DNA of 64,000 bases from an uncultured Gammaproteobacteria bacterium. GTDB taxonomy: Bacteria > Pseudomonadota > Gammaproteobacteria > GCA-002705445 > GCA-002716945. The position numbers and the translations under genes were made by a program. The DNA lies in assembly GCA_902605525.1 (NCBI GenBank), contig CACLCV010000002.1:6176-70175 (forward strand), given 5' to 3'. This document shows, piece by piece, positions 1-64,000 of the stretch. Under the pieces are notes generated by a model, which worked only from the letters and a program-made list of their open reading frames with translations, was not told where the DNA came from and searched no databases. Position 1 is the first letter of the stretch, and each line of letters begins with the position of its first letter.

Positions 1-1073
1 GTAGGGATATATGCACCTGATGACATAGGTGACTTTGCATTACTATATGAAACTAATAATCTTCTATTCATATATTCATTATCTAAATTAAATTTTAAAT
101 TCAAAGCTGTTGAATTGTTGTTTAATACTTTAAAGCTTCCATCTTCTTCATGTTCTTTAATAGAAGAATTAGAATTATTAAATGAAAAATCAACAGAATT
201 TGCTATAGCAAAATTATCAATCCTACCTTTAACTTTGTAATTATCTGTTTTATGAGTACTATATATTCTGTGCTCACCCTCTTCTTCTTCCTCTTCCTCT
301 TCCTCTTCAGCATGATATGGAATCCCGTAGGTTCCTTTATTATCTTCAACTGAAAATCCAATGAACCCCCAATCTTTAATTAAAGACAGTCCGGCTGTTA
401 AATTTTTATCAGCAAAGTCTGAGTTAGCTAATGTATGTTTCTCTGCGCCCTCTTCAAATAAAGATCCCTCTGACATGTCATAGTTAAAATGATCTCTTTT
501 ATTATGAGAGAAATACACACTGAGGTCTCCTATATTTCTTTTCATAAGAATATTATTTGAATACCCTTCGCTTACAGTATCATAAGTCCTGCTTAGACGA
601 ATCATTTCGTCAGAATAAGCTTGATCTGTTATTGAGCCTGTAATGACATTGACTATACCGCCAGTTGTTCCACCGTAGTTAAATATAGAAGCGGGCCCTT
701 TGATTACTTCGATATGAGATGCATTACTGGTATTAACCATATTTGGATGATCTGCACTTATATGACTCAAGTCATTTACATTATCATTATCTGATAATAC
801 TTTGACTCTGTTGCCACCTAAACCACGAATTACTGGTTGGCCTACTGCCGCACCATAATCAGAGTTCGATATGCCCGGTATTCTTTTAATAATTGTTCCA
901 ATACTCTGTGTAGAGTTAATATCTGTGCTTCCAATTATTGCAAGTGGGTATTTACTCTCCCCTACTGTATTTGATAAAAGTGATGACTCCACTTCAAGAG
1001 GTGTTAAATCATCTGCTTGTACAAAAGTTGTACTCGTAATTATCAAAACGTAAAATAAACGTTTTAAAAACAT
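1..1073 (-). CDS. TonB-dependent outer-membrane receptor, N-terminal part (gene continues past the window start)
   Basis: Open to the window edge, so absent from the ORF track. My minus-strand translation from the ATG at 1071-1073 gives MFLKRLFYVLIITSTTFVQADDLTPLEVES (signal peptide plus a TonB-box-like segment). Plug motifs GQPVIRGLGGNRVKVLSDN and IEVIKGPAS are present, as is a HAEEEEEEEEEEGEH loop. Confidence 0.8.
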   Translation of the reverse strand, partial: MFLKRLFYVLIITSTTFVQADDLTPLEVESSLLSNTVGESKYPLAIIGSTDINSTQSIGTIIKRIPGISNSDYGAAVGQPVIRGLGGNRVKVLSDNDNVNDLSHISADHPNMVNTSNASHIEVIKGPASIFNYGGTTGGIVNVITGSITDQAYSDEMIRLSRTYDTVSEGYSNNILMKRNIGDLSVYFSHNKRDHFNYDMSEGSLFEEGAEKHTLANSDFADKNLTAGLSLIKDWGFIGFSVEDNKGTYGIPYHAEEEEEEEEEEGEHRIYSTHKTDNYKVKGRIDNFAIANSVDFSFNNSNSSIKEHEEDGSFKVLNNNSTALNLKFNLDNEYMNRRLLVSYSNAKSPMSSGAYIP

Positions 1074-1101
1074 TTTTTTCTCCTAAATTTATTTTTACTA
1101 T

Positions 1102-1413
1102 TTAAATAAAATTAGAAGCTGGTGGTCCCCGAGTATGAAAGTTAGTGACTACATATTCTTCAAAATCCTTAGATGGAATATTGAATAAGGTCTGACAAAC
1201 ACAATAGTGATTTTCGATGAAATACTTAGAATGCAACTTACCACACTGTCCACATAGATGATTGTGATCATCCGCATGACACTCATGCTCATGCTCATGG
1301 GTATGCTGATGACATTTACTATTTATTTTCACTTGCTGAATATTATCAAATTTTAATCTATTAAGCGAGGTAGTTGCTGTGAAAAGACCTTTTATTAACG
1401 TTGGCAATGGCAC
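1102..1413 (-). CDS. His/Cys-rich small protein, putative metal-binding, function unknown
   Basis: 103-aa ORF (GTG start) packed between the P19-like gene and the receptor gene. It contains CHQHTHEHEHECHADDHNHLCGQCG and HYCVC. No signal peptide is evident and I recognise no family. Confidence 0.45.
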   Translation of the reverse strand: MPLPTLIKGLFTATTSLNRLKFDNIQQVKINSKCHQHTHEHEHECHADDHNHLCGQCGKLHSKYFIENHYCVCQTLFNIPSKDFEEYVVTNFHTRGPPASNFI

Positions 1414-1417
1414 TTAT

Positions 1418-1969
1418 TCAGTTACGTACCGCTTCAGCCATCTTTTCAAAGTCTAGGTTACTATATTCAAATTCTTTCTCATCAAAAAGCGGATATGAAT
1501 ACAATTCTTTCCAGTCATTATGATAAGTTAATTTTTTTTCATCAATAGAAACAGTAAATTTAATTTTATAAGTATCGCTCCTTAAACCGGGAAGCTTTAT
1601 ATTTTCTGCATAATGAAAACCATCGCTTAGGTTTATATGAGGTGTTAACTCAACAGTATTTTTTTCTGTTGTATTTTCATTCGTTATCTCAGATATTATA
1701 ATGAGGTATGGAATAAATGCTTCTGGTAACTGTCCACTGATATCAATATCATTATTCCAATAAACAAGCGATTCAATGTGAATATCTGTTTCTTTTTCAG
1801 AAAGCACTTCCCTGGCATTATTATACAAAGTATCTTTTGGTGCAGCTTCAAATACTATATTGATGTCATTACTAAGATTGCCTTTCCCGATTATTAATTC
1901 CTCAGCATTAATAAAGCTCGCTATTGAAAAGAAAAGCCCCGATATTAATAAATTTGATACTATTTTCAT
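1418..1969 (-). CDS. Periplasmic P19/Tp34-family (Iron_transport, COG3470-like) metal-binding protein
   Basis: Has a signal peptide. Blocks DIHIESLVYW, PEAFIPYLIIISEITN and LTPHINLSDGFHYAENI align by eye to Campylobacter P19 blocks DIHLEADIHA, PEGFWMPYLTIAYELKN and LMPMVADDGPHYGANI. Confidence 0.6.
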   Translation of the reverse strand: MKIVSNLLISGLFFSIASFINAEELIIGKGNLSNDINIVFEAAPKDTLYNNAREVLSEKETDIHIESLVYWNNDIDISGQLPEAFIPYLIIISEITNENTTEKNTVELTPHINLSDGFHYAENIKLPGLRSDTYKIKFTVSIDEKKLTYHNDWKELYSYPLFDEKEFEYSNLDFEKMAEAVRN

Positions 1970-2496
1970 AACTGTGCCATTATGTTTTCTGGTGAGGTTT
2001 CCCCATATGGATCATCAGAAAAATCGTCAGATTTCCCTGGCTCTTCAAAAATTTTTTCAATTTTACAATTATCAACTATCATGGCGTATCGCCAGCTTCT
2101 AATACCAAATCCAAGGTTTCCCTTTGAGACATTCATGCCCATCGCAGTAGTAAATTCGCAATTACCGTCTGGAATTATCTTTATATTTTTGATACCTAAG
2201 TCAGAAGCCCAAGCGTTCATCACAAAAGCATCGTTAACAGAAACCACATATATATCATCAATACCTTTTTCTTTAAATTTATCAAAATTATTCTCAAACC
2301 CAGGTAATTGATATGTAGAACAAGTCGGTGTAAAAGCTCCAGGTAGAGAAAAGATTATAACTTTTTGATTAGAAAATAACTCTAAGGTTGATTTTTCAAT
2401 AAATTTTCCACCAACTGGACAAGTACCGCTTTCTGGTCTTATGTCACCCTCGCGGAAACAAAATTTAATATCAGGTATAGAATCGCCTGCTTTCAT
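1966..2496 (-). CDS. Peroxiredoxin, Prx5 (type 5, AhpC/TSA) subfamily
   Basis: Contains the PGAFTPTCS peroxidatic-Cys motif. Length is 176 aa. Overlaps the downstream P19-like gene by 4 nt. Confidence 0.85.
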   Translation of the reverse strand: MKAGDSIPDIKFCFREGDIRPESGTCPVGGKFIEKSTLELFSNQKVIIFSLPGAFTPTCSTYQLPGFENNFDKFKEKGIDDIYVVSVNDAFVMNAWASDLGIKNIKIIPDGNCEFTTAMGMNVSKGNLGFGIRSWRYAMIVDNCKIEKIFEEPGKSDDFSDDPYGETSPENIMAQL

Positions 2497-2528
2497 TATA
2501 AACTCCTGTTATATTTTTCTATCCCTGA

Positions 2529-2540
2529 ATTATCATTATA
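2529..2540 (-). promoter_or_regulatory. Candidate Fur-type box overlapping a perfect -10 hexamer upstream of the prx5 operon
   Basis: The minus strand reads TATAATGATAAT. Of this, ATAATGATAAT is an exact 11-nt match to the core of the Fur consensus GATAATGATAATCATTATC. It lies 33-44 nt upstream of the prx5 ATG. The rest of the 19-mer does not match, and the AT-rich background weakens the call. Confidence 0.3.
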
Positions 2541-2659
2541 ATTTAAAGAACTATTTTTTCAATTTATAATGAGGTTCTAAGGGACTAAAAAAGATATTGT
2601 TTTTTCCATATCTATTGAGGAATAGACATAGTATTCATAAAATACTAGTATAAGATCGC

Positions 2660-3058
2660 ATGCAAATGGATATAACAATTACTTACACAATTATTCTTAT
2701 AATCTTCATGTTAATTTTAGCTTTCAGGGTCATAGACTTGCGAGGGAGCCCGGTCACTAAATTTCTCCACTCTGATGATCGCGTAGTAGATGAGGATACC
2801 TTATACAGAGCAGTCAGGGCGCATGGAAATTTAATTGAATACGCGCCATTATTTTTGATTTTGATGCTCATAGCAGAGCTAAATGGCTTATCTTCATTCT
2901 ATTTACATGTTAGTGGTAGCATTTTTACGGCAGGAAGATTTATGCACGGCATAGTTTTCTCTTTTATGAAACCAAATATGATCCTAAGAGTGGGTGGAAT
3001 GATACTTACATTCACAGGGTTTATTGTATTAATAACTGCAATAGTCTATTCGCTGTAG
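2660..3058 (+). CDS. MAPEG-family inner-membrane protein (YecN-like)
   Basis: 132 aa with multiple TM segments. The RAHGNLIEYAPLFLILM block is typical of MAPEG proteins. Confidence 0.65.
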   Translation: MQMDITITYTIILIIFMLILAFRVIDLRGSPVTKFLHSDDRVVDEDTLYRAVRAHGNLIEYAPLFLILMLIAELNGLSSFYLHVSGSIFTAGRFMHGIVFSFMKPNMILRVGGMILTFTGFIVLITAIVYSL

Positions 3059-3098
3059 CACATAACTTCTTATTGATAAAAATCATTAATATAGAATA

Positions 3099-3743
3099 TT
3101 GAATCGGGTTGATAAATATTATAATATACCCCCTATGGGTATAATAAATAAAACAGTTATTATTTTATTGTTAGTTGTAACTTCTGATGCTGCATTCTCA
3201 AGACCTATATCATGGTCGGGAGGGTCAACTATTATGTATAAAACCAACAGCATGTATTCATCATATTATTATCATTACTCTCCTATTTATAAATACTCAC
3301 TAGGATTAGAGTATATTAACGATCGTCATTTTAATGACCAGTATATTAATCTAAAAACGACATACCTTTTAGGAAGGAAAAATACTAAGTCGTCACAAGC
3401 CAATTTGTATTTAACGGGAGGTGTATCAACCAAATCAAAGAATAATCACTTTTATGGTATTCATGGTGATTGGGAAACGAGAAGATTATTTACGTCATTC
3501 TCAGTCATTAACAAAGACACAGATGTAACTGACTATACGGAAAATGAACTTACATTTGGAGTTGCGCCTTATCTTGGTGAATATAATGATTTACATACCT
3601 GGGTTATGGTAAAAGCTAAAAAAGATACGATTAATAATAATTGGGAGACATATCCATTCATGAAATTTTTTAAAGGTGATTCTCTTGTAGAAATTGGTGC
3701 AAAAAATTCACACTGGGATATTCACTATATGTTAAGGTTTTAA
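3099..3743 (+). CDS. Putative small outer-membrane beta-barrel protein
   Basis: Signal peptide MGIINKTVIILLLVVTSDAAFS (an alternative start at 3135 is likely). Alternating aromatic-rich strands. C-terminal ...HYMLRF ends in Phe, as in OMP sorting signals. First gene of the HMA / MerT-like / CsoR cluster. Confidence 0.5.
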   Translation: MNRVDKYYNIPPMGIINKTVIILLLVVTSDAAFSRPISWSGGSTIMYKTNSMYSSYYYHYSPIYKYSLGLEYINDRHFNDQYINLKTTYLLGRKNTKSSQANLYLTGGVSTKSKNNHFYGIHGDWETRRLFTSFSVINKDTDVTDYTENELTFGVAPYLGEYNDLHTWVMVKAKKDTINNNWETYPFMKFFKGDSLVEIGAKNSHWDIHYMLRF

Positions 3744-3759
3744 ACTAAGGAGAACTATT

Positions 3760-4170
3760 ATGTACAAAATATTATTATCGTTAATTATATTATCATCGAA
3801 TACCGTCCTTGCTATGGATGGTATGCATAATCATGATTCACATAATCATAATAAACATCAAGATATGACCTATGTAGACGGATCTAAAACAAAGATTACT
3901 GATGAAATGTTTTCAAGTTTTAGTGCTGGTTTGTCTAATACACAGATTGTAATTGTAGATGTACAAGGAATGGTATGTGATTTCTGTGCAAGAGGAATAG
4001 AAAAAACATTTAATGATGACAAAGATGTTAAAAAAGTAGATGTAAGTCTGGATAAAGGAAAAGTTATGATAGCTTATTCTATGAACAAAGAAGTAGATTT
4101 GAATGAAATTAAGAATATTTTCTTATCTAACGGGCAAACAGCTACTGGAATTGTAATACGAAAAGTTTAA
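3760..4170 (+). CDS. Periplasmic heavy-metal-associated (HMA, MerP/CopZ-like) protein with a His/Met-rich N-terminus
   Basis: Signal peptide, then MDGMHNHDSHNHNKHQDM, then the HMA motif GMVCDFCARGIEK. Confidence 0.75.
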   Translation: MYKILLSLIILSSNTVLAMDGMHNHDSHNHNKHQDMTYVDGSKTKITDEMFSSFSAGLSNTQIVIVDVQGMVCDFCARGIEKTFNDDKDVKKVDVSLDKGKVMIAYSMNKEVDLNEIKNIFLSNGQTATGIVIRKV

Positions 4171-4173
4171 ATT

Positions 4174-4551
4174 ATGTTTAAAGATAATGAATCAATGAAA
4201 CTTGGATTGATTACACTTTTTGCTTCTTCATCAACACTTATATGTTGTGCTTTACCTGCTCTATTTGTTCTACTTGGAGCAGGTGCAACGTTTGCATCAA
4301 TAGTGAATTTTTTTCCTCAGTTGATTGTTATCTCTCAATATAAAATTACTATTTCCATAGTTACAGGAATTATTTTATTACTTGCAGGTTTTTTAATAAA
4401 AAAAGCTTCCTTGCTACCATGTCCAACAGATCCAGATTTAAGAGATACGTGTCTAAAAACTAGAAAAAGATCTAAAGTTATTTATTTTGCTTCTATTGGA
4501 ATATTTGTTTTCGCTAGTTTTTTTACTTATGTATTACCCATTTATCTATGA
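4174..4551 (+). CDS. MerT-like three-TM thiophilic-metal transport protein
   Basis: A vicinal CC lies in TM1 (STLICCALPALFVLLGAG). A Cys pair lies in the loop after TM2 (LPCPTDPDLRDTC), followed by a third TM. Size and topology match MerT. Confidence 0.55.
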   Translation: MFKDNESMKLGLITLFASSSTLICCALPALFVLLGAGATFASIVNFFPQLIVISQYKITISIVTGIILLLAGFLIKKASLLPCPTDPDLRDTCLKTRKRSKVIYFASIGIFVFASFFTYVLPIYL

Positions 4552-4552
4552 C

Positions 4553-4816
4553 ATGATAGAAAATCCATCACATAAAAAGCAACTGGCTTCATTAAAGAGG
4601 ATTGAAGGTCAAATTCGTGGAATCATTAATATGATTGATAATGGTAAATATTGTATTGATGTTCTAAATCAGATTAAGGCTGCAAAATCAGCACTAGTAT
4701 CTGTGGAATCAAAAGTACTCAAAACACACGTTGAATCATGCGTTAGAAATTCATTTAAAAGTAAAAAAGCTCTCGATACCAAAGTGGATGAGCTCTTGAA
4801 GCTAATCAATAAGTAA
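4553..4816 (+). CDS. CsoR/RcnR/FrmR-family metal-sensing transcriptional repressor (C-H-C fingerprint, CsoR-like)
   Basis: The ATG at 4553 sits just after the upstream stop. The sequence LKRIEGQIRGIINMIDNGKYCIDVLNQIKAAKSAL...HVESC matches the DUF156 family, with a Cys...His-x3-Cys ligand pattern. Confidence 0.8.
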   Translation: MIENPSHKKQLASLKRIEGQIRGIINMIDNGKYCIDVLNQIKAAKSALVSVESKVLKTHVESCVRNSFKSKKALDTKVDELLKLINK

Positions 4817-5366
4817 ACTTATACTTTATCCTGTGATGATGAAGGTCTTTTGACATTTGTATCCTGATATCTTCTTTAAGATATTCATCAGCTATAGTTA
4901 TTTCCTCCGGTGATAGTTGTCTTTTATTGAGCGCTATAAATATGTCTAGACCAAATCTAGATAATTCTCTCGTTCCAAAATCATGATTTTTTCTTTCAAA
5001 TCCAATTCTTACCTCATCTATTGATACAGATAGTGTTTGAGCTGTTTGCTCATATGCTAATGGCAAAGGTTTTCCTTCAAATATAAATTGCCAAGTCTGA
5101 GCATTAATAAAAATGTACTTAAGTTCTATTTTGGATCTGCCCCATTTACCATTCAAGCCGAAAGCTTCCGATAAATGTATTTTATCTTTTGAGGATTTGA
5201 TTGAAATATTATCAATATAAAGTCCTAACTCTTTTGTATAATCAGTATTATTAAGCATATGAGCAGAATACTCTTTGATTAAGGCCTCAGCTAACTCAGC
5301 ATTAGGATCTGTATCATATTTTTTTATGAGATTAGCTTCAAATAGTTTCCATTCATTATCAATCAT
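4806..5366 (-). CDS. Hypothetical protein
   Basis: 186-aa ORF with protein-like composition. No motif recognised. Convergent with csoR-like and overlaps it by 11 nt. Confidence 0.5.
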   Translation of the reverse strand: MIDNEWKLFEANLIKKYDTDPNAELAEALIKEYSAHMLNNTDYTKELGLYIDNISIKSSKDKIHLSEAFGLNGKWGRSKIELKYIFINAQTWQFIFEGKPLPLAYEQTAQTLSVSIDEVRIGFERKNHDFGTRELSRFGLDIFIALNKRQLSPEEITIADEYLKEDIRIQMSKDLHHHRIKYKFTY

Positions 5367-5626
5367 TTGATATATTATAAATTATGAATGGTTTCTTTGT
5401 ATTATATTTTTTTTTAGGGGCAATTATTTATGCTGTCATTATGATGTGCTTAGATGATAATACTGACATTTAATATGAATAAAAAAAGTTATACGATACC
5501 TATAGATAGCAAAGTGAAAAAAAAAGATCAGGATGAGAAATTTATTAGGGATTATCTTAAGCCTGAGTGTGATCAAGAGCTATCTGAAGAAGAGTATCCT
5601 AAAATTAAAGATCGCGACTAATGCAT

Positions 5627-6043
5627 TTATTTAATATTTTCCATTGATAGCCACGGTTCTCTAGGTTCAAGCTTTTCACCTTCTTGTAATAATTCAATGG
5701 AAATATTGTCTGGAGATTTTACAAAAGCCATACAACCATCCCTTGGTGGATAATTAATCTTTATCCCCATGCTTATAAGATGTTCACAGGTATCATATAT
5801 GTTTTTAACTTTATATGCGATGTGTCCGAAATTTCTTGAGGACTCTTTTAAGCTATCACCATCCCAGTTATATGTTAGCTCCAATTCTACATCTTCATTA
5901 TTTGGAGCAGATAAAAAGATAAGAGTAAACCTATCTTCTTTAAATTCCATTCTTCTTGCTTCTTTTAAGCCAAGTCCATCACAGTAAAATTTTAATGATT
6001 CCTCTACATCAGATACTCTGAGCATTGTATGTAAATATTTCAT
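5627..6043 (-). CDS. gloA: Lactoylglutathione lyase (glyoxalase I)
   Basis: LHTMLRVSDVEESLKFYCDGLGL, ELELTYNW and GHIAYKV are typical GloA blocks. Confidence 0.85.
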   Translation of the reverse strand: MKYLHTMLRVSDVEESLKFYCDGLGLKEARRMEFKEDRFTLIFLSAPNNEDVELELTYNWDGDSLKESSRNFGHIAYKVKNIYDTCEHLISMGIKINYPPRDGCMAFVKSPDNISIELLQEGEKLEPREPWLSMENIK

Positions 6044-6049
6044 AAGAAA

Positions 6050-6481
6050 CTACTTTACTATAATTTCAATTCTTTCTGATATCAAAGGCTTATCATGCGG
6101 AATATGTAGATAATTACCAAGTAATAACTGCAGTGTATGCTTGCCTTTTGGTAGCTCTATTATTGTTTCTTTTTGACCTTTACCAAAATGTAGATGTTTT
6201 TTATCAGCAGGAATAGGCGCTTTCATATCTGGTAGTTTTTTCACATTAATTAAAAGATGATGATGTCCTGACATAGGTTTATCAATTCCAGCAGGGACAA
6301 CATCCATCCCTACAAGGCCAAACTCTACTTTAAATGGGCTTGTCACTTCTTCTCCATTACTCGGTATTACAAAAAATAATTTTTGATTCTTGCTATTTTC
6401 CTCGCTTGAGTAACGTGGATATGAAAATGAATTTAAAGATAACAGAAAAAAAATCAGCCCTATCGATATAATTAGTCTCAT
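6050..6481 (-). CDS. DUF4399-like periplasmic protein
   Basis: Signal peptide. GHHHLLIN and HLHFGKGQKETIIELPKGKHTLQLLLGNYLH match my memory of the DUF4399 pattern. Confidence 0.6.
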   Translation of the reverse strand: MRLIISIGLIFFLLSLNSFSYPRYSSEENSKNQKLFFVIPSNGEEVTSPFKVEFGLVGMDVVPAGIDKPMSGHHHLLINVKKLPDMKAPIPADKKHLHFGKGQKETIIELPKGKHTLQLLLGNYLHIPHDKPLISERIEIIVK

Positions 6482-6685
6482 ATATTGTAATATTTTATAC
6501 TATGTTAAAGATTTATAATATTATTTATATATATTTCGATTATGTCTGATTTAGTAAAACTACTTAAAGGGTTTATTTTAGCTGTTATTATATTGACAAT
6601 CTTTGCATATGTTGGAGTTTATGCAATATCATTACTTATTTAATTTCTTAACTATATTTTTTAAATATTCAGGTTAAAATGAATT

Positions 6686-6853
6686 ATGGTTAAATGGGAA
6701 TACAAAACATTTGAGTGGGAAGTACTTAAACACTCACTTGATGAAAGCCAGAAGCCTGAGAATCTAGGTGGACAGGGCTGGGAACTGGTTTCAACTAATT
6801 ATGATACAGATTACCGTGTCTGGGTCTTGATGTTCAAAAGGCCCGTAGAATAA
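6686..6853 (+). CDS. DUF4177-like small protein (55 aa)
   Basis: My own translation is MVKWEYKTFEWEVLKHSLDESQKPENLGGQGWELVSTNYDTDYRVWVLMFKRPVE. The WEYK start and GWELV block match DUF4177. It falls below the ORF-track length cut-off. Confidence 0.5.
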   Translation: MVKWEYKTFEWEVLKHSLDESQKPENLGGQGWELVSTNYDTDYRVWVLMFKRPVE

Positions 6854-6863
6854 CCTAAATTAT

Positions 6864-8069
6864 TTAATTCCATTCTGGAAAAGGATCTTTTAATGTCTTC
6901 CAGTAAGCTTTACCCTTTAACACCTCTTCTTCACTTAAGAGGCAATCATCCAGTTTATTTGTGATTTCTTTTTGATTTAATTCTTGTCCTATAAAAACTA
7001 ATTCTTGGCGCATATCTCCGAAAGGCTCCACCCATAATCTTTTTATTGATTCTAGGTATTCCTCATCTTCAGGCCAGTCTTTCTTTGGTACCGCTTTCCA
7101 AAATAATCCTGCATATCCATAACGCGCTATTCCTCCAGCTTGGCTCCACTGTCCAGCAAAAGTAGGTCGTGTTGCTAACCAAAAATATCCTTTCGAACGA
7201 ATCAATTTACCGTACTGTTTTGTATTGTGCAGAAAATTAAAGAATTTGTCTGGATGAAAAGGTCTTCGTGCCTCATAACTAAAACTTGCAATACCATATT
7301 CTTCTGTTTCTGGGACATGCTCTCCTCTCATTTCTTTAAGCCACCCTGGAGACTGTTGAGCTTTTTCGAAATCAAATAAACCTGTATCCAATACATTATT
7401 TATTTCCACATTCCCATTAGAGATAGGAATTATTTTAGCTGTAGTATTAAGGGTTTTTAAGATTGCTGTAAGACGGTCAATACCTGGTGCACTAACTAAA
7501 TCAGTTTTACTGACTAATATGATGTCAGCAAACTCTACCTGCTCGACCAATAAATCTGATACACTCCTCTCATCATCTTCGCCAAGAGATTCTCCTGTAT
7601 CTTTCAGGTATTTTGCCTCATCATAATCTTTTAAAAAATTGACAGCATCAACAACTGTTACCATAGTATCGAGATTCGCTACATCTGATAATGAGTTACC
7701 GTCTTCATCTGCAAATGTAAATGTTTCCGCCACAGGCAAAGGTTCTGATATACCAGTTGATTCTATAACTAGATAATCAAAACGTCCTTCTTTTGCTAGT
7801 TTATTAATCTCTATCAAAAGATCTTCTCTTAATGTGCAGCAGATACAACCATTGCTCATTTCGACAAGCTTTTCTTCACTATGATTTAATGAGACTTCAT
7901 TTTTTACAATTGCAGCATCAATATTAATTTCGCTCATATCATTAACTATTACTGCTACTTTTTTATTGTCTCTATTATTAAGTATGTGGCTTAGGACAGT
8001 TGTTTTACCTGCTCCAAGAAAACCTGACAGGACGGTAACTGGTAGTTTATCAATTGCTGTATTTCTCAT
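6864..8069 (-). CDS. COG0523-family G3E GTPase (CobW/ZigA/YeiR-like metallochaperone)
   Basis: Walker A GFLGAGKTT, metal motif GCICCTLR, SKTDL, and a CobW C-terminal domain. Confidence 0.9.
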   Translation of the reverse strand: MRNTAIDKLPVTVLSGFLGAGKTTVLSHILNNRDNKKVAVIVNDMSEINIDAAIVKNEVSLNHSEEKLVEMSNGCICCTLREDLLIEINKLAKEGRFDYLVIESTGISEPLPVAETFTFADEDGNSLSDVANLDTMVTVVDAVNFLKDYDEAKYLKDTGESLGEDDERSVSDLLVEQVEFADIILVSKTDLVSAPGIDRLTAILKTLNTTAKIIPISNGNVEINNVLDTGLFDFEKAQQSPGWLKEMRGEHVPETEEYGIASFSYEARRPFHPDKFFNFLHNTKQYGKLIRSKGYFWLATRPTFAGQWSQAGGIARYGYAGLFWKAVPKKDWPEDEEYLESIKRLWVEPFGDMRQELVFIGQELNQKEITNKLDDCLLSEEEVLKGKAYWKTLKDPFPEWN

Positions 8070-8395
8070 GATTAATCCAAAAAAAACTTTATATTATCAA
8101 AATATCATAGCTGTCAACCCTATCTATTGGTGAGGTATGGATGAGTTGTCATGGTAGAGATTGCGCCTATGCTCAAGTAAATAACAAATGTTTATATTAG
8201 TGCTATAACCACAAAAACAATCAGTGCATATACGGCTAACTCTACAAATGGACTTCCATTTGGTCTTTCGTTAAAGAATTTCATGTCTCTTCCCCTGCTA
8301 ATGTTTGAACTATTATTACACAAATTTATGGTCATATGTATATTTAGGGTTAAGATAAAGACTATGAAATATATACTTAATGAGAGAGTAATAAT

Positions 8396-8758
8396 ATGAA
8401 TTTAATTAAAGTTATAGAAAAAGGATTACTTGGTGTGATTGCACTACTGACGATTGTTGCAACCATCCAAGAGATAGTTTCAATATACATGATAGGTAGA
8501 GTTAACTTGCCTGATTTGTTGTTACTGTTTATATATACAGAGGTTTTAGGCATGATTGGTGTATTTTATGTAAGTAACAAAATACCTATAACATTACCCT
8601 TGTTCATTGCCATGACTGCACTATCAAGATTGATAATACTACAGGGTAAGGACATGGAACCGAGTACATTAATTTACGAGGCAGGTGCGATATTACTAAT
8701 TGCAATTGCTTGCCTTATTATTAGGTACCGACCATCAAATCAAAGCACAGAGTTATGA
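8396..8758 (+). CDS. Small multi-TM membrane protein, possibly PsiE-like
   Basis: 120 aa with 3-4 TM segments. LLLLFIYTEVLGMI weakly resembles PsiE. Confidence 0.4.
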   Translation: MNLIKVIEKGLLGVIALLTIVATIQEIVSIYMIGRVNLPDLLLLFIYTEVLGMIGVFYVSNKIPITLPLFIAMTALSRLIILQGKDMEPSTLIYEAGAILLIAIACLIIRYRPSNQSTEL

Positions 8759-8823
8759 TTGTAACAATATTTTTTAAGTACATAAGACTTGCTTTTAATG
8801 ATGTCTAATCAAAAAGATAAATT

Positions 8824-9363
8824 ATGGGCAAAGCTGCACTAGCTATTAGAAAAAATATCGCGGTTATAAAAGACTTCCCTATCAAGGGTATCAGCTTTCA
8901 AGACATTTTCTCAATAACTAGAAAACCAGAAATATTCAAGTTAATTATTCAGGAAATAATTAAGGTTATAAAAAAACATAAAATCACCACGATAGTCGGA
9001 ATCGAATCTCGAGGTTTTTTATTTGGGGCTGTTGCCGCTTACAAAGCTGATCTTCCACTCATTCCAATAAGAAAATCGGGAAAATTGCCCGGTAAGATAA
9101 CTAAAGTAAAATATAAATTAGAATATGGTCATGATATCGTTGAGATTCAATCTTCAGTAGTAAAAAAATCAGATAATATCTTGTTAGTTGACGACCTAAT
9201 AGCGACAGGAGGTACAGCATTAGCATCAGTTAAATTACTGAGAAAGTTCAATAGTAAACAAATTAATTCTTTTTTTGTTATTGATTTAGAGAACTTAAAG
9301 GGTTCAGATAAACTCAAAAACCAAGGTATAAAAATCCATTCATTGTATAAAACAGACGGATAG
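8824..9363 (+). CDS. apt: Adenine phosphoribosyltransferase
   Basis: FPIKGISFQDI, GIESRGFLFG and the PRPP loop LLVDDLIATGGT. Confidence 0.9.
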   Translation: MGKAALAIRKNIAVIKDFPIKGISFQDIFSITRKPEIFKLIIQEIIKVIKKHKITTIVGIESRGFLFGAVAAYKADLPLIPIRKSGKLPGKITKVKYKLEYGHDIVEIQSSVVKKSDNILLVDDLIATGGTALASVKLLRKFNSKQINSFFVIDLENLKGSDKLKNQGIKIHSLYKTDG

Positions 9364-9539
9364 AGAAAGATTAGAAGTATGGAGATTTCCTTACATTGCA
9401 ATTAGACCAGATTGCGAGTAATATTTCCAATCATGTTAATGGTACTCACATCATGTGTACGTCATTCTATAGTACTAGGGCCAATAGAGATATGTGGAGT
9501 AATGAACAATGTGTACCTGAACCAACAAGGAAGTAAAAT

Positions 9540-9725
9540 ATGAGTGAACAAGGACCAAATGGGAGGCCAAAACCTGACTTATTAAAATCTGCATTAGAAA
9601 TAGTTTTTGTTACGATTTTTATACCCGCACTTGTTGTCGGGATAATCATATTTTCAGTAGAGGATTTTGCACTATTTAACGCCATGGAACCTCTTATATT
9701 GGAGTGGTGGAGAGAATTGTTTTAA
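9540..9725 (+). CDS. Small single-TM protein (61 aa), hypothetical
   Basis: An AGGAAG Shine-Dalgarno lies 7 nt upstream. Contains the hydrophobic helix IVFVTIFIPALVVGIIIF. Confidence 0.35.
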   Translation: MSEQGPNGRPKPDLLKSALEIVFVTIFIPALVVGIIIFSVEDFALFNAMEPLILEWWRELF

Positions 9726-9862
9726 TGAATAGAATTTACAACATCATCATAGATAAACTTGTAATGTCTGTATCAATCGTTGTACTTATTATTTACCTTT
9801 CGTTTTATTTTCTGACATTATGGTGGATTTTTTCAAAGATTATAAAAATGAGTATATCTTGA
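9725..9862 (+). CDS. Small single-TM protein (45 aa), hypothetical
   Basis: TAATG overlap with the preceding ORF suggests translational coupling. My translation is MNRIYNIIIDKLVMSVSIVVLIIYLSFYFLTLWWIFSKIIKMSIS. Confidence 0.3.
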   Translation: MNRIYNIIIDKLVMSVSIVVLIIYLSFYFLTLWWIFSKIIKMSIS

Positions 9863-9883
9863 TGTACTGATATTGATATTGAG

Positions 9884-9903
9884 TGGTCATGGGTGGATTT
9901 GAA
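9884..9903. repeat. Left att-like repeat, a displaced copy of the tRNA-Met 3' end
   Basis: tggtcatgggtggatttgaa here versus tggtcatgggtggacttgaa at 15072-15091, in direct orientation. Confidence 0.8.
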
Positions 9904-9912
9904 AGTTAATCT

Positions 9913-9935
9913 CACCCCCTATAAACATTGACCTG
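9913..9935. repeat. Left copy of the imperfect inverted repeat near the island ends
   Basis: caccccctataaacattgacctg compared with the reverse complement of 15026-15048 (caacccccatgtttattgacctc) matches at 16 of 23 positions. Alignment was done by hand. Confidence 0.45.
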
Positions 9936-9953
9936 TAAACCAACTAATTGTTG

Positions 9954-9976
9954 TTTGTACACTTATTTGTACACTT
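9954..9976. repeat. 23-bp arm/operator-like element, left copy (two TGTACA palindromes 12 bp apart)
   Basis: tttgtacacttatttgtacactt is identical to 14972-14994. It is itself a 12-bp tandem (tttgtacactta followed by tttgtacactt). Confidence 0.85.
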
Positions 9977-9993
9977 TGTAATAGACTAGGTAT

Positions 9994-10704
9994 ATGAGAA
10001 TATTTTCCTGGAATTGTAAGATGAGATTTAGAGACGACTATGCTCAAGCACTATCTTATAAACCAGATGTTATGGTTATTCCTGAGTGCGAAACTTTAGA
10101 TAAAATTAAAGCTCCTGAGACATCGGATAGCTACTGGATTGGAGATAATGTATCTAAAGGGTTGGGTGTATTCACTTTCAATGACTTCAAAATAGATTTA
10201 TATGATAAATACACTAATGAATTTAAATACATCTTGCCTCTTATAGTATCGAGAGGTGATATCAGCTATAAGCTCATTGCTGTATGGACAAAGAAAGTTG
10301 AAGATAAAAAGAAAAATCATATTAATTATATAAGACAGTTACATTTTGCTCTTAAAGAGTATGAATCATTCATTGATGATGAGAATGTAATTATTACTGG
10401 AGACTTAAATAGCAACCTTATTTGGGAAAGAACAGGTGTGGATAAAAATCATCAAGATGTTCTAGACCAATTATTGGATAAAAACATACATAGTTCCTAT
10501 CACCACTTCTTTAGAGAAGAGCAAGGTAAAGAAAAACAAGGAACCTATTTTCATTACCATAAGGAGGATAGGCCATTTCATATAGATTTTTGCTTTCTTT
10601 CCAAAAATATTTTAGATAGATTAAAGAGTGTAGAAATTGGAAAATTTAAGGACTGGATACACTTAAGCGATCATGTCCCAGTTATAATAGATACAGATGA
10701 ATAA
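9994..10704 (+). CDS. Endonuclease/exonuclease/phosphatase (EEP, ExoIII/DNase I-like) family protein
   Basis: EEP catalytic blocks appear in order: IFSWNC, VMVIPECE, IITGDLNS, HLSDHVPVI. Confidence 0.75.
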   Translation: MRIFSWNCKMRFRDDYAQALSYKPDVMVIPECETLDKIKAPETSDSYWIGDNVSKGLGVFTFNDFKIDLYDKYTNEFKYILPLIVSRGDISYKLIAVWTKKVEDKKKNHINYIRQLHFALKEYESFIDDENVIITGDLNSNLIWERTGVDKNHQDVLDQLLDKNIHSSYHHFFREEQGKEKQGTYFHYHKEDRPFHIDFCFLSKNILDRLKSVEIGKFKDWIHLSDHVPVIIDTDE

Positions 10705-11188
10705 ATTACTTCCCATATTATTAAGTAACCAATCTAATTATGAGTTTATCTTGGATTCTTTACGTGCACAAAGACTGGCAACCTTCTTAGATAAAAGTTT
10801 TTTACAAGAACGTTCCTCTAGAAGGTCAAGGCGTTATTCTTATATGAAATTTCATTATAATCATGTTCCTGTTTGTACTGCTTCATCTAGAAGAAATAGA
10901 AGACTATTCTATAATGATTGGGATGAAGTATATCTTGAAAAGTATTGTATACAACTTGAGGCAGGGATTCTTGATGTATCAAAAATTACATGGAAAACTT
11001 TTATACCATCTCTAAGTTTCATTATAGAATTTTTTGAATTTATTTTTGATAAAGAATTTTGGAAAAAAATTTATAAAAGTAAAGATTTTAGGGAAGGATT
11101 GAAAGATGAGTTTATTGAGATGATATATGATTATGCAGTTTGGCCTATAGCAATAATTGGAATAGTATACTTATATACCTTGGTATGA
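10697..11188 (+). CDS. Hypothetical protein with Arg-rich segments and a C-terminal TM helix
   Basis: 163 aa. Overlaps the EEP gene by 8 nt. Contains RSSRRSRRYSY and SSRRNRRLFY, and the C-terminal helix AVWPIAIIGIVYLYTLV. Confidence 0.45.
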   Translation: MNKLLPILLSNQSNYEFILDSLRAQRLATFLDKSFLQERSSRRSRRYSYMKFHYNHVPVCTASSRRNRRLFYNDWDEVYLEKYCIQLEAGILDVSKITWKTFIPSLSFIIEFFEFIFDKEFWKKIYKSKDFREGLKDEFIEMIYDYAVWPIAIIGIVYLYTLV

Positions 11189-11433
11189 ATAAATTAAAAG
11201 TAGTAAAAAAGACTCATCATTGTTGGCAATGTGAGGAGAAAGATAACTTCCCTGCTTCATGTGCTTGGTGTCAGTCAAAGATATGTGGTAAGTGTCATTG
11301 TTGTAGTGAGAAGTGTATCAAATCATGGACTCCGTGTACCAAAGTTATTCACTATGAGGGCATACCATATCTGTATGAAGTTATAGATGAGTCAGGGTTA
11401 AGTATAATTCCTGATGAGGATATACCTTTTTAA
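11185..11433 (+). CDS. Cys-rich mini-protein (82 aa), putative cross-brace zinc finger
   Basis: ATGA overlap with the upstream ORF. Contains HHCWQCEEKDNFPASCAWCQSKICGKCHCCSEKC, i.e. C-x2-C-x10-C-x2-C-x4-C-x2-C-H-C-C-x3-C. Confidence 0.5.
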   Translation: MNKLKVVKKTHHCWQCEEKDNFPASCAWCQSKICGKCHCCSEKCIKSWTPCTKVIHYEGIPYLYEVIDESGLSIIPDEDIPF

Positions 11434-13985
11434 GGTTTGTGATTTACATTAGTGTTTTTCTTAATTGATTGCGTATATTTACAATCAGAGTTAGGGCGGT
11501 ATGTATGGCAACTTAAAAAACGTTCTCCTGTATTACTGTTAACTTTTTCTTGTAATATTCCCGCATCACAGCCTTTACAATTTTCGTATTCATATCCACA
11601 AGTGTCACAAGTGCTTTTATATTTTCCTCGAACTACCAGTCCATCACACCCATCTTGTTGACAATTAAAACCAACATAATTGCAGACAGGATCTCTATTA
11701 CAAATATAACGAGGTTTTGGACCATACTTGCTCTTTAATTTCCTAATACTGCCCGTTTTACAAGCAGGACATTTTCTTTGTAGGAATTTGGTTGGCTTAA
11801 TTATGTTAACATTAGGATAATCTGCTATCTCATCTGCAAATGGAGATCGGTCTTCATAATCACATAACATGTGTAGATAAAACTTTGCTCTTGTCATACC
11901 TACGTATAATAATCTCCTCTCATCTGAAAATGAGAAGTCATCATGCTTATCTAAGACCATACTCAGGATTTCATCAGTCTTGTAACTAGTAGGGAAGCTA
12001 CTACGCCCATGTTCTTTTTTTGAACCCTCTAGACCAATGATTAAAATCACATCTTCTTCGTGCCCTTTTGATGAATGCAGACTCTTAAATCTTACTTTTC
12101 TTCCGTTACCCCATAATTGTCGAATTTTGGTACTTAATTTTTCGGGTGGATTGTATTTATTGTATCTAAATAAAATTAGAAGGTTTTTTGATTTATTCTC
12201 TTCTTTTTTGGAATATTCCTCCACCCACTTGCGTATACTATCTTCAATACTCATAGGTTCAATCCAATGAAGGTATACGGAGGATTTATCTGATTTTTTA
12301 TGTGTGACTAATTCTTTTGAGATTTGGTTTGGATTTTTCATAAGAAATTTACTTGAAGCATCATTGATAGAATTATCGAATCTAAATGTCTTATTAAGCT
12401 GTACCATCGACGAATCATTTGATTTATTAAAATGTCTATCAAAGTTTCTCATTAGACTTGGTTCTGCTCCTCTGAAACTAAAAATAGATTGCCAGTCATC
12501 ACCGACACAATATAATTTTACCTCATTACTAGCCTCTGTTTTTGCAGAAACATAAGTTCCTGACAATAGAGATTTTATAAAATTACAATCTGACATAGAG
12601 ATATCTTGAAACTCGTCAACAATAATATATTTAAATTTATGCTTGAATGAATCAGTATCTAAATAATCTCTTGCGGTATTAACCATATCATTAAAATCAA
12701 TATTAGTACCCAGTGACTCCTCATATTTATTTTTTATAGGATTATACAGTTTTAAAAATTGTGATTGCCGAGCATTACTTGGTTCCTTATTTTTAAGTTT
12801 AGCTTTGTCTAAATCCAAAAATCTAAGTACAAGTTTGGAATACTCGGTTACTTGATATTTGGGTAGTTGATCATAAATCTCATTAATACTTTTTGGGTAA
12901 AAATCAATATTGTTATTAACAAGACTTTCTTTTAGTTTTTCCTGCCATGATTCTTCAATAATGTCATAGAAAAATATCTCAATAAGAATTGTTTTATTTT
13001 TTTCATGAATAGATCTCTTCCACTCCATATCTTTTTTGTACTTATGATTATCTATATCTTTTCTAGTATTTCCTTTTCTATCTAAACCAAAATATTCTAT
13101 GTATACATTAGAATCTTTAATATGAAAATCTGGTTTATGAGAATCACTAGTACGTGGTCTATACATATCTTCATATTCATATGATATTCCATTTGAATAG
13201 AGGAAGTTGGCAATAGATAGTTCTCCAAAACTTTTTACATAATCACCTTTTATTGTATAGAATGGGTTTGCTTGTAAATAGTCTAGGTACTCTTGTTCGC
13301 TCTTAAATTTACCATCGATATTCTCAACACTATAGTGTTGAAAAAATTCGACAAAGCTTTTTTTGAAATTGATATTATCTATACATAGCTCTTTTATTAT
13401 TCCATCTATATGCATAATCGTTGAAGTATGTGAATCAAGAAAATTAGCAATTGTGGGCTTCTTTTTTTCTTGGTTTTCAATAATATTTTTTGCAAATGCA
13501 TGTATGGTTTTTATAATAATTTTATTTTTACCTATTTTATCCTCAAGTCTTGATCTTAGTTCTTCACCTGCTGCTTTAGTAAATACAATTAGGAGTATTT
13601 CATCTTCATTACATTTCTTAGACTCAAGTAGAAAAAGAATTTTTGCAATAATTGTTGTTGTTTTACCGGTCCCAGCTCCCGAGATAATAAGGTTATTTCC
13701 TTTGTCTGTTACAACAGCAATCTTTTGGTTATCTGTTAATGGCGGATTGAAACTATTGAAAAATTTTTTATAGCTTTCGATGATACCTATTTCTCTGGTG
13801 AATATTTTCTTTTTAAGTTTTTTTTCCCTCGTTTTATTATCAGTATCTTCTAAAAGCTTCAGCCCGTAGTACCAAATAACGAACATTAATATCAATGGCA
13901 AAAAAGGAGGTATGTTAAGAGAAATTAGAAATATAAAGACCGCAAACCCAACAATAGTTACAATATTCTCACCTTTATGTGACAT
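11430..13985 (-). CDS. Membrane-anchored UvrD/Rep/helicase IV-like SF1 helicase with an embedded PD-(D/E)xK nuclease-like module and C-terminal topoisomerase-type zinc ribbons
   Basis: N-terminal hydrophobic hairpin IVTIVGFAVFIFLISLNIPPFLPLILMFVIWYYGL. Helicase motifs are Walker A SGAGTGKTTT, motif II IIVDEFQD, motif III VGDDWQSIFSFRGA and motif VI LLYVGMTRAK. An insert ELSIANFLYSNGISYEYE...KPDFHI...VYIEYFG is present. The last ~130 aa contain more than 15 Cys in C-x2-C / C-x4-C pairs. Confidence 0.8.
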   Translation of the reverse strand: MSHKGENIVTIVGFAVFIFLISLNIPPFLPLILMFVIWYYGLKLLEDTDNKTREKKLKKKIFTREIGIIESYKKFFNSFNPPLTDNQKIAVVTDKGNNLIISGAGTGKTTTIIAKILFLLESKKCNEDEILLIVFTKAAGEELRSRLEDKIGKNKIIIKTIHAFAKNIIENQEKKKPTIANFLDSHTSTIMHIDGIIKELCIDNINFKKSFVEFFQHYSVENIDGKFKSEQEYLDYLQANPFYTIKGDYVKSFGELSIANFLYSNGISYEYEDMYRPRTSDSHKPDFHIKDSNVYIEYFGLDRKGNTRKDIDNHKYKKDMEWKRSIHEKNKTILIEIFFYDIIEESWQEKLKESLVNNNIDFYPKSINEIYDQLPKYQVTEYSKLVLRFLDLDKAKLKNKEPSNARQSQFLKLYNPIKNKYEESLGTNIDFNDMVNTARDYLDTDSFKHKFKYIIVDEFQDISMSDCNFIKSLLSGTYVSAKTEASNEVKLYCVGDDWQSIFSFRGAEPSLMRNFDRHFNKSNDSSMVQLNKTFRFDNSINDASSKFLMKNPNQISKELVTHKKSDKSSVYLHWIEPMSIEDSIRKWVEEYSKKEENKSKNLLILFRYNKYNPPEKLSTKIRQLWGNGRKVRFKSLHSSKGHEEDVILIIGLEGSKKEHGRSSFPTSYKTDEILSMVLDKHDDFSFSDERRLLYVGMTRAKFYLHMLCDYEDRSPFADEIADYPNVNIIKPTKFLQRKCPACKTGSIRKLKSKYGPKPRYICNRDPVCNYVGFNCQQDGCDGLVVRGKYKSTCDTCGYEYENCKGCDAGILQEKVNSNTGERFLSCHTYRPNSDCKYTQSIKKNTNVNHKP

Positions 13986-14000
13986 GATTCTCTTTAGATA

Positions 14001-14858
14001 TTATTTTTTTATCTGCTTGTTGACTAATTTAAGTGACTCAATATCAAGCCCTTTTACTTTTACTAAGTTTTTAAATATAGATGCAAGAAATCTAATAGTG
14101 TAATTTTCAAGATTATCTAACAAGAAACTATATTCGGGATTAAGTTCAAAAAAAAGAAACTTATCAAATTTCTCAAGCGCTACCCTTGATGAATCTTCTT
14201 TAACTCTATTACCAAAAATATTCGCTTTACCAACATATAATTCTTTAGAATCTGAATCATGTAGAATATATACTATATTTGTTCGATTAGAATACGATGA
14301 AACTTCTTTTGATTTAATCCACTTATCAGAATACGATATAAACAACTTATCTTTTTTCTTTTTCTTACTATTTTCATCTTTCCAAAAGGCAAAAAGATTT
14401 TTGTCTTCCATAAACTCAAACATTCTATCAAAATCTGTCTCTTGCTTACTGATAACATTTATTTTGAAAGAATTATTCCCTTTATATTCAAACTCCAACA
14501 ACTCCTTTAGTTTAGGTTTCGATTTGTCTATAGTTGATGCATAACTAAATATAACAAGTTTTCTGAGAGCTTTAAGAGTATCTGGCTCACCATCATAAAA
14601 TATTTGAACTACCTCTCTCTCGGGATATATTGTTGAGGACCTATTCTTAATCTTTCCCTGATTATTTATTCTTGCAATACGTATTTTTGCATCAAATTTT
14701 TTTCTACCAATCTCCAGTTCAATGGGTTTGACTAAAGAACCTAATTTTAGTCCAAAGAACTTTTTATACTCGTCATATACAGATTTTTTAAGTGTGAATC
14801 CCCAATAGAAAAATGTATACCCAGGTACAACGTAAAATGGTGATAAATTTGCACTCAT
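14001..14858 (-). CDS. GIY-YIG nuclease-domain protein with an uncharacterised N-terminal domain
   Basis: The C-terminal IVYILHDSDSKELYVGKANIFGNRVKE matches the UvrC/Cho-type motif GIY-x9-YVGKA-x5-R. The N-terminal ~180 aa is unrecognised. Lies 15 nt upstream of the helicase gene on the same strand. Confidence 0.6.
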   Translation of the reverse strand: MSANLSPFYVVPGYTFFYWGFTLKKSVYDEYKKFFGLKLGSLVKPIELEIGRKKFDAKIRIARINNQGKIKNRSSTIYPEREVVQIFYDGEPDTLKALRKLVIFSYASTIDKSKPKLKELLEFEYKGNNSFKINVISKQETDFDRMFEFMEDKNLFAFWKDENSKKKKKDKLFISYSDKWIKSKEVSSYSNRTNIVYILHDSDSKELYVGKANIFGNRVKEDSSRVALEKFDKFLFFELNPEYSFLLDNLENYTIRFLASIFKNLVKVKGLDIESLKLVNKQIKK

Positions 14859-14971
14859 GATTAAATATTATCATATTTACTTGGTAAGACTTCACGAGAC
14901 ATACTTTTGAGTAGCGCTGATTTTTAATGAGAAATGTTATGAAATCTAGTCATTAGTAAAAGAGTTTTTGA

Positions 14972-14994
14972 TTTGTACACTTATTTGTACACTT
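14972..14994. repeat. 23-bp arm/operator-like element, right copy
   Basis: Identical to 9954-9976 and in the same orientation. Confidence 0.85.
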
Positions 14995-15025
14995 GAGATG
15001 ATAAATTAGGTGTTTTCAAAAACTA

Positions 15026-15048
15026 GAGGTCAATAAACATGGGGGTTG
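15026..15048. repeat. Right copy of the imperfect inverted repeat near the island ends
   Basis: gaggtcaataaacatgggggttg. See 9913-9935. Confidence 0.45.
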
Positions 15049-15071
15049 TAGGATTGAAAAAGCTTTGTTTA

Positions 15072-15145
15072 TGGTCATGGGTGGACTTGAACCACCGACC
15101 GCAGCGTTATGAGTGCTGTGCTCTAACCAACTGAGCTACATGACC
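15072..15145 (-). tRNA. tRNA-Met (anticodon CAT, elongator-like), CCA not encoded
   Basis: The minus strand reads GGTCATGTAGCTCAGTTGGTTAGAGCACAGCACTCATAACGCTGCGGTCGGTGGTTCAAGTCCACCCATGACCA. It folds as a cloverleaf with anticodon loop CTCATAA and is close to E. coli metT. A lysidine-modified Ile2 identity cannot be excluded. Confidence 0.9.
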
Positions 15146-16222
15146 TTATATATTAAATCTAAAATAGATCACATCGCCTTCACAAACAACATAATCTTTA
15201 CCTTCTTGTCTCCATACGCCATTGGCTTTTGAAGCTTGCTCACTTCCGCTTTCGATGTAATCATCATATGAGACGGTTTCAGCTCTTATAAATCCTTTTT
15301 GGATATCTGTGTGTATGATACCTGAACATTCCTGAGCATTAAAATACTTTTTTGCTGCCCATGCCCTTGATTCTTTTTCACCCGATGTAAAGAATGTTTT
15401 AAGATCAAGAAGACTATATCCCATTTTGATAATTTTTGATAATGCAGACTCATCTATGCCAAACTCTTCCATAAATTCTTTTTTTTCATCTTCTGAGAGC
15501 ACGTCAAGATCTGTTTCCACTTTAACATTCACCTCAACTAATTTTATATTTTCTGGCATTGATTTAATGAAGTCATTAATTTCCTGTTTTGAGGTATTTT
15601 CACTAATATTAGCAATCACAAACATTGGCTTTTGAGTCAACAATTTAATATCAGGGAAAAACTCTTGAACTTTGTCTAAATCTTTTTTTTGTAAAAATTT
15701 ATTGTTATTCAGTTTATCGAGAGCTTTTATCGCTTCTTCTTTTAAAAGATTTTTTTCCTTTTCAGATGTTTTGCTTTTTGTAATTCTATTTGAGATACTT
15801 TCTAATGTAGTGATATCAGATAATATCAATTCTGTATTAATATCATTAAAGTCTGACATAGGATTAGGTTCACCGTTGACGTGAATAATATCATCATCAA
15901 TAAAGAATCTTACTACATGTGCTATGGCATCAGTATTTCTGATATGCGTGAGAAAATCATTTCCAAGCCCCTCTCCCTTAGAAGCTCCTTTTATTAATCC
16001 AGCAATATCTACAAACTCAATTACTGCATTAATTTTACTTTTTGATGAGTTTAATTCTGATAACTTATCCAATCTATCATCCGGTACTTCTACAGTTGCA
16101 ATATTTGGATCGATTGTACAAAAAGGGAAGTTTTTAGCATCAATTTTTTGTGAAGTTAATAAATTAAATATGGATGACTTACCTACGTTTGGCATACCAA
16201 CCAAACCGCATTTAAATCCCAT
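15146..16222 (-). CDS. ychF: Ribosome-binding ATPase YchF
   Basis: Starts MGFKCGLVGMPNVGKSS as in E. coli YchF. Has a TGS-like C-terminus. The stop codon abuts the tRNA-Met 5' end. Confidence 0.93.
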   Translation of the reverse strand: MGFKCGLVGMPNVGKSSIFNLLTSQKIDAKNFPFCTIDPNIATVEVPDDRLDKLSELNSSKSKINAVIEFVDIAGLIKGASKGEGLGNDFLTHIRNTDAIAHVVRFFIDDDIIHVNGEPNPMSDFNDINTELILSDITTLESISNRITKSKTSEKEKNLLKEEAIKALDKLNNNKFLQKKDLDKVQEFFPDIKLLTQKPMFVIANISENTSKQEINDFIKSMPENIKLVEVNVKVETDLDVLSEDEKKEFMEEFGIDESALSKIIKMGYSLLDLKTFFTSGEKESRAWAAKKYFNAQECSGIIHTDIQKGFIRAETVSYDDYIESGSEQASKANGVWRQEGKDYVVCEGDVIYFRFNI

Positions 16223-16811
16223 TGTTATCACCATTTAGATTATTCATGAAATTTGTATAAGAACCATCAAGTAAATCTTGAGAATTTTGAATGATATTCT
16301 CTATCCCCTCTAATATTTGTTTTTTATCATCTGGTGATGGCTTACCCAATACATAGGAAATGACATCATCTTTATGCGTAGGCTTACCGATTCCTATTTT
16401 TAATCTCCAAAAATCTTTTGTGCCAATTTTTTCTATAATATCTTTGATTCCGTTGTGCCCACCGCTTCCACCTGAAAATTTGAGTCTAATTTTACCGGCG
16501 GCTAAATCTAAATCATCGTAAGCGACAATTATCTGAGATGGTATGATATTTTTATTTTTAATGAAGTTTTTCAAAGGCGTTCCGCTATCATTAATAAAAG
16601 TCATTGGTTTAAGTATTTTTATATCTATACCCTCTGATTGATAATCAGTATCACAAAAACCTTTTTTCAAGTTATCATTGAAGTGGATTCGTAGACTATC
16701 AACCAAAGAGTCAATAAACCAAAAACCTATGTTATGTCTTGTGTTTAGAAATTTATTATCAGGATTACCTAATCCTACAATCAATGCTGGAGGATTATCT
16801 TCAGGAATCAT
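16212..16811 (-). CDS. pth: Peptidyl-tRNA hydrolase
   Basis: LIVGLGNPDNKFLNTRHNIGF and GGHNGIKDI. Confidence 0.93.
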   Translation of the reverse strand: MIPEDNPPALIVGLGNPDNKFLNTRHNIGFWFIDSLVDSLRIHFNDNLKKGFCDTDYQSEGIDIKILKPMTFINDSGTPLKNFIKNKNIIPSQIIVAYDDLDLAAGKIRLKFSGGSGGHNGIKDIIEKIGTKDFWRLKIGIGKPTHKDDVISYVLGKPSPDDKKQILEGIENIIQNSQDLLDGSYTNFMNNLNGDNNGI

Positions 16812-16822
16812 ATTAAAGGAGG

Positions 16823-17509
16823 CTATTTACTATCTTCTTCTTTGGAATCAGCGTCAGCATCTGCTTTGGTATTATCATCAGTATCGCCAGCTTCATCATC
16901 TGCTGGTGCCGCTTCAACTTCTTCAATTTTTTCAGCTTTAGGCTCATAACAACTGACAACAGGCGAATCATGTTCTTCGTCAACAGGTGTCGCAAGTTCT
17001 ACATTAGCAGGTAATTTAACTTCTGATAAATGAACACTATGTCCCAATTCTAATTCAGCGATATCAACAGTGATGTTTTCAGGAATATCTTTAGGTAAAC
17101 AGGAGATTTCAAGTTCAGATTGTATGTGTGATATCATGCCACCACCTAACTTAACCCCAGCACATGTATCTTCATTTACGAACATAATAGGAACATTTAC
17201 AACAACTGCTTTATTTTTATCTACAGCAAAGAAGTCCATATGGGTAATATCTGATTTTCTAGGATCTCTTTGTAGGTCTTTTAATATGACATCTATTGTG
17301 TTTTTATCTATTGTAAGTTTGATTACACTACTGTAGAAACCAGCATCTCTGACTTGCTTAGCTACTTCATTTGCATCAAGAACTATGTTGCTGTTATCAA
17401 CATCTCCGTATACGACAGCAGGTATACCATTTTCCCTTCTAATTTTCTTAGAAGTGGCTGTCCCTATGCTTTCTCTTGGTTTTGCTTGTAATATATATTC
17501 AGTGTTCAT
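16823..17509 (-). CDS. rplY: 50S ribosomal protein L25 (Ctc form) with an acidic C-terminal tail
   Basis: RRENGIPAVVYG and HMDF blocks. Conserved position between prs and pth. Confidence 0.9.
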   Translation of the reverse strand: MNTEYILQAKPRESIGTATSKKIRRENGIPAVVYGDVDNSNIVLDANEVAKQVRDAGFYSSVIKLTIDKNTIDVILKDLQRDPRKSDITHMDFFAVDKNKAVVVNVPIMFVNEDTCAGVKLGGGMISHIQSELEISCLPKDIPENITVDIAELELGHSVHLSEVKLPANVELATPVDEEHDSPVVSCYEPKAEKIEEVEAAPADDEAGDTDDNTKADADADSKEEDSK

Positions 17510-17534
17510 AGCTATTTTTCAATGGATTATACTC

Positions 17535-18488
17535 TTATTCTATGAAAAGTGAACTAACAGATTCTTTATTATCTATTCTTCTTAATGTTTCCGCTAGCAT
17601 CTCTGCAACAGTTATCTGTCTAATTTTGCCTGTATCATTAATTTTCTTTGAGAGTTTGATCGTATCTGTAACGATTATTTCATCTATAGTGGAGTTATTA
17701 ATATTTTGATCAGCCTTACCTGAGAATATTGGGTGAGTGATATAAGCAAAAACTTTTGATGCACCTTGATCTTTTAGTGCGTCTGCTGCATGGCATAGTG
17801 TTCCTGCTGTGTCACATATATCATCAACTATGATGCAACACTTATCTTTAACATCTCCTATAATTTGCATAACTTCTGAAACATTAGCTTCTGGTCGCCT
17901 TTTATCTACGATAGCTAAATCTGAATTCAATTGTTTAGCTAATGCCCTTGCCCTTACAACACCTCCGACATCAGGAGAAACAATAATGGTATCCTTATAA
18001 TTCTGTTTATGTATATCCGCTAAAAATAGTGGTGTTGCATAAATATTATCGACTGGTATATCGAAAAAGCCTTGAATTTGATCAGCATGTAAATCAATAG
18101 TTAATAATCTTTCTACACCCATACTTGTTAACATATTAGCAACAACTTTAGCTGTGATTGGCACTCTAGCAGATCTTGCTCGTCTGTCTTGTCTTGAATA
18201 GCCAAAATATGGAAGTACTACTGATATTCTCTCAACAGAAGATCTTTTAAGAGCATCGACCATTATAAGTAGTTCCATGAGGTTATCATTAACAGGGTCA
18301 CACAGTGGCTGGATTATATAAATATCTTGACCTCTGACATTTTCTTCAATTTCAACAGAGATTTCGCCGTCACTAAATGTTTTAACAGAAGCTTTGCCTA
18401 AAGTAATTCCTAAGTTTTTGGCAACAGATTTAGCAAGTGCTTTATTAGCATTTCCCGAAAATATCATCGATGTTTTTATATCAACCAT
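17535..18488 (-). CDS. prs: Ribose-phosphate pyrophosphokinase
   Basis: Contains [10 protein letters not shown] and the PRPP loop [12 protein letters not shown]. Confidence 0.95.
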
Positions 18489-18503
18489 TTCGTGACCTAA
18501 TGT

Positions 18504-18575
18504 CTGGGGTGGAAGGATTCGAACCTCCGAATGACGGGATCAAAACCCGCTGCCTTACCGCTTGGCTACACCCCA
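18504..18575 (-). tRNA. tRNA-Gln (anticodon TTG), CCA not encoded
   Basis: The minus strand reads TGGGGTGTAGCCAAGCGGTAAGGCAGCGGGTTTTGATCCCGTCATTCGGAGGTTCGAATCCTTCCACCCCAG, very close to E. coli tRNA-Gln. Sits in the conserved ispE-tRNA-Gln-prs position. Confidence 0.9.
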
Positions 18576-18580
18576 AATTA

Positions 18581-19402
18581 TTAAGAAAAAATATCATACG
18601 ACTCTAGACTACTCACTATTAATGATTTGTATTTTCGTCCAATCTCCTTATTGGCTACTAATGCACCTTCGTAATTATCATACTCAATGTATAGCGTGCT
18701 TCCCGTACCGGACATTTTAACGCTACCAAAGGCGGAAAGCCAATATTTTGTCTCTTTTAATGAAGGATATTTGGACATAACTATTTTTTCAAAGGAATTA
18801 ATATTTGATGCCATTAGCTCATCAAGACTGCATTGAGTCATAAAGTCTTTTGAGGATAAAGATGCATACATATCTTTTGTTGATATCTTTAAATTTGGCA
18901 GGATAAGAACAAAGTATTTTTTATCTACTGAAATATTATTAACAATTTCTCCTTTTCCACCAATATATGCAGCTCCACCATTAATAAAGAACGGTACGTC
19001 TGCTCCAATGTCCTCAGATATTTTCATCAAATTATCCTTTGATATGTTTAATTTGAAAATGTCATTTAATGCCAATAAGGTGACTGCAGCATTTGAGCTG
19101 CCACCACCTAAACCAGAACCTACAGGTATTTGTTTATCTAAAAATATATCTACACCTTCAATATCATATAAATTTGAAATTACATTATATGCTTCTGTAA
19201 CTAAATTATAAGTAGAGTCAATTTCATTAGAGTTCGTTTTAAAGTTGAGTTTGGTTGAATTATTTTTTTGGAAAGATAACGTGTCATAGAAATCAATAAT
19301 ACAAAAGATACTTTCTAGATCGTGATAACCATCTTTCCTTGTATCAAGAATATGTAAACATAAGTTAAGTTTTGCAAATGACTTACAATTTAATGGCTGC
19401 AT
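18581..19402 (-). CDS. ispE: 4-diphosphocytidyl-2-C-methyl-D-erythritol kinase
   Basis: GHMP kinase motif PVGSGLGGGSSNAA. Synteny with prs. Confidence 0.92.
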   Translation of the reverse strand: MQPLNCKSFAKLNLCLHILDTRKDGYHDLESIFCIIDFYDTLSFQKNNSTKLNFKTNSNEIDSTYNLVTEAYNVISNLYDIEGVDIFLDKQIPVGSGLGGGSSNAAVTLLALNDIFKLNISKDNLMKISEDIGADVPFFINGGAAYIGGKGEIVNNISVDKKYFVLILPNLKISTKDMYASLSSKDFMTQCSLDELMASNINSFEKIVMSKYPSLKETKYWLSAFGSVKMSGTGSTLYIEYDNYEGALVANKEIGRKYKSLIVSSLESYDIFS

Positions 19403-21095
19403 TTTTACTATTATCTAAGAGCTTTAGTAACTTTTCGCTGTTAGGATTATTTTTTATAGACTGATTTAAGATATATTTTGCTTCATTAGAATTACCATTT
19501 TTTAAAAGTATTAAATAATGGTGTTCTACAATTTCAGGATCTTGATCCTTGGAATAAGCTAAAGACGAGTATTTCGCTGCTTCTTTGTAAGAACCTTTTA
19601 AATATAATACCCACGCTAAACTGTCCAAGATTGCCGCTTGACCAGGTCGGATGCCAAGAGCTTTTCTTATTAGATTTTCTGATTTATCAAGATGAAGTTT
19701 ATGTAACGCAAGGCTGTATCCATATGCATTTAAAGCAATTGAATTGTATTTATTAAGTTTGATCATCTCATCAAAATCCTTACTCATACTTAAAATATTA
19801 CCTTCTTTTTCGTAAGCAATAGCACGACTGTAAAGTGCTCTCTCATTATTTGGAAAAGATTTAAGAATTTGACTAGACAGCTTAATAATATCAGCTGATT
19901 CGCCTATCTCCTCGAAAATTGACAGCTTAAGTGATAAAGAATTAAGTAGATTATCCTGATTTTTTATTTTAATTTCCTTGTCAATATGGGATAAAGCTTT
20001 TTCTAAATTATATTTTTTTAACAAAGCTTTTGAAACATTTAAAGTTTTAACATTAACAAACGTTCCTTGCTGTATTCTTTGATAATGTAACAATGCTTCA
20101 TCATACCTTTTATTTATATAATCAATCTGGCCTAAGAAAAAATTAATATTATCAGGTACATAAAATTTAGATAATAAAATATTAAAATACTTTTCTGCCA
20201 GGTTATACCTCTCATTATCAAAACATAATAAAGCAACTCTAAAAATAAAATCATCATCGGAAGGATCAATACTTATGAGTTTCTCAATGAGTGGAGCCGC
20301 ATGATCTAACTTTTCTTCTTTAAGGTAGAACATTAAAAGTTCAAATGATACTTCTCGGTCTAAAATAGATGATGATTCAATAAAACTTTCTAATGTTGAT
20401 ATAGCTTTATCAGTTTTATTTAATTGGGATAGTGACTTTGCATACTTCCTGGTTAATGTTCTATTTTTTTTGAAATTAATGTCTTCTATGTATATAACAG
20501 CAAGCTCATCAATATTATTTTTTTGTAATATATTAATGTAGGATAATAAAATTGTTTTATCTTTATATCTTGGAAGGTTCAACTCAAAATAATCTACTAT
20601 ATTCTTTGTAATTACATTTCTTGATAAAATACTTTCAATATCAACATAGGATTCATTTTTATTTTCTAAGTAGAGGTTGTATAAAAAATCGAAGTGTATA
20701 TTTGCTGATTGATATTGTTCAACTTCTATATATGCAGAAAATGCAGCTTTATGAGCATAGATATTTTGATTGTCTAGTTCTAGCCATCTATTCACGATTG
20801 TCATGATTGAATCAAATTTATTAAGCTCTCTTGCTCTATTGATCATGTTCATAAAATCAGTTTCATTGTTGAAATAGGTTATGTTCGATGTAAATGTATT
20901 GATAGCATCATTAGTCCTGCCCTTGTGAAGCAGTAATTCTACGACTATTTTATAATATGCATAATTGTATTTTATTTCTGGACTTTTGTATGAGACCTCC
21001 TCTTTAAAGTCCCTCTGTTCAGAACTGATCTGTGAGCCACAAGATATAAGAAATAAAAGGCTAATTAATACTACAAATTTCAAATTTTTTACCAT
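19383..21095 (-). CDS. TPR-repeat lipoprotein
   Basis: Lipobox LLFLISCGS followed by many TPR-like repeats. It sits in the position of the TPR gene divergent from hemA, as in pseudomonads. Confidence 0.75.
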   Translation of the reverse strand: MVKNLKFVVLISLLFLISCGSQISSEQRDFKEEVSYKSPEIKYNYAYYKIVVELLLHKGRTNDAINTFTSNITYFNNETDFMNMINRARELNKFDSIMTIVNRWLELDNQNIYAHKAAFSAYIEVEQYQSANIHFDFLYNLYLENKNESYVDIESILSRNVITKNIVDYFELNLPRYKDKTILLSYINILQKNNIDELAVIYIEDINFKKNRTLTRKYAKSLSQLNKTDKAISTLESFIESSSILDREVSFELLMFYLKEEKLDHAAPLIEKLISIDPSDDDFIFRVALLCFDNERYNLAEKYFNILLSKFYVPDNINFFLGQIDYINKRYDEALLHYQRIQQGTFVNVKTLNVSKALLKKYNLEKALSHIDKEIKIKNQDNLLNSLSLKLSIFEEIGESADIIKLSSQILKSFPNNERALYSRAIAYEKEGNILSMSKDFDEMIKLNKYNSIALNAYGYSLALHKLHLDKSENLIRKALGIRPGQAAILDSLAWVLYLKGSYKEAAKYSSLAYSKDQDPEIVEHHYLILLKNGNSNEAKYILNQSIKNNPNSEKLLKLLDNSKNAAIKL

Positions 21096-21139
21096 CTATG
21101 TATAATAGCACATGCTAATATGTTAATAAGGAAACAAAA

Positions 21140-22381
21140 ATGACCATATCAGTTATAGGGCTTAATCATAAATCTGCTAGTTTAGATATAAGAGAAAAAT
21201 ATTCTTTTACAGGCGACGCTTGTTCTTTGTTGCTTCGAAGAATAAAAAAAATGCCTGAGATAAATGAGGTACTTGTTGTTTCTACATGCAATAGAACCGA
21301 GATTTATACAGATAGCGAATCAGGATCTGATAATATTCAAAAATGGCTGGTGGGAGAAAAAGAATATCGACCTTTTATAAGTCATATGTATGTTCATCGG
21401 GAAGAAGATGCAATAAGACACTTATTTAAGGTAGTTTCCGGACTTGATTCCATGGTAGTTGGTGAAAGCGAAGTTTTAGGACAAGTGAAAACATCTTATA
21501 AAATCGCCCTAGAAAATAAAACAATAGATAGTAAATTGAAAAGATTGTTTGAATATTCATTTTCTGTCGCAAAAAATGTTAGAACAAATACAGATATAGG
21601 TGGTAATGCTATATCTTTCATGTACACATCAATTCTACTTGTTAAAAAAATATTCTCTAATATCGAAGAAAAAAAATGTTTATTAATAGGTGCGGGTGAA
21701 ATGACTCAGCTTGCATTAAAATATCTAAAATCAAATAACGTAAACGACATTACTATATGTAATAGAAAAGAAGAAAAAGGTAAAAAATTAGCTTTTGAAA
21801 ATAACTGTAGATATTCTCATTTGAATAATTTGTCCAACATCATCCATGAATACGATATAATAATTACATCAACATCAAGTTCTCTTCCGCTTATTGGAAA
21901 AGGTAATATTGAAAGTGCTCTTGACAAAAGGAATAACCAATCCATTGCTCTTATTGATCTTGGTGTGCCTAGGGATATAGAATCTCAAATTAAAAATCTG
22001 GATAATGTATATCTCTATACCATTGATGATCTCGGTGAAATCATTGAAAAGAATTATAAGATTAGAGAAAAGTCGATAGAACAAGCTGAAGAGATAATCA
22101 AATTTAAAATTATTGAATACAAAAATTGGCTTTCTGAAAATAATAGCTCTGAAGTTATAAAGAATTACAGAGAATATGTTGATGATATTACAAAGGGAAT
22201 TGTAATAAAAGCCAAAAGAATGTCAAATAATGGAGATGACATAGACTCTATAATTGAATATATATCTGAGTCTCTTAAAAATAAGCTGGCACATGAAACT
22301 ACAATAAAGTTAAAAGAGCTTTATCCACATTTAGATGAAGACAAATCTCAAAAACTTAATGATCTTTTCAAAGAAAACTAA
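21140..22381 (+). CDS. hemA: Glutamyl-tRNA reductase
   Basis: [21 protein letters not shown] and IGAGEM. Confidence 0.95.
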
Positions 22382-23439
22382 TGAATCAAGAATTAAGAGC
22401 CAAACTTGAGAATCATGTCTCAAGTTATAAAGATATTACTAATCAATTAAGTACATCTGAAGTTTATTCTGACAGAAGTCTTATGAAAACACTTAATCAA
22501 AAACTCACAAAGCTAGAACCTAGCGTTAAATTATTTCAAAAGTATCTTAATATCGAGAAATCAATTATTGACACAAAAGAACTCCTGGAAGATGAAGATA
22601 AAGAAATGAGAGCAATAGCTCAAGAAGAATTAAAAAATCATGAACAATTATTGAAAGAAATTGAAAATAAAATAATTGAAGTAACGGTGGAGAAAGATCC
22701 TAATGATTCGCGAGATATATACATGGAGATTAGAGCAGGGACTGGTGGAGAGGAGGCAGCTATATTTGCTGGTGATTTATATAAAATGTACTTAAAATTC
22801 TCAGAGAAGAATAAATGGGATATTGAAATTATCAATAGTAATATCAGTGATCATGGAGGATTTAAAGAAATAATTTTCAAAATTATTGGATCTAATGTTT
22901 ATAGCAATCTTAAGTTTGAATCAGGAACTCATAGAGTACAAAGGGTGCCAAATACAGAGACTCAAGGTCGAGTACATACTTCAGCATCCACTGTAGCTGT
23001 CTTACCTATAGTTGAACAAGTTGATGATATAGATATTAACCCTGCGGATTTGAGAATTGATACATACAGGGCATCTGGTGCGGGTGGACAACATGTAAAT
23101 AAAACAGATTCAGCTGTAAGAGTCACTCATATACCAACAGGCATTGTCTCAGAGTGCCAAGATGATCGATCACAGCATAAAAATAAAGCAAAAGCGATGG
23201 AGTACTTACATTCCAGGCTTTTATCTGCTGAACAAGAAAAACAAAAAAGAGATACTGATGAAAGCAGAAAGAAACAAGTGGGATCTGGTGATCGTTCAGA
23301 GAGAATAAGGACGTATAATTTCCCACAAGGTAGAGTGACAGATCACCGAATTAATCTTACTCTATATAAACTTGAACAACTCATTGAAGGTGATATTGAG
23401 CCACTAATCGAGGCTCTTACAGAAGAATCTAGAAAATAA
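22381..23439 (+). CDS. prfA: Peptide chain release factor 1
   Basis: GGQ motif [16 protein letters not shown]. hemA-prfA-prmC synteny. Confidence 0.95.
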
Positions 23440-24302
23440 TGAGAATTTTACAAGCCCTCAAAAAATATACAAAATTTGTTGAGCAATTTACCAATCAATC
23501 ACAGTCAGAATCGAAAATTGAAGCGGAGCATATATTTATGTTTGTTCTAAATGTAAATAGACCAAAACTTTATGAACAATTTAATAATACTCTTACTGAT
23601 TATAATAATAAAAAAATTGAAGATATTTTAGAATTAAGAAAAAATAAGCCTTTGTCATATATATTAAAAAGACATACATTTTATAAAGATGAATTTTATA
23701 TTAATGATAATGTCTTAATTCCAAGGTCAGAAACAGAATCAATTATTGACGAAGTGCTAAGGCAAGGTGATTTATTATTTAAAGAAAAGAAGAAATGTAT
23801 TTTTCTGGATGCTGGCACAGGCTCAGGATGTGTTGGTATCACAATTGCAAATCAAAGGCCGAAATGGAAAGTATTATTATTAGAACTTTATTCTGATGCA
23901 ATTGAAGTTACAAAAATTAACTTAAAGCTATGTAAAAAAAATAACATAAATTTAATTCGTTCAGATTGGCTAAAACCAATAGCTAATAATTCATTTGATT
24001 TTATATTCAGTAATCCTCCATATATAGGAATCAATGATGAATCTATTAATGAATCCGTAAAGTATAATGAACCCGCTTCATCCCTGTTCTCGATGAAAAG
24101 TGGCCTTGCAGACATTAATAAAATTATCGAATATTCTAGGGATGCGTTGTCAACAAATGGAATTTTATTTTTGGAAAATGGAACTGGTCAATCAAAAGAC
24201 ATATCAGTACTTTTAGAATCAAATGATTTTACAGACATAAGGGTACACATAGATTATAATGGACACGATAGATTCACATCATCTCGGAAAAATAATGGAT
24301 AA
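23439..24302 (+). CDS. prmC: Release-factor glutamine N5-methyltransferase
   Basis: SAM motif LDAGTGSGCVG and catalytic NPPY. Confidence 0.9.
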   Translation: MRILQALKKYTKFVEQFTNQSQSESKIEAEHIFMFVLNVNRPKLYEQFNNTLTDYNNKKIEDILELRKNKPLSYILKRHTFYKDEFYINDNVLIPRSETESIIDEVLRQGDLLFKEKKKCIFLDAGTGSGCVGITIANQRPKWKVLLLELYSDAIEVTKINLKLCKKNNINLIRSDWLKPIANNSFDFIFSNPPYIGINDESINESVKYNEPASSLFSMKSGLADINKIIEYSRDALSTNGILFLENGTGQSKDISVLLESNDFTDIRVHIDYNGHDRFTSSRKNNG

Positions 24303-24576
24303 AAACACAATAAAAAAACTTACCTACTTATCAAAACTCAGTATTCCAGAAAGTGATATAGATGAACTTTCTAAAAATCTAGACAATATATTGAAACTGA
24401 TTGGCGAGATAGATGCTGCGCCCACAGATGGCATGTTGCCTATGGCACACCCTCTAGACTTTACCCAGCCTCTCAGAGATGATGTATGTAGAAAAAATAT
24501 CAACAGAGATGCAAATCAGCATGACTCTTCAAAAACAAAAGATGGTTATTATACTGTCCCAAAAATATTAGACTGA
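24295..24576 (+). CDS. gatC: Asp/Glu-tRNA(Asn/Gln) amidotransferase subunit C
   Basis: Internal ATG at 24295 chosen ([17 protein letters not shown]...). Lies immediately upstream of gatA. Confidence 0.85.
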
Positions 24577-24577
24577 T

Positions 24578-26023
24578 ATGATTTATAAATCTGTAACTGA
24601 AATTCTTGAAGCAATTAAAAAGAAACAAATTAGTGCGACTGAGATAACAAAAGAATATCTGAAACGTATCAAAGCATCTGGTGACCTCAACTGTTTCATA
24701 ACACTTACTGAAGATTCTGCTTTAAATAGAGCCAAAGAAATTGATAAAGATATTTCTAAAAATAATCTTAAGCCACTTTCAGGATTACCAATAGCTCAAA
24801 AGGATATATTTTGTACAAAAGGAATAAAAACATCTTGTGGATCTAAAATGTTAGATAATTTTATCAGTCCATATGATGCAACAGTTGTTGATAAATTAAA
24901 TGAAGCAGGGACTATAATGCTTGGCAAAACAAATATGGATGAATTTGCTATGGGTTCTTCTAATGAAACGAGCTTTTATGGTGCAGTTAAAAACCCATGG
25001 GATTATGAATATGTTCCAGGAGGATCTTCTGGCGGATCAGCCTCAGCAGTTGCAGCAAGGATTTCTCCTTGTTCGACAGGGACAGATACAGGCGGGTCAA
25101 TTAGACAGCCAGCGTCGCTATGTGGCATTTGCGGATTAAAGCCAACATATGGAAGAGTCTCAAGATTTGGAATGATTGCATTTGCCTCGAGCCTAGATCA
25201 AGCGGGTCTATTTACCACAGATGCACTAGACGCTGCCGTTTTATTAAAAGAAATATCAGGTCATGATCCAAAAGATTCTACGAGCTCGACCGTTGAAGTT
25301 CCAAACTATCATGACTACTGTATTAATTCTGACAAAAAAAACTTTACGGTTGGTATTCCAGAAGAATTTGTTAATGACCTGAATGATGATGTAAAAAATT
25401 CATTTTATGAATCAGTCAAAATTCTAGAAAATATTGGATGTAAAATTAAAAAAATTAATTTAAAACATACGGGCTTAGGTGTATCAGCATATCAAGTCGT
25501 AGCTCCTGCAGAGTGTTCTTCTAATCTGTCTAGATTTGATGGTGTAAGATATGGGCATAGATCTAAAAAATCAGAATCATTAGAAAGTTTATATAGAGAA
25601 TCAAGATCTGAGGGCTTTGGCAAAGAAGTTAAGAGAAGAATTTTAGTCGGGACTTATGCTTTATCAGCAGGCTATTATGATGCATATTATCTTAAAGCAC
25701 AAAAAGTTAGAAATTTAATTGCTCAAGACTTTAGTCAAGCATTTGAAAAAGTAGACTTAATTTTAGGCCCAACAACACCAGATAAAGCATTTAAGATAGG
25801 TGAAAAAATGAATGATCCGATTGCAATGTACTTGTCAGATGTTTACACAGTTAGCACTAATTTAGCAGGCCTTCCAGCAATGTCCATACCGATGGGTTTT
25901 AAAGAGGGTATGCCCCTGGGTTTACAAATAATAGGAAATCATTTTGATGAGAAAGATATCCTTAAACTATCCTATTTATATCAAAAAGAAACGGATTGGC
26001 ATGAACAGGTACCGGGGGCTTAG
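24578..26023 (+). CDS. gatA: Glu-tRNA(Gln) amidotransferase subunit A
   Basis: Amidase signature [13 protein letters not shown]...[11 protein letters not shown]. Confidence 0.95.
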
Positions 26024-26024
26024 T

Positions 26025-27455
26025 ATGTGGGAAACGGTAATAGGACTAGAAATTCATGTTCAACTTGCAACTGATAGTAAGTTATTCTCCTCATCATCAA
26101 CTAATTTTGGTTCTGAGCAAAATACACAAGCATCCATTATTGATTTAGCCATGCCAGGGGTACTTCCAGTTTTAAATAAAAAGGCTGTGAATATGGCAAT
26201 AATGTTTGGGTTAGCTGTAGATGCTAAAATTGCTGATAAATCAATATTTGCTCGTAAAAATTATTTTTATCCAGACTTACCTAAAGGTTACCAAATTTCT
26301 CAGTATGAGCTTCCTGTCGTTTATGACGGGGAACTGGAAATAAACTTAGATGGCAAAAGCAAGACCATAGGAATTACAAGAGCTCATCTAGAAGAAGATG
26401 CAGGAAAATCAATTCACGACCTATTTGATGGAGAGAGTGCTATTGATTTAAACAGAGCTGGAACCCCTCTTATAGAAATTGTCTCGGAACCTGACATGAG
26501 ATCTGCAAGAGAAGCAGTAACATACTTAAAAAAGATACACTCAATTGTTAAGTCTCTCGGGATAAGTGATGGCAATATGGAGGAAGGCTCATTTAGATGT
26601 GATGCTAATGTATCTTTGAGAAAACCAGGAGAAGATTTTGGTATTAGGGCTGAAATAAAAAATATCAATTCTTTCAGATTTGTTGAGCATGCAATAAATT
26701 ACGAGGTAGGCAGACAACAAGATATTCTCGAGTCAGGTGGAGCAGTAAATCAAGAAACTCGTTTGTATGATCCAAAAAAAGATGAAACTCGCCCAATGAG
26801 ATCAAAAGAAGAAGCAAATGATTATAGATATTTTCCTGATCCTGATTTACTACCCGTAGAAATTACAAAAAAACAAATATCCGAGATTAAAAAAAGTCTT
26901 CCAGAGTTGCCTGATGCAAAGAAAGAAAGATTCATCTTGGAATATGGTTTAAAGAATGATGATGCAGAAATATTATCCTCATCATTAGACTTATCTGAAT
27001 ATTTTGAGAAAGCCAGTATTAATGTATCATCAAAATTCCAGCTACTTGCAAACTTCATTCTTAGTGAAGTAGTAGGTCTATCTAATAAACATAGCCTTGA
27101 TATATCAAAATCTCCAGTTACCCCTGATGAGATAGCTAAATTGGTTACATATGTAAGTGATGAAAAAATATCTATTAAACAAGCTAAAGAGGTATTAAAT
27201 GAATCTTGGCAAAATAAGACTAATGTGGATAAGATAATAAAATCTAAAAATATAGAACAAATATCTAATATTGATTTATTATCAGACGAAGCAAAGAAAA
27301 TACTGGAAAAGCACCCTAAAGAAGTTCAAGATTATAAAAATGGTAAAGATAAGCTCATGGGGTTTTTTGTTGGACAAGTCATGAAAGAAACACAAGGAAA
27401 AGCAAATCCGAAAGCTTTAAATGAAATATTACATAAGTTATTAAAAGGTGAATAA
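26025..27455 (+). CDS. gatB: Asp/Glu-tRNA amidotransferase subunit B
   Basis: Start [14 protein letters not shown] at 26025, just after the gatA stop. The longer track ORF overlaps gatA. Confidence 0.95.
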
Positions 27456-28505
<1,050 letters not shown>

Positions 28506-28508
28506 ATT

Positions 28509-29342
28509 GTGTCTTCATCTATTTTTAAAAAAAGTGTTACTAATTTTTATCTACTTATACTTTTAATTAGTCTATCTATACTAAGTATTATAGTTGACTT
28601 GAAATATCCCTCTACAAATTTTACCCGAACTGCGGTGAATGACTTCATCGTAAGCCCTATTCAATACATTGTAAAAACACCATCTAGTTTTTTTTTCAGC
28701 CTATTAGAAGAAACAGAAACAATTGCCCAACTAGAGTCAAAAATAGAGAGGCTTGAAAAAGATAATAAAATGATGAAGATGAATCTTCAAAAAATAGATA
28801 TTTTAGAAGATGAAGTTTCACGTTTGAGGTCTATTAAAAGAGCAATGTCTAAAAAATTTGAAAATATTCAGATAGCTAAAGTTATACAAGGAGATGTGAT
28901 ACCAAATAAAGAATCTATTAAGATAAACATTGGATCAAATGATGATGTAATAAAAGGACAAACTGTGATGGGTGCAAACGGCCTTATAGGGCAAATAGTA
29001 GAAGTTGCTCTGTACTCAAGTAAAGTGCTTTTAATAACTGATGTTAACAGTAATGTTCCAGCAATAATAACCAGGACTGGTAAACAAGTAATAATTAAAG
29101 GTCGCTCACAGGATGATTTATTAGAAATATCTTTTACTGATGATACAGATATTAAATCTGGTGACTTAATAGTGACATCTGGTCAAGCCGGAAGATTTAT
29201 TGCGTCTTTAAATATTGGCAGGATAGTAAAAATCGAGATGAATGAAGGAGAAAGGTTTGCAGAGGTCGTGGTCGAGCCATCAGAATATATAGAAAATATT
29301 AATGAGGTCATAGTTACACCAGATGAATATACGAATAAATAA
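28509..29342 (+). CDS. mreC: Rod-shape-determining protein MreC
   Basis: GTG start, N-terminal TM, coiled coil, and position after mreB. Confidence 0.85.
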   Translation: MSSSIFKKSVTNFYLLILLISLSILSIIVDLKYPSTNFTRTAVNDFIVSPIQYIVKTPSSFFFSLLEETETIAQLESKIERLEKDNKMMKMNLQKIDILEDEVSRLRSIKRAMSKKFENIQIAKVIQGDVIPNKESIKINIGSNDDVIKGQTVMGANGLIGQIVEVALYSSKVLLITDVNSNVPAIITRTGKQVIIKGRSQDDLLEISFTDDTDIKSGDLIVTSGQAGRFIASLNIGRIVKIEMNEGERFAEVVVEPSEYIENINEVIVTPDEYTNK

Positions 29343-29807
29343 ATGTTAATAATCTTACTAACATTAGTTATAGGTCTCATGCTTACTCTAATGCTGTTGC
29401 CATTTGGATATATAGCGCCTGAATGGATATTACTAATAAATATCTACTGGGCCATAGCTTTACCATCAAATACTAAGATGTTATTGGCATTCGTATCTGG
29501 ATTCTTTGTAGATATAGTTTTAGGCCAACCCTTGGGTATTTCATCTCTGAGTTATGTAATTTTTATATATATAATTCTTTCTTTATACAACTCCCTTAGA
29601 TACATGACAATACCTCAACAGACAATTATGCTTTTCCTTTTGTTAATAGTTAAACAGCATTTCTTTATTTGGACATTCTATATGTTTGGTCTTGATATAG
29701 ATTATCAAACACTCCTCATAAGCACATTGACCACGGCAGCTCTTTGGCCATTCATTTATTTCTCGTTAAGGTTCGCTAGAAGAAAATGGGTTGTCGATGG
29801 AGGATAG
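29343..29807 (+). CDS. mreD: Rod-shape-determining protein MreD
   Basis: Polytopic 154-aa protein directly after mreC. Confidence 0.8.
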   Translation: MLIILLTLVIGLMLTLMLLPFGYIAPEWILLINIYWAIALPSNTKMLLAFVSGFFVDIVLGQPLGISSLSYVIFIYIILSLYNSLRYMTIPQQTIMLFLLLIVKQHFFIWTFYMFGLDIDYQTLLISTLTTAALWPFIYFSLRFARRKWVVDGG

Positions 29808-30499
29808 CGAAAGGTGAAGTTTTAGATATTAAAAAATTTCTTAATAATTTGTCCGAAAATATTTTCATTAAAGAATCTAAAAAAGGTCTCATGCTTATAG
29901 ATAGTATAAGCAAGATGACTTTTTCTCTTGAACTGGATGATTATGACAACATAATCAGACAGAATAAAAAACATGTTCTTAGTAAAATACTCAAAAAAGA
30001 TCAATTAATGATTCTTGATTGCACTGGAGGATTTGCGAGAGATTCTGCTATTATCTCTTCGCTTGGAAACAACGTTACTATGATTGAAGAAAACCTAATT
30101 GTAATGAGGATTCTAAAAGATGCGATGAGTAGAATACAAAATAGAAAAGTTAATTGTATATTCAAAAGAATTACTACTAAGTTAGGCAGCTGCCTAGAAT
30201 ACATAAAAACTACAAACAAAAAATATGATTATATTTATTTCGATTTCATGTTTAATAATCGTAGTACTTCTTTGCCTTCAAAAAGAGAGCAATTTCTCAG
30301 AAAAATAGTGAAAAATGATATTAATACTAATAAAGCTATAGTTGAAGAAGTTTTACAAAGAGTTGGTTGTAAAGTTATAATCAAAGAACATATTAAATCC
30401 AATAATTATCAACATTTAGATATTATTAACACATATAAAGAGAAGGTTGTAAAATATCATCTACTCCAGGGGAAAAATGGATATTACAAATTATATTAA
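29786..30499 (+). CDS. rsmJ: 16S rRNA (guanine1516-N2)-methyltransferase RsmJ-like
   Basis: ILDCTGGFARDSAIISSLG..VTMIEEN and YFDFMF parallel E. coli RsmJ VVDATAGLGRDAFVLASVG..VRMLERN and YLDPMF. The true start is uncertain. Confidence 0.65.
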   Translation: MGCRWRIAKGEVLDIKKFLNNLSENIFIKESKKGLMLIDSISKMTFSLELDDYDNIIRQNKKHVLSKILKKDQLMILDCTGGFARDSAIISSLGNNVTMIEENLIVMRILKDAMSRIQNRKVNCIFKRITTKLGSCLEYIKTTNKKYDYIYFDFMFNNRSTSLPSKREQFLRKIVKNDINTNKAIVEEVLQRVGCKVIIKEHIKSNNYQHLDIINTYKEKVVKYHLLQGKNGYYKLY

Positions 30500-30911
30500 T
30501 CAAAAAAATAAATGCTGTGTTTTTAACCTAACAAAAAACAAAGCTATATTAAATGAACTGAATTTAGCAGATTATCCTAATTCAGATAAGTACAAAAAAT
30601 CTAATGAAAATATCTTTTCAGAGAAAGATTTGGTTATATTTGTAATCGATTCTCACAAAATTAAAAACAAAACTATATTTAAAATAGCTAATAAGCTGAA
30701 TAATGTTCTTGTTTATATTATTGATGATACATATATGCAGGACAATGAAACGCAATGTAAAAATATTTTTTTTAGTTATGGTTATAAATACCAGGGTAAA
30801 TGCAATGATGATAAAGTATTAGTTTTCATTTATGATATAGCAGAATACAAAGATAACCCTGATTGGTTGAACAACAAAAATTGGGCAAATCCAGAGCTCT
30901 GGGAGAAATAA
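30477..30911 (+). CDS. Hypothetical protein
   Basis: 144-aa ORF with no motif recognised. Confidence 0.45.
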   Translation: MDITNYINQKNKCCVFNLTKNKAILNELNLADYPNSDKYKKSNENIFSEKDLVIFVIDSHKIKNKTIFKIANKLNNVLVYIIDDTYMQDNETQCKNIFFSYGYKYQGKCNDDKVLVFIYDIAEYKDNPDWLNNKNWANPELWEK

Positions 30912-30913
30912 TA

Positions 30914-31144
30914 ATGAAAGATGTGATTACTAAAGCACTAACAGAGGGAATAGAATATGATAAATTAACAGTAGAAGGGTCAGAATCTAAATACGAAGTA
31001 AAGATAGTAAGTGATGTATTCGATAAAAAATCTACCATACAAAGACACAAAATAATCTACGCATTATTAGATAGTTACATTAAAACAGGCGAAATTCATG
31101 CCCTGACCATTAAAGCCATGACTCTAAGTGAATCAGAAAAATAG
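30914..31144 (+). CDS. BolA-family protein (IbaG/YrbA-like)
   Basis: Internal ATG at 30914. RHKIIYALL and GEIHALTIKA are BolA hallmarks. Confidence 0.75.
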   Translation: MKDVITKALTEGIEYDKLTVEGSESKYEVKIVSDVFDKKSTIQRHKIIYALLDSYIKTGEIHALTIKAMTLSESEK

Positions 31145-32213
31145 TATTTGGAAAAGTAAAAAAATTATTCATGTAGATATGGATAGTTTTTTTGCATCAT
31201 TGGAAATAAGAGACAAACCTGAGTTAAAAAATAAACCTGTAGCTGTTGGTGGCAAGGCCCATGAGCGAGGGGTGCTTACAACATGTAACTATATTGCTAG
31301 GGAATATGGTTTACATTCCGCTATGCCTACTAAAAAAGCATTGTCATTATGTAAAAACTTAGTTGTTCTACCTGTTGATATAGATAAATATAAGAGAGAG
31401 TCAAAAGAGATATTTAAAGTTTTTAAATGTTATTCAAAAAAAATAGAACCTATATCAATTGATGAGGCTTATATTGATGTGACCGATTCAGATTATTGTG
31501 AATCTGATCCAGAAAAAATGGCCCATCAAATAAGATCATGTATATGGAAAGATTTTAAAATAACTGCTTCAGCAGGAATATCATGTAATAAGCTCTTAGC
31601 AAAGATTTGCTCAGATTGGAAAAAGCCTAATAATCAATATTCTTTGAGTGATGACCAAGTTCCTGATTTTATAAAAGACATCAAACTTGATATGATTCCA
31701 GGGATTGGTAAAGTCAATTTTCAAAAATGTGTAAATTTAAATATGAAATACTGTAAAGATATGTATATCTACAGTGTTGATGAACTTGAAAAAATATTTG
31801 GTTCCTACGGAGCTAATTTATACAATCTAATCAGAGGAATAGATCAAAGAGACGTAAATATTAACAAGATTAGAAAAAGCATAAGTGTTGAAGATACATT
31901 TTTAGAAGATATAAAAAATGTTGAATCATGTATTTCTAAAATAGATTTTCTTTATAAAAAACTTATAGAAAGATGTAGGATTAATGAGATATCTAAAAAT
32001 TCTGTAAAGGAGATATTTATAAAAGTTAAATTCAATGACTTCAAAGTAATTTCAAGACAGTCCAAATGCAATACTCTGAATCTAAACAGCTATATTCAAC
32101 TATTGAATAATAATATTAATAGCCCGATTAAACCGATTAGGCTGCTTGGGTTGGGCTTCAACCTTAAAGATGATAAATCTCATTCTATTCAATATGATAT
32201 TTTTGATAGATAA
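31128..32213 (+). CDS. dinB: DNA polymerase IV
   Basis: IIHVDMDSFFASLEIRD and SIDEAYIDVT. GTG start. Confidence 0.92.
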   Translation: MNQKNSIWKSKKIIHVDMDSFFASLEIRDKPELKNKPVAVGGKAHERGVLTTCNYIAREYGLHSAMPTKKALSLCKNLVVLPVDIDKYKRESKEIFKVFKCYSKKIEPISIDEAYIDVTDSDYCESDPEKMAHQIRSCIWKDFKITASAGISCNKLLAKICSDWKKPNNQYSLSDDQVPDFIKDIKLDMIPGIGKVNFQKCVNLNMKYCKDMYIYSVDELEKIFGSYGANLYNLIRGIDQRDVNINKIRKSISVEDTFLEDIKNVESCISKIDFLYKKLIERCRINEISKNSVKEIFIKVKFNDFKVISRQSKCNTLNLNSYIQLLNNNINSPIKPIRLLGLGFNLKDDKSHSIQYDIFDR

Positions 32214-32265
32214 TACAGTGTTAATCTTATAGACTGTAGGGGAAGTAAATAAAGGGGCACGAGTA

Positions 32266-33543
32266 ATGAAATTTGAAACAATAGCAATCCACGGTGGATA
32301 TTCACCAGAACCAACAACAAAATCTGTAGCAGTACCAATATACCAAACAACTTCATACTCGTTTGATGATACTCAACACGGTGCTGATTTATTTGACTTA
32401 AAAGTTGCAGGTAATATATATACAAGAATTATGAACCCAACTTCTGATGTCCTTGAAAAAAGGGTAGCTGCAATGGAAGGTGGTATAGGCGCATTAGCTT
32501 TAGCTTCAGGCTCAGCTGCTACAACTTATGCAATTATGACGATTTGTGAAGCTGGTGATAATATAATTAGCACAAGCACATTATATGGTGGAACATATAC
32601 TCTTTTTGCTCATCAATTACCTAGATTTGGAGTTGATGTAAAATTTGGGGATCATGATGACATTTCTAGCCTCGAGAAATTAATAGATAAGAATACTAAA
32701 GCTATATTTTGTGAATCTATTGGAAACCCAGCAGCCAATGTTGTTAACATACCAGAGATAGCTCGTGTAGCACATAAACATAATATCCCTCTCATTGTAG
32801 ATAACACAGTACCGTCTCCGTATTTATTCAGACCAATTGAACATGGTGCAGATATAGTTGTTCATTCTCTAACTAAATATATGGGTGGACACGGAACAAC
32901 GATTGGCGGAATAATAGTAGACTCTGGAAAATTTCCATGGGCAAAACATAAAACAAAATTTAAGAGATTAAATACTCCAGACATGTCTTACCATGGAGTA
33001 GTTTTTACTGAAGCCATGGGTGAAGCGGCATTTATTGGAGCGGCTAGAGTAGTTCCTCTGAGGAATATGGGTGCGGCAATATCTCCTTTTAACAGTTTTA
33101 TGATATTGCAAGGTATTGAATCTCTCCATGTAAGGATGGATAGACATTGTGAAAATGCGATAGAGGTAGCTAAATTCCTAGAAAATCATAAATGTGTAAC
33201 ATGGGTAAATTATCCTGGTCTTGAGTCTCATAAAGAATATAAACTAACTCAAAAGCTTATGAATGGAAAAGCTTCGAGTGTACTAAGTTTTGGGATAAAA
33301 GGTGGCATGAAAAAAGGTGGTGTCTTTATTGATAACCTTAACCTAATTACAAGGCTCGTTAACATTGGTGATGCTAAATCCCTTGCTTGTCACCCTGCTA
33401 GTACGACACACAGACAACTGTCTAAAAAAGAATTAAAGGCAGCTGGTGTTCCAGAAGATCTAGTAAGGCTATCTATCGGACTTGAAAATATTGATGACAT
33501 TATTGAAGATCTAGATAAAGCTCTTAAAGCTTCGCAAAAATAA
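32266..33543 (+). CDS. metY: O-acetylhomoserine sulfhydrylase (PLP-dependent)
   Basis: Cys/Met-metabolism PLP family with the SLTKYMGGHG lysine motif. 425 aa. Confidence 0.88.
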   Translation: MKFETIAIHGGYSPEPTTKSVAVPIYQTTSYSFDDTQHGADLFDLKVAGNIYTRIMNPTSDVLEKRVAAMEGGIGALALASGSAATTYAIMTICEAGDNIISTSTLYGGTYTLFAHQLPRFGVDVKFGDHDDISSLEKLIDKNTKAIFCESIGNPAANVVNIPEIARVAHKHNIPLIVDNTVPSPYLFRPIEHGADIVVHSLTKYMGGHGTTIGGIIVDSGKFPWAKHKTKFKRLNTPDMSYHGVVFTEAMGEAAFIGAARVVPLRNMGAAISPFNSFMILQGIESLHVRMDRHCENAIEVAKFLENHKCVTWVNYPGLESHKEYKLTQKLMNGKASSVLSFGIKGGMKKGGVFIDNLNLITRLVNIGDAKSLACHPASTTHRQLSKKELKAAGVPEDLVRLSIGLENIDDIIEDLDKALKASQK

Positions 33544-35247
<1,704 letters not shown>

Positions 35248-35288
35248 CTACACTATAATAGTAACACAAAGATATATATAATCATGAA

Positions 35289-35912
35289 ATGAATAATATA
35301 GATAAGCTGACTCCAATATATAGATGTCACGACATACTAGATGAAAAAATTCTTAGTATTATTAAGAAGGTCAAAAGAGATTTATTTCTACCTGAAAAAT
35401 ATAAATGTTTTTCTTATACGGATTTATCTATACCTCTGGAATCAGGAGAGTTTATGCTTACCCCCTCTTGTGAAGGAAAAATTATGCAAGCTATGGATTT
35501 CAATATAAATGATAATGTTTTAATTGTTGGGACTGGTAGTGGGTATCTAACAGAATGTATTTCTCATTTAACAGATATAGTTTCATCATATGAGATTGAT
35601 GAAAAGCTTTTTAGCTATGGAAAAAATAATCTAGATTTATATAGCCAACATCGTCATAAGATTGTTTTAAATCATCAAAATATTTTGGATTGCTTAGATC
35701 AATTAATTAAATATACAAAAGTAATATTTACTTGCTCAATAGACTCATACGAACAATTTATTGACTACTTAGGGAAAGATACCAAGAGCTTTTTCTTTAT
35801 AAATCAATATAAATCTCCCTATAAGACGGGTATTATGATTGCTAAGGCAAGAAATGGTTACAGAGTGTATAAAAATATAGTAACATCTCAAACAAATCAA
35901 ATAAGGGATTAA
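35289..35912 (+). CDS. Protein-L-isoaspartate O-methyltransferase-like (Pcm-family) protein
   Basis: SAM motif VLIVGTGSGYLTE. Sits upstream of rhodanese-tolC, as in other gammaproteobacteria. Confidence 0.65.
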   Translation: MNNIDKLTPIYRCHDILDEKILSIIKKVKRDLFLPEKYKCFSYTDLSIPLESGEFMLTPSCEGKIMQAMDFNINDNVLIVGTGSGYLTECISHLTDIVSSYEIDEKLFSYGKNNLDLYSQHRHKIVLNHQNILDCLDQLIKYTKVIFTCSIDSYEQFIDYLGKDTKSFFFINQYKSPYKTGIMIAKARNGYRVYKNIVTSQTNQIRD

Positions 35913-35913
35913 T

Positions 35914-36237
35914 ATGCAAGAAAAGAGTGCCAAAGAAGTGAATGAAATGATAAAAGCTAACCCTATTGTAAAAATTGTCGATGTAAGAGAGCAGTGGGAA
36001 TATGATAGAGGTCATATTGAAAATAGCACACATATTCCTATGGGCCAAATACCAAGCTCCATCGAACTATTTAGTGATACAAATGAATACGTTATTGTTT
36101 GTCATCACGGTATCAGAAGTAGAACAGTTGCTCTTTATCTAGAACAAAAAGGCGTTAAAGCAAATTTATATAATTTATCAGGTGGAATGGAACAGTGGTC
36201 TGATGATGTTGACTCGAGTATTGAGAAATACAAATGA
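35914..36237 (+). CDS. Rhodanese-domain protein (GlpE-like)
   Basis: Active-site loop CHHGIRS. 107 aa. Confidence 0.8.
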   Translation: MQEKSAKEVNEMIKANPIVKIVDVREQWEYDRGHIENSTHIPMGQIPSSIELFSDTNEYVIVCHHGIRSRTVALYLEQKGVKANLYNLSGGMEQWSDDVDSSIEKYK

Positions 36238-37544
36238 ATAAATTACTTATATTCTTATTATTTTTTTCTGTCACACTTAATGTTGGGGCTACAGATATAA
36301 TTAATTTATATGATAGAGCGCTCAAACATAATATTGATTTATCTCAGAAAAAAACAGACTTAGATATTGCAAATGAGGTTGTAAAGCAAACACAATCTTC
36401 TATGTTGCCAGAAATAAATTTTTCTGCCCGTGCTAGTGAGACTACTATTGAAAGATATGATTCAAGTGGTGCATATGACCCATCTAATTATGATCGAGAT
36501 ACATATAATTTATCTATTAAACAACCACTTTTTCACCTTTATGTTTTTGATGAAATAAAAAAATCAAAAGGCGTACTTAAAGAAAATGAAATTCGTGAAA
36601 AAGACTCTCAAACAATTATTATTTTGGAAACAGTTAGGCATTACTTCAATCTCATAAGACAGAAAAACTTATTTGAACTTAATCAAATAAAAAAAGAATT
36701 TAATTTTTCAAAATATAGTGCCTCTAAAAAACTTTATGATAGCGGTAATATAACAATTGAAGAATATGAAAAACATAAGAATAATTATGATGCATCATTA
36801 ATTGAAGTAAATATTAGCAAAGATGCTCTTTCAGAAACTAAAAATGAAGTGTACATATTTTCAGGTAAAGAGCTAAATGATATCAATGATATTAAGCTTC
36901 TAGAATTCAATCACCACTTGTACGAAATTCAAGATTTAATACAATCAGCTAACATCAATAATAATTCTATTAAATTAGCAAAACAAAATATACAGATAAG
37001 TAGGAATGATATTGCATCTCAGAAATCCAAACATTACCCAACATTAGATCTTATAGCTGAATATGATTATATTGATATCACGCAAGGTGGCTCACAATTT
37101 GGAGCTACAACCCGAGAAGACTCATCTATATCGCTAGTACTGAATTTTCCAATATATAATGGAGGGTATCAATCCTCAAAGACAAAAGAGGCAAGATTAA
37201 AATATAAAAAAGCACGGCTAGAGTATACGAACTCCAAGAGATCACTTAGAAAAGACCTTATTGATACTTTGAATGCTTATAACACTAATAAAAAGAGATA
37301 TGATTTATCAATGCAATTAACTAATAGTGATTTAAGAGTTTTTAAAAGTGCGACACTTGGTAATGAGAAAGGAATTTATACAGATACCCAATTATTAGAG
37401 GCAAGAATAAAATATCAAGAATCTTTATTTAATAGCAAAAACATAATGATGGACTACATCTATAGTGAAATGACACTTGATTATTTAAGAAATGTATTGA
37501 ATTACTCTGACTTGAGAAAGATTAATACTTATCTTGTTTGGTAA
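36234..37544 (+). CDS. tolC: TolC-family outer-membrane channel
   Basis: Signal peptide and two-repeat OEP architecture. Position before waaA. Confidence 0.8.
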   Translation: MNKLLIFLLFFSVTLNVGATDIINLYDRALKHNIDLSQKKTDLDIANEVVKQTQSSMLPEINFSARASETTIERYDSSGAYDPSNYDRDTYNLSIKQPLFHLYVFDEIKKSKGVLKENEIREKDSQTIIILETVRHYFNLIRQKNLFELNQIKKEFNFSKYSASKKLYDSGNITIEEYEKHKNNYDASLIEVNISKDALSETKNEVYIFSGKELNDINDIKLLEFNHHLYEIQDLIQSANINNNSIKLAKQNIQISRNDIASQKSKHYPTLDLIAEYDYIDITQGGSQFGATTREDSSISLVLNFPIYNGGYQSSKTKEARLKYKKARLEYTNSKRSLRKDLIDTLNAYNTNKKRYDLSMQLTNSDLRVFKSATLGNEKGIYTDTQLLEARIKYQESLFNSKNIMMDYIYSEMTLDYLRNVLNYSDLRKINTYLVW

Positions 37545-38767
37545 TGTTTTTTTATAATCTTTTTTTATATCTCTTATCCCCTTTTATTCTGATTAGATTA
37601 ACTATTTATATGATTAGAAATTCTATAAGTTTAGAATATCTATTTACTAAATTATTCGGTACAAAAAGTATTAAACATAAACAGTTATGGATTCATGCAG
37701 CTTCTGTTGGTGAGATGAAAATTGCGATAGAATTATCTAGAGAGCTAACTAAGATTGGTCAGACAGATATTTTAATAACGTCTAATACTCCCACATCAAA
37801 AACTCTCTTTGAGGATTCTAAAATAGGGAATATTACACATTGCTACTTACCTATGGATTTTTATTTTGTAATAAAGAGTTTTGTAAAAATGATTTCAGCT
37901 AAATTACTTATTGTAGTTGAAACCGAGATTTGGCCAAATCTATATAACTCATGTGAAAAAAATAACACGAAAATACTAATTATTAATGCTAGGTTTAATG
38001 CTCCAAAAGGAATTTTACGTATCCTATCTAATAAAATATATGAACAGACATTAAATGCAGTTGACCATGTTTATTGCAAATCAAAAAAAGATGAAGACGG
38101 ATATTTAAAATATATAAGTCCAAATAAAGTTAGCAATCTAGGAAACATTAAATATTCATTAATTAAAGAAAACGACCATATTGAAAGAATAATAGAGAAA
38201 AAATATATCTTACTCGCCTCCTCTCACCATAGGGAAGAAATTATCATTATTAAAGAATGGCTTAAGCTTAAGTCAAATAAATTTCTATTGGTAATAGCCC
38301 CTAGACATCCTGAAAGGCTCGGAGACATTCTTTCAGATATTCCTTTATCAGGCATTAATATCTCCATTAGAAGTAAAAAGGAAAAAATAAGAAATTCATC
38401 TCAGATATATATTGCGGATACCATTGGTGAGTTGGACTCTTTAATTAAATTCTCAGAATTCACAATATTTGGCGGATCTTTTGTAGATCAAGGTGGGCAC
38501 TCATTTATGGAAGCAGCTATTCACTCAAAAGCAATTATCGTAGGCCCCTATATGTATAATTTTGTAGAAGAGACAGAGGAATTTTTAAAAAATAATGCCT
38601 TAATTATGTGCCAAAAACCAGAAATGTTAAAAAATATATTTGAAAAATTATTGAGATCAAAATCTAAAAGGGAAATATTTGAAAAGAATGCAAAAAATCT
38701 TGTTATAGCTAAGAAGTCTATTATGGATAGCTATATTAAATATATTAAAAAACATATAAACGGTTAA
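37544..38767 (+). CDS. waaA: 3-deoxy-D-manno-octulosonic acid (Kdo) transferase
   Basis: WIHAASVGE motif. ATG at 37544 chosen (TAATG overlap with tolC); the track ORF starts at 37538. Confidence 0.9.
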   Translation: MFFYNLFLYLLSPFILIRLTIYMIRNSISLEYLFTKLFGTKSIKHKQLWIHAASVGEMKIAIELSRELTKIGQTDILITSNTPTSKTLFEDSKIGNITHCYLPMDFYFVIKSFVKMISAKLLIVVETEIWPNLYNSCEKNNTKILIINARFNAPKGILRILSNKIYEQTLNAVDHVYCKSKKDEDGYLKYISPNKVSNLGNIKYSLIKENDHIERIIEKKYILLASSHHREEIIIIKEWLKLKSNKFLLVIAPRHPERLGDILSDIPLSGINISIRSKKEKIRNSSQIYIADTIGELDSLIKFSEFTIFGGSFVDQGGHSFMEAAIHSKAIIVGPYMYNFVEETEEFLKNNALIMCQKPEMLKNIFEKLLRSKSKREIFEKNAKNLVIAKKSIMDSYIKYIKKHING

Positions 38768-38769
38768 AC

Positions 38770-39486
38770 TTAACTAGTAAACTCATCCCAATCAAACTTA
38801 TCATCTAAATTGAATTTATTTAAAGATTTTTTAAACTTAGATAGAACTTCTAATGTACTTTTTTTATCTCCTTTTTTAGATGGATTAATAATAAGTTTAT
38901 CAAAGTCAATAAATGATATCTTTTGTGTTTCAACATTAAAAATGATATTCCTTAAATTCATGTCTATATTAAATATCCCATTATCGAACAGTGTTTTAAA
39001 GCAGAAAGCTAAATCATTATAAAACTTAGATTTAATATTATTTGTTGATATATATTTATCTAATGTTATTCCTTCAATTTTACTCAGAATGATATCTCCG
39101 GTATAAAATATTCCTCTTCTTTGCACGTATGAAAAAACTGGTGAGCAAAACTCAAAAGTCTTCATTATTCTCTCATTGTTTAAATTATTCAATATATGAT
39201 TGAAATCAATATAATTTTTTAGTTCTCTTATAGGTCTTGATATATTTAATCCTAGATATAAATAAGAGTCATTAAATATAGACATGGCGCCTTTTCTCAA
39301 AAAATGTTTTTTTATAAGTCCATTATTTAAATCAAGAAAATTACTTGAGTTATTTAATCTAAATTCATCAGTAGTAAAACAGGATAGTATGCGATCTTGA
39401 AGTATAGGTTGGATAGATGAATCGTAACAGATATACTGATTATTATATTTATGAGATACTATTGAACTATATTTTGTTTTTATCAT
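38770..39486 (-). CDS. LPS kinase family protein (Kdo kinase KdkA-like)
   Basis: Kinase catalytic and Mg loops IDMNLRNIIF and ISFIDFDK. Located among LPS-core genes. Confidence 0.6.
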   Translation of the reverse strand: MIKTKYSSIVSHKYNNQYICYDSSIQPILQDRILSCFTTDEFRLNNSSNFLDLNNGLIKKHFLRKGAMSIFNDSYLYLGLNISRPIRELKNYIDFNHILNNLNNERIMKTFEFCSPVFSYVQRRGIFYTGDIILSKIEGITLDKYISTNNIKSKFYNDLAFCFKTLFDNGIFNIDMNLRNIIFNVETQKISFIDFDKLIINPSKKGDKKSTLEVLSKFKKSLNKFNLDDKFDWDEFTS

Positions 39487-40500
39487 ATGAACAAAGAAAA
39501 TAATACATCAATATCTATCTGTATTCTAAGATTATCTGCAATAGGTGACATAACTCACATAATTCCTATAGTTTCAACTTTACAAAAATACTATAAAAAA
39601 TGTGATATCACATGGATTATAGGTAAGGCAGAATATCAATTGGTAAAAACATTAGACAATATTAATTATATAGTGATTGATAAAAATAAAACTCTAGATT
39701 CAATTATAGGTATGCATAAATACTTGAAAGAAGAAAAATTTGATGTTGTTTTTCATATGCAAAAATCATTAAGATCTAAAATCCTAGGAAGGATAATTGA
39801 TGGTAAAATAAACGTCACTTTCAATGATATCAATACGAATAATAATCATGTCTTGGACAATTTTTTTGCATTCTTAGAGAAGATTAATATTCAAAAAAAG
39901 GAATTAAACTGGCAAACAAATAAAATCCTGGCAAATGATAACGATTTTATTAATAAAAATAATCTGCATGACTTAAAACCTTTTGTAACAATAAATCCTT
40001 TTACCAGTGAGCGTATAAATAATTATCGAGAATGGGGTTATGATAACTATGGCACAATTGCAGAATATTTATTTAACGAATATTCTATAAAAACTGTCTT
40101 TATAGGCAAGACATCTGAAGAAAGAAAGAATAGTTTCAAAAAATATATAAAAGTTAGTTCAAAAACATTGAATCTAATTAATAGAACATCTTTAGGTGAA
40201 ATGCTTGGTGTTCTAAATATGTCAAAATTTTATATAGGACCAGATTCAGGGACATTACATATGGCAAATATGCTAGCTCTACCTATTGTTGGTTTATATG
40301 CTACATCGAACCCTAAAAGAACAGGTCCTTACTCAAATCTAGAATACACGGTTAACAAGTATGAAGAAGCCATTCTTAAGTTTTCTAAAAAATCGATAGA
40401 AAACATGAAATGGGGAGAACGAGTACGGGATAAAGGGGCAATGAAATTGATATTATTAGATGATGTAAAACTTATGATTAAAAAAATACTATCTACTTAA
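39487..40500 (+). CDS. Glycosyltransferase family 9 (LPS heptosyltransferase)
   Basis: LRLSAIGDITH N-terminal motif and GPDSGTLHMA C-terminal motif. Confidence 0.8.
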   Translation: MNKENNTSISICILRLSAIGDITHIIPIVSTLQKYYKKCDITWIIGKAEYQLVKTLDNINYIVIDKNKTLDSIIGMHKYLKEEKFDVVFHMQKSLRSKILGRIIDGKINVTFNDINTNNNHVLDNFFAFLEKINIQKKELNWQTNKILANDNDFINKNNLHDLKPFVTINPFTSERINNYREWGYDNYGTIAEYLFNEYSIKTVFIGKTSEERKNSFKKYIKVSSKTLNLINRTSLGEMLGVLNMSKFYIGPDSGTLHMANMLALPIVGLYATSNPKRTGPYSNLEYTVNKYEEAILKFSKKSIENMKWGERVRDKGAMKLILLDDVKLMIKKILST

Positions 40501-40981
40501 CCTTTTGTATATTATTTATAATATTCGATGTTGATTTGCCATCAATGATGTCGACCAGTTCTATTTTTTTATTATTATCTAACATATGTTTTGAGCCAGC
40601 TATCTCTTTACCTTCATAATCTTTGCCCTTAACAAGTATATCTGGAGTAATATCAATAATTAGTTTTTCAGGAGTATCTTCTTCAAAAATAATTATGTAA
40701 TCTACATATGAAAATGCAGCGAGAATATATGCTCGATCATCTTGATTGCATATTGGTCTATCAGATGACTTAAATTTTTTAATCGATGAATCTGAATTGA
40801 GGCCTACGATTAATATATCTCCTTTGGCTTTTGCTTGCTCAAGAATAAATACATGTCCCGGATGAATAATGTCAAAACAGCCATTCGTAAAGACAATTAT
40901 TTCTTTTCTATCACGAGCACTCGTTACTATGGAGTTTAATACGACTTTATCAGTTATAATTTTAGGATTTTTTGATAGCAT
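40493..40981 (-). CDS. hldC: D-glycero-beta-D-manno-heptose-1-phosphate adenylyltransferase (stand-alone HldE domain II)
   Basis: Cytidylyltransferase motif TNGCFDIIHPGH. Confidence 0.85.
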   Translation of the reverse strand: MLSKNPKIITDKVVLNSIVTSARDRKEIIVFTNGCFDIIHPGHVFILEQAKAKGDILIVGLNSDSSIKKFKSSDRPICNQDDRAYILAAFSYVDYIIIFEEDTPEKLIIDITPDILVKGKDYEGKEIAGSKHMLDNNKKIELVDIIDGKSTSNIINNIQKVK

Positions 40982-41891
40982 TATTAATATCGCTTTTACT
41001 TATACTTACAGTTCCAAGTTGTTGTATAGATAATCCAGCTGCTATATTTGCGAGTTCACAAGATTTTTTTAATGTTTTATTTGAAGCTAAAGATGCCGCA
41101 AGAACTGATATTACTGTATCGCCAGCTCCTGTTACATCATAGACATCTTTTCGTGACGTAGCAAAAGTTAAAAGAGAATCTTTGGAAAACAACGCCATTC
41201 CGTTCTTACCTAAAGTTAAGAGCAATGTATCTAATTGTAGATCTTTTTTTAGTTTTTTTCCTTTTGCAATCATGTCTTTTTTGTTTTTAATTTTACCCAT
41301 GATCGTAGAAAATTCTAATTCATTAGGTTTTACCATGTAAGCATTTTTATACATTGAATAGTCTGTGCCTTTAGGATCAATAATTACCTTGATGTTGTTT
41401 TTGTTCGCAAAGCTGATAATGTCAGCTGCAACAGATTTTACTGATCCTTTATCGTAATCCGACAAAACTATTAAATCAGTATTTTTAGCATACTTAATTG
41501 CTCTTTTGAGAAGTTCCCCGTGCATATTAGATTTATCTCTATCTTCATGATCCAGTCGCATTAATTGTTGATCATTCCCGATAATTCTAGATTTTAATGT
41601 TGTTCTTATGGATAAATCTTTTACAGGATCAAACTTAATGTCAGTAAGTCTTAAGACCTTTATCAATTCTTTTAGCTCATAATCATCTCCTGTTATGCCC
41701 AATAACGTAACATTCATACCTAATGCTGATAAATTTTGTGCTACGTTAGATGCTCCTCCAGGTTTAAAAATTATTTTTTTAATATCAACGATAGGAACAG
41801 GGGCTTCCGGAGACACTCTGCTTACAGTACCATGACAATACTTATCAAGCATAATATCGCCTACAACTAGTATGTTCTTTTTCTTAAACAT
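40962..41891 (-). CDS. hldA: D-glycero-beta-D-manno-heptose-7-phosphate kinase (stand-alone HldE domain I)
   Basis: PfkB-family motifs GGASNVA and DVTGAGDT. Directly upstream of hldC. Confidence 0.85.
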   Translation of the reverse strand: MFKKKNILVVGDIMLDKYCHGTVSRVSPEAPVPIVDIKKIIFKPGGASNVAQNLSALGMNVTLLGITGDDYELKELIKVLRLTDIKFDPVKDLSIRTTLKSRIIGNDQQLMRLDHEDRDKSNMHGELLKRAIKYAKNTDLIVLSDYDKGSVKSVAADIISFANKNNIKVIIDPKGTDYSMYKNAYMVKPNELEFSTIMGKIKNKKDMIAKGKKLKKDLQLDTLLLTLGKNGMALFSKDSLLTFATSRKDVYDVTGAGDTVISVLAASLASNKTLKKSCELANIAAGLSIQQLGTVSISKSDINNAIKKS

Positions 41892-42812
41892 TTAGACTTG
41901 AGTTAACCAACTACTATATTCATCTACCTTACCTCTTATAAGATCAAAATAAATCTTTTGAATTTTTTTTGTAATTTCTCCTGGCTTGCCATCATTTATT
42001 TTTACATTATCAACTTGAATAATTGGAGTTACTTCAGCAGCAGTGCCAGTAAAAAATGCTTCGTCCGATGATTTCACGTCACCGACAGAGATATTTGTTT
42101 CTTCTACGCTATAGTTTAAGTCTCTAGCTATTTTCATAACAGTTTGCCTTGTTATACCATTTAATACTGTAGCATCCTTGGGGGTATGAATAATATTATT
42201 TGAAATCATAAAGAAATTTTCTCCTGATCCCTCATTTACATTATCATCTGTATCAAGAATTAAAGCTTCATCAAAACCTGAATTAAGAGCATCTTTTAGT
42301 GCTAACATTGAATATAAATAATTACCAGAAGCCTTTGCTTTATGTAACATACTCTTTTCACTTCTCTTTGGAAAATCAGTTACTTTAACTTTAATACCAT
42401 TTAATATTTTATCATCACCCAGATATGAGCCCCAATCCCAAGCTGCGACAATCGCATGTACTTTTAAATTATCAGCACGCAAGCCCATTCCCTCTGCTCC
42501 ATAGAAACACATTGGTCTTATGTATGCATTTTTTAAATTATTAATTTTTACGACTTGAGACTGAGCGTCATTTAATTCTTTTGCATCATACGGGATTTGC
42601 ATGCCTATAAGTTTGGCTGATTCGAATAATCTATTTGTATGGTCTTCTAATCTAAAAATTGCTGGACCATCGGATGTCTCATAAGCTCTAACTCCCTCAA
42701 AGACTCCAGTGCCGTAATGAAGCGTGTGCGTTAGTACATGAATCTTTGCGTCTGACCATTCAACGAGATTGCCATCCATCCATATTTTCCCTTTTAGGTC
42801 TGACATTATCAT
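41892..42812 (-). CDS. ilvE: Branched-chain amino-acid aminotransferase
   Basis: HYGTGVFEGVRAY and GTAAEVTPI blocks. Confidence 0.92.
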   Translation of the reverse strand: MIMSDLKGKIWMDGNLVEWSDAKIHVLTHTLHYGTGVFEGVRAYETSDGPAIFRLEDHTNRLFESAKLIGMQIPYDAKELNDAQSQVVKINNLKNAYIRPMCFYGAEGMGLRADNLKVHAIVAAWDWGSYLGDDKILNGIKVKVTDFPKRSEKSMLHKAKASGNYLYSMLALKDALNSGFDEALILDTDDNVNEGSGENFFMISNNIIHTPKDATVLNGITRQTVMKIARDLNYSVEETNISVGDVKSSDEAFFTGTAAEVTPIIQVDNVKINDGKPGEITKKIQKIYFDLIRGKVDEYSSWLTQV

Positions 42813-42960
42813 TTTTTATACCTTTTAGAATTTAAAGAAAACTATAGCATGTATTAAACAGTTGGGAAATTGATGACTAATGTTAATTTTATGTAAATAG
42901 GTCAAATTTCCTTGAAATTCAACATATACTAGACAATAATGATAATCATTCTTATTTACA

Positions 42961-43992
42961 ATGAATAAACAAATTATACACATATTAGCGATAATACCTG
43001 CGCTTATAATTACAGGATGTTCAAGCGTTCCAATAGATGAAGAAGTAAATCTATATACCGCGCGAAAAGAGCATTTAATAAGACCTTTGGTTGATATTTT
43101 TGAAAAAGATACAGGTATTAAAGTAAATATTGTCTCAGCTAAAACAAAAGTTTTAATTAAAAAAATTATTGATGAAGGAGAGACAAGCCCAGCAGATTTA
43201 TTAATTACAGTTGATGCTGGTAATTTACACAAAGCGAAATTGAAAAATATTTCCCAGAAAATTGAATCAGAAAAACTGAATAGTCTTGTTCCAGATTATT
43301 TAAGAGATAATGAAGGACATTGGTATGGGCTTTCTATTCGATCAAGAGTGATAATGTATAATCCTGAAAAGATAAACCCTAAGGATGTAATGAATTACGA
43401 AAATTTAACGAACCCTGCTCTAAAAGGTCGCGTTTGTATAAGATCATCCAGTAATATCTATAATCAATCTCTGCTTGCATCACTTATTTATCATAATGGT
43501 CAGAAAGCAGCATTAGAATGGGCAAAAGGTATTGTTGATAATTTCTCGAGACCGCCTAAAGGAAATGATAGAGGACAAATGACTGCTGTTGTTCTTGGTA
43601 AATGTGACGTTACTCTGGCTAATACTTATTATTTAGGAAAATGGATTGCATCGAAAAAAGATACTGAAAGGGAGTATGCTAAGAAAATAAGAGTTTTATT
43701 TCCTAATCAAGATAACAGAGGAGCGCATATAAATATCAGCGGTGGATTTGTTACTAAAAATGCTAAAAATAAAGATAATGCTATTAAACTGATTGAGTTT
43801 TTAGCGGGTGATAAAGCTCAAGAAGTTTATGCGAAACAGAATCATGAATACCCTATTAGACAAAATATCAATATATCTGACACTGTGAAGTCATGGGGAT
43901 ATCCATTTAAGATGGACTCGATGAATCTTACTAACCTTGGTAAGCTAAACGATAATGCTGGAAAGGTATTTGATATAGCTAAATGGAAATAA
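42961..43992 (+). CDS. Fe(3+) ABC transporter periplasmic binding protein (FbpA/AfuA-like)
   Basis: Lipobox/signal peptide and the NTYY tyrosine pair. Followed by a fused permease and an ATPase. Confidence 0.8.
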   Translation: MNKQIIHILAIIPALIITGCSSVPIDEEVNLYTARKEHLIRPLVDIFEKDTGIKVNIVSAKTKVLIKKIIDEGETSPADLLITVDAGNLHKAKLKNISQKIESEKLNSLVPDYLRDNEGHWYGLSIRSRVIMYNPEKINPKDVMNYENLTNPALKGRVCIRSSSNIYNQSLLASLIYHNGQKAALEWAKGIVDNFSRPPKGNDRGQMTAVVLGKCDVTLANTYYLGKWIASKKDTEREYAKKIRVLFPNQDNRGAHINISGGFVTKNAKNKDNAIKLIEFLAGDKAQEVYAKQNHEYPIRQNINISDTVKSWGYPFKMDSMNLTNLGKLNDNAGKVFDIAKWK

Positions 43993-43998
43993 GGACCT

Positions 43999-45615
43999 TT
44001 GTCTAATAAAATCGATTCTTTTAATAACACTTTGGCATTCATATTTGTCCTTATATTTCTATTGCCTATATTGTTTATATTTTTAAATTTATTTACTGCA
44101 ACCACCGATGTTTGGATGCATATCAAAACATATCTTTTAGAAGAATATGTAATCAATTCATTAATTATTGTCTTCTTTGTGGCTGTATTTACAATACTTA
44201 TTGGTACTTCATTAGCATGGCTTGTAAGTATGTACGACTTCCCAGGTGTTAACTTATTCAAATGGTTACTTATTATACCAATGGCAATCCCAACATATGT
44301 AAATGCCTTTATTTATTCGGGCCTTAATGAAACATCGGGCATATTTTTCAATTTTTTTGAGTACTATTTTGGGTTAGGGCCATTTATATACAACTTGTAT
44401 AATATTCAAAATATATATGGCGTTATTTTTGTAATGTCGATTAGTCTTTATCCATACGTATACTTATTGTGTCTTCCTGCGTTTGCAAATCACTCCTATA
44501 GTGTTTTTGAAGTAGGTAAGTCATTAGGATTAAATCAATATCAAAGAATGACTAAAATAGGTATTCCTATTGTCAGGCCTGCAGTAATAGCAGGAGTAAG
44601 TTTTGTTATTATGGAGACGCTAGCAGAATATGCGACTATGGAATATTTTGGAGTCCCTACTTTTGCAACAGGCATATTTAGAGCATGGTTTGTTTTAGGT
44701 GATGATGTTAGCTCTCTTCGTTTATCATCTATCTTACTAACTTTAGTTTTTTTCTTGATATATTTTGAAGAGATTTCTCGTGGAAAAAAAAATTTCGATA
44801 ATCCAACAAACAAGGTGTATAAAAGAAAAAAAGAAATTCCAGATAATAAAGCTTTACCAACCTTTTTATGCTCTTTAGTGCTTTTTTTTGGTTTTATCTT
44901 ACCTTTGATACAAATCTTTTATTGGATATCTTATTCTTTTGAAGAAATAAATATTATCTTTCTAGCTGAACTTATAGCATCTAGTACAGGTATTGCATTA
45001 TTGAGCGCTATAATAATTATTATATTTACCCTTAACATTAGTTTTATATCACGAATAACAAAGAATATATTTACAAAAATATCCATAAAAATGTTTTCAC
45101 TTGGTTATGCTATCCCTGGTGTTGTATTAGCGGTAGGTGTAATTGCGCCGATAACATACATGGAAAAATCATTTGCCAAATTGTTTGATTATCCGCCCGA
45201 GACTATTCTGACGGGTACTTTCATATTACTTATTGCCGCCTATCTTGTTCGTTTCTCAACTATTTCTATTAAAACTATTGATTCTGGTTTCAATAAAATC
45301 TCAAGAAACTATGACTTAGTATCTGAAAGTTTAGGTTATTCAAAGATTCAAACACTTTTAAAAGTACACGCGCCAATTCTACTGCCCACCGTTTACTCTG
45401 CTTTGATATTGTTATTTGTCGATATTGTAAAAGAACTTCCAATGACGTTAATATTAAGGCCTTTTAACTTCACTACTCTTCCCGTTTATCTTTATGAATT
45501 GGCAGAAGCAGAGAATTTATCTTCAATAGGTTTGCCAGGACTTATTTTAATAATAATTTGTCTAATACCAGTTATAATACTTTCAAAAGGTATTATGAAT
45601 AATGTCAAACACTAA
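43999..45615 (+). CDS. Iron ABC transporter permease (duplicated FbpB-type)
   Basis: 538 aa with about 12 TM segments and two MalFG-type halves. TTG start. Confidence 0.85.
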   Translation: MSNKIDSFNNTLAFIFVLIFLLPILFIFLNLFTATTDVWMHIKTYLLEEYVINSLIIVFFVAVFTILIGTSLAWLVSMYDFPGVNLFKWLLIIPMAIPTYVNAFIYSGLNETSGIFFNFFEYYFGLGPFIYNLYNIQNIYGVIFVMSISLYPYVYLLCLPAFANHSYSVFEVGKSLGLNQYQRMTKIGIPIVRPAVIAGVSFVIMETLAEYATMEYFGVPTFATGIFRAWFVLGDDVSSLRLSSILLTLVFFLIYFEEISRGKKNFDNPTNKVYKRKKEIPDNKALPTFLCSLVLFFGFILPLIQIFYWISYSFEEINIIFLAELIASSTGIALLSAIIIIIFTLNISFISRITKNIFTKISIKMFSLGYAIPGVVLAVGVIAPITYMEKSFAKLFDYPPETILTGTFILLIAAYLVRFSTISIKTIDSGFNKISRNYDLVSESLGYSKIQTLLKVHAPILLPTVYSALILLFVDIVKELPMTLILRPFNFTTLPVYLYELAEAENLSSIGLPGLILIIICLIPVIILSKGIMNNVKH

Positions 45616-46645
45616 ATTAGATCTTGAATCTGTAAAAATTATACTCGACTCTAAAGTAGTTCTAGATAACGTGAATTTAAAAATAGATACAGGTGAGATA
45701 GTTTCACTGATGGGCTCCAGCGCTTCAGGAAAAACATCCCTTATCCGCTCTATAGCTGGGTTTCATAATATTGCATCGGGTGTTATTAAAATAGATAACC
45801 TGGTTATCGATGATTCTAATAAATATATAGATGTGGCAAAGAGAAATGTTGGTGTGATCTTCCAGGACCTAGCATTATTTCCCCATCTCACTGTCAGAGA
45901 AAATATAAATTTTGGATTAAATACTCTAGATAATGTTCAAAAGCGAAAAAGAGCCGAGAAACTAGAGAATCTTTTGAGTATTGAAAATATTGTCAATAAA
46001 TACCCTAATCAAATTTCTGGAGGACAACAGCAAAGAGTTGCTATTGCCAGAGCAATTGCACCAAAGCCTAACTTACTATTGCTTGATGAACCTTTCAGCG
46101 CTCTTGATTATGAACTTAAAGATAGCCTCATGAGTGATATTAAAAAACTTTTGAAATCAGAGAATATAACAGCAATGCTAATTACTCATAGCGCAGAAGA
46201 GGCTTTTAAAATGTCAGATAAAATAGCATTTATAAGCGACAGTACTATTACTCAGTATTCAGATCCATATGATATTTACCACAGACCATCATCGAGAGAA
46301 ATTGCAAATTTCTTTGGATTATCATCATATATAAAAGCGGAGATTGTTGATTCTAGTCATATTGAGTGTAAATTGGGTAAATTTGTAACCAACATAGGCC
46401 AAAATAAAGTCGGTGATGAAGTAGATTTACTTATTCGACCAGATGATATTATTCATGATGATGACTCACTATTTTCCGCAAAGGTCATAGAAAAGAAATT
46501 TCGAGGATCAGATTTCCTATATGAATTAGAGCTCAAGGATAAACAAAAAATATTTTGTTATGCTCCTAGTCATCATAATCATGAGATCAATGAGGTGATT
46601 GGTATAAGACTCAACCTGGATCATCTTATTATTTTCAACAATTAG
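45602..46645 (+). CDS. Iron ABC transporter ATP-binding protein (FbpC-like)
   Basis: Walker A GSSASGKTS, signature ISGGQQQR and Walker B LLLLDEP. Confidence 0.9.
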   Translation: MSNTKLDLESVKIILDSKVVLDNVNLKIDTGEIVSLMGSSASGKTSLIRSIAGFHNIASGVIKIDNLVIDDSNKYIDVAKRNVGVIFQDLALFPHLTVRENINFGLNTLDNVQKRKRAEKLENLLSIENIVNKYPNQISGGQQQRVAIARAIAPKPNLLLLDEPFSALDYELKDSLMSDIKKLLKSENITAMLITHSAEEAFKMSDKIAFISDSTITQYSDPYDIYHRPSSREIANFFGLSSYIKAEIVDSSHIECKLGKFVTNIGQNKVGDEVDLLIRPDDIIHDDDSLFSAKVIEKKFRGSDFLYELELKDKQKIFCYAPSHHNHEINEVIGIRLNLDHLIIFNN

Positions 46646-48294
46646 CCAAGATTTCTTAGTTCCCTTCTTAATATCTTACCAACATTGGTTTTGGGAAGGT
46701 CATCTATAAAAATAATTTTTTTGGGAACTTTATATTCAGTTAAGCCTTCTTTGCAAAACATAATCACATCAGTTTCTGAAAGATTTTTATTTTTTTTAAC
46801 AATAAATACTTTGATATATTCCCCTCTATTTTTATCAGGCACACCAATAACGCCAGCTTCAAGAATATCAGGGTGAGTTGATAAGAAATCCTCTAACTCA
46901 TTTGGAAAAACATTATATCCTGATGAAATTATCATATCCTTTTTTCTATCAACGATAGTAAGGTATCCATCTTTGCTAATTGCTGCAATATCTCCTGTTT
47001 TAAAAAAACCATCATCTGTAAATGGGTTCTCCTGGTCTTCTTTATATTTCCAGTAACCTGACATAACCTGAGGCCCCTTAACGCATAATTCGCCAGGCTG
47101 CTCATCATCTACATTCTTTCCACTTTCATTGATAATTTTTATATTCGTTGACTGTACAGGGAGTCCTATGCTTCCATTAAAAGGGTTATCAATTTTATTG
47201 ATTGAAACAACAGGTGATGTTTCTGTTAATCCATATCCTTGAGTAATATTAGTCCCGGTAACTTTTTTCCAATTTTTTGCAGTCTCACTCATAACAGCCA
47301 TACCTCCACCAACAGAAAATTTAAATCCTGAGAAGTCTAACTCTTTAAATTTTTTACTTGTTAAGAGAAGATTGAATAAAGTATTTACGGCAGTCATGAC
47401 TGTAAATTTTTTCTTTTTAAGAACCTTAAGAAAAGATTTTAGGTCTCTTGGGTTTGCTATTAGAACATTCTCTGCTCCGATTTTTAAAAAGGTTAGACAA
47501 TTTACAGTAAAAGAAAATATATGAAAAAGAGGTAAAGCTGTAATTATTATTTCTTCACCAGCTTTTATATGTGGTTCTATCCAGTTTGATACTTGTTGAA
47601 CATTAGATAAAAGATTTTTATGTGTGAGGACAGCAGCTTTTGATTTACCTGTGGTTCCACCTGTATATTGAAGAAGAGCTATATCATCCTGTTCTACATG
47701 AACATCTTCAAACCCAAAATTATTAGAAATAATATCTTTAAAATAAATATTTTTATTGTTCTTCTCAATATTGACTGTTTGCTTTTTACAAAGCATTACC
47801 ATGGGAACGACAAACTTCATTAATGGGTTTAATAAATCATTAACTTTACAAATGATGATTTTTTTAAGCTTAGAATTTTTAATACATGGTTGGAGCTCAT
47901 TATAAAACTTATCTAATACAAATATATATTCTGCCTCTGAATCCTCTAAGAGGTGTTGTATCTCTCTAGATTTATACATAGGATTTACATTTATTACAGT
48001 AGCTCCGCAGAAGTATGAACCAAATAGTGATATTGGATATGTGAGCAGGTTTGGGAGCATTATTGCTATTTTTGTATTTTTTCTAACACCAAGATACTGT
48101 AAGTAAGCTGCTAGCCTCTTGGCTAATAGGCTAGTCATTTTGTAATTTAATGAACTATTTAAACTGTAATATGCGATTTTGGATTCATATTTTCTAGCTG
48201 ATGATTCAAGTAGATCAATTATAGTATCATTGTCTATACTGCCTAGGTTTTCACTTAAGCCTTTTGGATATTCGTTGTTCCAATTATTGCTCAT
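46642..48294 (-). CDS. fadD: Long-chain fatty-acid--CoA ligase
   Basis: AMP-binding motifs YTGGTTGKSK, GYGLTE and TGD. Confidence 0.88.
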   Translation of the reverse strand: MSNNWNNEYPKGLSENLGSIDNDTIIDLLESSARKYESKIAYYSLNSSLNYKMTSLLAKRLAAYLQYLGVRKNTKIAIMLPNLLTYPISLFGSYFCGATVINVNPMYKSREIQHLLEDSEAEYIFVLDKFYNELQPCIKNSKLKKIIICKVNDLLNPLMKFVVPMVMLCKKQTVNIEKNNKNIYFKDIISNNFGFEDVHVEQDDIALLQYTGGTTGKSKAAVLTHKNLLSNVQQVSNWIEPHIKAGEEIIITALPLFHIFSFTVNCLTFLKIGAENVLIANPRDLKSFLKVLKKKKFTVMTAVNTLFNLLLTSKKFKELDFSGFKFSVGGGMAVMSETAKNWKKVTGTNITQGYGLTETSPVVSINKIDNPFNGSIGLPVQSTNIKIINESGKNVDDEQPGELCVKGPQVMSGYWKYKEDQENPFTDDGFFKTGDIAAISKDGYLTIVDRKKDMIISSGYNVFPNELEDFLSTHPDILEAGVIGVPDKNRGEYIKVFIVKKNKNLSETDVIMFCKEGLTEYKVPKKIIFIDDLPKTNVGKILRRELRNLG

Positions 48295-48338
48295 TACATA
48301 TTTATTGTAACATCGAATATATTTCTAAATTATTAAAT

Positions 48339-48370
48339 ATAAAAAACAAGGCCTCAAAAAAGAGGCCTTG
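48339..48370 (-). terminator. Rho-independent terminator after groEL
   Basis: The minus strand reads caaggcctc-tttttt-gaggccttg followed by ttttttatattt (9-bp perfect stem, then a T-tract). Confidence 0.8.
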
Positions 48371-48395
48371 AATTATTTTTGGTAAGTGGAAGGGA

Positions 48396-50377
<1,982 letters not shown>

Positions 50378-50403
50378 CGATTTACCTCGCTTTCAATTAA
50401 TAG

Positions 50404-50430
50404 TTAGCACTCTAACCCTACGACTGCTAA
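50404..50430 (-). promoter_or_regulatory. CIRCE element (HrcA operator) in the groES leader
   Basis: The minus strand reads TTAGCAGTC-N9-GAGTGCTAA against the consensus TTAGCACTC-N9-GAGTGCTAA (one mismatch). Confidence 0.75.
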
Positions 50431-50458
50431 TGATATGGACTTTGGTGAAAATTTCAAG
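50431..50458 (-). promoter_or_regulatory. Sigma-32 (RpoH)-type promoter of groESL
   Basis: The minus strand reads CTTGAA, then 14 nt, then CCATATCA. The consensus is CTTGAA, 13-15 nt, CCCCATNT. Confidence 0.6.
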
Positions 50459-50474
50459 GATTTAACTGAAAAAT

Positions 50475-50900
50475 CTAGTCATCATCTCTATAGTTGCCAT
50501 CAATTATATTACTCTTATTACGATTGGACCGGTCTGATTGGTGTTTGAAATTAAAATAATTTGACAGTGTCGGTCTCAAAAATGGTAATAATAATATCAA
50601 ACCAACAAAATCTGTAAGATAGCCTGGTACAATAAGTAATACTCCGGCTAAAAAAGAATAAATACTTGATTCATACTGTTGATACATATCTTGTATATTT
50701 GAAATACTCATCATACTAAAACTGATATTTTTTATTTTTGATTTGATTAAGTAATAGCCTAAGAATATAGTGAATATTATTGAAATAATTACATTGAAAC
50801 TGCCAATATAAGAGCCTACCTCAATAAATATAATTAGTTCAATGATTGGTAATAATAGAAATATATATCCTGGTATTTTCATCTGTCTATTATATGTCAA
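50475..50900 (-). CDS. fxsA: FxsA-family inner-membrane protein
   Basis: LLIVPGYLTDFVGLILLLPFLR motif. Adjacent to groES as in E. coli. Confidence 0.75.
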   Translation of the reverse strand: MTYNRQMKIPGYIFLLLPIIELIIFIEVGSYIGSFNVIISIIFTIFLGYYLIKSKIKNISFSMMSISNIQDMYQQYESSIYSFLAGVLLIVPGYLTDFVGLILLLPFLRPTLSNYFNFKHQSDRSNRNKSNIIDGNYRDDD

Positions 50901-51031
50901 AAATCTTGATTATCTTAACTTCTATAATTTATATTATAGCGTTTTAATTAGACCTGCATAAATGTATATATAAATGATAGAAGAATTGCATAACATTGAA
51001 AGCCCTGGAATAATAACGTTAGTAATAATAG

Positions 51032-52807
51032 ATGAAAAATACTTTTAAAAAATTAATGAAGCTATTTATAAAACAAATATATTTTATACTATTGGTAGTA
51101 TGTTGTTCCTTTTTGACACAAAATCATGCTAGAAGTGAATTGCCCGTTAACCAAGCAGAATTTCTATCACCAGATGAAGCATTCAAAATAGATTATGAAA
51201 TAGTTGATCAAAATCATGCCAAAATTAACTGGATAATTCATCCAGGATACTATTTGTATATGGGTATGTTTGAATTTGAATCACTCGATACAAATAAAAT
51301 TTCAAAAGTTGAAATGCCTGAAGGTAAAAAGAAACAGGATGAATTTTTTGGAGATGTGGATGTTTATTATTATTCAGCTGAAGCTGATGTATATTTTGAA
51401 GATGATATTAAGGATTCAATAGAACTTAAAGTTAAGTACCAAGGATGTGCAGATGCTGGTTTATGTTACCCACCAGTTTTTAAGACCATAACTGTAAAAA
51501 AAAAGACCTCGCTAAATAGCTTTAGAAAAACATCTTTGTTTGAGAGTCAAAATGCCATGAGCGACTCTCTGTTATCAAATTCTGTTATTTACAACTCTAT
51601 AATTTTTTTTCTAGCTGGGCTTTTACTAGCCTTTACACCTTGTGTTCTACCTATGGTTCCTATTTTAACTGGAATTATTGCTGGGCAAGGAAATGTATCA
51701 CAAAAAAAATCACTTACTCTATCCATAATTTATGTATTTAGTATGTCGCTGACCTATGCTGTTGCAGGAATTATTGTTGCTATATCAGGAACAAATATAC
51801 AAGCAAGTCTTCAAAATCCATATGTAATCGGATCTATATCTTTATTATTTTTTCTATTTGCTTTAGCAATGTTTAAGTTTTTTGATATACAAATGCCAAA
51901 ATCTATTCAAACAGTTATGACCCAACTAAGTAATAAGCAAAAATCTGGAAGCTATGGAGATGTGGCTGTAATGGGCGTTCTATCTGCACTGATAGTTGGA
52001 CCATGTGTAACTGCACCATTAATTGGAGCATTAATCTATATTGCTAGTACAGGAGATGTTATTGTTGGCGGAATTGCTTTGTTCTCGCTTGGCATAGGTA
52101 TGGGAGCACCTCTTATTTTATTAGGTTCAACGACTACAAAGTTAATTTCAAAGATTGGGCCTTATTTACAACTGGTGAATTATTTTTTTGGCATTCTATT
52201 CTTAGTAGTATCCATTTGGTTACTCGAAAGAATACTATCAATAGAAGTAGCTGCTTATCTATGGGCTCTTTCTTCACTTATATTAATTTTAATATTTATT
52301 AAGTCATTGAGCATAATTAAGAATTTCATAGCTACCTCAATTGTTTTCGTAAGTTCATTTTTCCTGTTGATATATTTCGGTCTACAAATAAATGGTGTTC
52401 ACTCAAATTCTTACTATGACCCAATAACAAGCTTTGTGGAAAAAGAAAAATTTGTTGAATTTGTAACAGTTGAAACAACTAGAGATTTAAAAAAAGAAAT
52501 AGAAAATTCTAATAAGCCAGTCATGATAGATTTATATGCTGATTGGTGTGTAGCTTGCAAAGAATTAGAAAAATATACTTTTAGTGATCCAAAAGTAAGT
52601 ATGATTCTTAGCCAATTCAAGCTCATAAAATTTGATATTACCAGAACGGATGAAGACCATTCTAAGTATCTAAAGTCCATGCGTATCTTTGGACCTCCTG
52701 CACTATTTTTTTATGACCTCAATGGTGAAGAAGTTTCAGAAGCAAGAGTTGTTGGCTTCATGGAAAGTAAAGATTTCTTAAAAGTTTTGAAATTAGTAGA
52801 AAAGTAA
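51032..52807 (+). CDS. dsbD: Thiol:disulfide interchange protein DsbD
   Basis: N-terminal domain, TM core with CVLPMVP and GPCVTAP, and a C-terminal thioredoxin WCVACK. Confidence 0.92.
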   Translation: MKNTFKKLMKLFIKQIYFILLVVCCSFLTQNHARSELPVNQAEFLSPDEAFKIDYEIVDQNHAKINWIIHPGYYLYMGMFEFESLDTNKISKVEMPEGKKKQDEFFGDVDVYYYSAEADVYFEDDIKDSIELKVKYQGCADAGLCYPPVFKTITVKKKTSLNSFRKTSLFESQNAMSDSLLSNSVIYNSIIFFLAGLLLAFTPCVLPMVPILTGIIAGQGNVSQKKSLTLSIIYVFSMSLTYAVAGIIVAISGTNIQASLQNPYVIGSISLLFFLFALAMFKFFDIQMPKSIQTVMTQLSNKQKSGSYGDVAVMGVLSALIVGPCVTAPLIGALIYIASTGDVIVGGIALFSLGIGMGAPLILLGSTTTKLISKIGPYLQLVNYFFGILFLVVSIWLLERILSIEVAAYLWALSSLILILIFIKSLSIIKNFIATSIVFVSSFFLLIYFGLQINGVHSNSYYDPITSFVEKEKFVEFVTVETTRDLKKEIENSNKPVMIDLYADWCVACKELEKYTFSDPKVSMILSQFKLIKFDITRTDEDHSKYLKSMRIFGPPALFFYDLNGEEVSEARVVGFMESKDFLKVLKLVEK

Positions 52808-52873
52808 AATAATACTTCTATTTTCTTCAAACATCATATAAAATCAGCTAAAATCAACTAAATACTTCTAAAA

Positions 52874-53305
52874 ATGAAAATACTAGTACTCAATGGACCT
52901 AATTTAAACCTACTTGGTACTAGAGAACCCGAAGTTTACGGTACTGATACACTAGAAGATATTCAAAAAAACCTACAATCAATAGCATCAAAAAAATCGG
53001 TATCTATAGAGTTTTATCAATCTAATTCTGAAAATGAACTTATTGACAGGCTGCATGAAGCGAAAAAAGATCATGTTGAATATATTATAATAAATCCGGG
53101 TGCTTTCACTCATACAAGCATTGCGCTTAGAGATGCATTTCTAGGAGTTGGGATACCTTTTATAGAAGTACATATTTCAAATATTTACAGCAGAGAGGAA
53201 TTTCGTAAAAAATCATACTTATCCGATATAAGTAAAGGACTTATTACTGGCTTGGGTGTAGCTGGTTATGAATTTGCATTGTTATCAATATTACAAAGGG
53301 GTTAA
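52874..53305 (+). CDS. aroQ: Type II 3-dehydroquinate dehydratase
   Basis: [18 protein letters not shown] and HISNIYSRE. Confidence 0.95.
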
Positions 53306-53307
53306 AT

Positions 53308-53766
53308 ATGGATCTAAGAAAAATTAAGAAATTGATGGAGCTTCTAGAAGAAAGTGGTATTGCTGAAATAGAAGTTAAAGAAGGTGAAGAGTCTATTAAG
53401 CTCTCTAGAAATATTGGGAGTCCTGTTGCTCCAGCTCAACAGATGATGCAACAACCTATGATGCCTCAGCAACAGTCAGCTCAAATAACCTCGAAAGTAG
53501 AAGACAAGTCAGATGACTCAGCAAATAAAAATCGTAATACTGTAAACTCACCTATGGTAGGAACATTTTATGCATCAGCGTCACCGGAATCTAAGCCATT
53601 TGTAACTGAAGGCCAATCTGTCAAGAAAGGTGATACTTTATGTATTCTAGAAGCAATGAAAATGATGAATCAAGTTCAAGCTGAGTCAGATGGTAAAATA
53701 TTGGAAATACTAGTTGATAATGCAGAACCAGTAGAATTTGATCAACCTTTGTTTGTAATCGAATGA
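53308..53766 (+). CDS. accB: Biotin carboxyl carrier protein of acetyl-CoA carboxylase
   Basis: Biotinyl-lysine motif EAMKMMN. Confidence 0.95.
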
Positions 53767-55109
53767 TCAACAAAGTATTGATTGCAAATAGGGGTGAAAT
53801 AGCTCTAAGAGTACTTAGGGCATGTAAGAAGCTTGGTATTAAAACAGTAGCAGTTCATTCAACAGCGGATAGACAGTTAGCTCATGTAAAACTTGCAGAC
53901 GAATCTGTATGTATTGGTGGCCCTAATCCACGAGAAAGCTACCTCAATATGCCATCTATTATAAGTGCAGCTGAACTAACTAATTCTGACGCTATTCATC
54001 CGGGCTATGGATTTTTATCTGAATCTGAAATGTTTGCAGAAATTATTGAAACCAATAAATTTAAGTTTATAGGGCCATCAAGTAAAGTGTTAAATAAGAT
54101 GGGGGATAAAATTAAAGCTAAGAATGCAATGAAAGACTTCGGTGTTCCATGCATTCCGGGTTTTGATGGAGTTCTTCCTGAGCAGCCTAATAAAGCAATG
54201 CTTAAAAAAGTTAACGAAATTGGTTATCCGATAATGTTAAAAGCAATTCATGGTGGTGGCGGTAGAGGCATGATGGTCGTTGAAAAAGAATCTGACCTTG
54301 CTAGTAGTATGAATATTGTGCGAACAGAAGCTAAAAATGCTTTTGGTAATGGGGACTTATACTTTGAAAAATATTTTGATAATCCTAGGCATATTGAAAT
54401 ACAAATCATGAGCGATGAACATGGCAATGCAGTTCATTTTGGTGAGAGAGATTGCTCTATGCAAAGAAGGAATCAAAAAGTTATTGAAGAAACACAGGCA
54501 TGTGGAATTTCACGTAGCGAAATTGATAAAATTGGATCTGTATGTGCAGATGCATGTATAAAACTAGGTTATACAGGTGCAGGTACATTTGAATTTTTAT
54601 ATCAAGATGGTCATTTTAGCTTCATTGAGATGAACACAAGAATACAGGTTGAGCACCCTGTCACTGAACTAGTGACTAATACGGATTTAATTGCTGAGCA
54701 AATAAAAGTCGCATCAGGCGAAAGCTTAAGCATGAAGCAAAAAGATATTGCCCTTAAGGGACATGCTATTGAATGCCGAATAAATGCTGAGGATCCTGTA
54801 ACATTTATTCCATCTCCGGGTAAAATTGAAGCTTTTCACGCTCCAGGAGGGCCTGGCGTTAGAATAGATACTCATGTTTACAGTGGCTATTCAGTACCTC
54901 CATATTATGACTCTCTCTTAGCCAAGTTAATCACATATGATAAGACTAGAGAGCTTGCAATAGAAAAAATGTATCAAGCATTGAGTGAAACTGTAGTTCA
55001 AGGTGTTAAAACAAATATCGATTTACATAAAAAGTTATTAAGAACAGATTTCTTTTCATCTGGTAATTACTCCATAAATACACTTACAAAGTATATTAAA
55101 AATAAGTAA
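53763..55109 (+). CDS. accC: Biotin carboxylase
   Basis: ATP-grasp fold and [14 protein letters not shown]. Confidence 0.96.
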
Positions 55110-55191
55110 TTTTTAGTTATTTGACCTTTATCAAAAGTACTATTGATTGTAATATATTCTATTCGGGGTGATCATTTTATTTAAATAGAAT

Positions 55192-55455
55192 ATGAAGAAA
55201 AAAAGAGTAACAAAAAATTTATCCAATAGTAGTCTGAGTGCAGTTGTAAAAAAAGAAGCTAAATTATTTATAAAAAATATGAATGGTAATGGAAGCACTT
55301 CGAATATGCATAGTCTTTTTTTAAATGATACCGAAAGAACTTTAATAGATACCGTTCTTGAATTATGCAAAGGAAACGTAACAAAATCTGCTGACTTCCT
55401 TGGAATAAGCCGAGGTACACTAATCAAAAGAATTAAAGAGTATGACATAAAATAG
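55192..55455 (+). CDS. fis: Fis-family DNA-binding protein
   Basis: C-terminal HTH GNVTKSADFLGISRGTLIKRIKEY. Position before purH. Confidence 0.75.
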   Translation: MKKKRVTKNLSNSSLSAVVKKEAKLFIKNMNGNGSTSNMHSLFLNDTERTLIDTVLELCKGNVTKSADFLGISRGTLIKRIKEYDIK

Positions 55456-55456
55456 G

Positions 55457-57004
55457 ATGAACAAAATAGCTCTTATTAGTGTATCCGACAAGACAAACAT
55501 AGATTTATTAGCATCCAAACTAGTTGAAAATGGCTACACAATTATATCAACAGGAGGTACTGCTAATTATCTTCAAGAAAAGGGGATAAAAATAATCCCT
55601 ATATCTAAATTTACAAAATTTGAGGAAATCCTTGGCGGTAGAGTAAAGACATTACACCCTATTATTCATGCAGGGATATTAGCTAAATCAAAAAAAGATC
55701 TTGATAAGCTTAAAAATAAAAAATATTCACTAATTGATATGGTTGTTGTTAATTTATATCCTTTTGAAAAAACAATTGCTAAAAAAACTTGCTCATTTAG
55801 TTTAGCCATCGAAAATATTGATATTGGCGGTCCTACATTATTGAGAGCATCCGCAAAAAATCATCAAAGAGTTACGGTTCTTACAGACCCATTAGATTAT
55901 GATCAAGTACTAGATGAAATAGAAAATAAAGGTAATGTTCAACCCAAAACAAGATTAAGATTAGCTACTAAAGTTTACTCTCTAGTTTCAAAATATGACT
56001 CATTAATTGCAAGCTATCTGAATAAATTTACAGAGAATAATAATGGTTTAATGGATGAAAACATATCGATAGATGCTAAAGAATTATCTAAACTTCGATA
56101 TGGAGAAAACCCTCATCAAAAAGCTAAATTATACGAGATTATAAATCCTCATCTTACAAAATTTGCATACACGCAACTATCTGGCAAAGCTCTATCGTTT
56201 AATAATCTTGTTGATACTGAGAGCGCATTCTCATGTGTAGAACAATTTGATATGCCATCATGTGTAATAGTAAAACATGCAAACCCATGCGGAGTAGCAT
56301 CATCGAATTCACTTGAGGATTCATACAATAATGCTTATAAAACTGATCCAACTTCAGCTTTTGGCGGTATAATAACTTTCAATAAAAAAGTTAATCATCA
56401 ACTTATTTCCAAAATATTAGAAAAACAATTTGTTGAAGTAATTGCTGCTCCAGGATTCGACAAAGAAACAATGGATGTTATACAGAAGAAACCTAATGTC
56501 AGGCTTCTCAAAATCAAACTAAAGAAAAAGAAAGATGTTGTTTATGAAACAAAACTTTTAAGAGATAAGCTGCTTGTACAAGAAAAAGATAATAAATATA
56601 TTACATCAAAAGATATTACTACGGTAACCACAAAAAAACCTACTGCTAAACAAATTGAGGATATGATATTTGCTTTTAAAATATCTAGATATGTAAAATC
56701 AAATTCTATAGTTATAGTAAAAAATAATAGGACACTAGCCATAGGCGCAGGTCAGATGAGTAGAATTGATTCAACAAATATTGCTTATAATAAAGCTAAG
56801 AAAGAAAAAATCTCTTTAGGAGGTTCTGTAATGGCATCTGAAGCTTTTTTTCCTTTTAGAGATAACGTTGACCTGGCAAAAAAGTTAGGGGTATCAGCAA
56901 TTATTCAACCAGGCGGCTCAATAAATGATGAAAAAATAATTAAAGTTGCTAATCAACATAAATTGTCTATGTGCTTTTCTCATACAAGAGTGTTTAAACA
57001 TTGA
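55457..57004 (+). CDS. purH: Bifunctional AICAR transformylase / IMP cyclohydrolase
   Basis: ALISVSDKT, GGRVKTLHP and a C-terminus ending ...TRVFKH. Confidence 0.96.
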   Translation: MNKIALISVSDKTNIDLLASKLVENGYTIISTGGTANYLQEKGIKIIPISKFTKFEEILGGRVKTLHPIIHAGILAKSKKDLDKLKNKKYSLIDMVVVNLYPFEKTIAKKTCSFSLAIENIDIGGPTLLRASAKNHQRVTVLTDPLDYDQVLDEIENKGNVQPKTRLRLATKVYSLVSKYDSLIASYLNKFTENNNGLMDENISIDAKELSKLRYGENPHQKAKLYEIINPHLTKFAYTQLSGKALSFNNLVDTESAFSCVEQFDMPSCVIVKHANPCGVASSNSLEDSYNNAYKTDPTSAFGGIITFNKKVNHQLISKILEKQFVEVIAAPGFDKETMDVIQKKPNVRLLKIKLKKKKDVVYETKLLRDKLLVQEKDNKYITSKDITTVTTKKPTAKQIEDMIFAFKISRYVKSNSIVIVKNNRTLAIGAGQMSRIDSTNIAYNKAKKEKISLGGSVMASEAFFPFRDNVDLAKKLGVSAIIQPGGSINDEKIIKVANQHKLSMCFSHTRVFKH

Positions 57005-57005
57005 T

Positions 57006-58349
57006 ATGGGACTAAAGATTTTAATATTAGGATCTGGTGGAAGAGAACATGCAATATCATGGATAATTTCTAAGTCTAAAAGAGAAATTGAAAAAATATA
57101 TGTTATGCCTGGAAATGCAGGAACATTATCTGAAAAAAATGTTTTCAACATAGAGTGTGATATCAATAATCATCAAGCTGTGTTGAATTTTGCTCTTGAG
57201 AATAATATTGACTTAACAATAGTAGGACCAGAAGTGCCATTGGTTGAAGGCATAAGTGACTTATTTGAAGAAAATAATCTCAATATTTTTGGTCCTAAAA
57301 AATATTTTGCACAACTAGAAGGGTCGAAAGTATTTTCAAAGAATTTTATGGATTCTAATAGTCTTCCTACAGCAAGCTATAAGGAATTTGATGATTCTAA
57401 AAAAGCAAAAGACTATTTAAATAATAAAAAAATGCCAATTGTGATTAAATATGATGGTCTAGCATCTGGAAAAGGTGTTGATATTTGTGAAACAATTGAT
57501 GCTGCAAAAAATTCTATTGATAACTTACTTAAACCAGAAGAAAAAATTATAATCGAAGACTTTATAAAAGGTATAGAGCTCTCAGCCATATATATTTGTA
57601 ATCCTAATGCTAATAAAAAAAATATTGGACTTACTTGGATAAAAGATTACAAATCAAGGGATGAATATAATTCAGGCCCTAATACAGGTGGAATGGGTGC
57701 AGTGACTCACCCCTTTTGCGCCTATAAAAAAAATGATATCTACTCTTTAAATGTTGAAATAGAGAAAATACTTATAAAGACTATAGTTGCTATCAATAAT
57801 GGATCAGGTACTGCTAGTAGATATAATGGCTTCATGTACCTAGGATTAATGGTATCAACTCATGATGATAAACCATATCTACTTGAATATAACTGTAGAA
57901 TGGGTGATCCAGAAACACAAAATATCCTTATGTATCTTGATAAAAACGAAGTTGATTTCCTTGACCTTATAGGATTTGACAACTCACAATATCCTGATAA
58001 CTTCAACTTATCATTTATAGATAATAAAAAATACTCGGGTTATTGTTGTACTATAGTTTTAGCAGCTACAGGTTACCCAGAAAAACCAATAAAGGATTTT
58101 TATATTGATTTATCCCAATTAGAGGAAAATGAATTTGTTAAAGTATTTCATGCTGGAACGCAAATCAATAATGGTTCGTTAAAGGTTACGGGTGGAAGGA
58201 TACTTTCCGTTAATACGTATGGAGAGGACAAACAAAGCGCTATTGATTTAGCATATGAAAGTGTATCCAAAATCAAAGCTTATACTGATTCAGATCTGAA
58301 AAATGAAGATAATGCCTTAGTATTTTTCAGAAGTGATATTGGTTCGTAA
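57006..58349 (+). CDS. purD: Phosphoribosylamine--glycine ligase
   Basis: Start MGLKILILGSGGREHAISW chosen at 57006. ATP-grasp fold. Confidence 0.93.
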   Translation: MGLKILILGSGGREHAISWIISKSKREIEKIYVMPGNAGTLSEKNVFNIECDINNHQAVLNFALENNIDLTIVGPEVPLVEGISDLFEENNLNIFGPKKYFAQLEGSKVFSKNFMDSNSLPTASYKEFDDSKKAKDYLNNKKMPIVIKYDGLASGKGVDICETIDAAKNSIDNLLKPEEKIIIEDFIKGIELSAIYICNPNANKKNIGLTWIKDYKSRDEYNSGPNTGGMGAVTHPFCAYKKNDIYSLNVEIEKILIKTIVAINNGSGTASRYNGFMYLGLMVSTHDDKPYLLEYNCRMGDPETQNILMYLDKNEVDFLDLIGFDNSQYPDNFNLSFIDNKKYSGYCCTIVLAATGYPEKPIKDFYIDLSQLEENEFVKVFHAGTQINNGSLKVTGGRILSVNTYGEDKQSAIDLAYESVSKIKAYTDSDLKNEDNALVFFRSDIGS

Positions 58350-59168
58350 TTATTTAATCTGACACTTATCACAAAAATAAGATGCCCTACCAGATATTTT
58401 AATGTTAGTTACTTTATTATTTTTATGAATGGGGCATTTATCTTTCTGGTATATCAGTAATTCTTGTGTAAAGTATCCAGGTTTCCCCTCAGCGTTAACA
58501 TAATCTTTGATAGTTGTTCCACCCATTTTAATTGCTTTTGATAAAATACTTTTTATACTTCTAACTAATTTTTTACACTTTAAAAGTGTCAATTTATTTG
58601 TTCTCATAGCAGGATGAATCTTGGATAAAAATAGTGCCTCTGCTGCATAAATGTTCCCTACTCCAACTACTATTTTTTGGTTCATTATAAATTCTTTAAT
58701 TGTACAAGATCTTTTTTTTGATAATTCATATAAGTATTCTGTATTAAAATCACTAGATAAAGGCTCTATGCCTAAATTTTTTATCAAAAACATGTTATTT
58801 AAATCACTTGATATATGTATGGATCCAAATTTCCTAACATCATTAAATATGAAAACAAAATCACTAAAGTATATTAATAAATGATCATGTTTATGTTTTT
58901 CATAATCCTCTATCTTTTTGAACGAGATAATCCCAGTCATGCCTAAATGAATTATTAATATTTCTTTTTGCGACTTAAATTTAAATATCAGATATTTACC
59001 TCTTCGTGATACACTTTTAATAGTTTTGTCCTCTAAGTGTCTAACTTTTCTAGTCTCTATGGGCCATCTAAGTTTTGGATTTATTACCTTAGTTTTTTTA
59101 ATTTTTTTATTTTCAACCCTACACTTAACAAGGGTCATAATTGTTTCAACTTCAGGTAATTCAGGCAT
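58350..59168 (-). CDS. mutM: Formamidopyrimidine-DNA glycosylase
   Basis: N-terminal MPELPEVE and a C-terminal zinc finger C-x..-C...CDKC. Confidence 0.93.
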   Translation of the reverse strand: MPELPEVETIMTLVKCRVENKKIKKTKVINPKLRWPIETRKVRHLEDKTIKSVSRRGKYLIFKFKSQKEILIIHLGMTGIISFKKIEDYEKHKHDHLLIYFSDFVFIFNDVRKFGSIHISSDLNNMFLIKNLGIEPLSSDFNTEYLYELSKKRSCTIKEFIMNQKIVVGVGNIYAAEALFLSKIHPAMRTNKLTLLKCKKLVRSIKSILSKAIKMGGTTIKDYVNAEGKPGYFTQELLIYQKDKCPIHKNNKVTNIKISGRASYFCDKCQIK

Positions 59169-59223
59169 AATAATTGGACATAATGTATTTTCTTGTTAAG
59201 ATAATAACCTACTGGAAACTAAT

Positions 59224-60375
59224 ATGCTCGAAACATTCATAAACGGACTTATACCACTCAGCTTTATAGAATATGCCATATATACATTGGTGGTTACTCA
59301 TATAACAATTGTAGCAATAACGCTCTATCTTCATAGAGGGGTTTGCCACTCGGCTATAGAGATTCATCCTATTCTCTCGCATTTCTTTAGGTTCTGGTTG
59401 TGGTTGACTACATCCATGAGAACAGCTGATTGGGTTGCAATACACAGAAAGCATCATGCAAAAGTTGAAACTGAAGACGATCCGCATAGTCCAACATTCT
59501 ATGGTATCAACAAGGTAATTTTTCAAGGAGCAGATCTCTACCACAAAGAGAAAAATAACAAAGAAACTATAGAAAAATATTCTCAGAACTGTCCTACAGA
59601 TTGGGTAGAGGAAAAGATTTATACTGGCAGAAATAATCTAGGCATATTATTACTATTTATTATTAACATTGCATTATTTGGAACAGTTGGAATAATAATT
59701 TGGGCTATACAAATGATGTGGACTCCAATATTTGCAGCAGGCGGTATAAACGGTGCCGGACACTATTGGGGTTATCGAAATTATAATACTAATGATGATT
59801 CAACAAATATGTCACCAATAGGAATTATTATTGGAGGTGAAGAACTGCATAACAATCATCATGCATATCCAACAGCAGCAAAATTTTCATTAAGACCATG
59901 GGAATTTGATATAGGATGGATGTACATTAAAATATTTGGGATCTTTGGCTTATGTAAAGTTAAAAGAGTTGCTCCGAAACCAGTAATTCAAGAAAAAGAA
60001 AATACAGATGCTAAAACTATTACGCAGTCTTTATTACAATCCAAACTAGCTGTAATTACAGATTTTACACAAAGAGTGCTTAAACCAGCTTATCAAGAAG
60101 AGAGATTTGAACTTTCATTTAAATTACTTGCAGATCATCCACAAAGATTAAATGAAAGCCAAGAGAATAAGCTAAATGCATTACTTAAAAATGACTCTAC
60201 ACTTAATACAATTTACAAACTCAAAAATAAACTTCATGAAATATTACACTCTAGACAAACTAAGCATGATAAGTTCATTGAAACATTAAACAGTTGGTCT
60301 AGTGAAGCTAAAAGCCATGGTATAACGGCATTGGATGACTTTCTGATAAGACTTAGAAGTTATAAAGTTATTTAA
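59224..60375 (+). CDS. Membrane fatty-acid desaturase (acyl-CoA/acyl-lipid delta-9-like)
   Basis: His boxes HRKHH, HSP and HNNHH, with TM hairpins. Confidence 0.85.
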
Positions 60376-60523
60376 TTTTCTTTTCTGTATAAGTGACGTA
60401 CTTTCTAACAACAGGATCAAATTTTTTAATTTCCATCTTATCAGGCATAGTTTTCTTATTTTTAGTTGTGGTATAAAAATGGCCTGTGCCAGCAGATGAT
60501 ACTAGTTTGATTTTTTCTCTCAT
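60368..60523 (-). CDS. rpmG: 50S ribosomal protein L33
   Basis: My own translation is [51 protein letters not shown]. It is below the track cut-off and has a TAATG overlap with rpmB. Confidence 0.92.
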
Positions 60524-60747
60524 TACTTAAGTCCGTATTTTACTAAAGCAGAATCTAATCCAAGCTTATTGACTATTCTTAGTCCCTTGTTTGATAGAGT
60601 AAGTTTAATGAATTTATTTTGTTTTTCTGACCACAGTCTGTGAGAGTGTAAATTTGGCTCAAATGTGCGCCTTGTACGGTTCTTTGCATGGGAAACATTA
60701 TTCCCTACCATTACTCTTTTTTTTGTTATATCGCAAATTTTAGACAT
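60523..60747 (-). CDS. rpmB: 50S ribosomal protein L28
   Basis: [37 protein letters not shown] parallels E. coli L28. Internal ATG at 60747 chosen. Confidence 0.93.
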
Positions 60748-60823
60748 GATTTTGTAACTCAATAATGATATCAGAAACCTAATCAGATACAATACTGTTT
60801 ATTATATAAATGAGAGAGAAAAT

Positions 60824-61183
60824 ATGGATATTGTGTTTATTAAAGAACTTTGTATTGAGACTGTCATAGGGATCTATGACTGGGAACGTAAAATTAAGCA
60901 ATTTGTATGCATAGACCTAGAATTAGGTACAGATATTAGTGATGCATCAAATAGCGATGTAATAAATGATACTGTGGACTATAAGGCGGTCTCCAAGGAG
61001 TTAAAGTCATTTATAGGAGATAGTAAATTTCAACTAATAGAAGCTTTAGCAGAAGAATCTGTAAAGCTTATATTTAAAAACTTTAATGTAACTTATATAA
61101 AAGGAAGGTTTAGTAAACCAGGAGCTGTTACTGGCTCTAAAGAAGTTGGAGTTATAATTGAGCGCTATAGAAAAAAATCATAA
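60824..61183 (+). CDS. folB: Dihydroneopterin aldolase
   Basis: IGIYDWER and VDYKAV blocks. 119 aa. Confidence 0.88.
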   Translation: MDIVFIKELCIETVIGIYDWERKIKQFVCIDLELGTDISDASNSDVINDTVDYKAVSKELKSFIGDSKFQLIEALAEESVKLIFKNFNVTYIKGRFSKPGAVTGSKEVGVIIERYRKKS

Positions 61184-61664
61184 AGTCTACGTTGGTATTG
61201 GAAGTAATATCAATCAGGGAATACATATAAGGGCTTGCATAAAGGCGTTAAATAATGAATTTACGAATTTAGAACTTTCCCCTACATATGAATCTTCATC
61301 AATGGGATTTGATGGGCCAAATTTTTATAATTTGGTTGCAGTATTTAAGACTGAATATGATGTTATTAAATTAAAAAAAATACTCAATGCTATTGAAAGA
61401 GAAAATGGGAGATCTTTAGGAGAGGTAAAATTCAGTTCAAGGACATTGGATATAGATATATTGTATTACGATAATCTAGTTGATATTGATAAAAACATAC
61501 CAAGGTCAGAAATTGTTAAATTTGATTTTGTTTTGCGCCCACTTTATGACTTATGTCCTGCGCATGTACATCCGATTACCCAAAAGACTCATCACACCAT
61601 GATTAATAATACAACTTACGAAAAAATGATTATTAATCAAATTGATATTAATTATGAATGTTAA
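61158..61664 (+). CDS. folK: 2-amino-4-hydroxy-6-hydroxymethyldihydropteridine diphosphokinase
   Basis: VYVGIGSN, RTLDIDIL and the PH..I blocks. TTG start. Confidence 0.88.
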   Translation: MSAIEKNHKVYVGIGSNINQGIHIRACIKALNNEFTNLELSPTYESSSMGFDGPNFYNLVAVFKTEYDVIKLKKILNAIERENGRSLGEVKFSSRTLDIDILYYDNLVDIDKNIPRSEIVKFDFVLRPLYDLCPAHVHPITQKTHHTMINNTTYEKMIINQIDINYEC

Positions 61665-62076
61665 ATACCTTGTGTCGTATCTTGGTCTTTTACCATTTCT
61701 ATGTCTTATTATTGATGGATACTACCTTGAAATATTAGATGTTAACTTTATATGGGATCTTTCCTTGTTGATGAGTTGTATTATATTTACATTTATTGGC
61801 GCATATAATTGGAACTTTGTAATAGACCGTCCATGGCTTGAATTCTATGGATTTATGCCTAGTTTAATATCAATGGTAATTCTTACATTAAGTCTTTTGG
61901 GAATCAGTAAAATAATCTTATTAATGGTAGTGGTAGTATTTTTGGTCACTCAACTATTTTTTGATTTGATTTTATCTTTGAAGGATATATTTCCAATGAG
62001 GTATTTTATGACACTTAGGATTCCGGTCACTAGCGGGTTAACAATTAGTCTTTTTTTGATTTCATTAATATCATAA
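61642..62076 (+). CDS. DUF3429-like membrane protein
   Basis: YLGLLPF near the N-terminus and FTFIGAYNW. Four TM segments. Confidence 0.5.
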   Translation: MILIMNVKYLVSYLGLLPFLCLIIDGYYLEILDVNFIWDLSLLMSCIIFTFIGAYNWNFVIDRPWLEFYGFMPSLISMVILTLSLLGISKIILLMVVVVFLVTQLFFDLILSLKDIFPMRYFMTLRIPVTSGLTISLFLISLIS

Positions 62077-62078
62077 TA

Positions 62079-62810
62079 TTACATATTCAAACGTCTACCA
62101 CCATCCACATTAATATTTTGCCCGGTGATATAAGGACTCTGCTCAAGAAGAAAATATATGGTCTTTGCGATATCAGCAGGTTCACCAACTGATTTCATTG
62201 GTATTTTGCTTAAGATATCGAGCTTCTTCTTATTACTGGATTCGTTTTCTGGCCACATGATAGCCCCCGGAGACACTCCATTAACTCGTATATGAGGAGC
62301 TAAATCTTTTGCAAGAGCCCTTGTTAGTGCCAAAAGACCTGCTTTACTTACATTGTATATAATATGATCTTTTAATGGTGGCTCCACATGTATATCAATA
62401 ATGTTGATTATTACTCCTCGCCTTTTTTTAAGTTCATTATGAAAATACTTAGATAAAAACAACGGGGTCTTTATGTTTGTATCAATTGTATCCGACCATG
62501 CTTTATCTGATACTTCATTTATTTTAGTTGGGTAGAACTTAGAAGCATTATTTATGAGATAATCTAATCTGCCAAAAAGTCTAATGATATCTGTAGTAAT
62601 TTTTTTATAGTTAATATTTGAATTAAATTTGGCTTTATAAATATGACAAGACCCTTTTCTTTTAAGGTTAAGCTTTTTTTTAAGAGCATTTGCAGCTACA
62701 GATGATTTACTATAAGTAATTACAATATTAATTCCTTTTGAATGCAAGTAATTAGCTGTTTCCGCACCTATTCTCCTTGCTCCTCCAGTTATTAATGCAA
62801 CTTTATTCAT
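62079..62810 (-). CDS. Short-chain dehydrogenase/reductase, pteridine-reductase (FolM)-like
   Basis: ALITGGARRIG, YNVSK and the folate-gene neighbourhood. Internal ATG at 62810 chosen. Confidence 0.7.
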   Translation of the reverse strand: MNKVALITGGARRIGAETANYLHSKGINIVITYSKSSVAANALKKKLNLKRKGSCHIYKAKFNSNINYKKITTDIIRLFGRLDYLINNASKFYPTKINEVSDKAWSDTIDTNIKTPLFLSKYFHNELKKRRGVIINIIDIHVEPPLKDHIIYNVSKAGLLALTRALAKDLAPHIRVNGVSPGAIMWPENESSNKKKLDILSKIPMKSVGEPADIAKTIYFLLEQSPYITGQNINVDGGRRLNM

Positions 62811-62886
62811 TAATATATAATTACACAATCTAAAAATAATTTATACTTCTACTATAAAATAATGTTTCACGCTATCTATAAAAAAA

Positions 62887-63960
62887 ATGTCTCAGTCGAA
62901 ACTTGAAATCTTACTTAAAAGGAAAAAAGAAGTTAGTTTTTCTGATTATATGGAATTTATATTATTTGATAAAGAATATGGTTTATATGAGAACCATGAA
63001 ATATTAGGGGAAAAAGGACACTTTATTACATCTCCTTTAGTATCAAAACATTTTTCTCACTGTATAGCTAAACATTATATAAAAGAATCAACTTTTGATA
63101 CCATTGTCGAATTAGGTGGGGGCGATGCAAGTTTAGCTTGTGACTTACTATTCTACCTAAAAGATAAAAAAGAATTGCCTAATAAATATATTTTCTTTGA
63201 GAAATCTGATTATTTAATAAAAAAACAGAAATCCATTATTAGTGAAAAGTCTATTAGTAAATTGGTAGATATTTCCTGGGTATCAGATCTTAAAGATTTA
63301 CCAAATGAGGCATTTATTGTCTCAAATGAATTATTTGATTGCATACCAACTGATATTATAATGCATGTTCCTGGGGGTTATCAGAAAGCTTATATCAATG
63401 ATGATTATAAATTAGATTGGAAAAAACTCAATTTTAAGTATGATTCAGCTTTTACAGATTTAGGTTTACCAAAAAATCTTCCTAATAACTATATATTTGA
63501 ATATAGCTATGCTCAGAGGGATATTATTAACGAAATTTCAGGAGTTCTACACAGAGCATGTTTTTTAATATTTGACTATGGCTACACATCATCAGAACTT
63601 TACTTAAAAGATAGATCATTAGGAACAATCACATGTATTAAAAATCATGTAACAGATTTTAATCCTCTATCTGACGTTGGAACGAAAGATGTCAGTGCTT
63701 TTGTAAACTTTACTTACCTGAAAAATATCTTTAGCAAAAATAATTGGGAAATAGTAGCTTTTATGAATCAAGCTAACTACTTGATTAATTTTAATATCCT
63801 AAATGACATTAATGTAAATGATATTGATGAGTTAAATGCTGTTAAAAAATTGATCATGCCTAATCATATGGGTGAACTGTTTAAAGTTCTTATTATAAAG
63901 AAAAATATCAATGAAACAGATAAAAATTACTTCATGAAAAATGACATAATAAAATTATAA
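62887..63960 (+). CDS. MidA/NDUFAF7-family (DUF185) SAM-dependent methyltransferase
   Basis: GHFITSPLVS, ELGGGDASLA and SNELFDCIP blocks. Confidence 0.7.
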   Translation: MSQSKLEILLKRKKEVSFSDYMEFILFDKEYGLYENHEILGEKGHFITSPLVSKHFSHCIAKHYIKESTFDTIVELGGGDASLACDLLFYLKDKKELPNKYIFFEKSDYLIKKQKSIISEKSISKLVDISWVSDLKDLPNEAFIVSNELFDCIPTDIIMHVPGGYQKAYINDDYKLDWKKLNFKYDSAFTDLGLPKNLPNNYIFEYSYAQRDIINEISGVLHRACFLIFDYGYTSSELYLKDRSLGTITCIKNHVTDFNPLSDVGTKDVSAFVNFTYLKNIFSKNNWEIVAFMNQANYLINFNILNDINVNDIDELNAVKKLIMPNHMGELFKVLIIKKNINETDKNYFMKNDIIKL

Positions 63961-64000
63961 TGGATATCTTAAATATTATAATTTTATCTATAATTCAAGG
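63960..64000 (+). CDS. Start of a membrane-protein gene, possibly undecaprenyl-diphosphatase (runs off the window end)
   Basis: TAATG overlap with the upstream gene. MDILNIIILSIIQ... resembles UppP N-termini (..ILGIIQGLTEF). Only 13 codons are visible. Confidence 0.25.
   Translation, partial: MDILNIIILSIIQ

Follow-up and report, generated by a model that had tools for sequence, protein, structure and literature searches.

The window, a 64,000-nt stretch of a contig from an uncultured gammaproteobacterium, contains a tRNA-Met gene whose 3' end is duplicated. The last 20 nt of this gene, TGGTCATGGGTGGACTTGAA, form the attR core copy (15072-15091) and recur at 9884-9903 with one mismatch (19/20); none of 100 shuffled sequences reached two matches, which confirms the duplication reported in the initial annotation. 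The five open reading frames listed there between the two copies also stand, the third with its start at 11140 as listed or at 11185 (Table 1). They encode an EEP-fold nuclease, an Arg-rich protein, a Cys-rich mini-protein, a helicase protein and a GIY-YIG nuclease. The 23-bp TTTGTACACTTATTTGTACACTT has two perfect copies in the window and no others, one next to each end of this gene set (9954-9976, 14972-14994).

Table 1. Features of the tRNA-Met locus, in window coordinates
Feature	Position	Strand	Basis or remark
120-aa membrane protein gene, weakly PsiE-like	8396..8758	+	NCBIfam PsiE 1e-07, below cut-off
Strain-specific segment	8760..9883	.	apt (8824-9363, +) and two tiny hydrophobic ORFs, between distal att copy and conserved flank
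Distal att copy (attL)	9884..9903	(-)	19/20 vs tRNA 3' end
Distal arm	9904..9976	(-)	doublet 9954-9976, 27 nt, AATGTTTATAGGGGGTGAG, 17 nt, then core
EEP-fold DNA nuclease, 236 aa, L1-EN/ExoIII/APE1 type	9994..10704	+	Pfam Exo_endo_phos and AF2/Foldseek
163-aa Arg-rich protein, C-terminal hydrophobic segment	10697..11188	+	no family match
Cys-rich mini-protein, 82 aa from Met16 of listed ORF	11185..11433	+	~11 Cys; C-terminal PDEDIPF
851-aa UvrD/PcrA-type SF1 helicase protein	11430..13985	-	Pfam UvrD-helicase 4.5e-41
285-aa nuclease, N-terminal B3-like DNA-binding pseudobarrel and C-terminal GIY-YIG	14001..14858	-	Pfam, AF2, Foldseek
tRNA-proximal arm	14972..15071	(-)	TAAACAAAGCTTTTTCAATCCTACAACCCCCATGTTTATTGAC...AAGTGTACAAATAAGTGTACAAA; doublet 14972-14994
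tRNA-Met(CAT)	15072..15145	(-)	ARAGORN; Rfam tRNA, 69.6 bits

The EEP nuclease falls 0.9 bit short of the Pfam Exo_endo_phos cut-off (23.6 vs 24.5 bits). Its AF2 model (pLDDT 88.6, pTM 0.90) aligns in Foldseek with the LINE-1 endonuclease and ExoIII (1ako, 1vyb, 2v0s) at a TM of 0.77, and E33, D137, N139, D198, D226 and H227 are invariant, the protein being predicted to have the four-layer alpha/beta sandwich and the E, D-x-N, D, D-H catalytic set of EEP nucleases. Wherever it is present, as in L001, L066, L067 and L068 of the related loci (numbered here with the prefix L), the EEP gene is the first gene at the distal arm. The 163-aa protein has no family match in Pfam, NCBIfam, PADLOC or PHROGs. 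Its gene opens with a recurrent 27-nt gene start (e27, 10697-10723, ATGAATAAATTACTTCCCATATTATTA), and in L001 the same 27 nt are followed by a 218-aa lipoprotein that replaces the 163-aa protein. The break points of this replacement lie inside genes and not at att sites.

The mini-protein is an orphan zinc protein, with three clusters among 1.84 billion representatives, and its PDEDIPF tail is SSB-tip-like. Copies that are 82-84% identical are found in L001/L067, L061 and L065, where the neighbours differ. The 851-aa protein consists of two N-terminal hydrophobic helices, an SF1 helicase, a PD-(D/E)xK-like insert (about residues 250-330) and C-terminal topoisomerase-type zinc ribbons, and has more than 2300 homologues; those in L002 and L005 are 67% and 50% identical. 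In profile comparisons with the PDB the insert matches T7 endonuclease I (E=0.003) and the protein matches PcrA at 3e-55 but HelD structures only at 1e-11; it also scores 304 bits against NCBIfam helicase IV (NF008276), whose equivalog cut-off is 543, and helicase IV (HelD) is rejected as its identity.

The GIY-YIG domain scores 16.2 bits in Pfam, under the cut-off of 22.6. Nevertheless, Y197, Y208, G210, R218, E238 and N264 are invariant in 22 homologues, and on these motifs and the conserved catalytic Arg, Glu and Asn the product can be assigned to the GIY-YIG superfamily. Its AF2 model has a pLDDT of 72, and Foldseek matches the N-terminal domain of LlaJI.R1 (prob 0.99) as well as the B3 domains of VRN1, ARF, RAV1 and BfiI, the B3 match being modest (TM ~0.5 on the domain). 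As in the B3-domain restriction enzymes BfiI, EcoRII and LlaJI.R1, a B3-like pseudobarrel is coupled or fused to a nuclease or motor, whereas the catalytic domain here is GIY-YIG and no methyltransferase gene lies beside the GIY-YIG gene in any of six independent contexts. Because it has no methyltransferase partner, the most plausible assignment of the nuclease is a restriction-type enzyme that depends on DNA modification or is self-sparing in some other way.

Comparison with related loci shows that the variable region extends beyond the left repeat. In the closest relatives homology is lost at about 15039-15068 and regained only from 8759, at the end of the 120-aa membrane-protein gene. With 84-90% nucleotide identity in L006, L007, L011 and L013, beginning at 8759-8760, conservation on the far side starts with this gene, which therefore marks the true island boundary. 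The variable region is thus 8760-15071, not the island beginning at 9884 of the initial annotation, and apt, taken there as core, has to be counted with the stretch 9364-9883 as strain-specific. The gene clears NCBIfam TIGR01090 (187.6 vs a cut-off of 185.85), and in none of the relatives is apt seen within 10 kb of ychF. The segment 8760-9883 is missing from L006, L007, L011 and L013, has no recognisable arms and finds its sole further match in L072 (6222-6346). There is no G+C contrast between island and flanks. The proposed insertion at the tRNA-Met 3' end is borne out by alignment, which reveals empty sites in L013 (tRNA 11078-11151, flank gene from 11252) and L011 (tRNA 3401-3474, flank from 3619), both of other lineages (YchF 83-88% identical); neither a restored attB nor a circular junction was seen from the window's own population. 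The closest relatives, L006 (YchF 97%) and L007 (95%), carry unrelated inserts of ~7 kb. Repeat copies number three in L007 (7872-7891, 11066-11085, 14533-14552), four in L063 and two or three in L062, L064, L065, L068 and L071; the flanks are 84-97% identical among relatives, and the number and content of the blocks vary.

These blocks share one anatomy. Each unit has a core of 12-20 nt that matches the tRNA 3' end exactly and two conserved arms of about 70-100 nt each, in the order core CACCCATGACCA, conserved arm, doublet, cargo, doublet, conserved arm, core, and the junction catalogue gives the same core for all units. The doublet is a tandem 11-12 nt motif, the same on both arms and in the same orientation. 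The 23-bp element of the window is one of two such arm-type doublets in conserved attP-like arms; the doublets of the window's unit sit inside both att ends, and its attL and attR are intact, with complete matched arms. A metagenome scan with the tRNA-proximal arm as the pattern gave 14 further contigs, all with the core-arm-doublet-cargo-doublet-arm-core order. Tandem units measure 1.1-5 kb (the smallest, 1.14 kb, in L063), and the GIY-YIG gene alone also forms a 1.1-kb unit. Mean pairwise identity is 0.77 for the proximal arms (n=18, the window and 17 others) and mean identity 0.68 for the distal arms (n=12, the window and 11 others). Identical arms surround unrelated cargo, and occupancy varies between close strains. 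The window's arms are shared by at least 18 further units whose cargo is unrelated, and its distal arm is identical over ~94 nt to L063 2360-2453, whose cargo differs. The single core is combined with at least four doublet classes, and a fifth is found in L087, where the core fits that lineage's own tRNA-Met and the GIY-YIG gene is the only cargo. The junctions have a single hairpin, ACACCCC...GGGGTG, which the window's own arm does not conserve. The cargo is very diverse and includes PhoX, PPK2, a two-component system, Zorya II, restriction-type genes, helicase-nucleases and lipoproteins.

No recombinase, transposase or relaxase domain is found in the window unit with Pfam, NCBIfam, PADLOC or PHROGs, and jackhmmer seeded with real integrases detects no integrase in any frame of the window, in agreement with the earlier report that a recombinase gene is absent. 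Searches of the six frames of 1.22 Mb of loci with three real integrases and XerD matched the positive controls alone. For 71 cargo ORFs (Pfam, PHROGs), no integrase is among the best 25 family matches listed, and neither 1.22 Mb of related loci nor IMG/VR yielded a cognate autonomous element with the same att specificity.

On this evidence, 9904-15071 is probably a single unit from a family of small CIME-like cassettes, integrative but non-autonomous, which make up an additive flexible genomic island in a SAR86-like host, depend on an unlinked tyrosine integrase and carry independent modules as cargo. The suggestion in the initial annotation of a cis-mobilizable element that borrows a recombinase in trans is the best fit to doublets in attP-like arms that recur in so many other units; no helper integrase was found, and this mobilisation is predicted from the site architecture. 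A circle carrying attP (distal arm, core and proximal arm) would recombine with the tRNA attB by means of a lambda-type tyrosine integrase encoded at another place in the genome, by a phage or by an autonomous relative, and the arm-binding domain of the integrase would read the doublets. The several doublet classes would imply several helpers. Homologous recombination at the repeated junctions may then add, delete and swap units.

The proposed cassettes resemble several known systems. CIMEs (defined in PMC6323972), which show tandem accretion with ICEs, likewise lack genes for integration and transfer, keep attL and attR intact and form tandem arrays at a single att site, and their mobility is expected to depend on the recombinase of another element. 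However, no cognate ICE or autonomous element is seen here, the host is a streamlined planktonic gammaproteobacterium and not Streptococcus, and the units are far smaller, more numerous and of several arm-specificity classes. Additive flexible genomic islands with tRNA-end repeats are known from 'Ca. Methylopumilus', where fGI-2 repeats the last 20 bp of tRNA-Lys (PMC10872708), and from Alteromonas (PMC3698932). They share with the window locus, where tRNA-end repeats recur and variable blocks lie between conserved flanks, the streamlined aquatic host, the tRNA-adjacent position, the repetition of the tRNA 3' end between variable numbers of cassettes, the difference in size between close strains and genes mostly of unknown function. 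Here, in contrast, the repeats lie in attP-like arms with doublets and several arm classes, units are as small as one gene, and an integrase is found in no sampled copy; neither arm anatomy nor integrase absence is described in those two papers (PMC10872708, PMC3698932). Tycheposons of Prochlorococcus (bioRxiv 10.1101/2020.12.28.424599) and the tRNA-Met tycheposon of Methylophilaceae (PMC10872708) also occur in marine oligotrophs, target tRNA genes including tRNA-Met, form tandem integrations split by partial tRNA copies and carry nutrient-uptake and defence cargo, but what defines them is a tyrosine or serine recombinase of their own, often together with replication modules. Searches of the cargo and the window found no tyrosine or large serine recombinase that the element itself encodes beside the tRNA, and there is no replication module. 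Integron cassette arrays are similar in that the cassettes are small, mostly single-gene and recombinase-less, with repeated recombination sites and cargo that has no common function. An integron consists of the intI integrase with an adjacent attI, and of attC hairpin sites on its cassettes. Here there is no intI, attI or attC; the junctions are lambda-type arm/core/arm sites of ~200 bp on a tRNA 3' end, and the genes lie in both orientations with their own promoters.

A bolder reading, which we put forward tentatively, is that SAR86-type bacteria possess an integron-like gene-capture platform without integron parts, in which the tRNA-Met 3' end serves as the universal dock for dozens of 1-5 kb cassettes. 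Each cassette would bring a complete attP of the lambda type, its arms bearing one of several exchangeable 'address' doublets, unlinked recombinases would insert, excise and exchange the cassettes, and the 27-nt e27 gene-start repeat would add a second layer of exchange. If true, this would be a main route by which these streamlined cells sample defence and nutrient genes.

It is unlikely, in our judgement, that the array is a fossil, composed of decayed, once integrase-bearing islands that are no longer site-specifically mobile and that now vary by homologous recombination only, in which imported DNA finds portable homology in the repeated arm junctions and in the conserved flanks, ychF/tRNA on one side and the 120-aa gene on the other. 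The lack of an integrase in any of ~45 SAR86-type loci agrees with such an origin, as do the degenerate or missing distal att copies in L006 and L072 and the mismatched arm classes in L006 and L063 (unit 1), which homologous shuffling explains as well as integration does. The e27 stubs show that short repeats do mediate cassette exchange here, and the gene swap in the sister element breaks inside genes. Against this, more than 25 units, some of them single-gene and 1.1 kb long, keep both complete arms, matched doublets and fixed spacing, so that repeated, independent and precise loss of an integrase is unlikely. The near-identical arms around unrelated cargo point to a recent spread and to selection acting on the arms, and the core in the L087 lineage fits its own tRNA.

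Genome-streamlined ocean bacteria are mostly without plasmids, ICEs and prophages. For the turnover of flexible genes in them, the cassettes favoured here offer an anatomically defined, searchable unit of core, two arms and doublets, with unrelated single genes or operons (PhoX, PPK2, a two-component system, Zorya II, restriction-type enzymes) carried as recombinase-less cassettes at one SAR86 tRNA. With the arm motifs, one can search directly for the missing helper integrase or integrases and quantify cassette traffic in metagenomic data.

The cargo of 9904-15071 appears as a mosaic of independent modules, namely the EEP nuclease with a variable small gene, the mini-protein, the helicase, and the B3 and GIY-YIG protein. 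Judged by fold and context, the EEP, helicase and GIY-YIG modules most likely act separately in anti-phage or anti-DNA roles. That the helicase-nuclease and the convergent mini-protein form a two-gene module, for example an effector with an adaptor or antitoxin, is quite improbable. The two genes share 4 nt at their 3' ends, both in the window and in L001, and in L061 the mini-protein is convergent to a different UvrD-type helicase (26% identical) with the same PD-(D/E)xK insert motif; but the mini-protein has no helicase neighbour in L065, is absent from the contigs of the L002 and L005 helicases, and belongs to a family found only in these islands, compared with thousands of helicase family members. 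The strong form of the view in the initial annotation, in which the five genes make up a new multi-nuclease/helicase system for defence or selfish DNA processing and travel together, is very hard to sustain. In its favour, the genes are arranged as two compact operons with translational coupling, homologues of GIY-YIG and EEP lie side by side in L098/L099 and within one island in OM43 (L088), and the sister element L001/L067 retains the helicase, mini-protein and EEP trio. Against it, that element has no GIY-YIG and a different gene 2, GIY-YIG is solitary in L087 and L091-L094, EEP lacks the helicase in L066, L068 and L095, the mini-protein stands beside an unrelated helicase (L061) or none (L065), and the helicase homologues in L002 and L005 lack all of the partners.

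The same annotation could not match the genes to a named defence system, and this holds: no named anti-phage system is matched in all components by PADLOC 2.0, four of the five proteins have no PADLOC hit and the fifth has only a generic GajB-like UvrD match. Three findings had been fixed beforehand as contradicting the earlier claim, namely a lack of empty sites, an internal recombinase and a full match to a named system, and none was encountered. GajB of Gabija, Hhe, Nhi and helicase IV (HelD) likewise combine an SF1 UvrD-type helicase with a nuclease domain in a defence-island context, whereas the 851-aa protein has TM helices, a T7-endonuclease-I-like insert and topoisomerase-type zinc ribbons. 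Gabija consists of GajA, an OLD-family ATPase/TOPRIM nuclease, adjacent to GajB; PADLOC detects no GajA, and what it matches to the helicase core is generic and GajB-like only. Hhe unites DUF4011, an AAA_11/AAA_12 helicase and a Vsr/MTES_1575 nuclease in one protein, but the window helicase is UvrD-type without DUF4011, AAA_11 or AAA_12, and Hhe is absent from the best 25 of 39 PADLOC matches. Two widespread, uncharacterised families can be flagged as candidate defence proteins, the B3 and GIY-YIG nucleases and the TM UvrD/PD-(D/E)xK/zinc-ribbon 'helicase IV-like' proteins, along with the orphan zinc protein with its SSB-tip-like tail. Defence-type neighbours occur at several loci: a true Hhe/PDC-S37 protein is encoded by a separate gene beside the helicase homologue in L002, ZorA2 is found in L062 and a ZorD-like SNF2 protein in L005, and L073/L062 contain C5-MTase, HNH and Z1 proteins.

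The variable region at tRNA-Met is larger than the 5.2-kb island (9884-15091) first proposed. A YchF genome scan places the window in an uncultured marine gammaproteobacterium and recovers relatives that are SAR86-type SAGs and MAGs, among which the gene order prs-rplY-pth-ychF-tRNA-Met is kept. In the two closest by YchF, L006 (97%) and L007 (95%; LRMED-302, PMC12379486), nucleotide homology to the window runs from 17000 to ~15039-15068 and then breaks off until 8759, where a 120-aa membrane-protein gene ends; this sets the variable region at 8760-15071. The apt gene (adenine phosphoribosyltransferase), which the initial annotation took as the core left flank, thus falls inside it. The gene is genuine by NCBIfam, lies outside the conserved synteny and is near ychF in no relative examined; no recognisable arms or att remnant are found in its segment (8760-9883). 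The 125 bp just 3' of apt (9374-9498) have a 97%-identical copy in another array (L072, 6222-6346). Empty alleles, which had been proposed as a check, are present in two related genomes, L011 and L013, where the tRNA is followed by 100-145 bp and then the 120-aa gene. The insert in L006 is unrelated, spans 7 kb and encodes DUF4116, Cas4-like and TerB-like proteins; L007 has a tandem array with three att copies, whose cargo includes ADH, PhoX, PPK2 and an autotransporter. The island is a tandem, modular array, and its G+C does not differ from that of the flanks. Exact-sequence look-ups of the window YchF and helicase returned no record. A second strain-specific insertion is zigA (zinc metallochaperone GTPase; NCBIfam 701 bits), which is skipped in L006, L007 and L013, where the alignment passes straight from 8180 to 6866.

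Much of the initial description of the window stands. The 3' end of the tRNA gene is repeated with one mismatch, and two matches of this 20-nt end occur in 0/100 dinucleotide shuffles; the 23-bp arm element is perfect at both of its positions and absent elsewhere in the window, and all five ORFs are where they had been placed. The tRNA is the sole family found by Rfam over the window, an 'HtrA thermometer' match within the helicase gene being below threshold and disregarded.

Coordinates and sizes of features in the window and in the compared loci
Feature	Locus	Position or size	Strand	Remark
tRNA-Met(CAT) gene	window	15072-15145	-	ARAGORN; Rfam 69.6 bits
tRNA-Met last 20 nt	window	15072-15091	-	coordinates of the + strand
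Repeat of the last 20 nt	window	9884-9903	-	19/20
Native flank after tRNA-Met				TGAATCTA...
Unit	window	9904-15071		
23-bp arm element	window	9954-9976; 14972-14994		TTTGTACACTTATTTGTACACTT
EEP gene	window	9994-10704	+	
Gene 2	window	10697-11188	+	
Cys-rich gene	window	11185-11433	+	82 aa; start most likely at 11185
Helicase gene	window	11430-13985	-	851 aa
GIY-YIG gene	window	14001-14858	-	285 aa
apt	window	8824-9363		
zigA	window	6866-8180		
att copies	L007	7872-7891; 11066-11085; 14533-14552		
Units	L063	1.14-1.2 kb		four cores; one small ORF in each unit
Unit	L068	1.5 kb		
Unit	L071	1.8 kb		
Unit	L062	1.86 kb		
Unit	L064	3.9 kb		
e27	window	10697-10723		
e27	L001	397-423; 3500-3526		
e27	L005	3762; 4220; 4716		
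e27	L062, L064, L067, L068, L072, L073, L024			

Comparison of the window with L001 and L006 shows conserved ends around different cargo. A sister element is found at tRNA-Met in the metagenome contig L001 (and in L067), with 90% nucleotide identity to the window in the EEP gene and 82% in the Cys-rich mini-protein and helicase genes, and with a 218-aa lipoprotein in place of gene 2 and a 77-aa membrane protein in place of the GIY-YIG gene. A scan of metagenomes with the proximal arm AAGCTTTTNNAATCCTACAACCC gives 14 contigs of one common layout. In the tRNA orientation, the core (T)CACCCATGACCA is followed by TAATCTAAGCTTTTTCAATCCTACAACCCgCATGTTTATTGAC..., ~25 nt, the doublet AAGTGTACnnATAAGTGTACnnA and the cargo, after which come AAGTGTACnnATAAGTGTACnnA again, 27 nt, AATGTTTATArGGGGTGAGA, ~17 nt and the next core. 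Such units follow one another in tandem arrays, some of them being very small, and the mean identity in alignments is 0.77 for 18 proximal arms and 0.68 for 12 distal arms. The distal arm of the window is identical over ~94 nt to that of the array L063, where it borders a different gene. The doublet classes observed are AAGTGTACnnnT, ACTGTACATAT, ATGGGAATAT, GGGTACCyGAT and CATTTACCACA, with ACTGTACATAT, ATGGGAATAT and GGGTACCyGAT as other doublets found on both arms with the same core. The core in L087, which comes from a further SAR86 lineage, is AAATGGCTATGGGT and matches the lineage's own tRNA-Met, and a 1.1-kb unit (7880-9030) holds a GIY-YIG homologue alone (82% identical) with the CATTTACCACA doublet on both sides. 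In unit 1 of L063 and in L006, the proximal and distal arms belong to different doublet classes, which suggests unit fusion or recombination between arrays.

The unit layout combines a core with arm-type doublets, in which direct repeats lie in tandem at a spacing of one helical turn, at fixed distances on both arms. It resembles the classical attP anatomy of lambda-type tyrosine integrases. Assembled circles and tandem self-copies were sought and none was found, the within-array repeats being arms only, of 54-208 nt. The ACACCCC...GGGGTG hairpin of the distal arm was rejected as an IS200/attC-like signal because the window's own arm has no stem.

The missing integrase, already remarked in the initial annotation, is real. 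Pfam, NCBIfam, PADLOC and PHROGs find no recombinase, transposase or relaxase in the window island, and Pfam and PHROGs give no recombinase among the best 25 families listed for 71 cargo ORFs. With three real integrases (L088, L095, L085) and XerD as seeds, jackhmmer was run on every six-frame segment of the window and of all loci, 1.22 Mb altogether, and matched the positive controls only; a search with a XerD probe by itself gave 0 matches. IMG/VR, scanned for three patterns (proximal arm, doublet, 20-nt tRNA fragment), yielded no related phage or satellite, the matches having unrelated G+C and no other unit features. Since none of these sources yields an integrase, the units are non-autonomous. 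One IMG/VR entry, L085 (3300033553_000547), is a 9.4-kb 'viral' contig that has this 20-nt piece of tRNA-Met near each end (8-27, 9263-9282), with a 435-aa integrase-like protein beside one of them; the element is autonomous and shares the tRNA core, and with its 41% G+C and own integrase it was set aside as unrelated. The EEP nuclease abuts the distal arm and was considered as the element's own mobility enzyme, which was rejected because it is present in only ~5 of >20 units.

As the likeliest mechanism, we consider it reasonably probable that site-specific integration mobilised in trans would insert the units and that homologous shuffling would act on top of it. That the locus is purely a fossil array kept by homologous recombination appears unlikely, since it implies repeated precise loss of the integrase from >25 units, all with both arms, which is implausible. 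The locus corresponds to what has been published as an additive flexible genomic island, for which the closest description is fGI-2 of 'Ca. Methylopumilus', where the final 20 bp of tRNA-Lys recur (PMC10872708), and a further example is Alteromonas (PMC3698932), and it fits the definition of a CIME, with attL/attR intact and integration and transfer genes absent (PMC6323972). Tycheposons, in contrast, carry their own recombinase (bioRxiv 10.1101/2020.12.28.424599), and integrons differ in having intI and attC. Our literature search found no description of such defined arm anatomy, of several doublet classes on one core, of single-gene units of this kind or of a complete lack of linked integrase across the sample.

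The co-occurrence patterns show the window cargo to be four apparently independent modules, so that the initial proposal of five genes forming one novel nuclease/helicase system is very improbable. The AF2 model of the EEP protein (pLDDT 88.6, pTM 0.90) matches LINE-1 endonuclease, ExoIII and APE1 at TM ~0.77 and its catalytic residues are invariant; the protein is predicted to be a DNA-acting nuclease. Its gene is the first at the distal arm in L001, L066, L067 and L068 and occurs elsewhere on integrase-bearing islands, such as the tmRNA island of L095/L096. The GIY-YIG protein has a conserved catalytic set and an N-domain that matches B3 DNA-binding pseudobarrels (LlaJI.R1, prob 0.99; VRN1, ARF and BfiI B3 domains). 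Members of its family from SAR86, OM43 and Marinimicrobia share 55-82% identity, and the gene stands alone in several contexts, has an EEP homologue as its neighbour only in L098/L099 and was never seen beside a methyltransferase in the contexts examined. The OM43 locus L088 (Methylophilales CP081940, 1260546-1277394) has GIY-YIG and EEP homologues within one island, which has tRNA-Arg and a tyrosine integrase at its start and contains a ResIII/Z1 protein. PDB sequence searches with both proteins gave nothing informative.

The 851-aa protein is a PcrA/UvrD-type helicase (3e-55 to PcrA) that scores under the helicase IV cut-off and belongs to a family of >2300 proteins. It has two hydrophobic helices at the N-terminus, zinc ribbons at the C-terminus and an insert with a weak match to T7 endonuclease I (E=0.003). 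Its closer homologues adjoin a Hhe/PDC-S37 gene (L002) or a ZorD-like SNF2 gene (L005). At L002 (1095-5447) a 67%-identical homologue lies beside a 1450-aa PDC-S37/Hhe-type protein (PADLOC 4.5e-258), a defence-island context. In the array L062 (original coordinates 1456-4651) a ZorA2 homologue (PADLOC 1e-59) is followed by two ~305-aa proteins, so the cargo of this array probably includes a type II Zorya system.

None of the profile libraries searched contains a homologue of gene 2. The gene starts with e27, a 27-nt sequence (ATGAATAAATTACTTCCCATATTATTA) that encodes MNKLLPILL, uses the rare codons CTT and CCC and is here fused to a protein without a signal peptide. e27 heads 18 different downstream sequences, among them many unrelated small cargo genes; about half are lipoprotein/secreted genes and the remainder are 8-34-codon stubs behind another gene. 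By its distribution, e27 looks like a portable homology/recombination joint for exchanging gene bodies within cassettes. The Cys-rich protein belongs to an orphan family with 3 clusters among 1.84 billion representatives and is 82-84% conserved while its neighbours change. In bacterial SSB, the C-terminal tip (..DDDIPF) recruits SSB-partner proteins. The Cys-rich protein ends in PDEDIPF, which we take to be closely like this tip, and by analogy it could be an adaptor or decoy.
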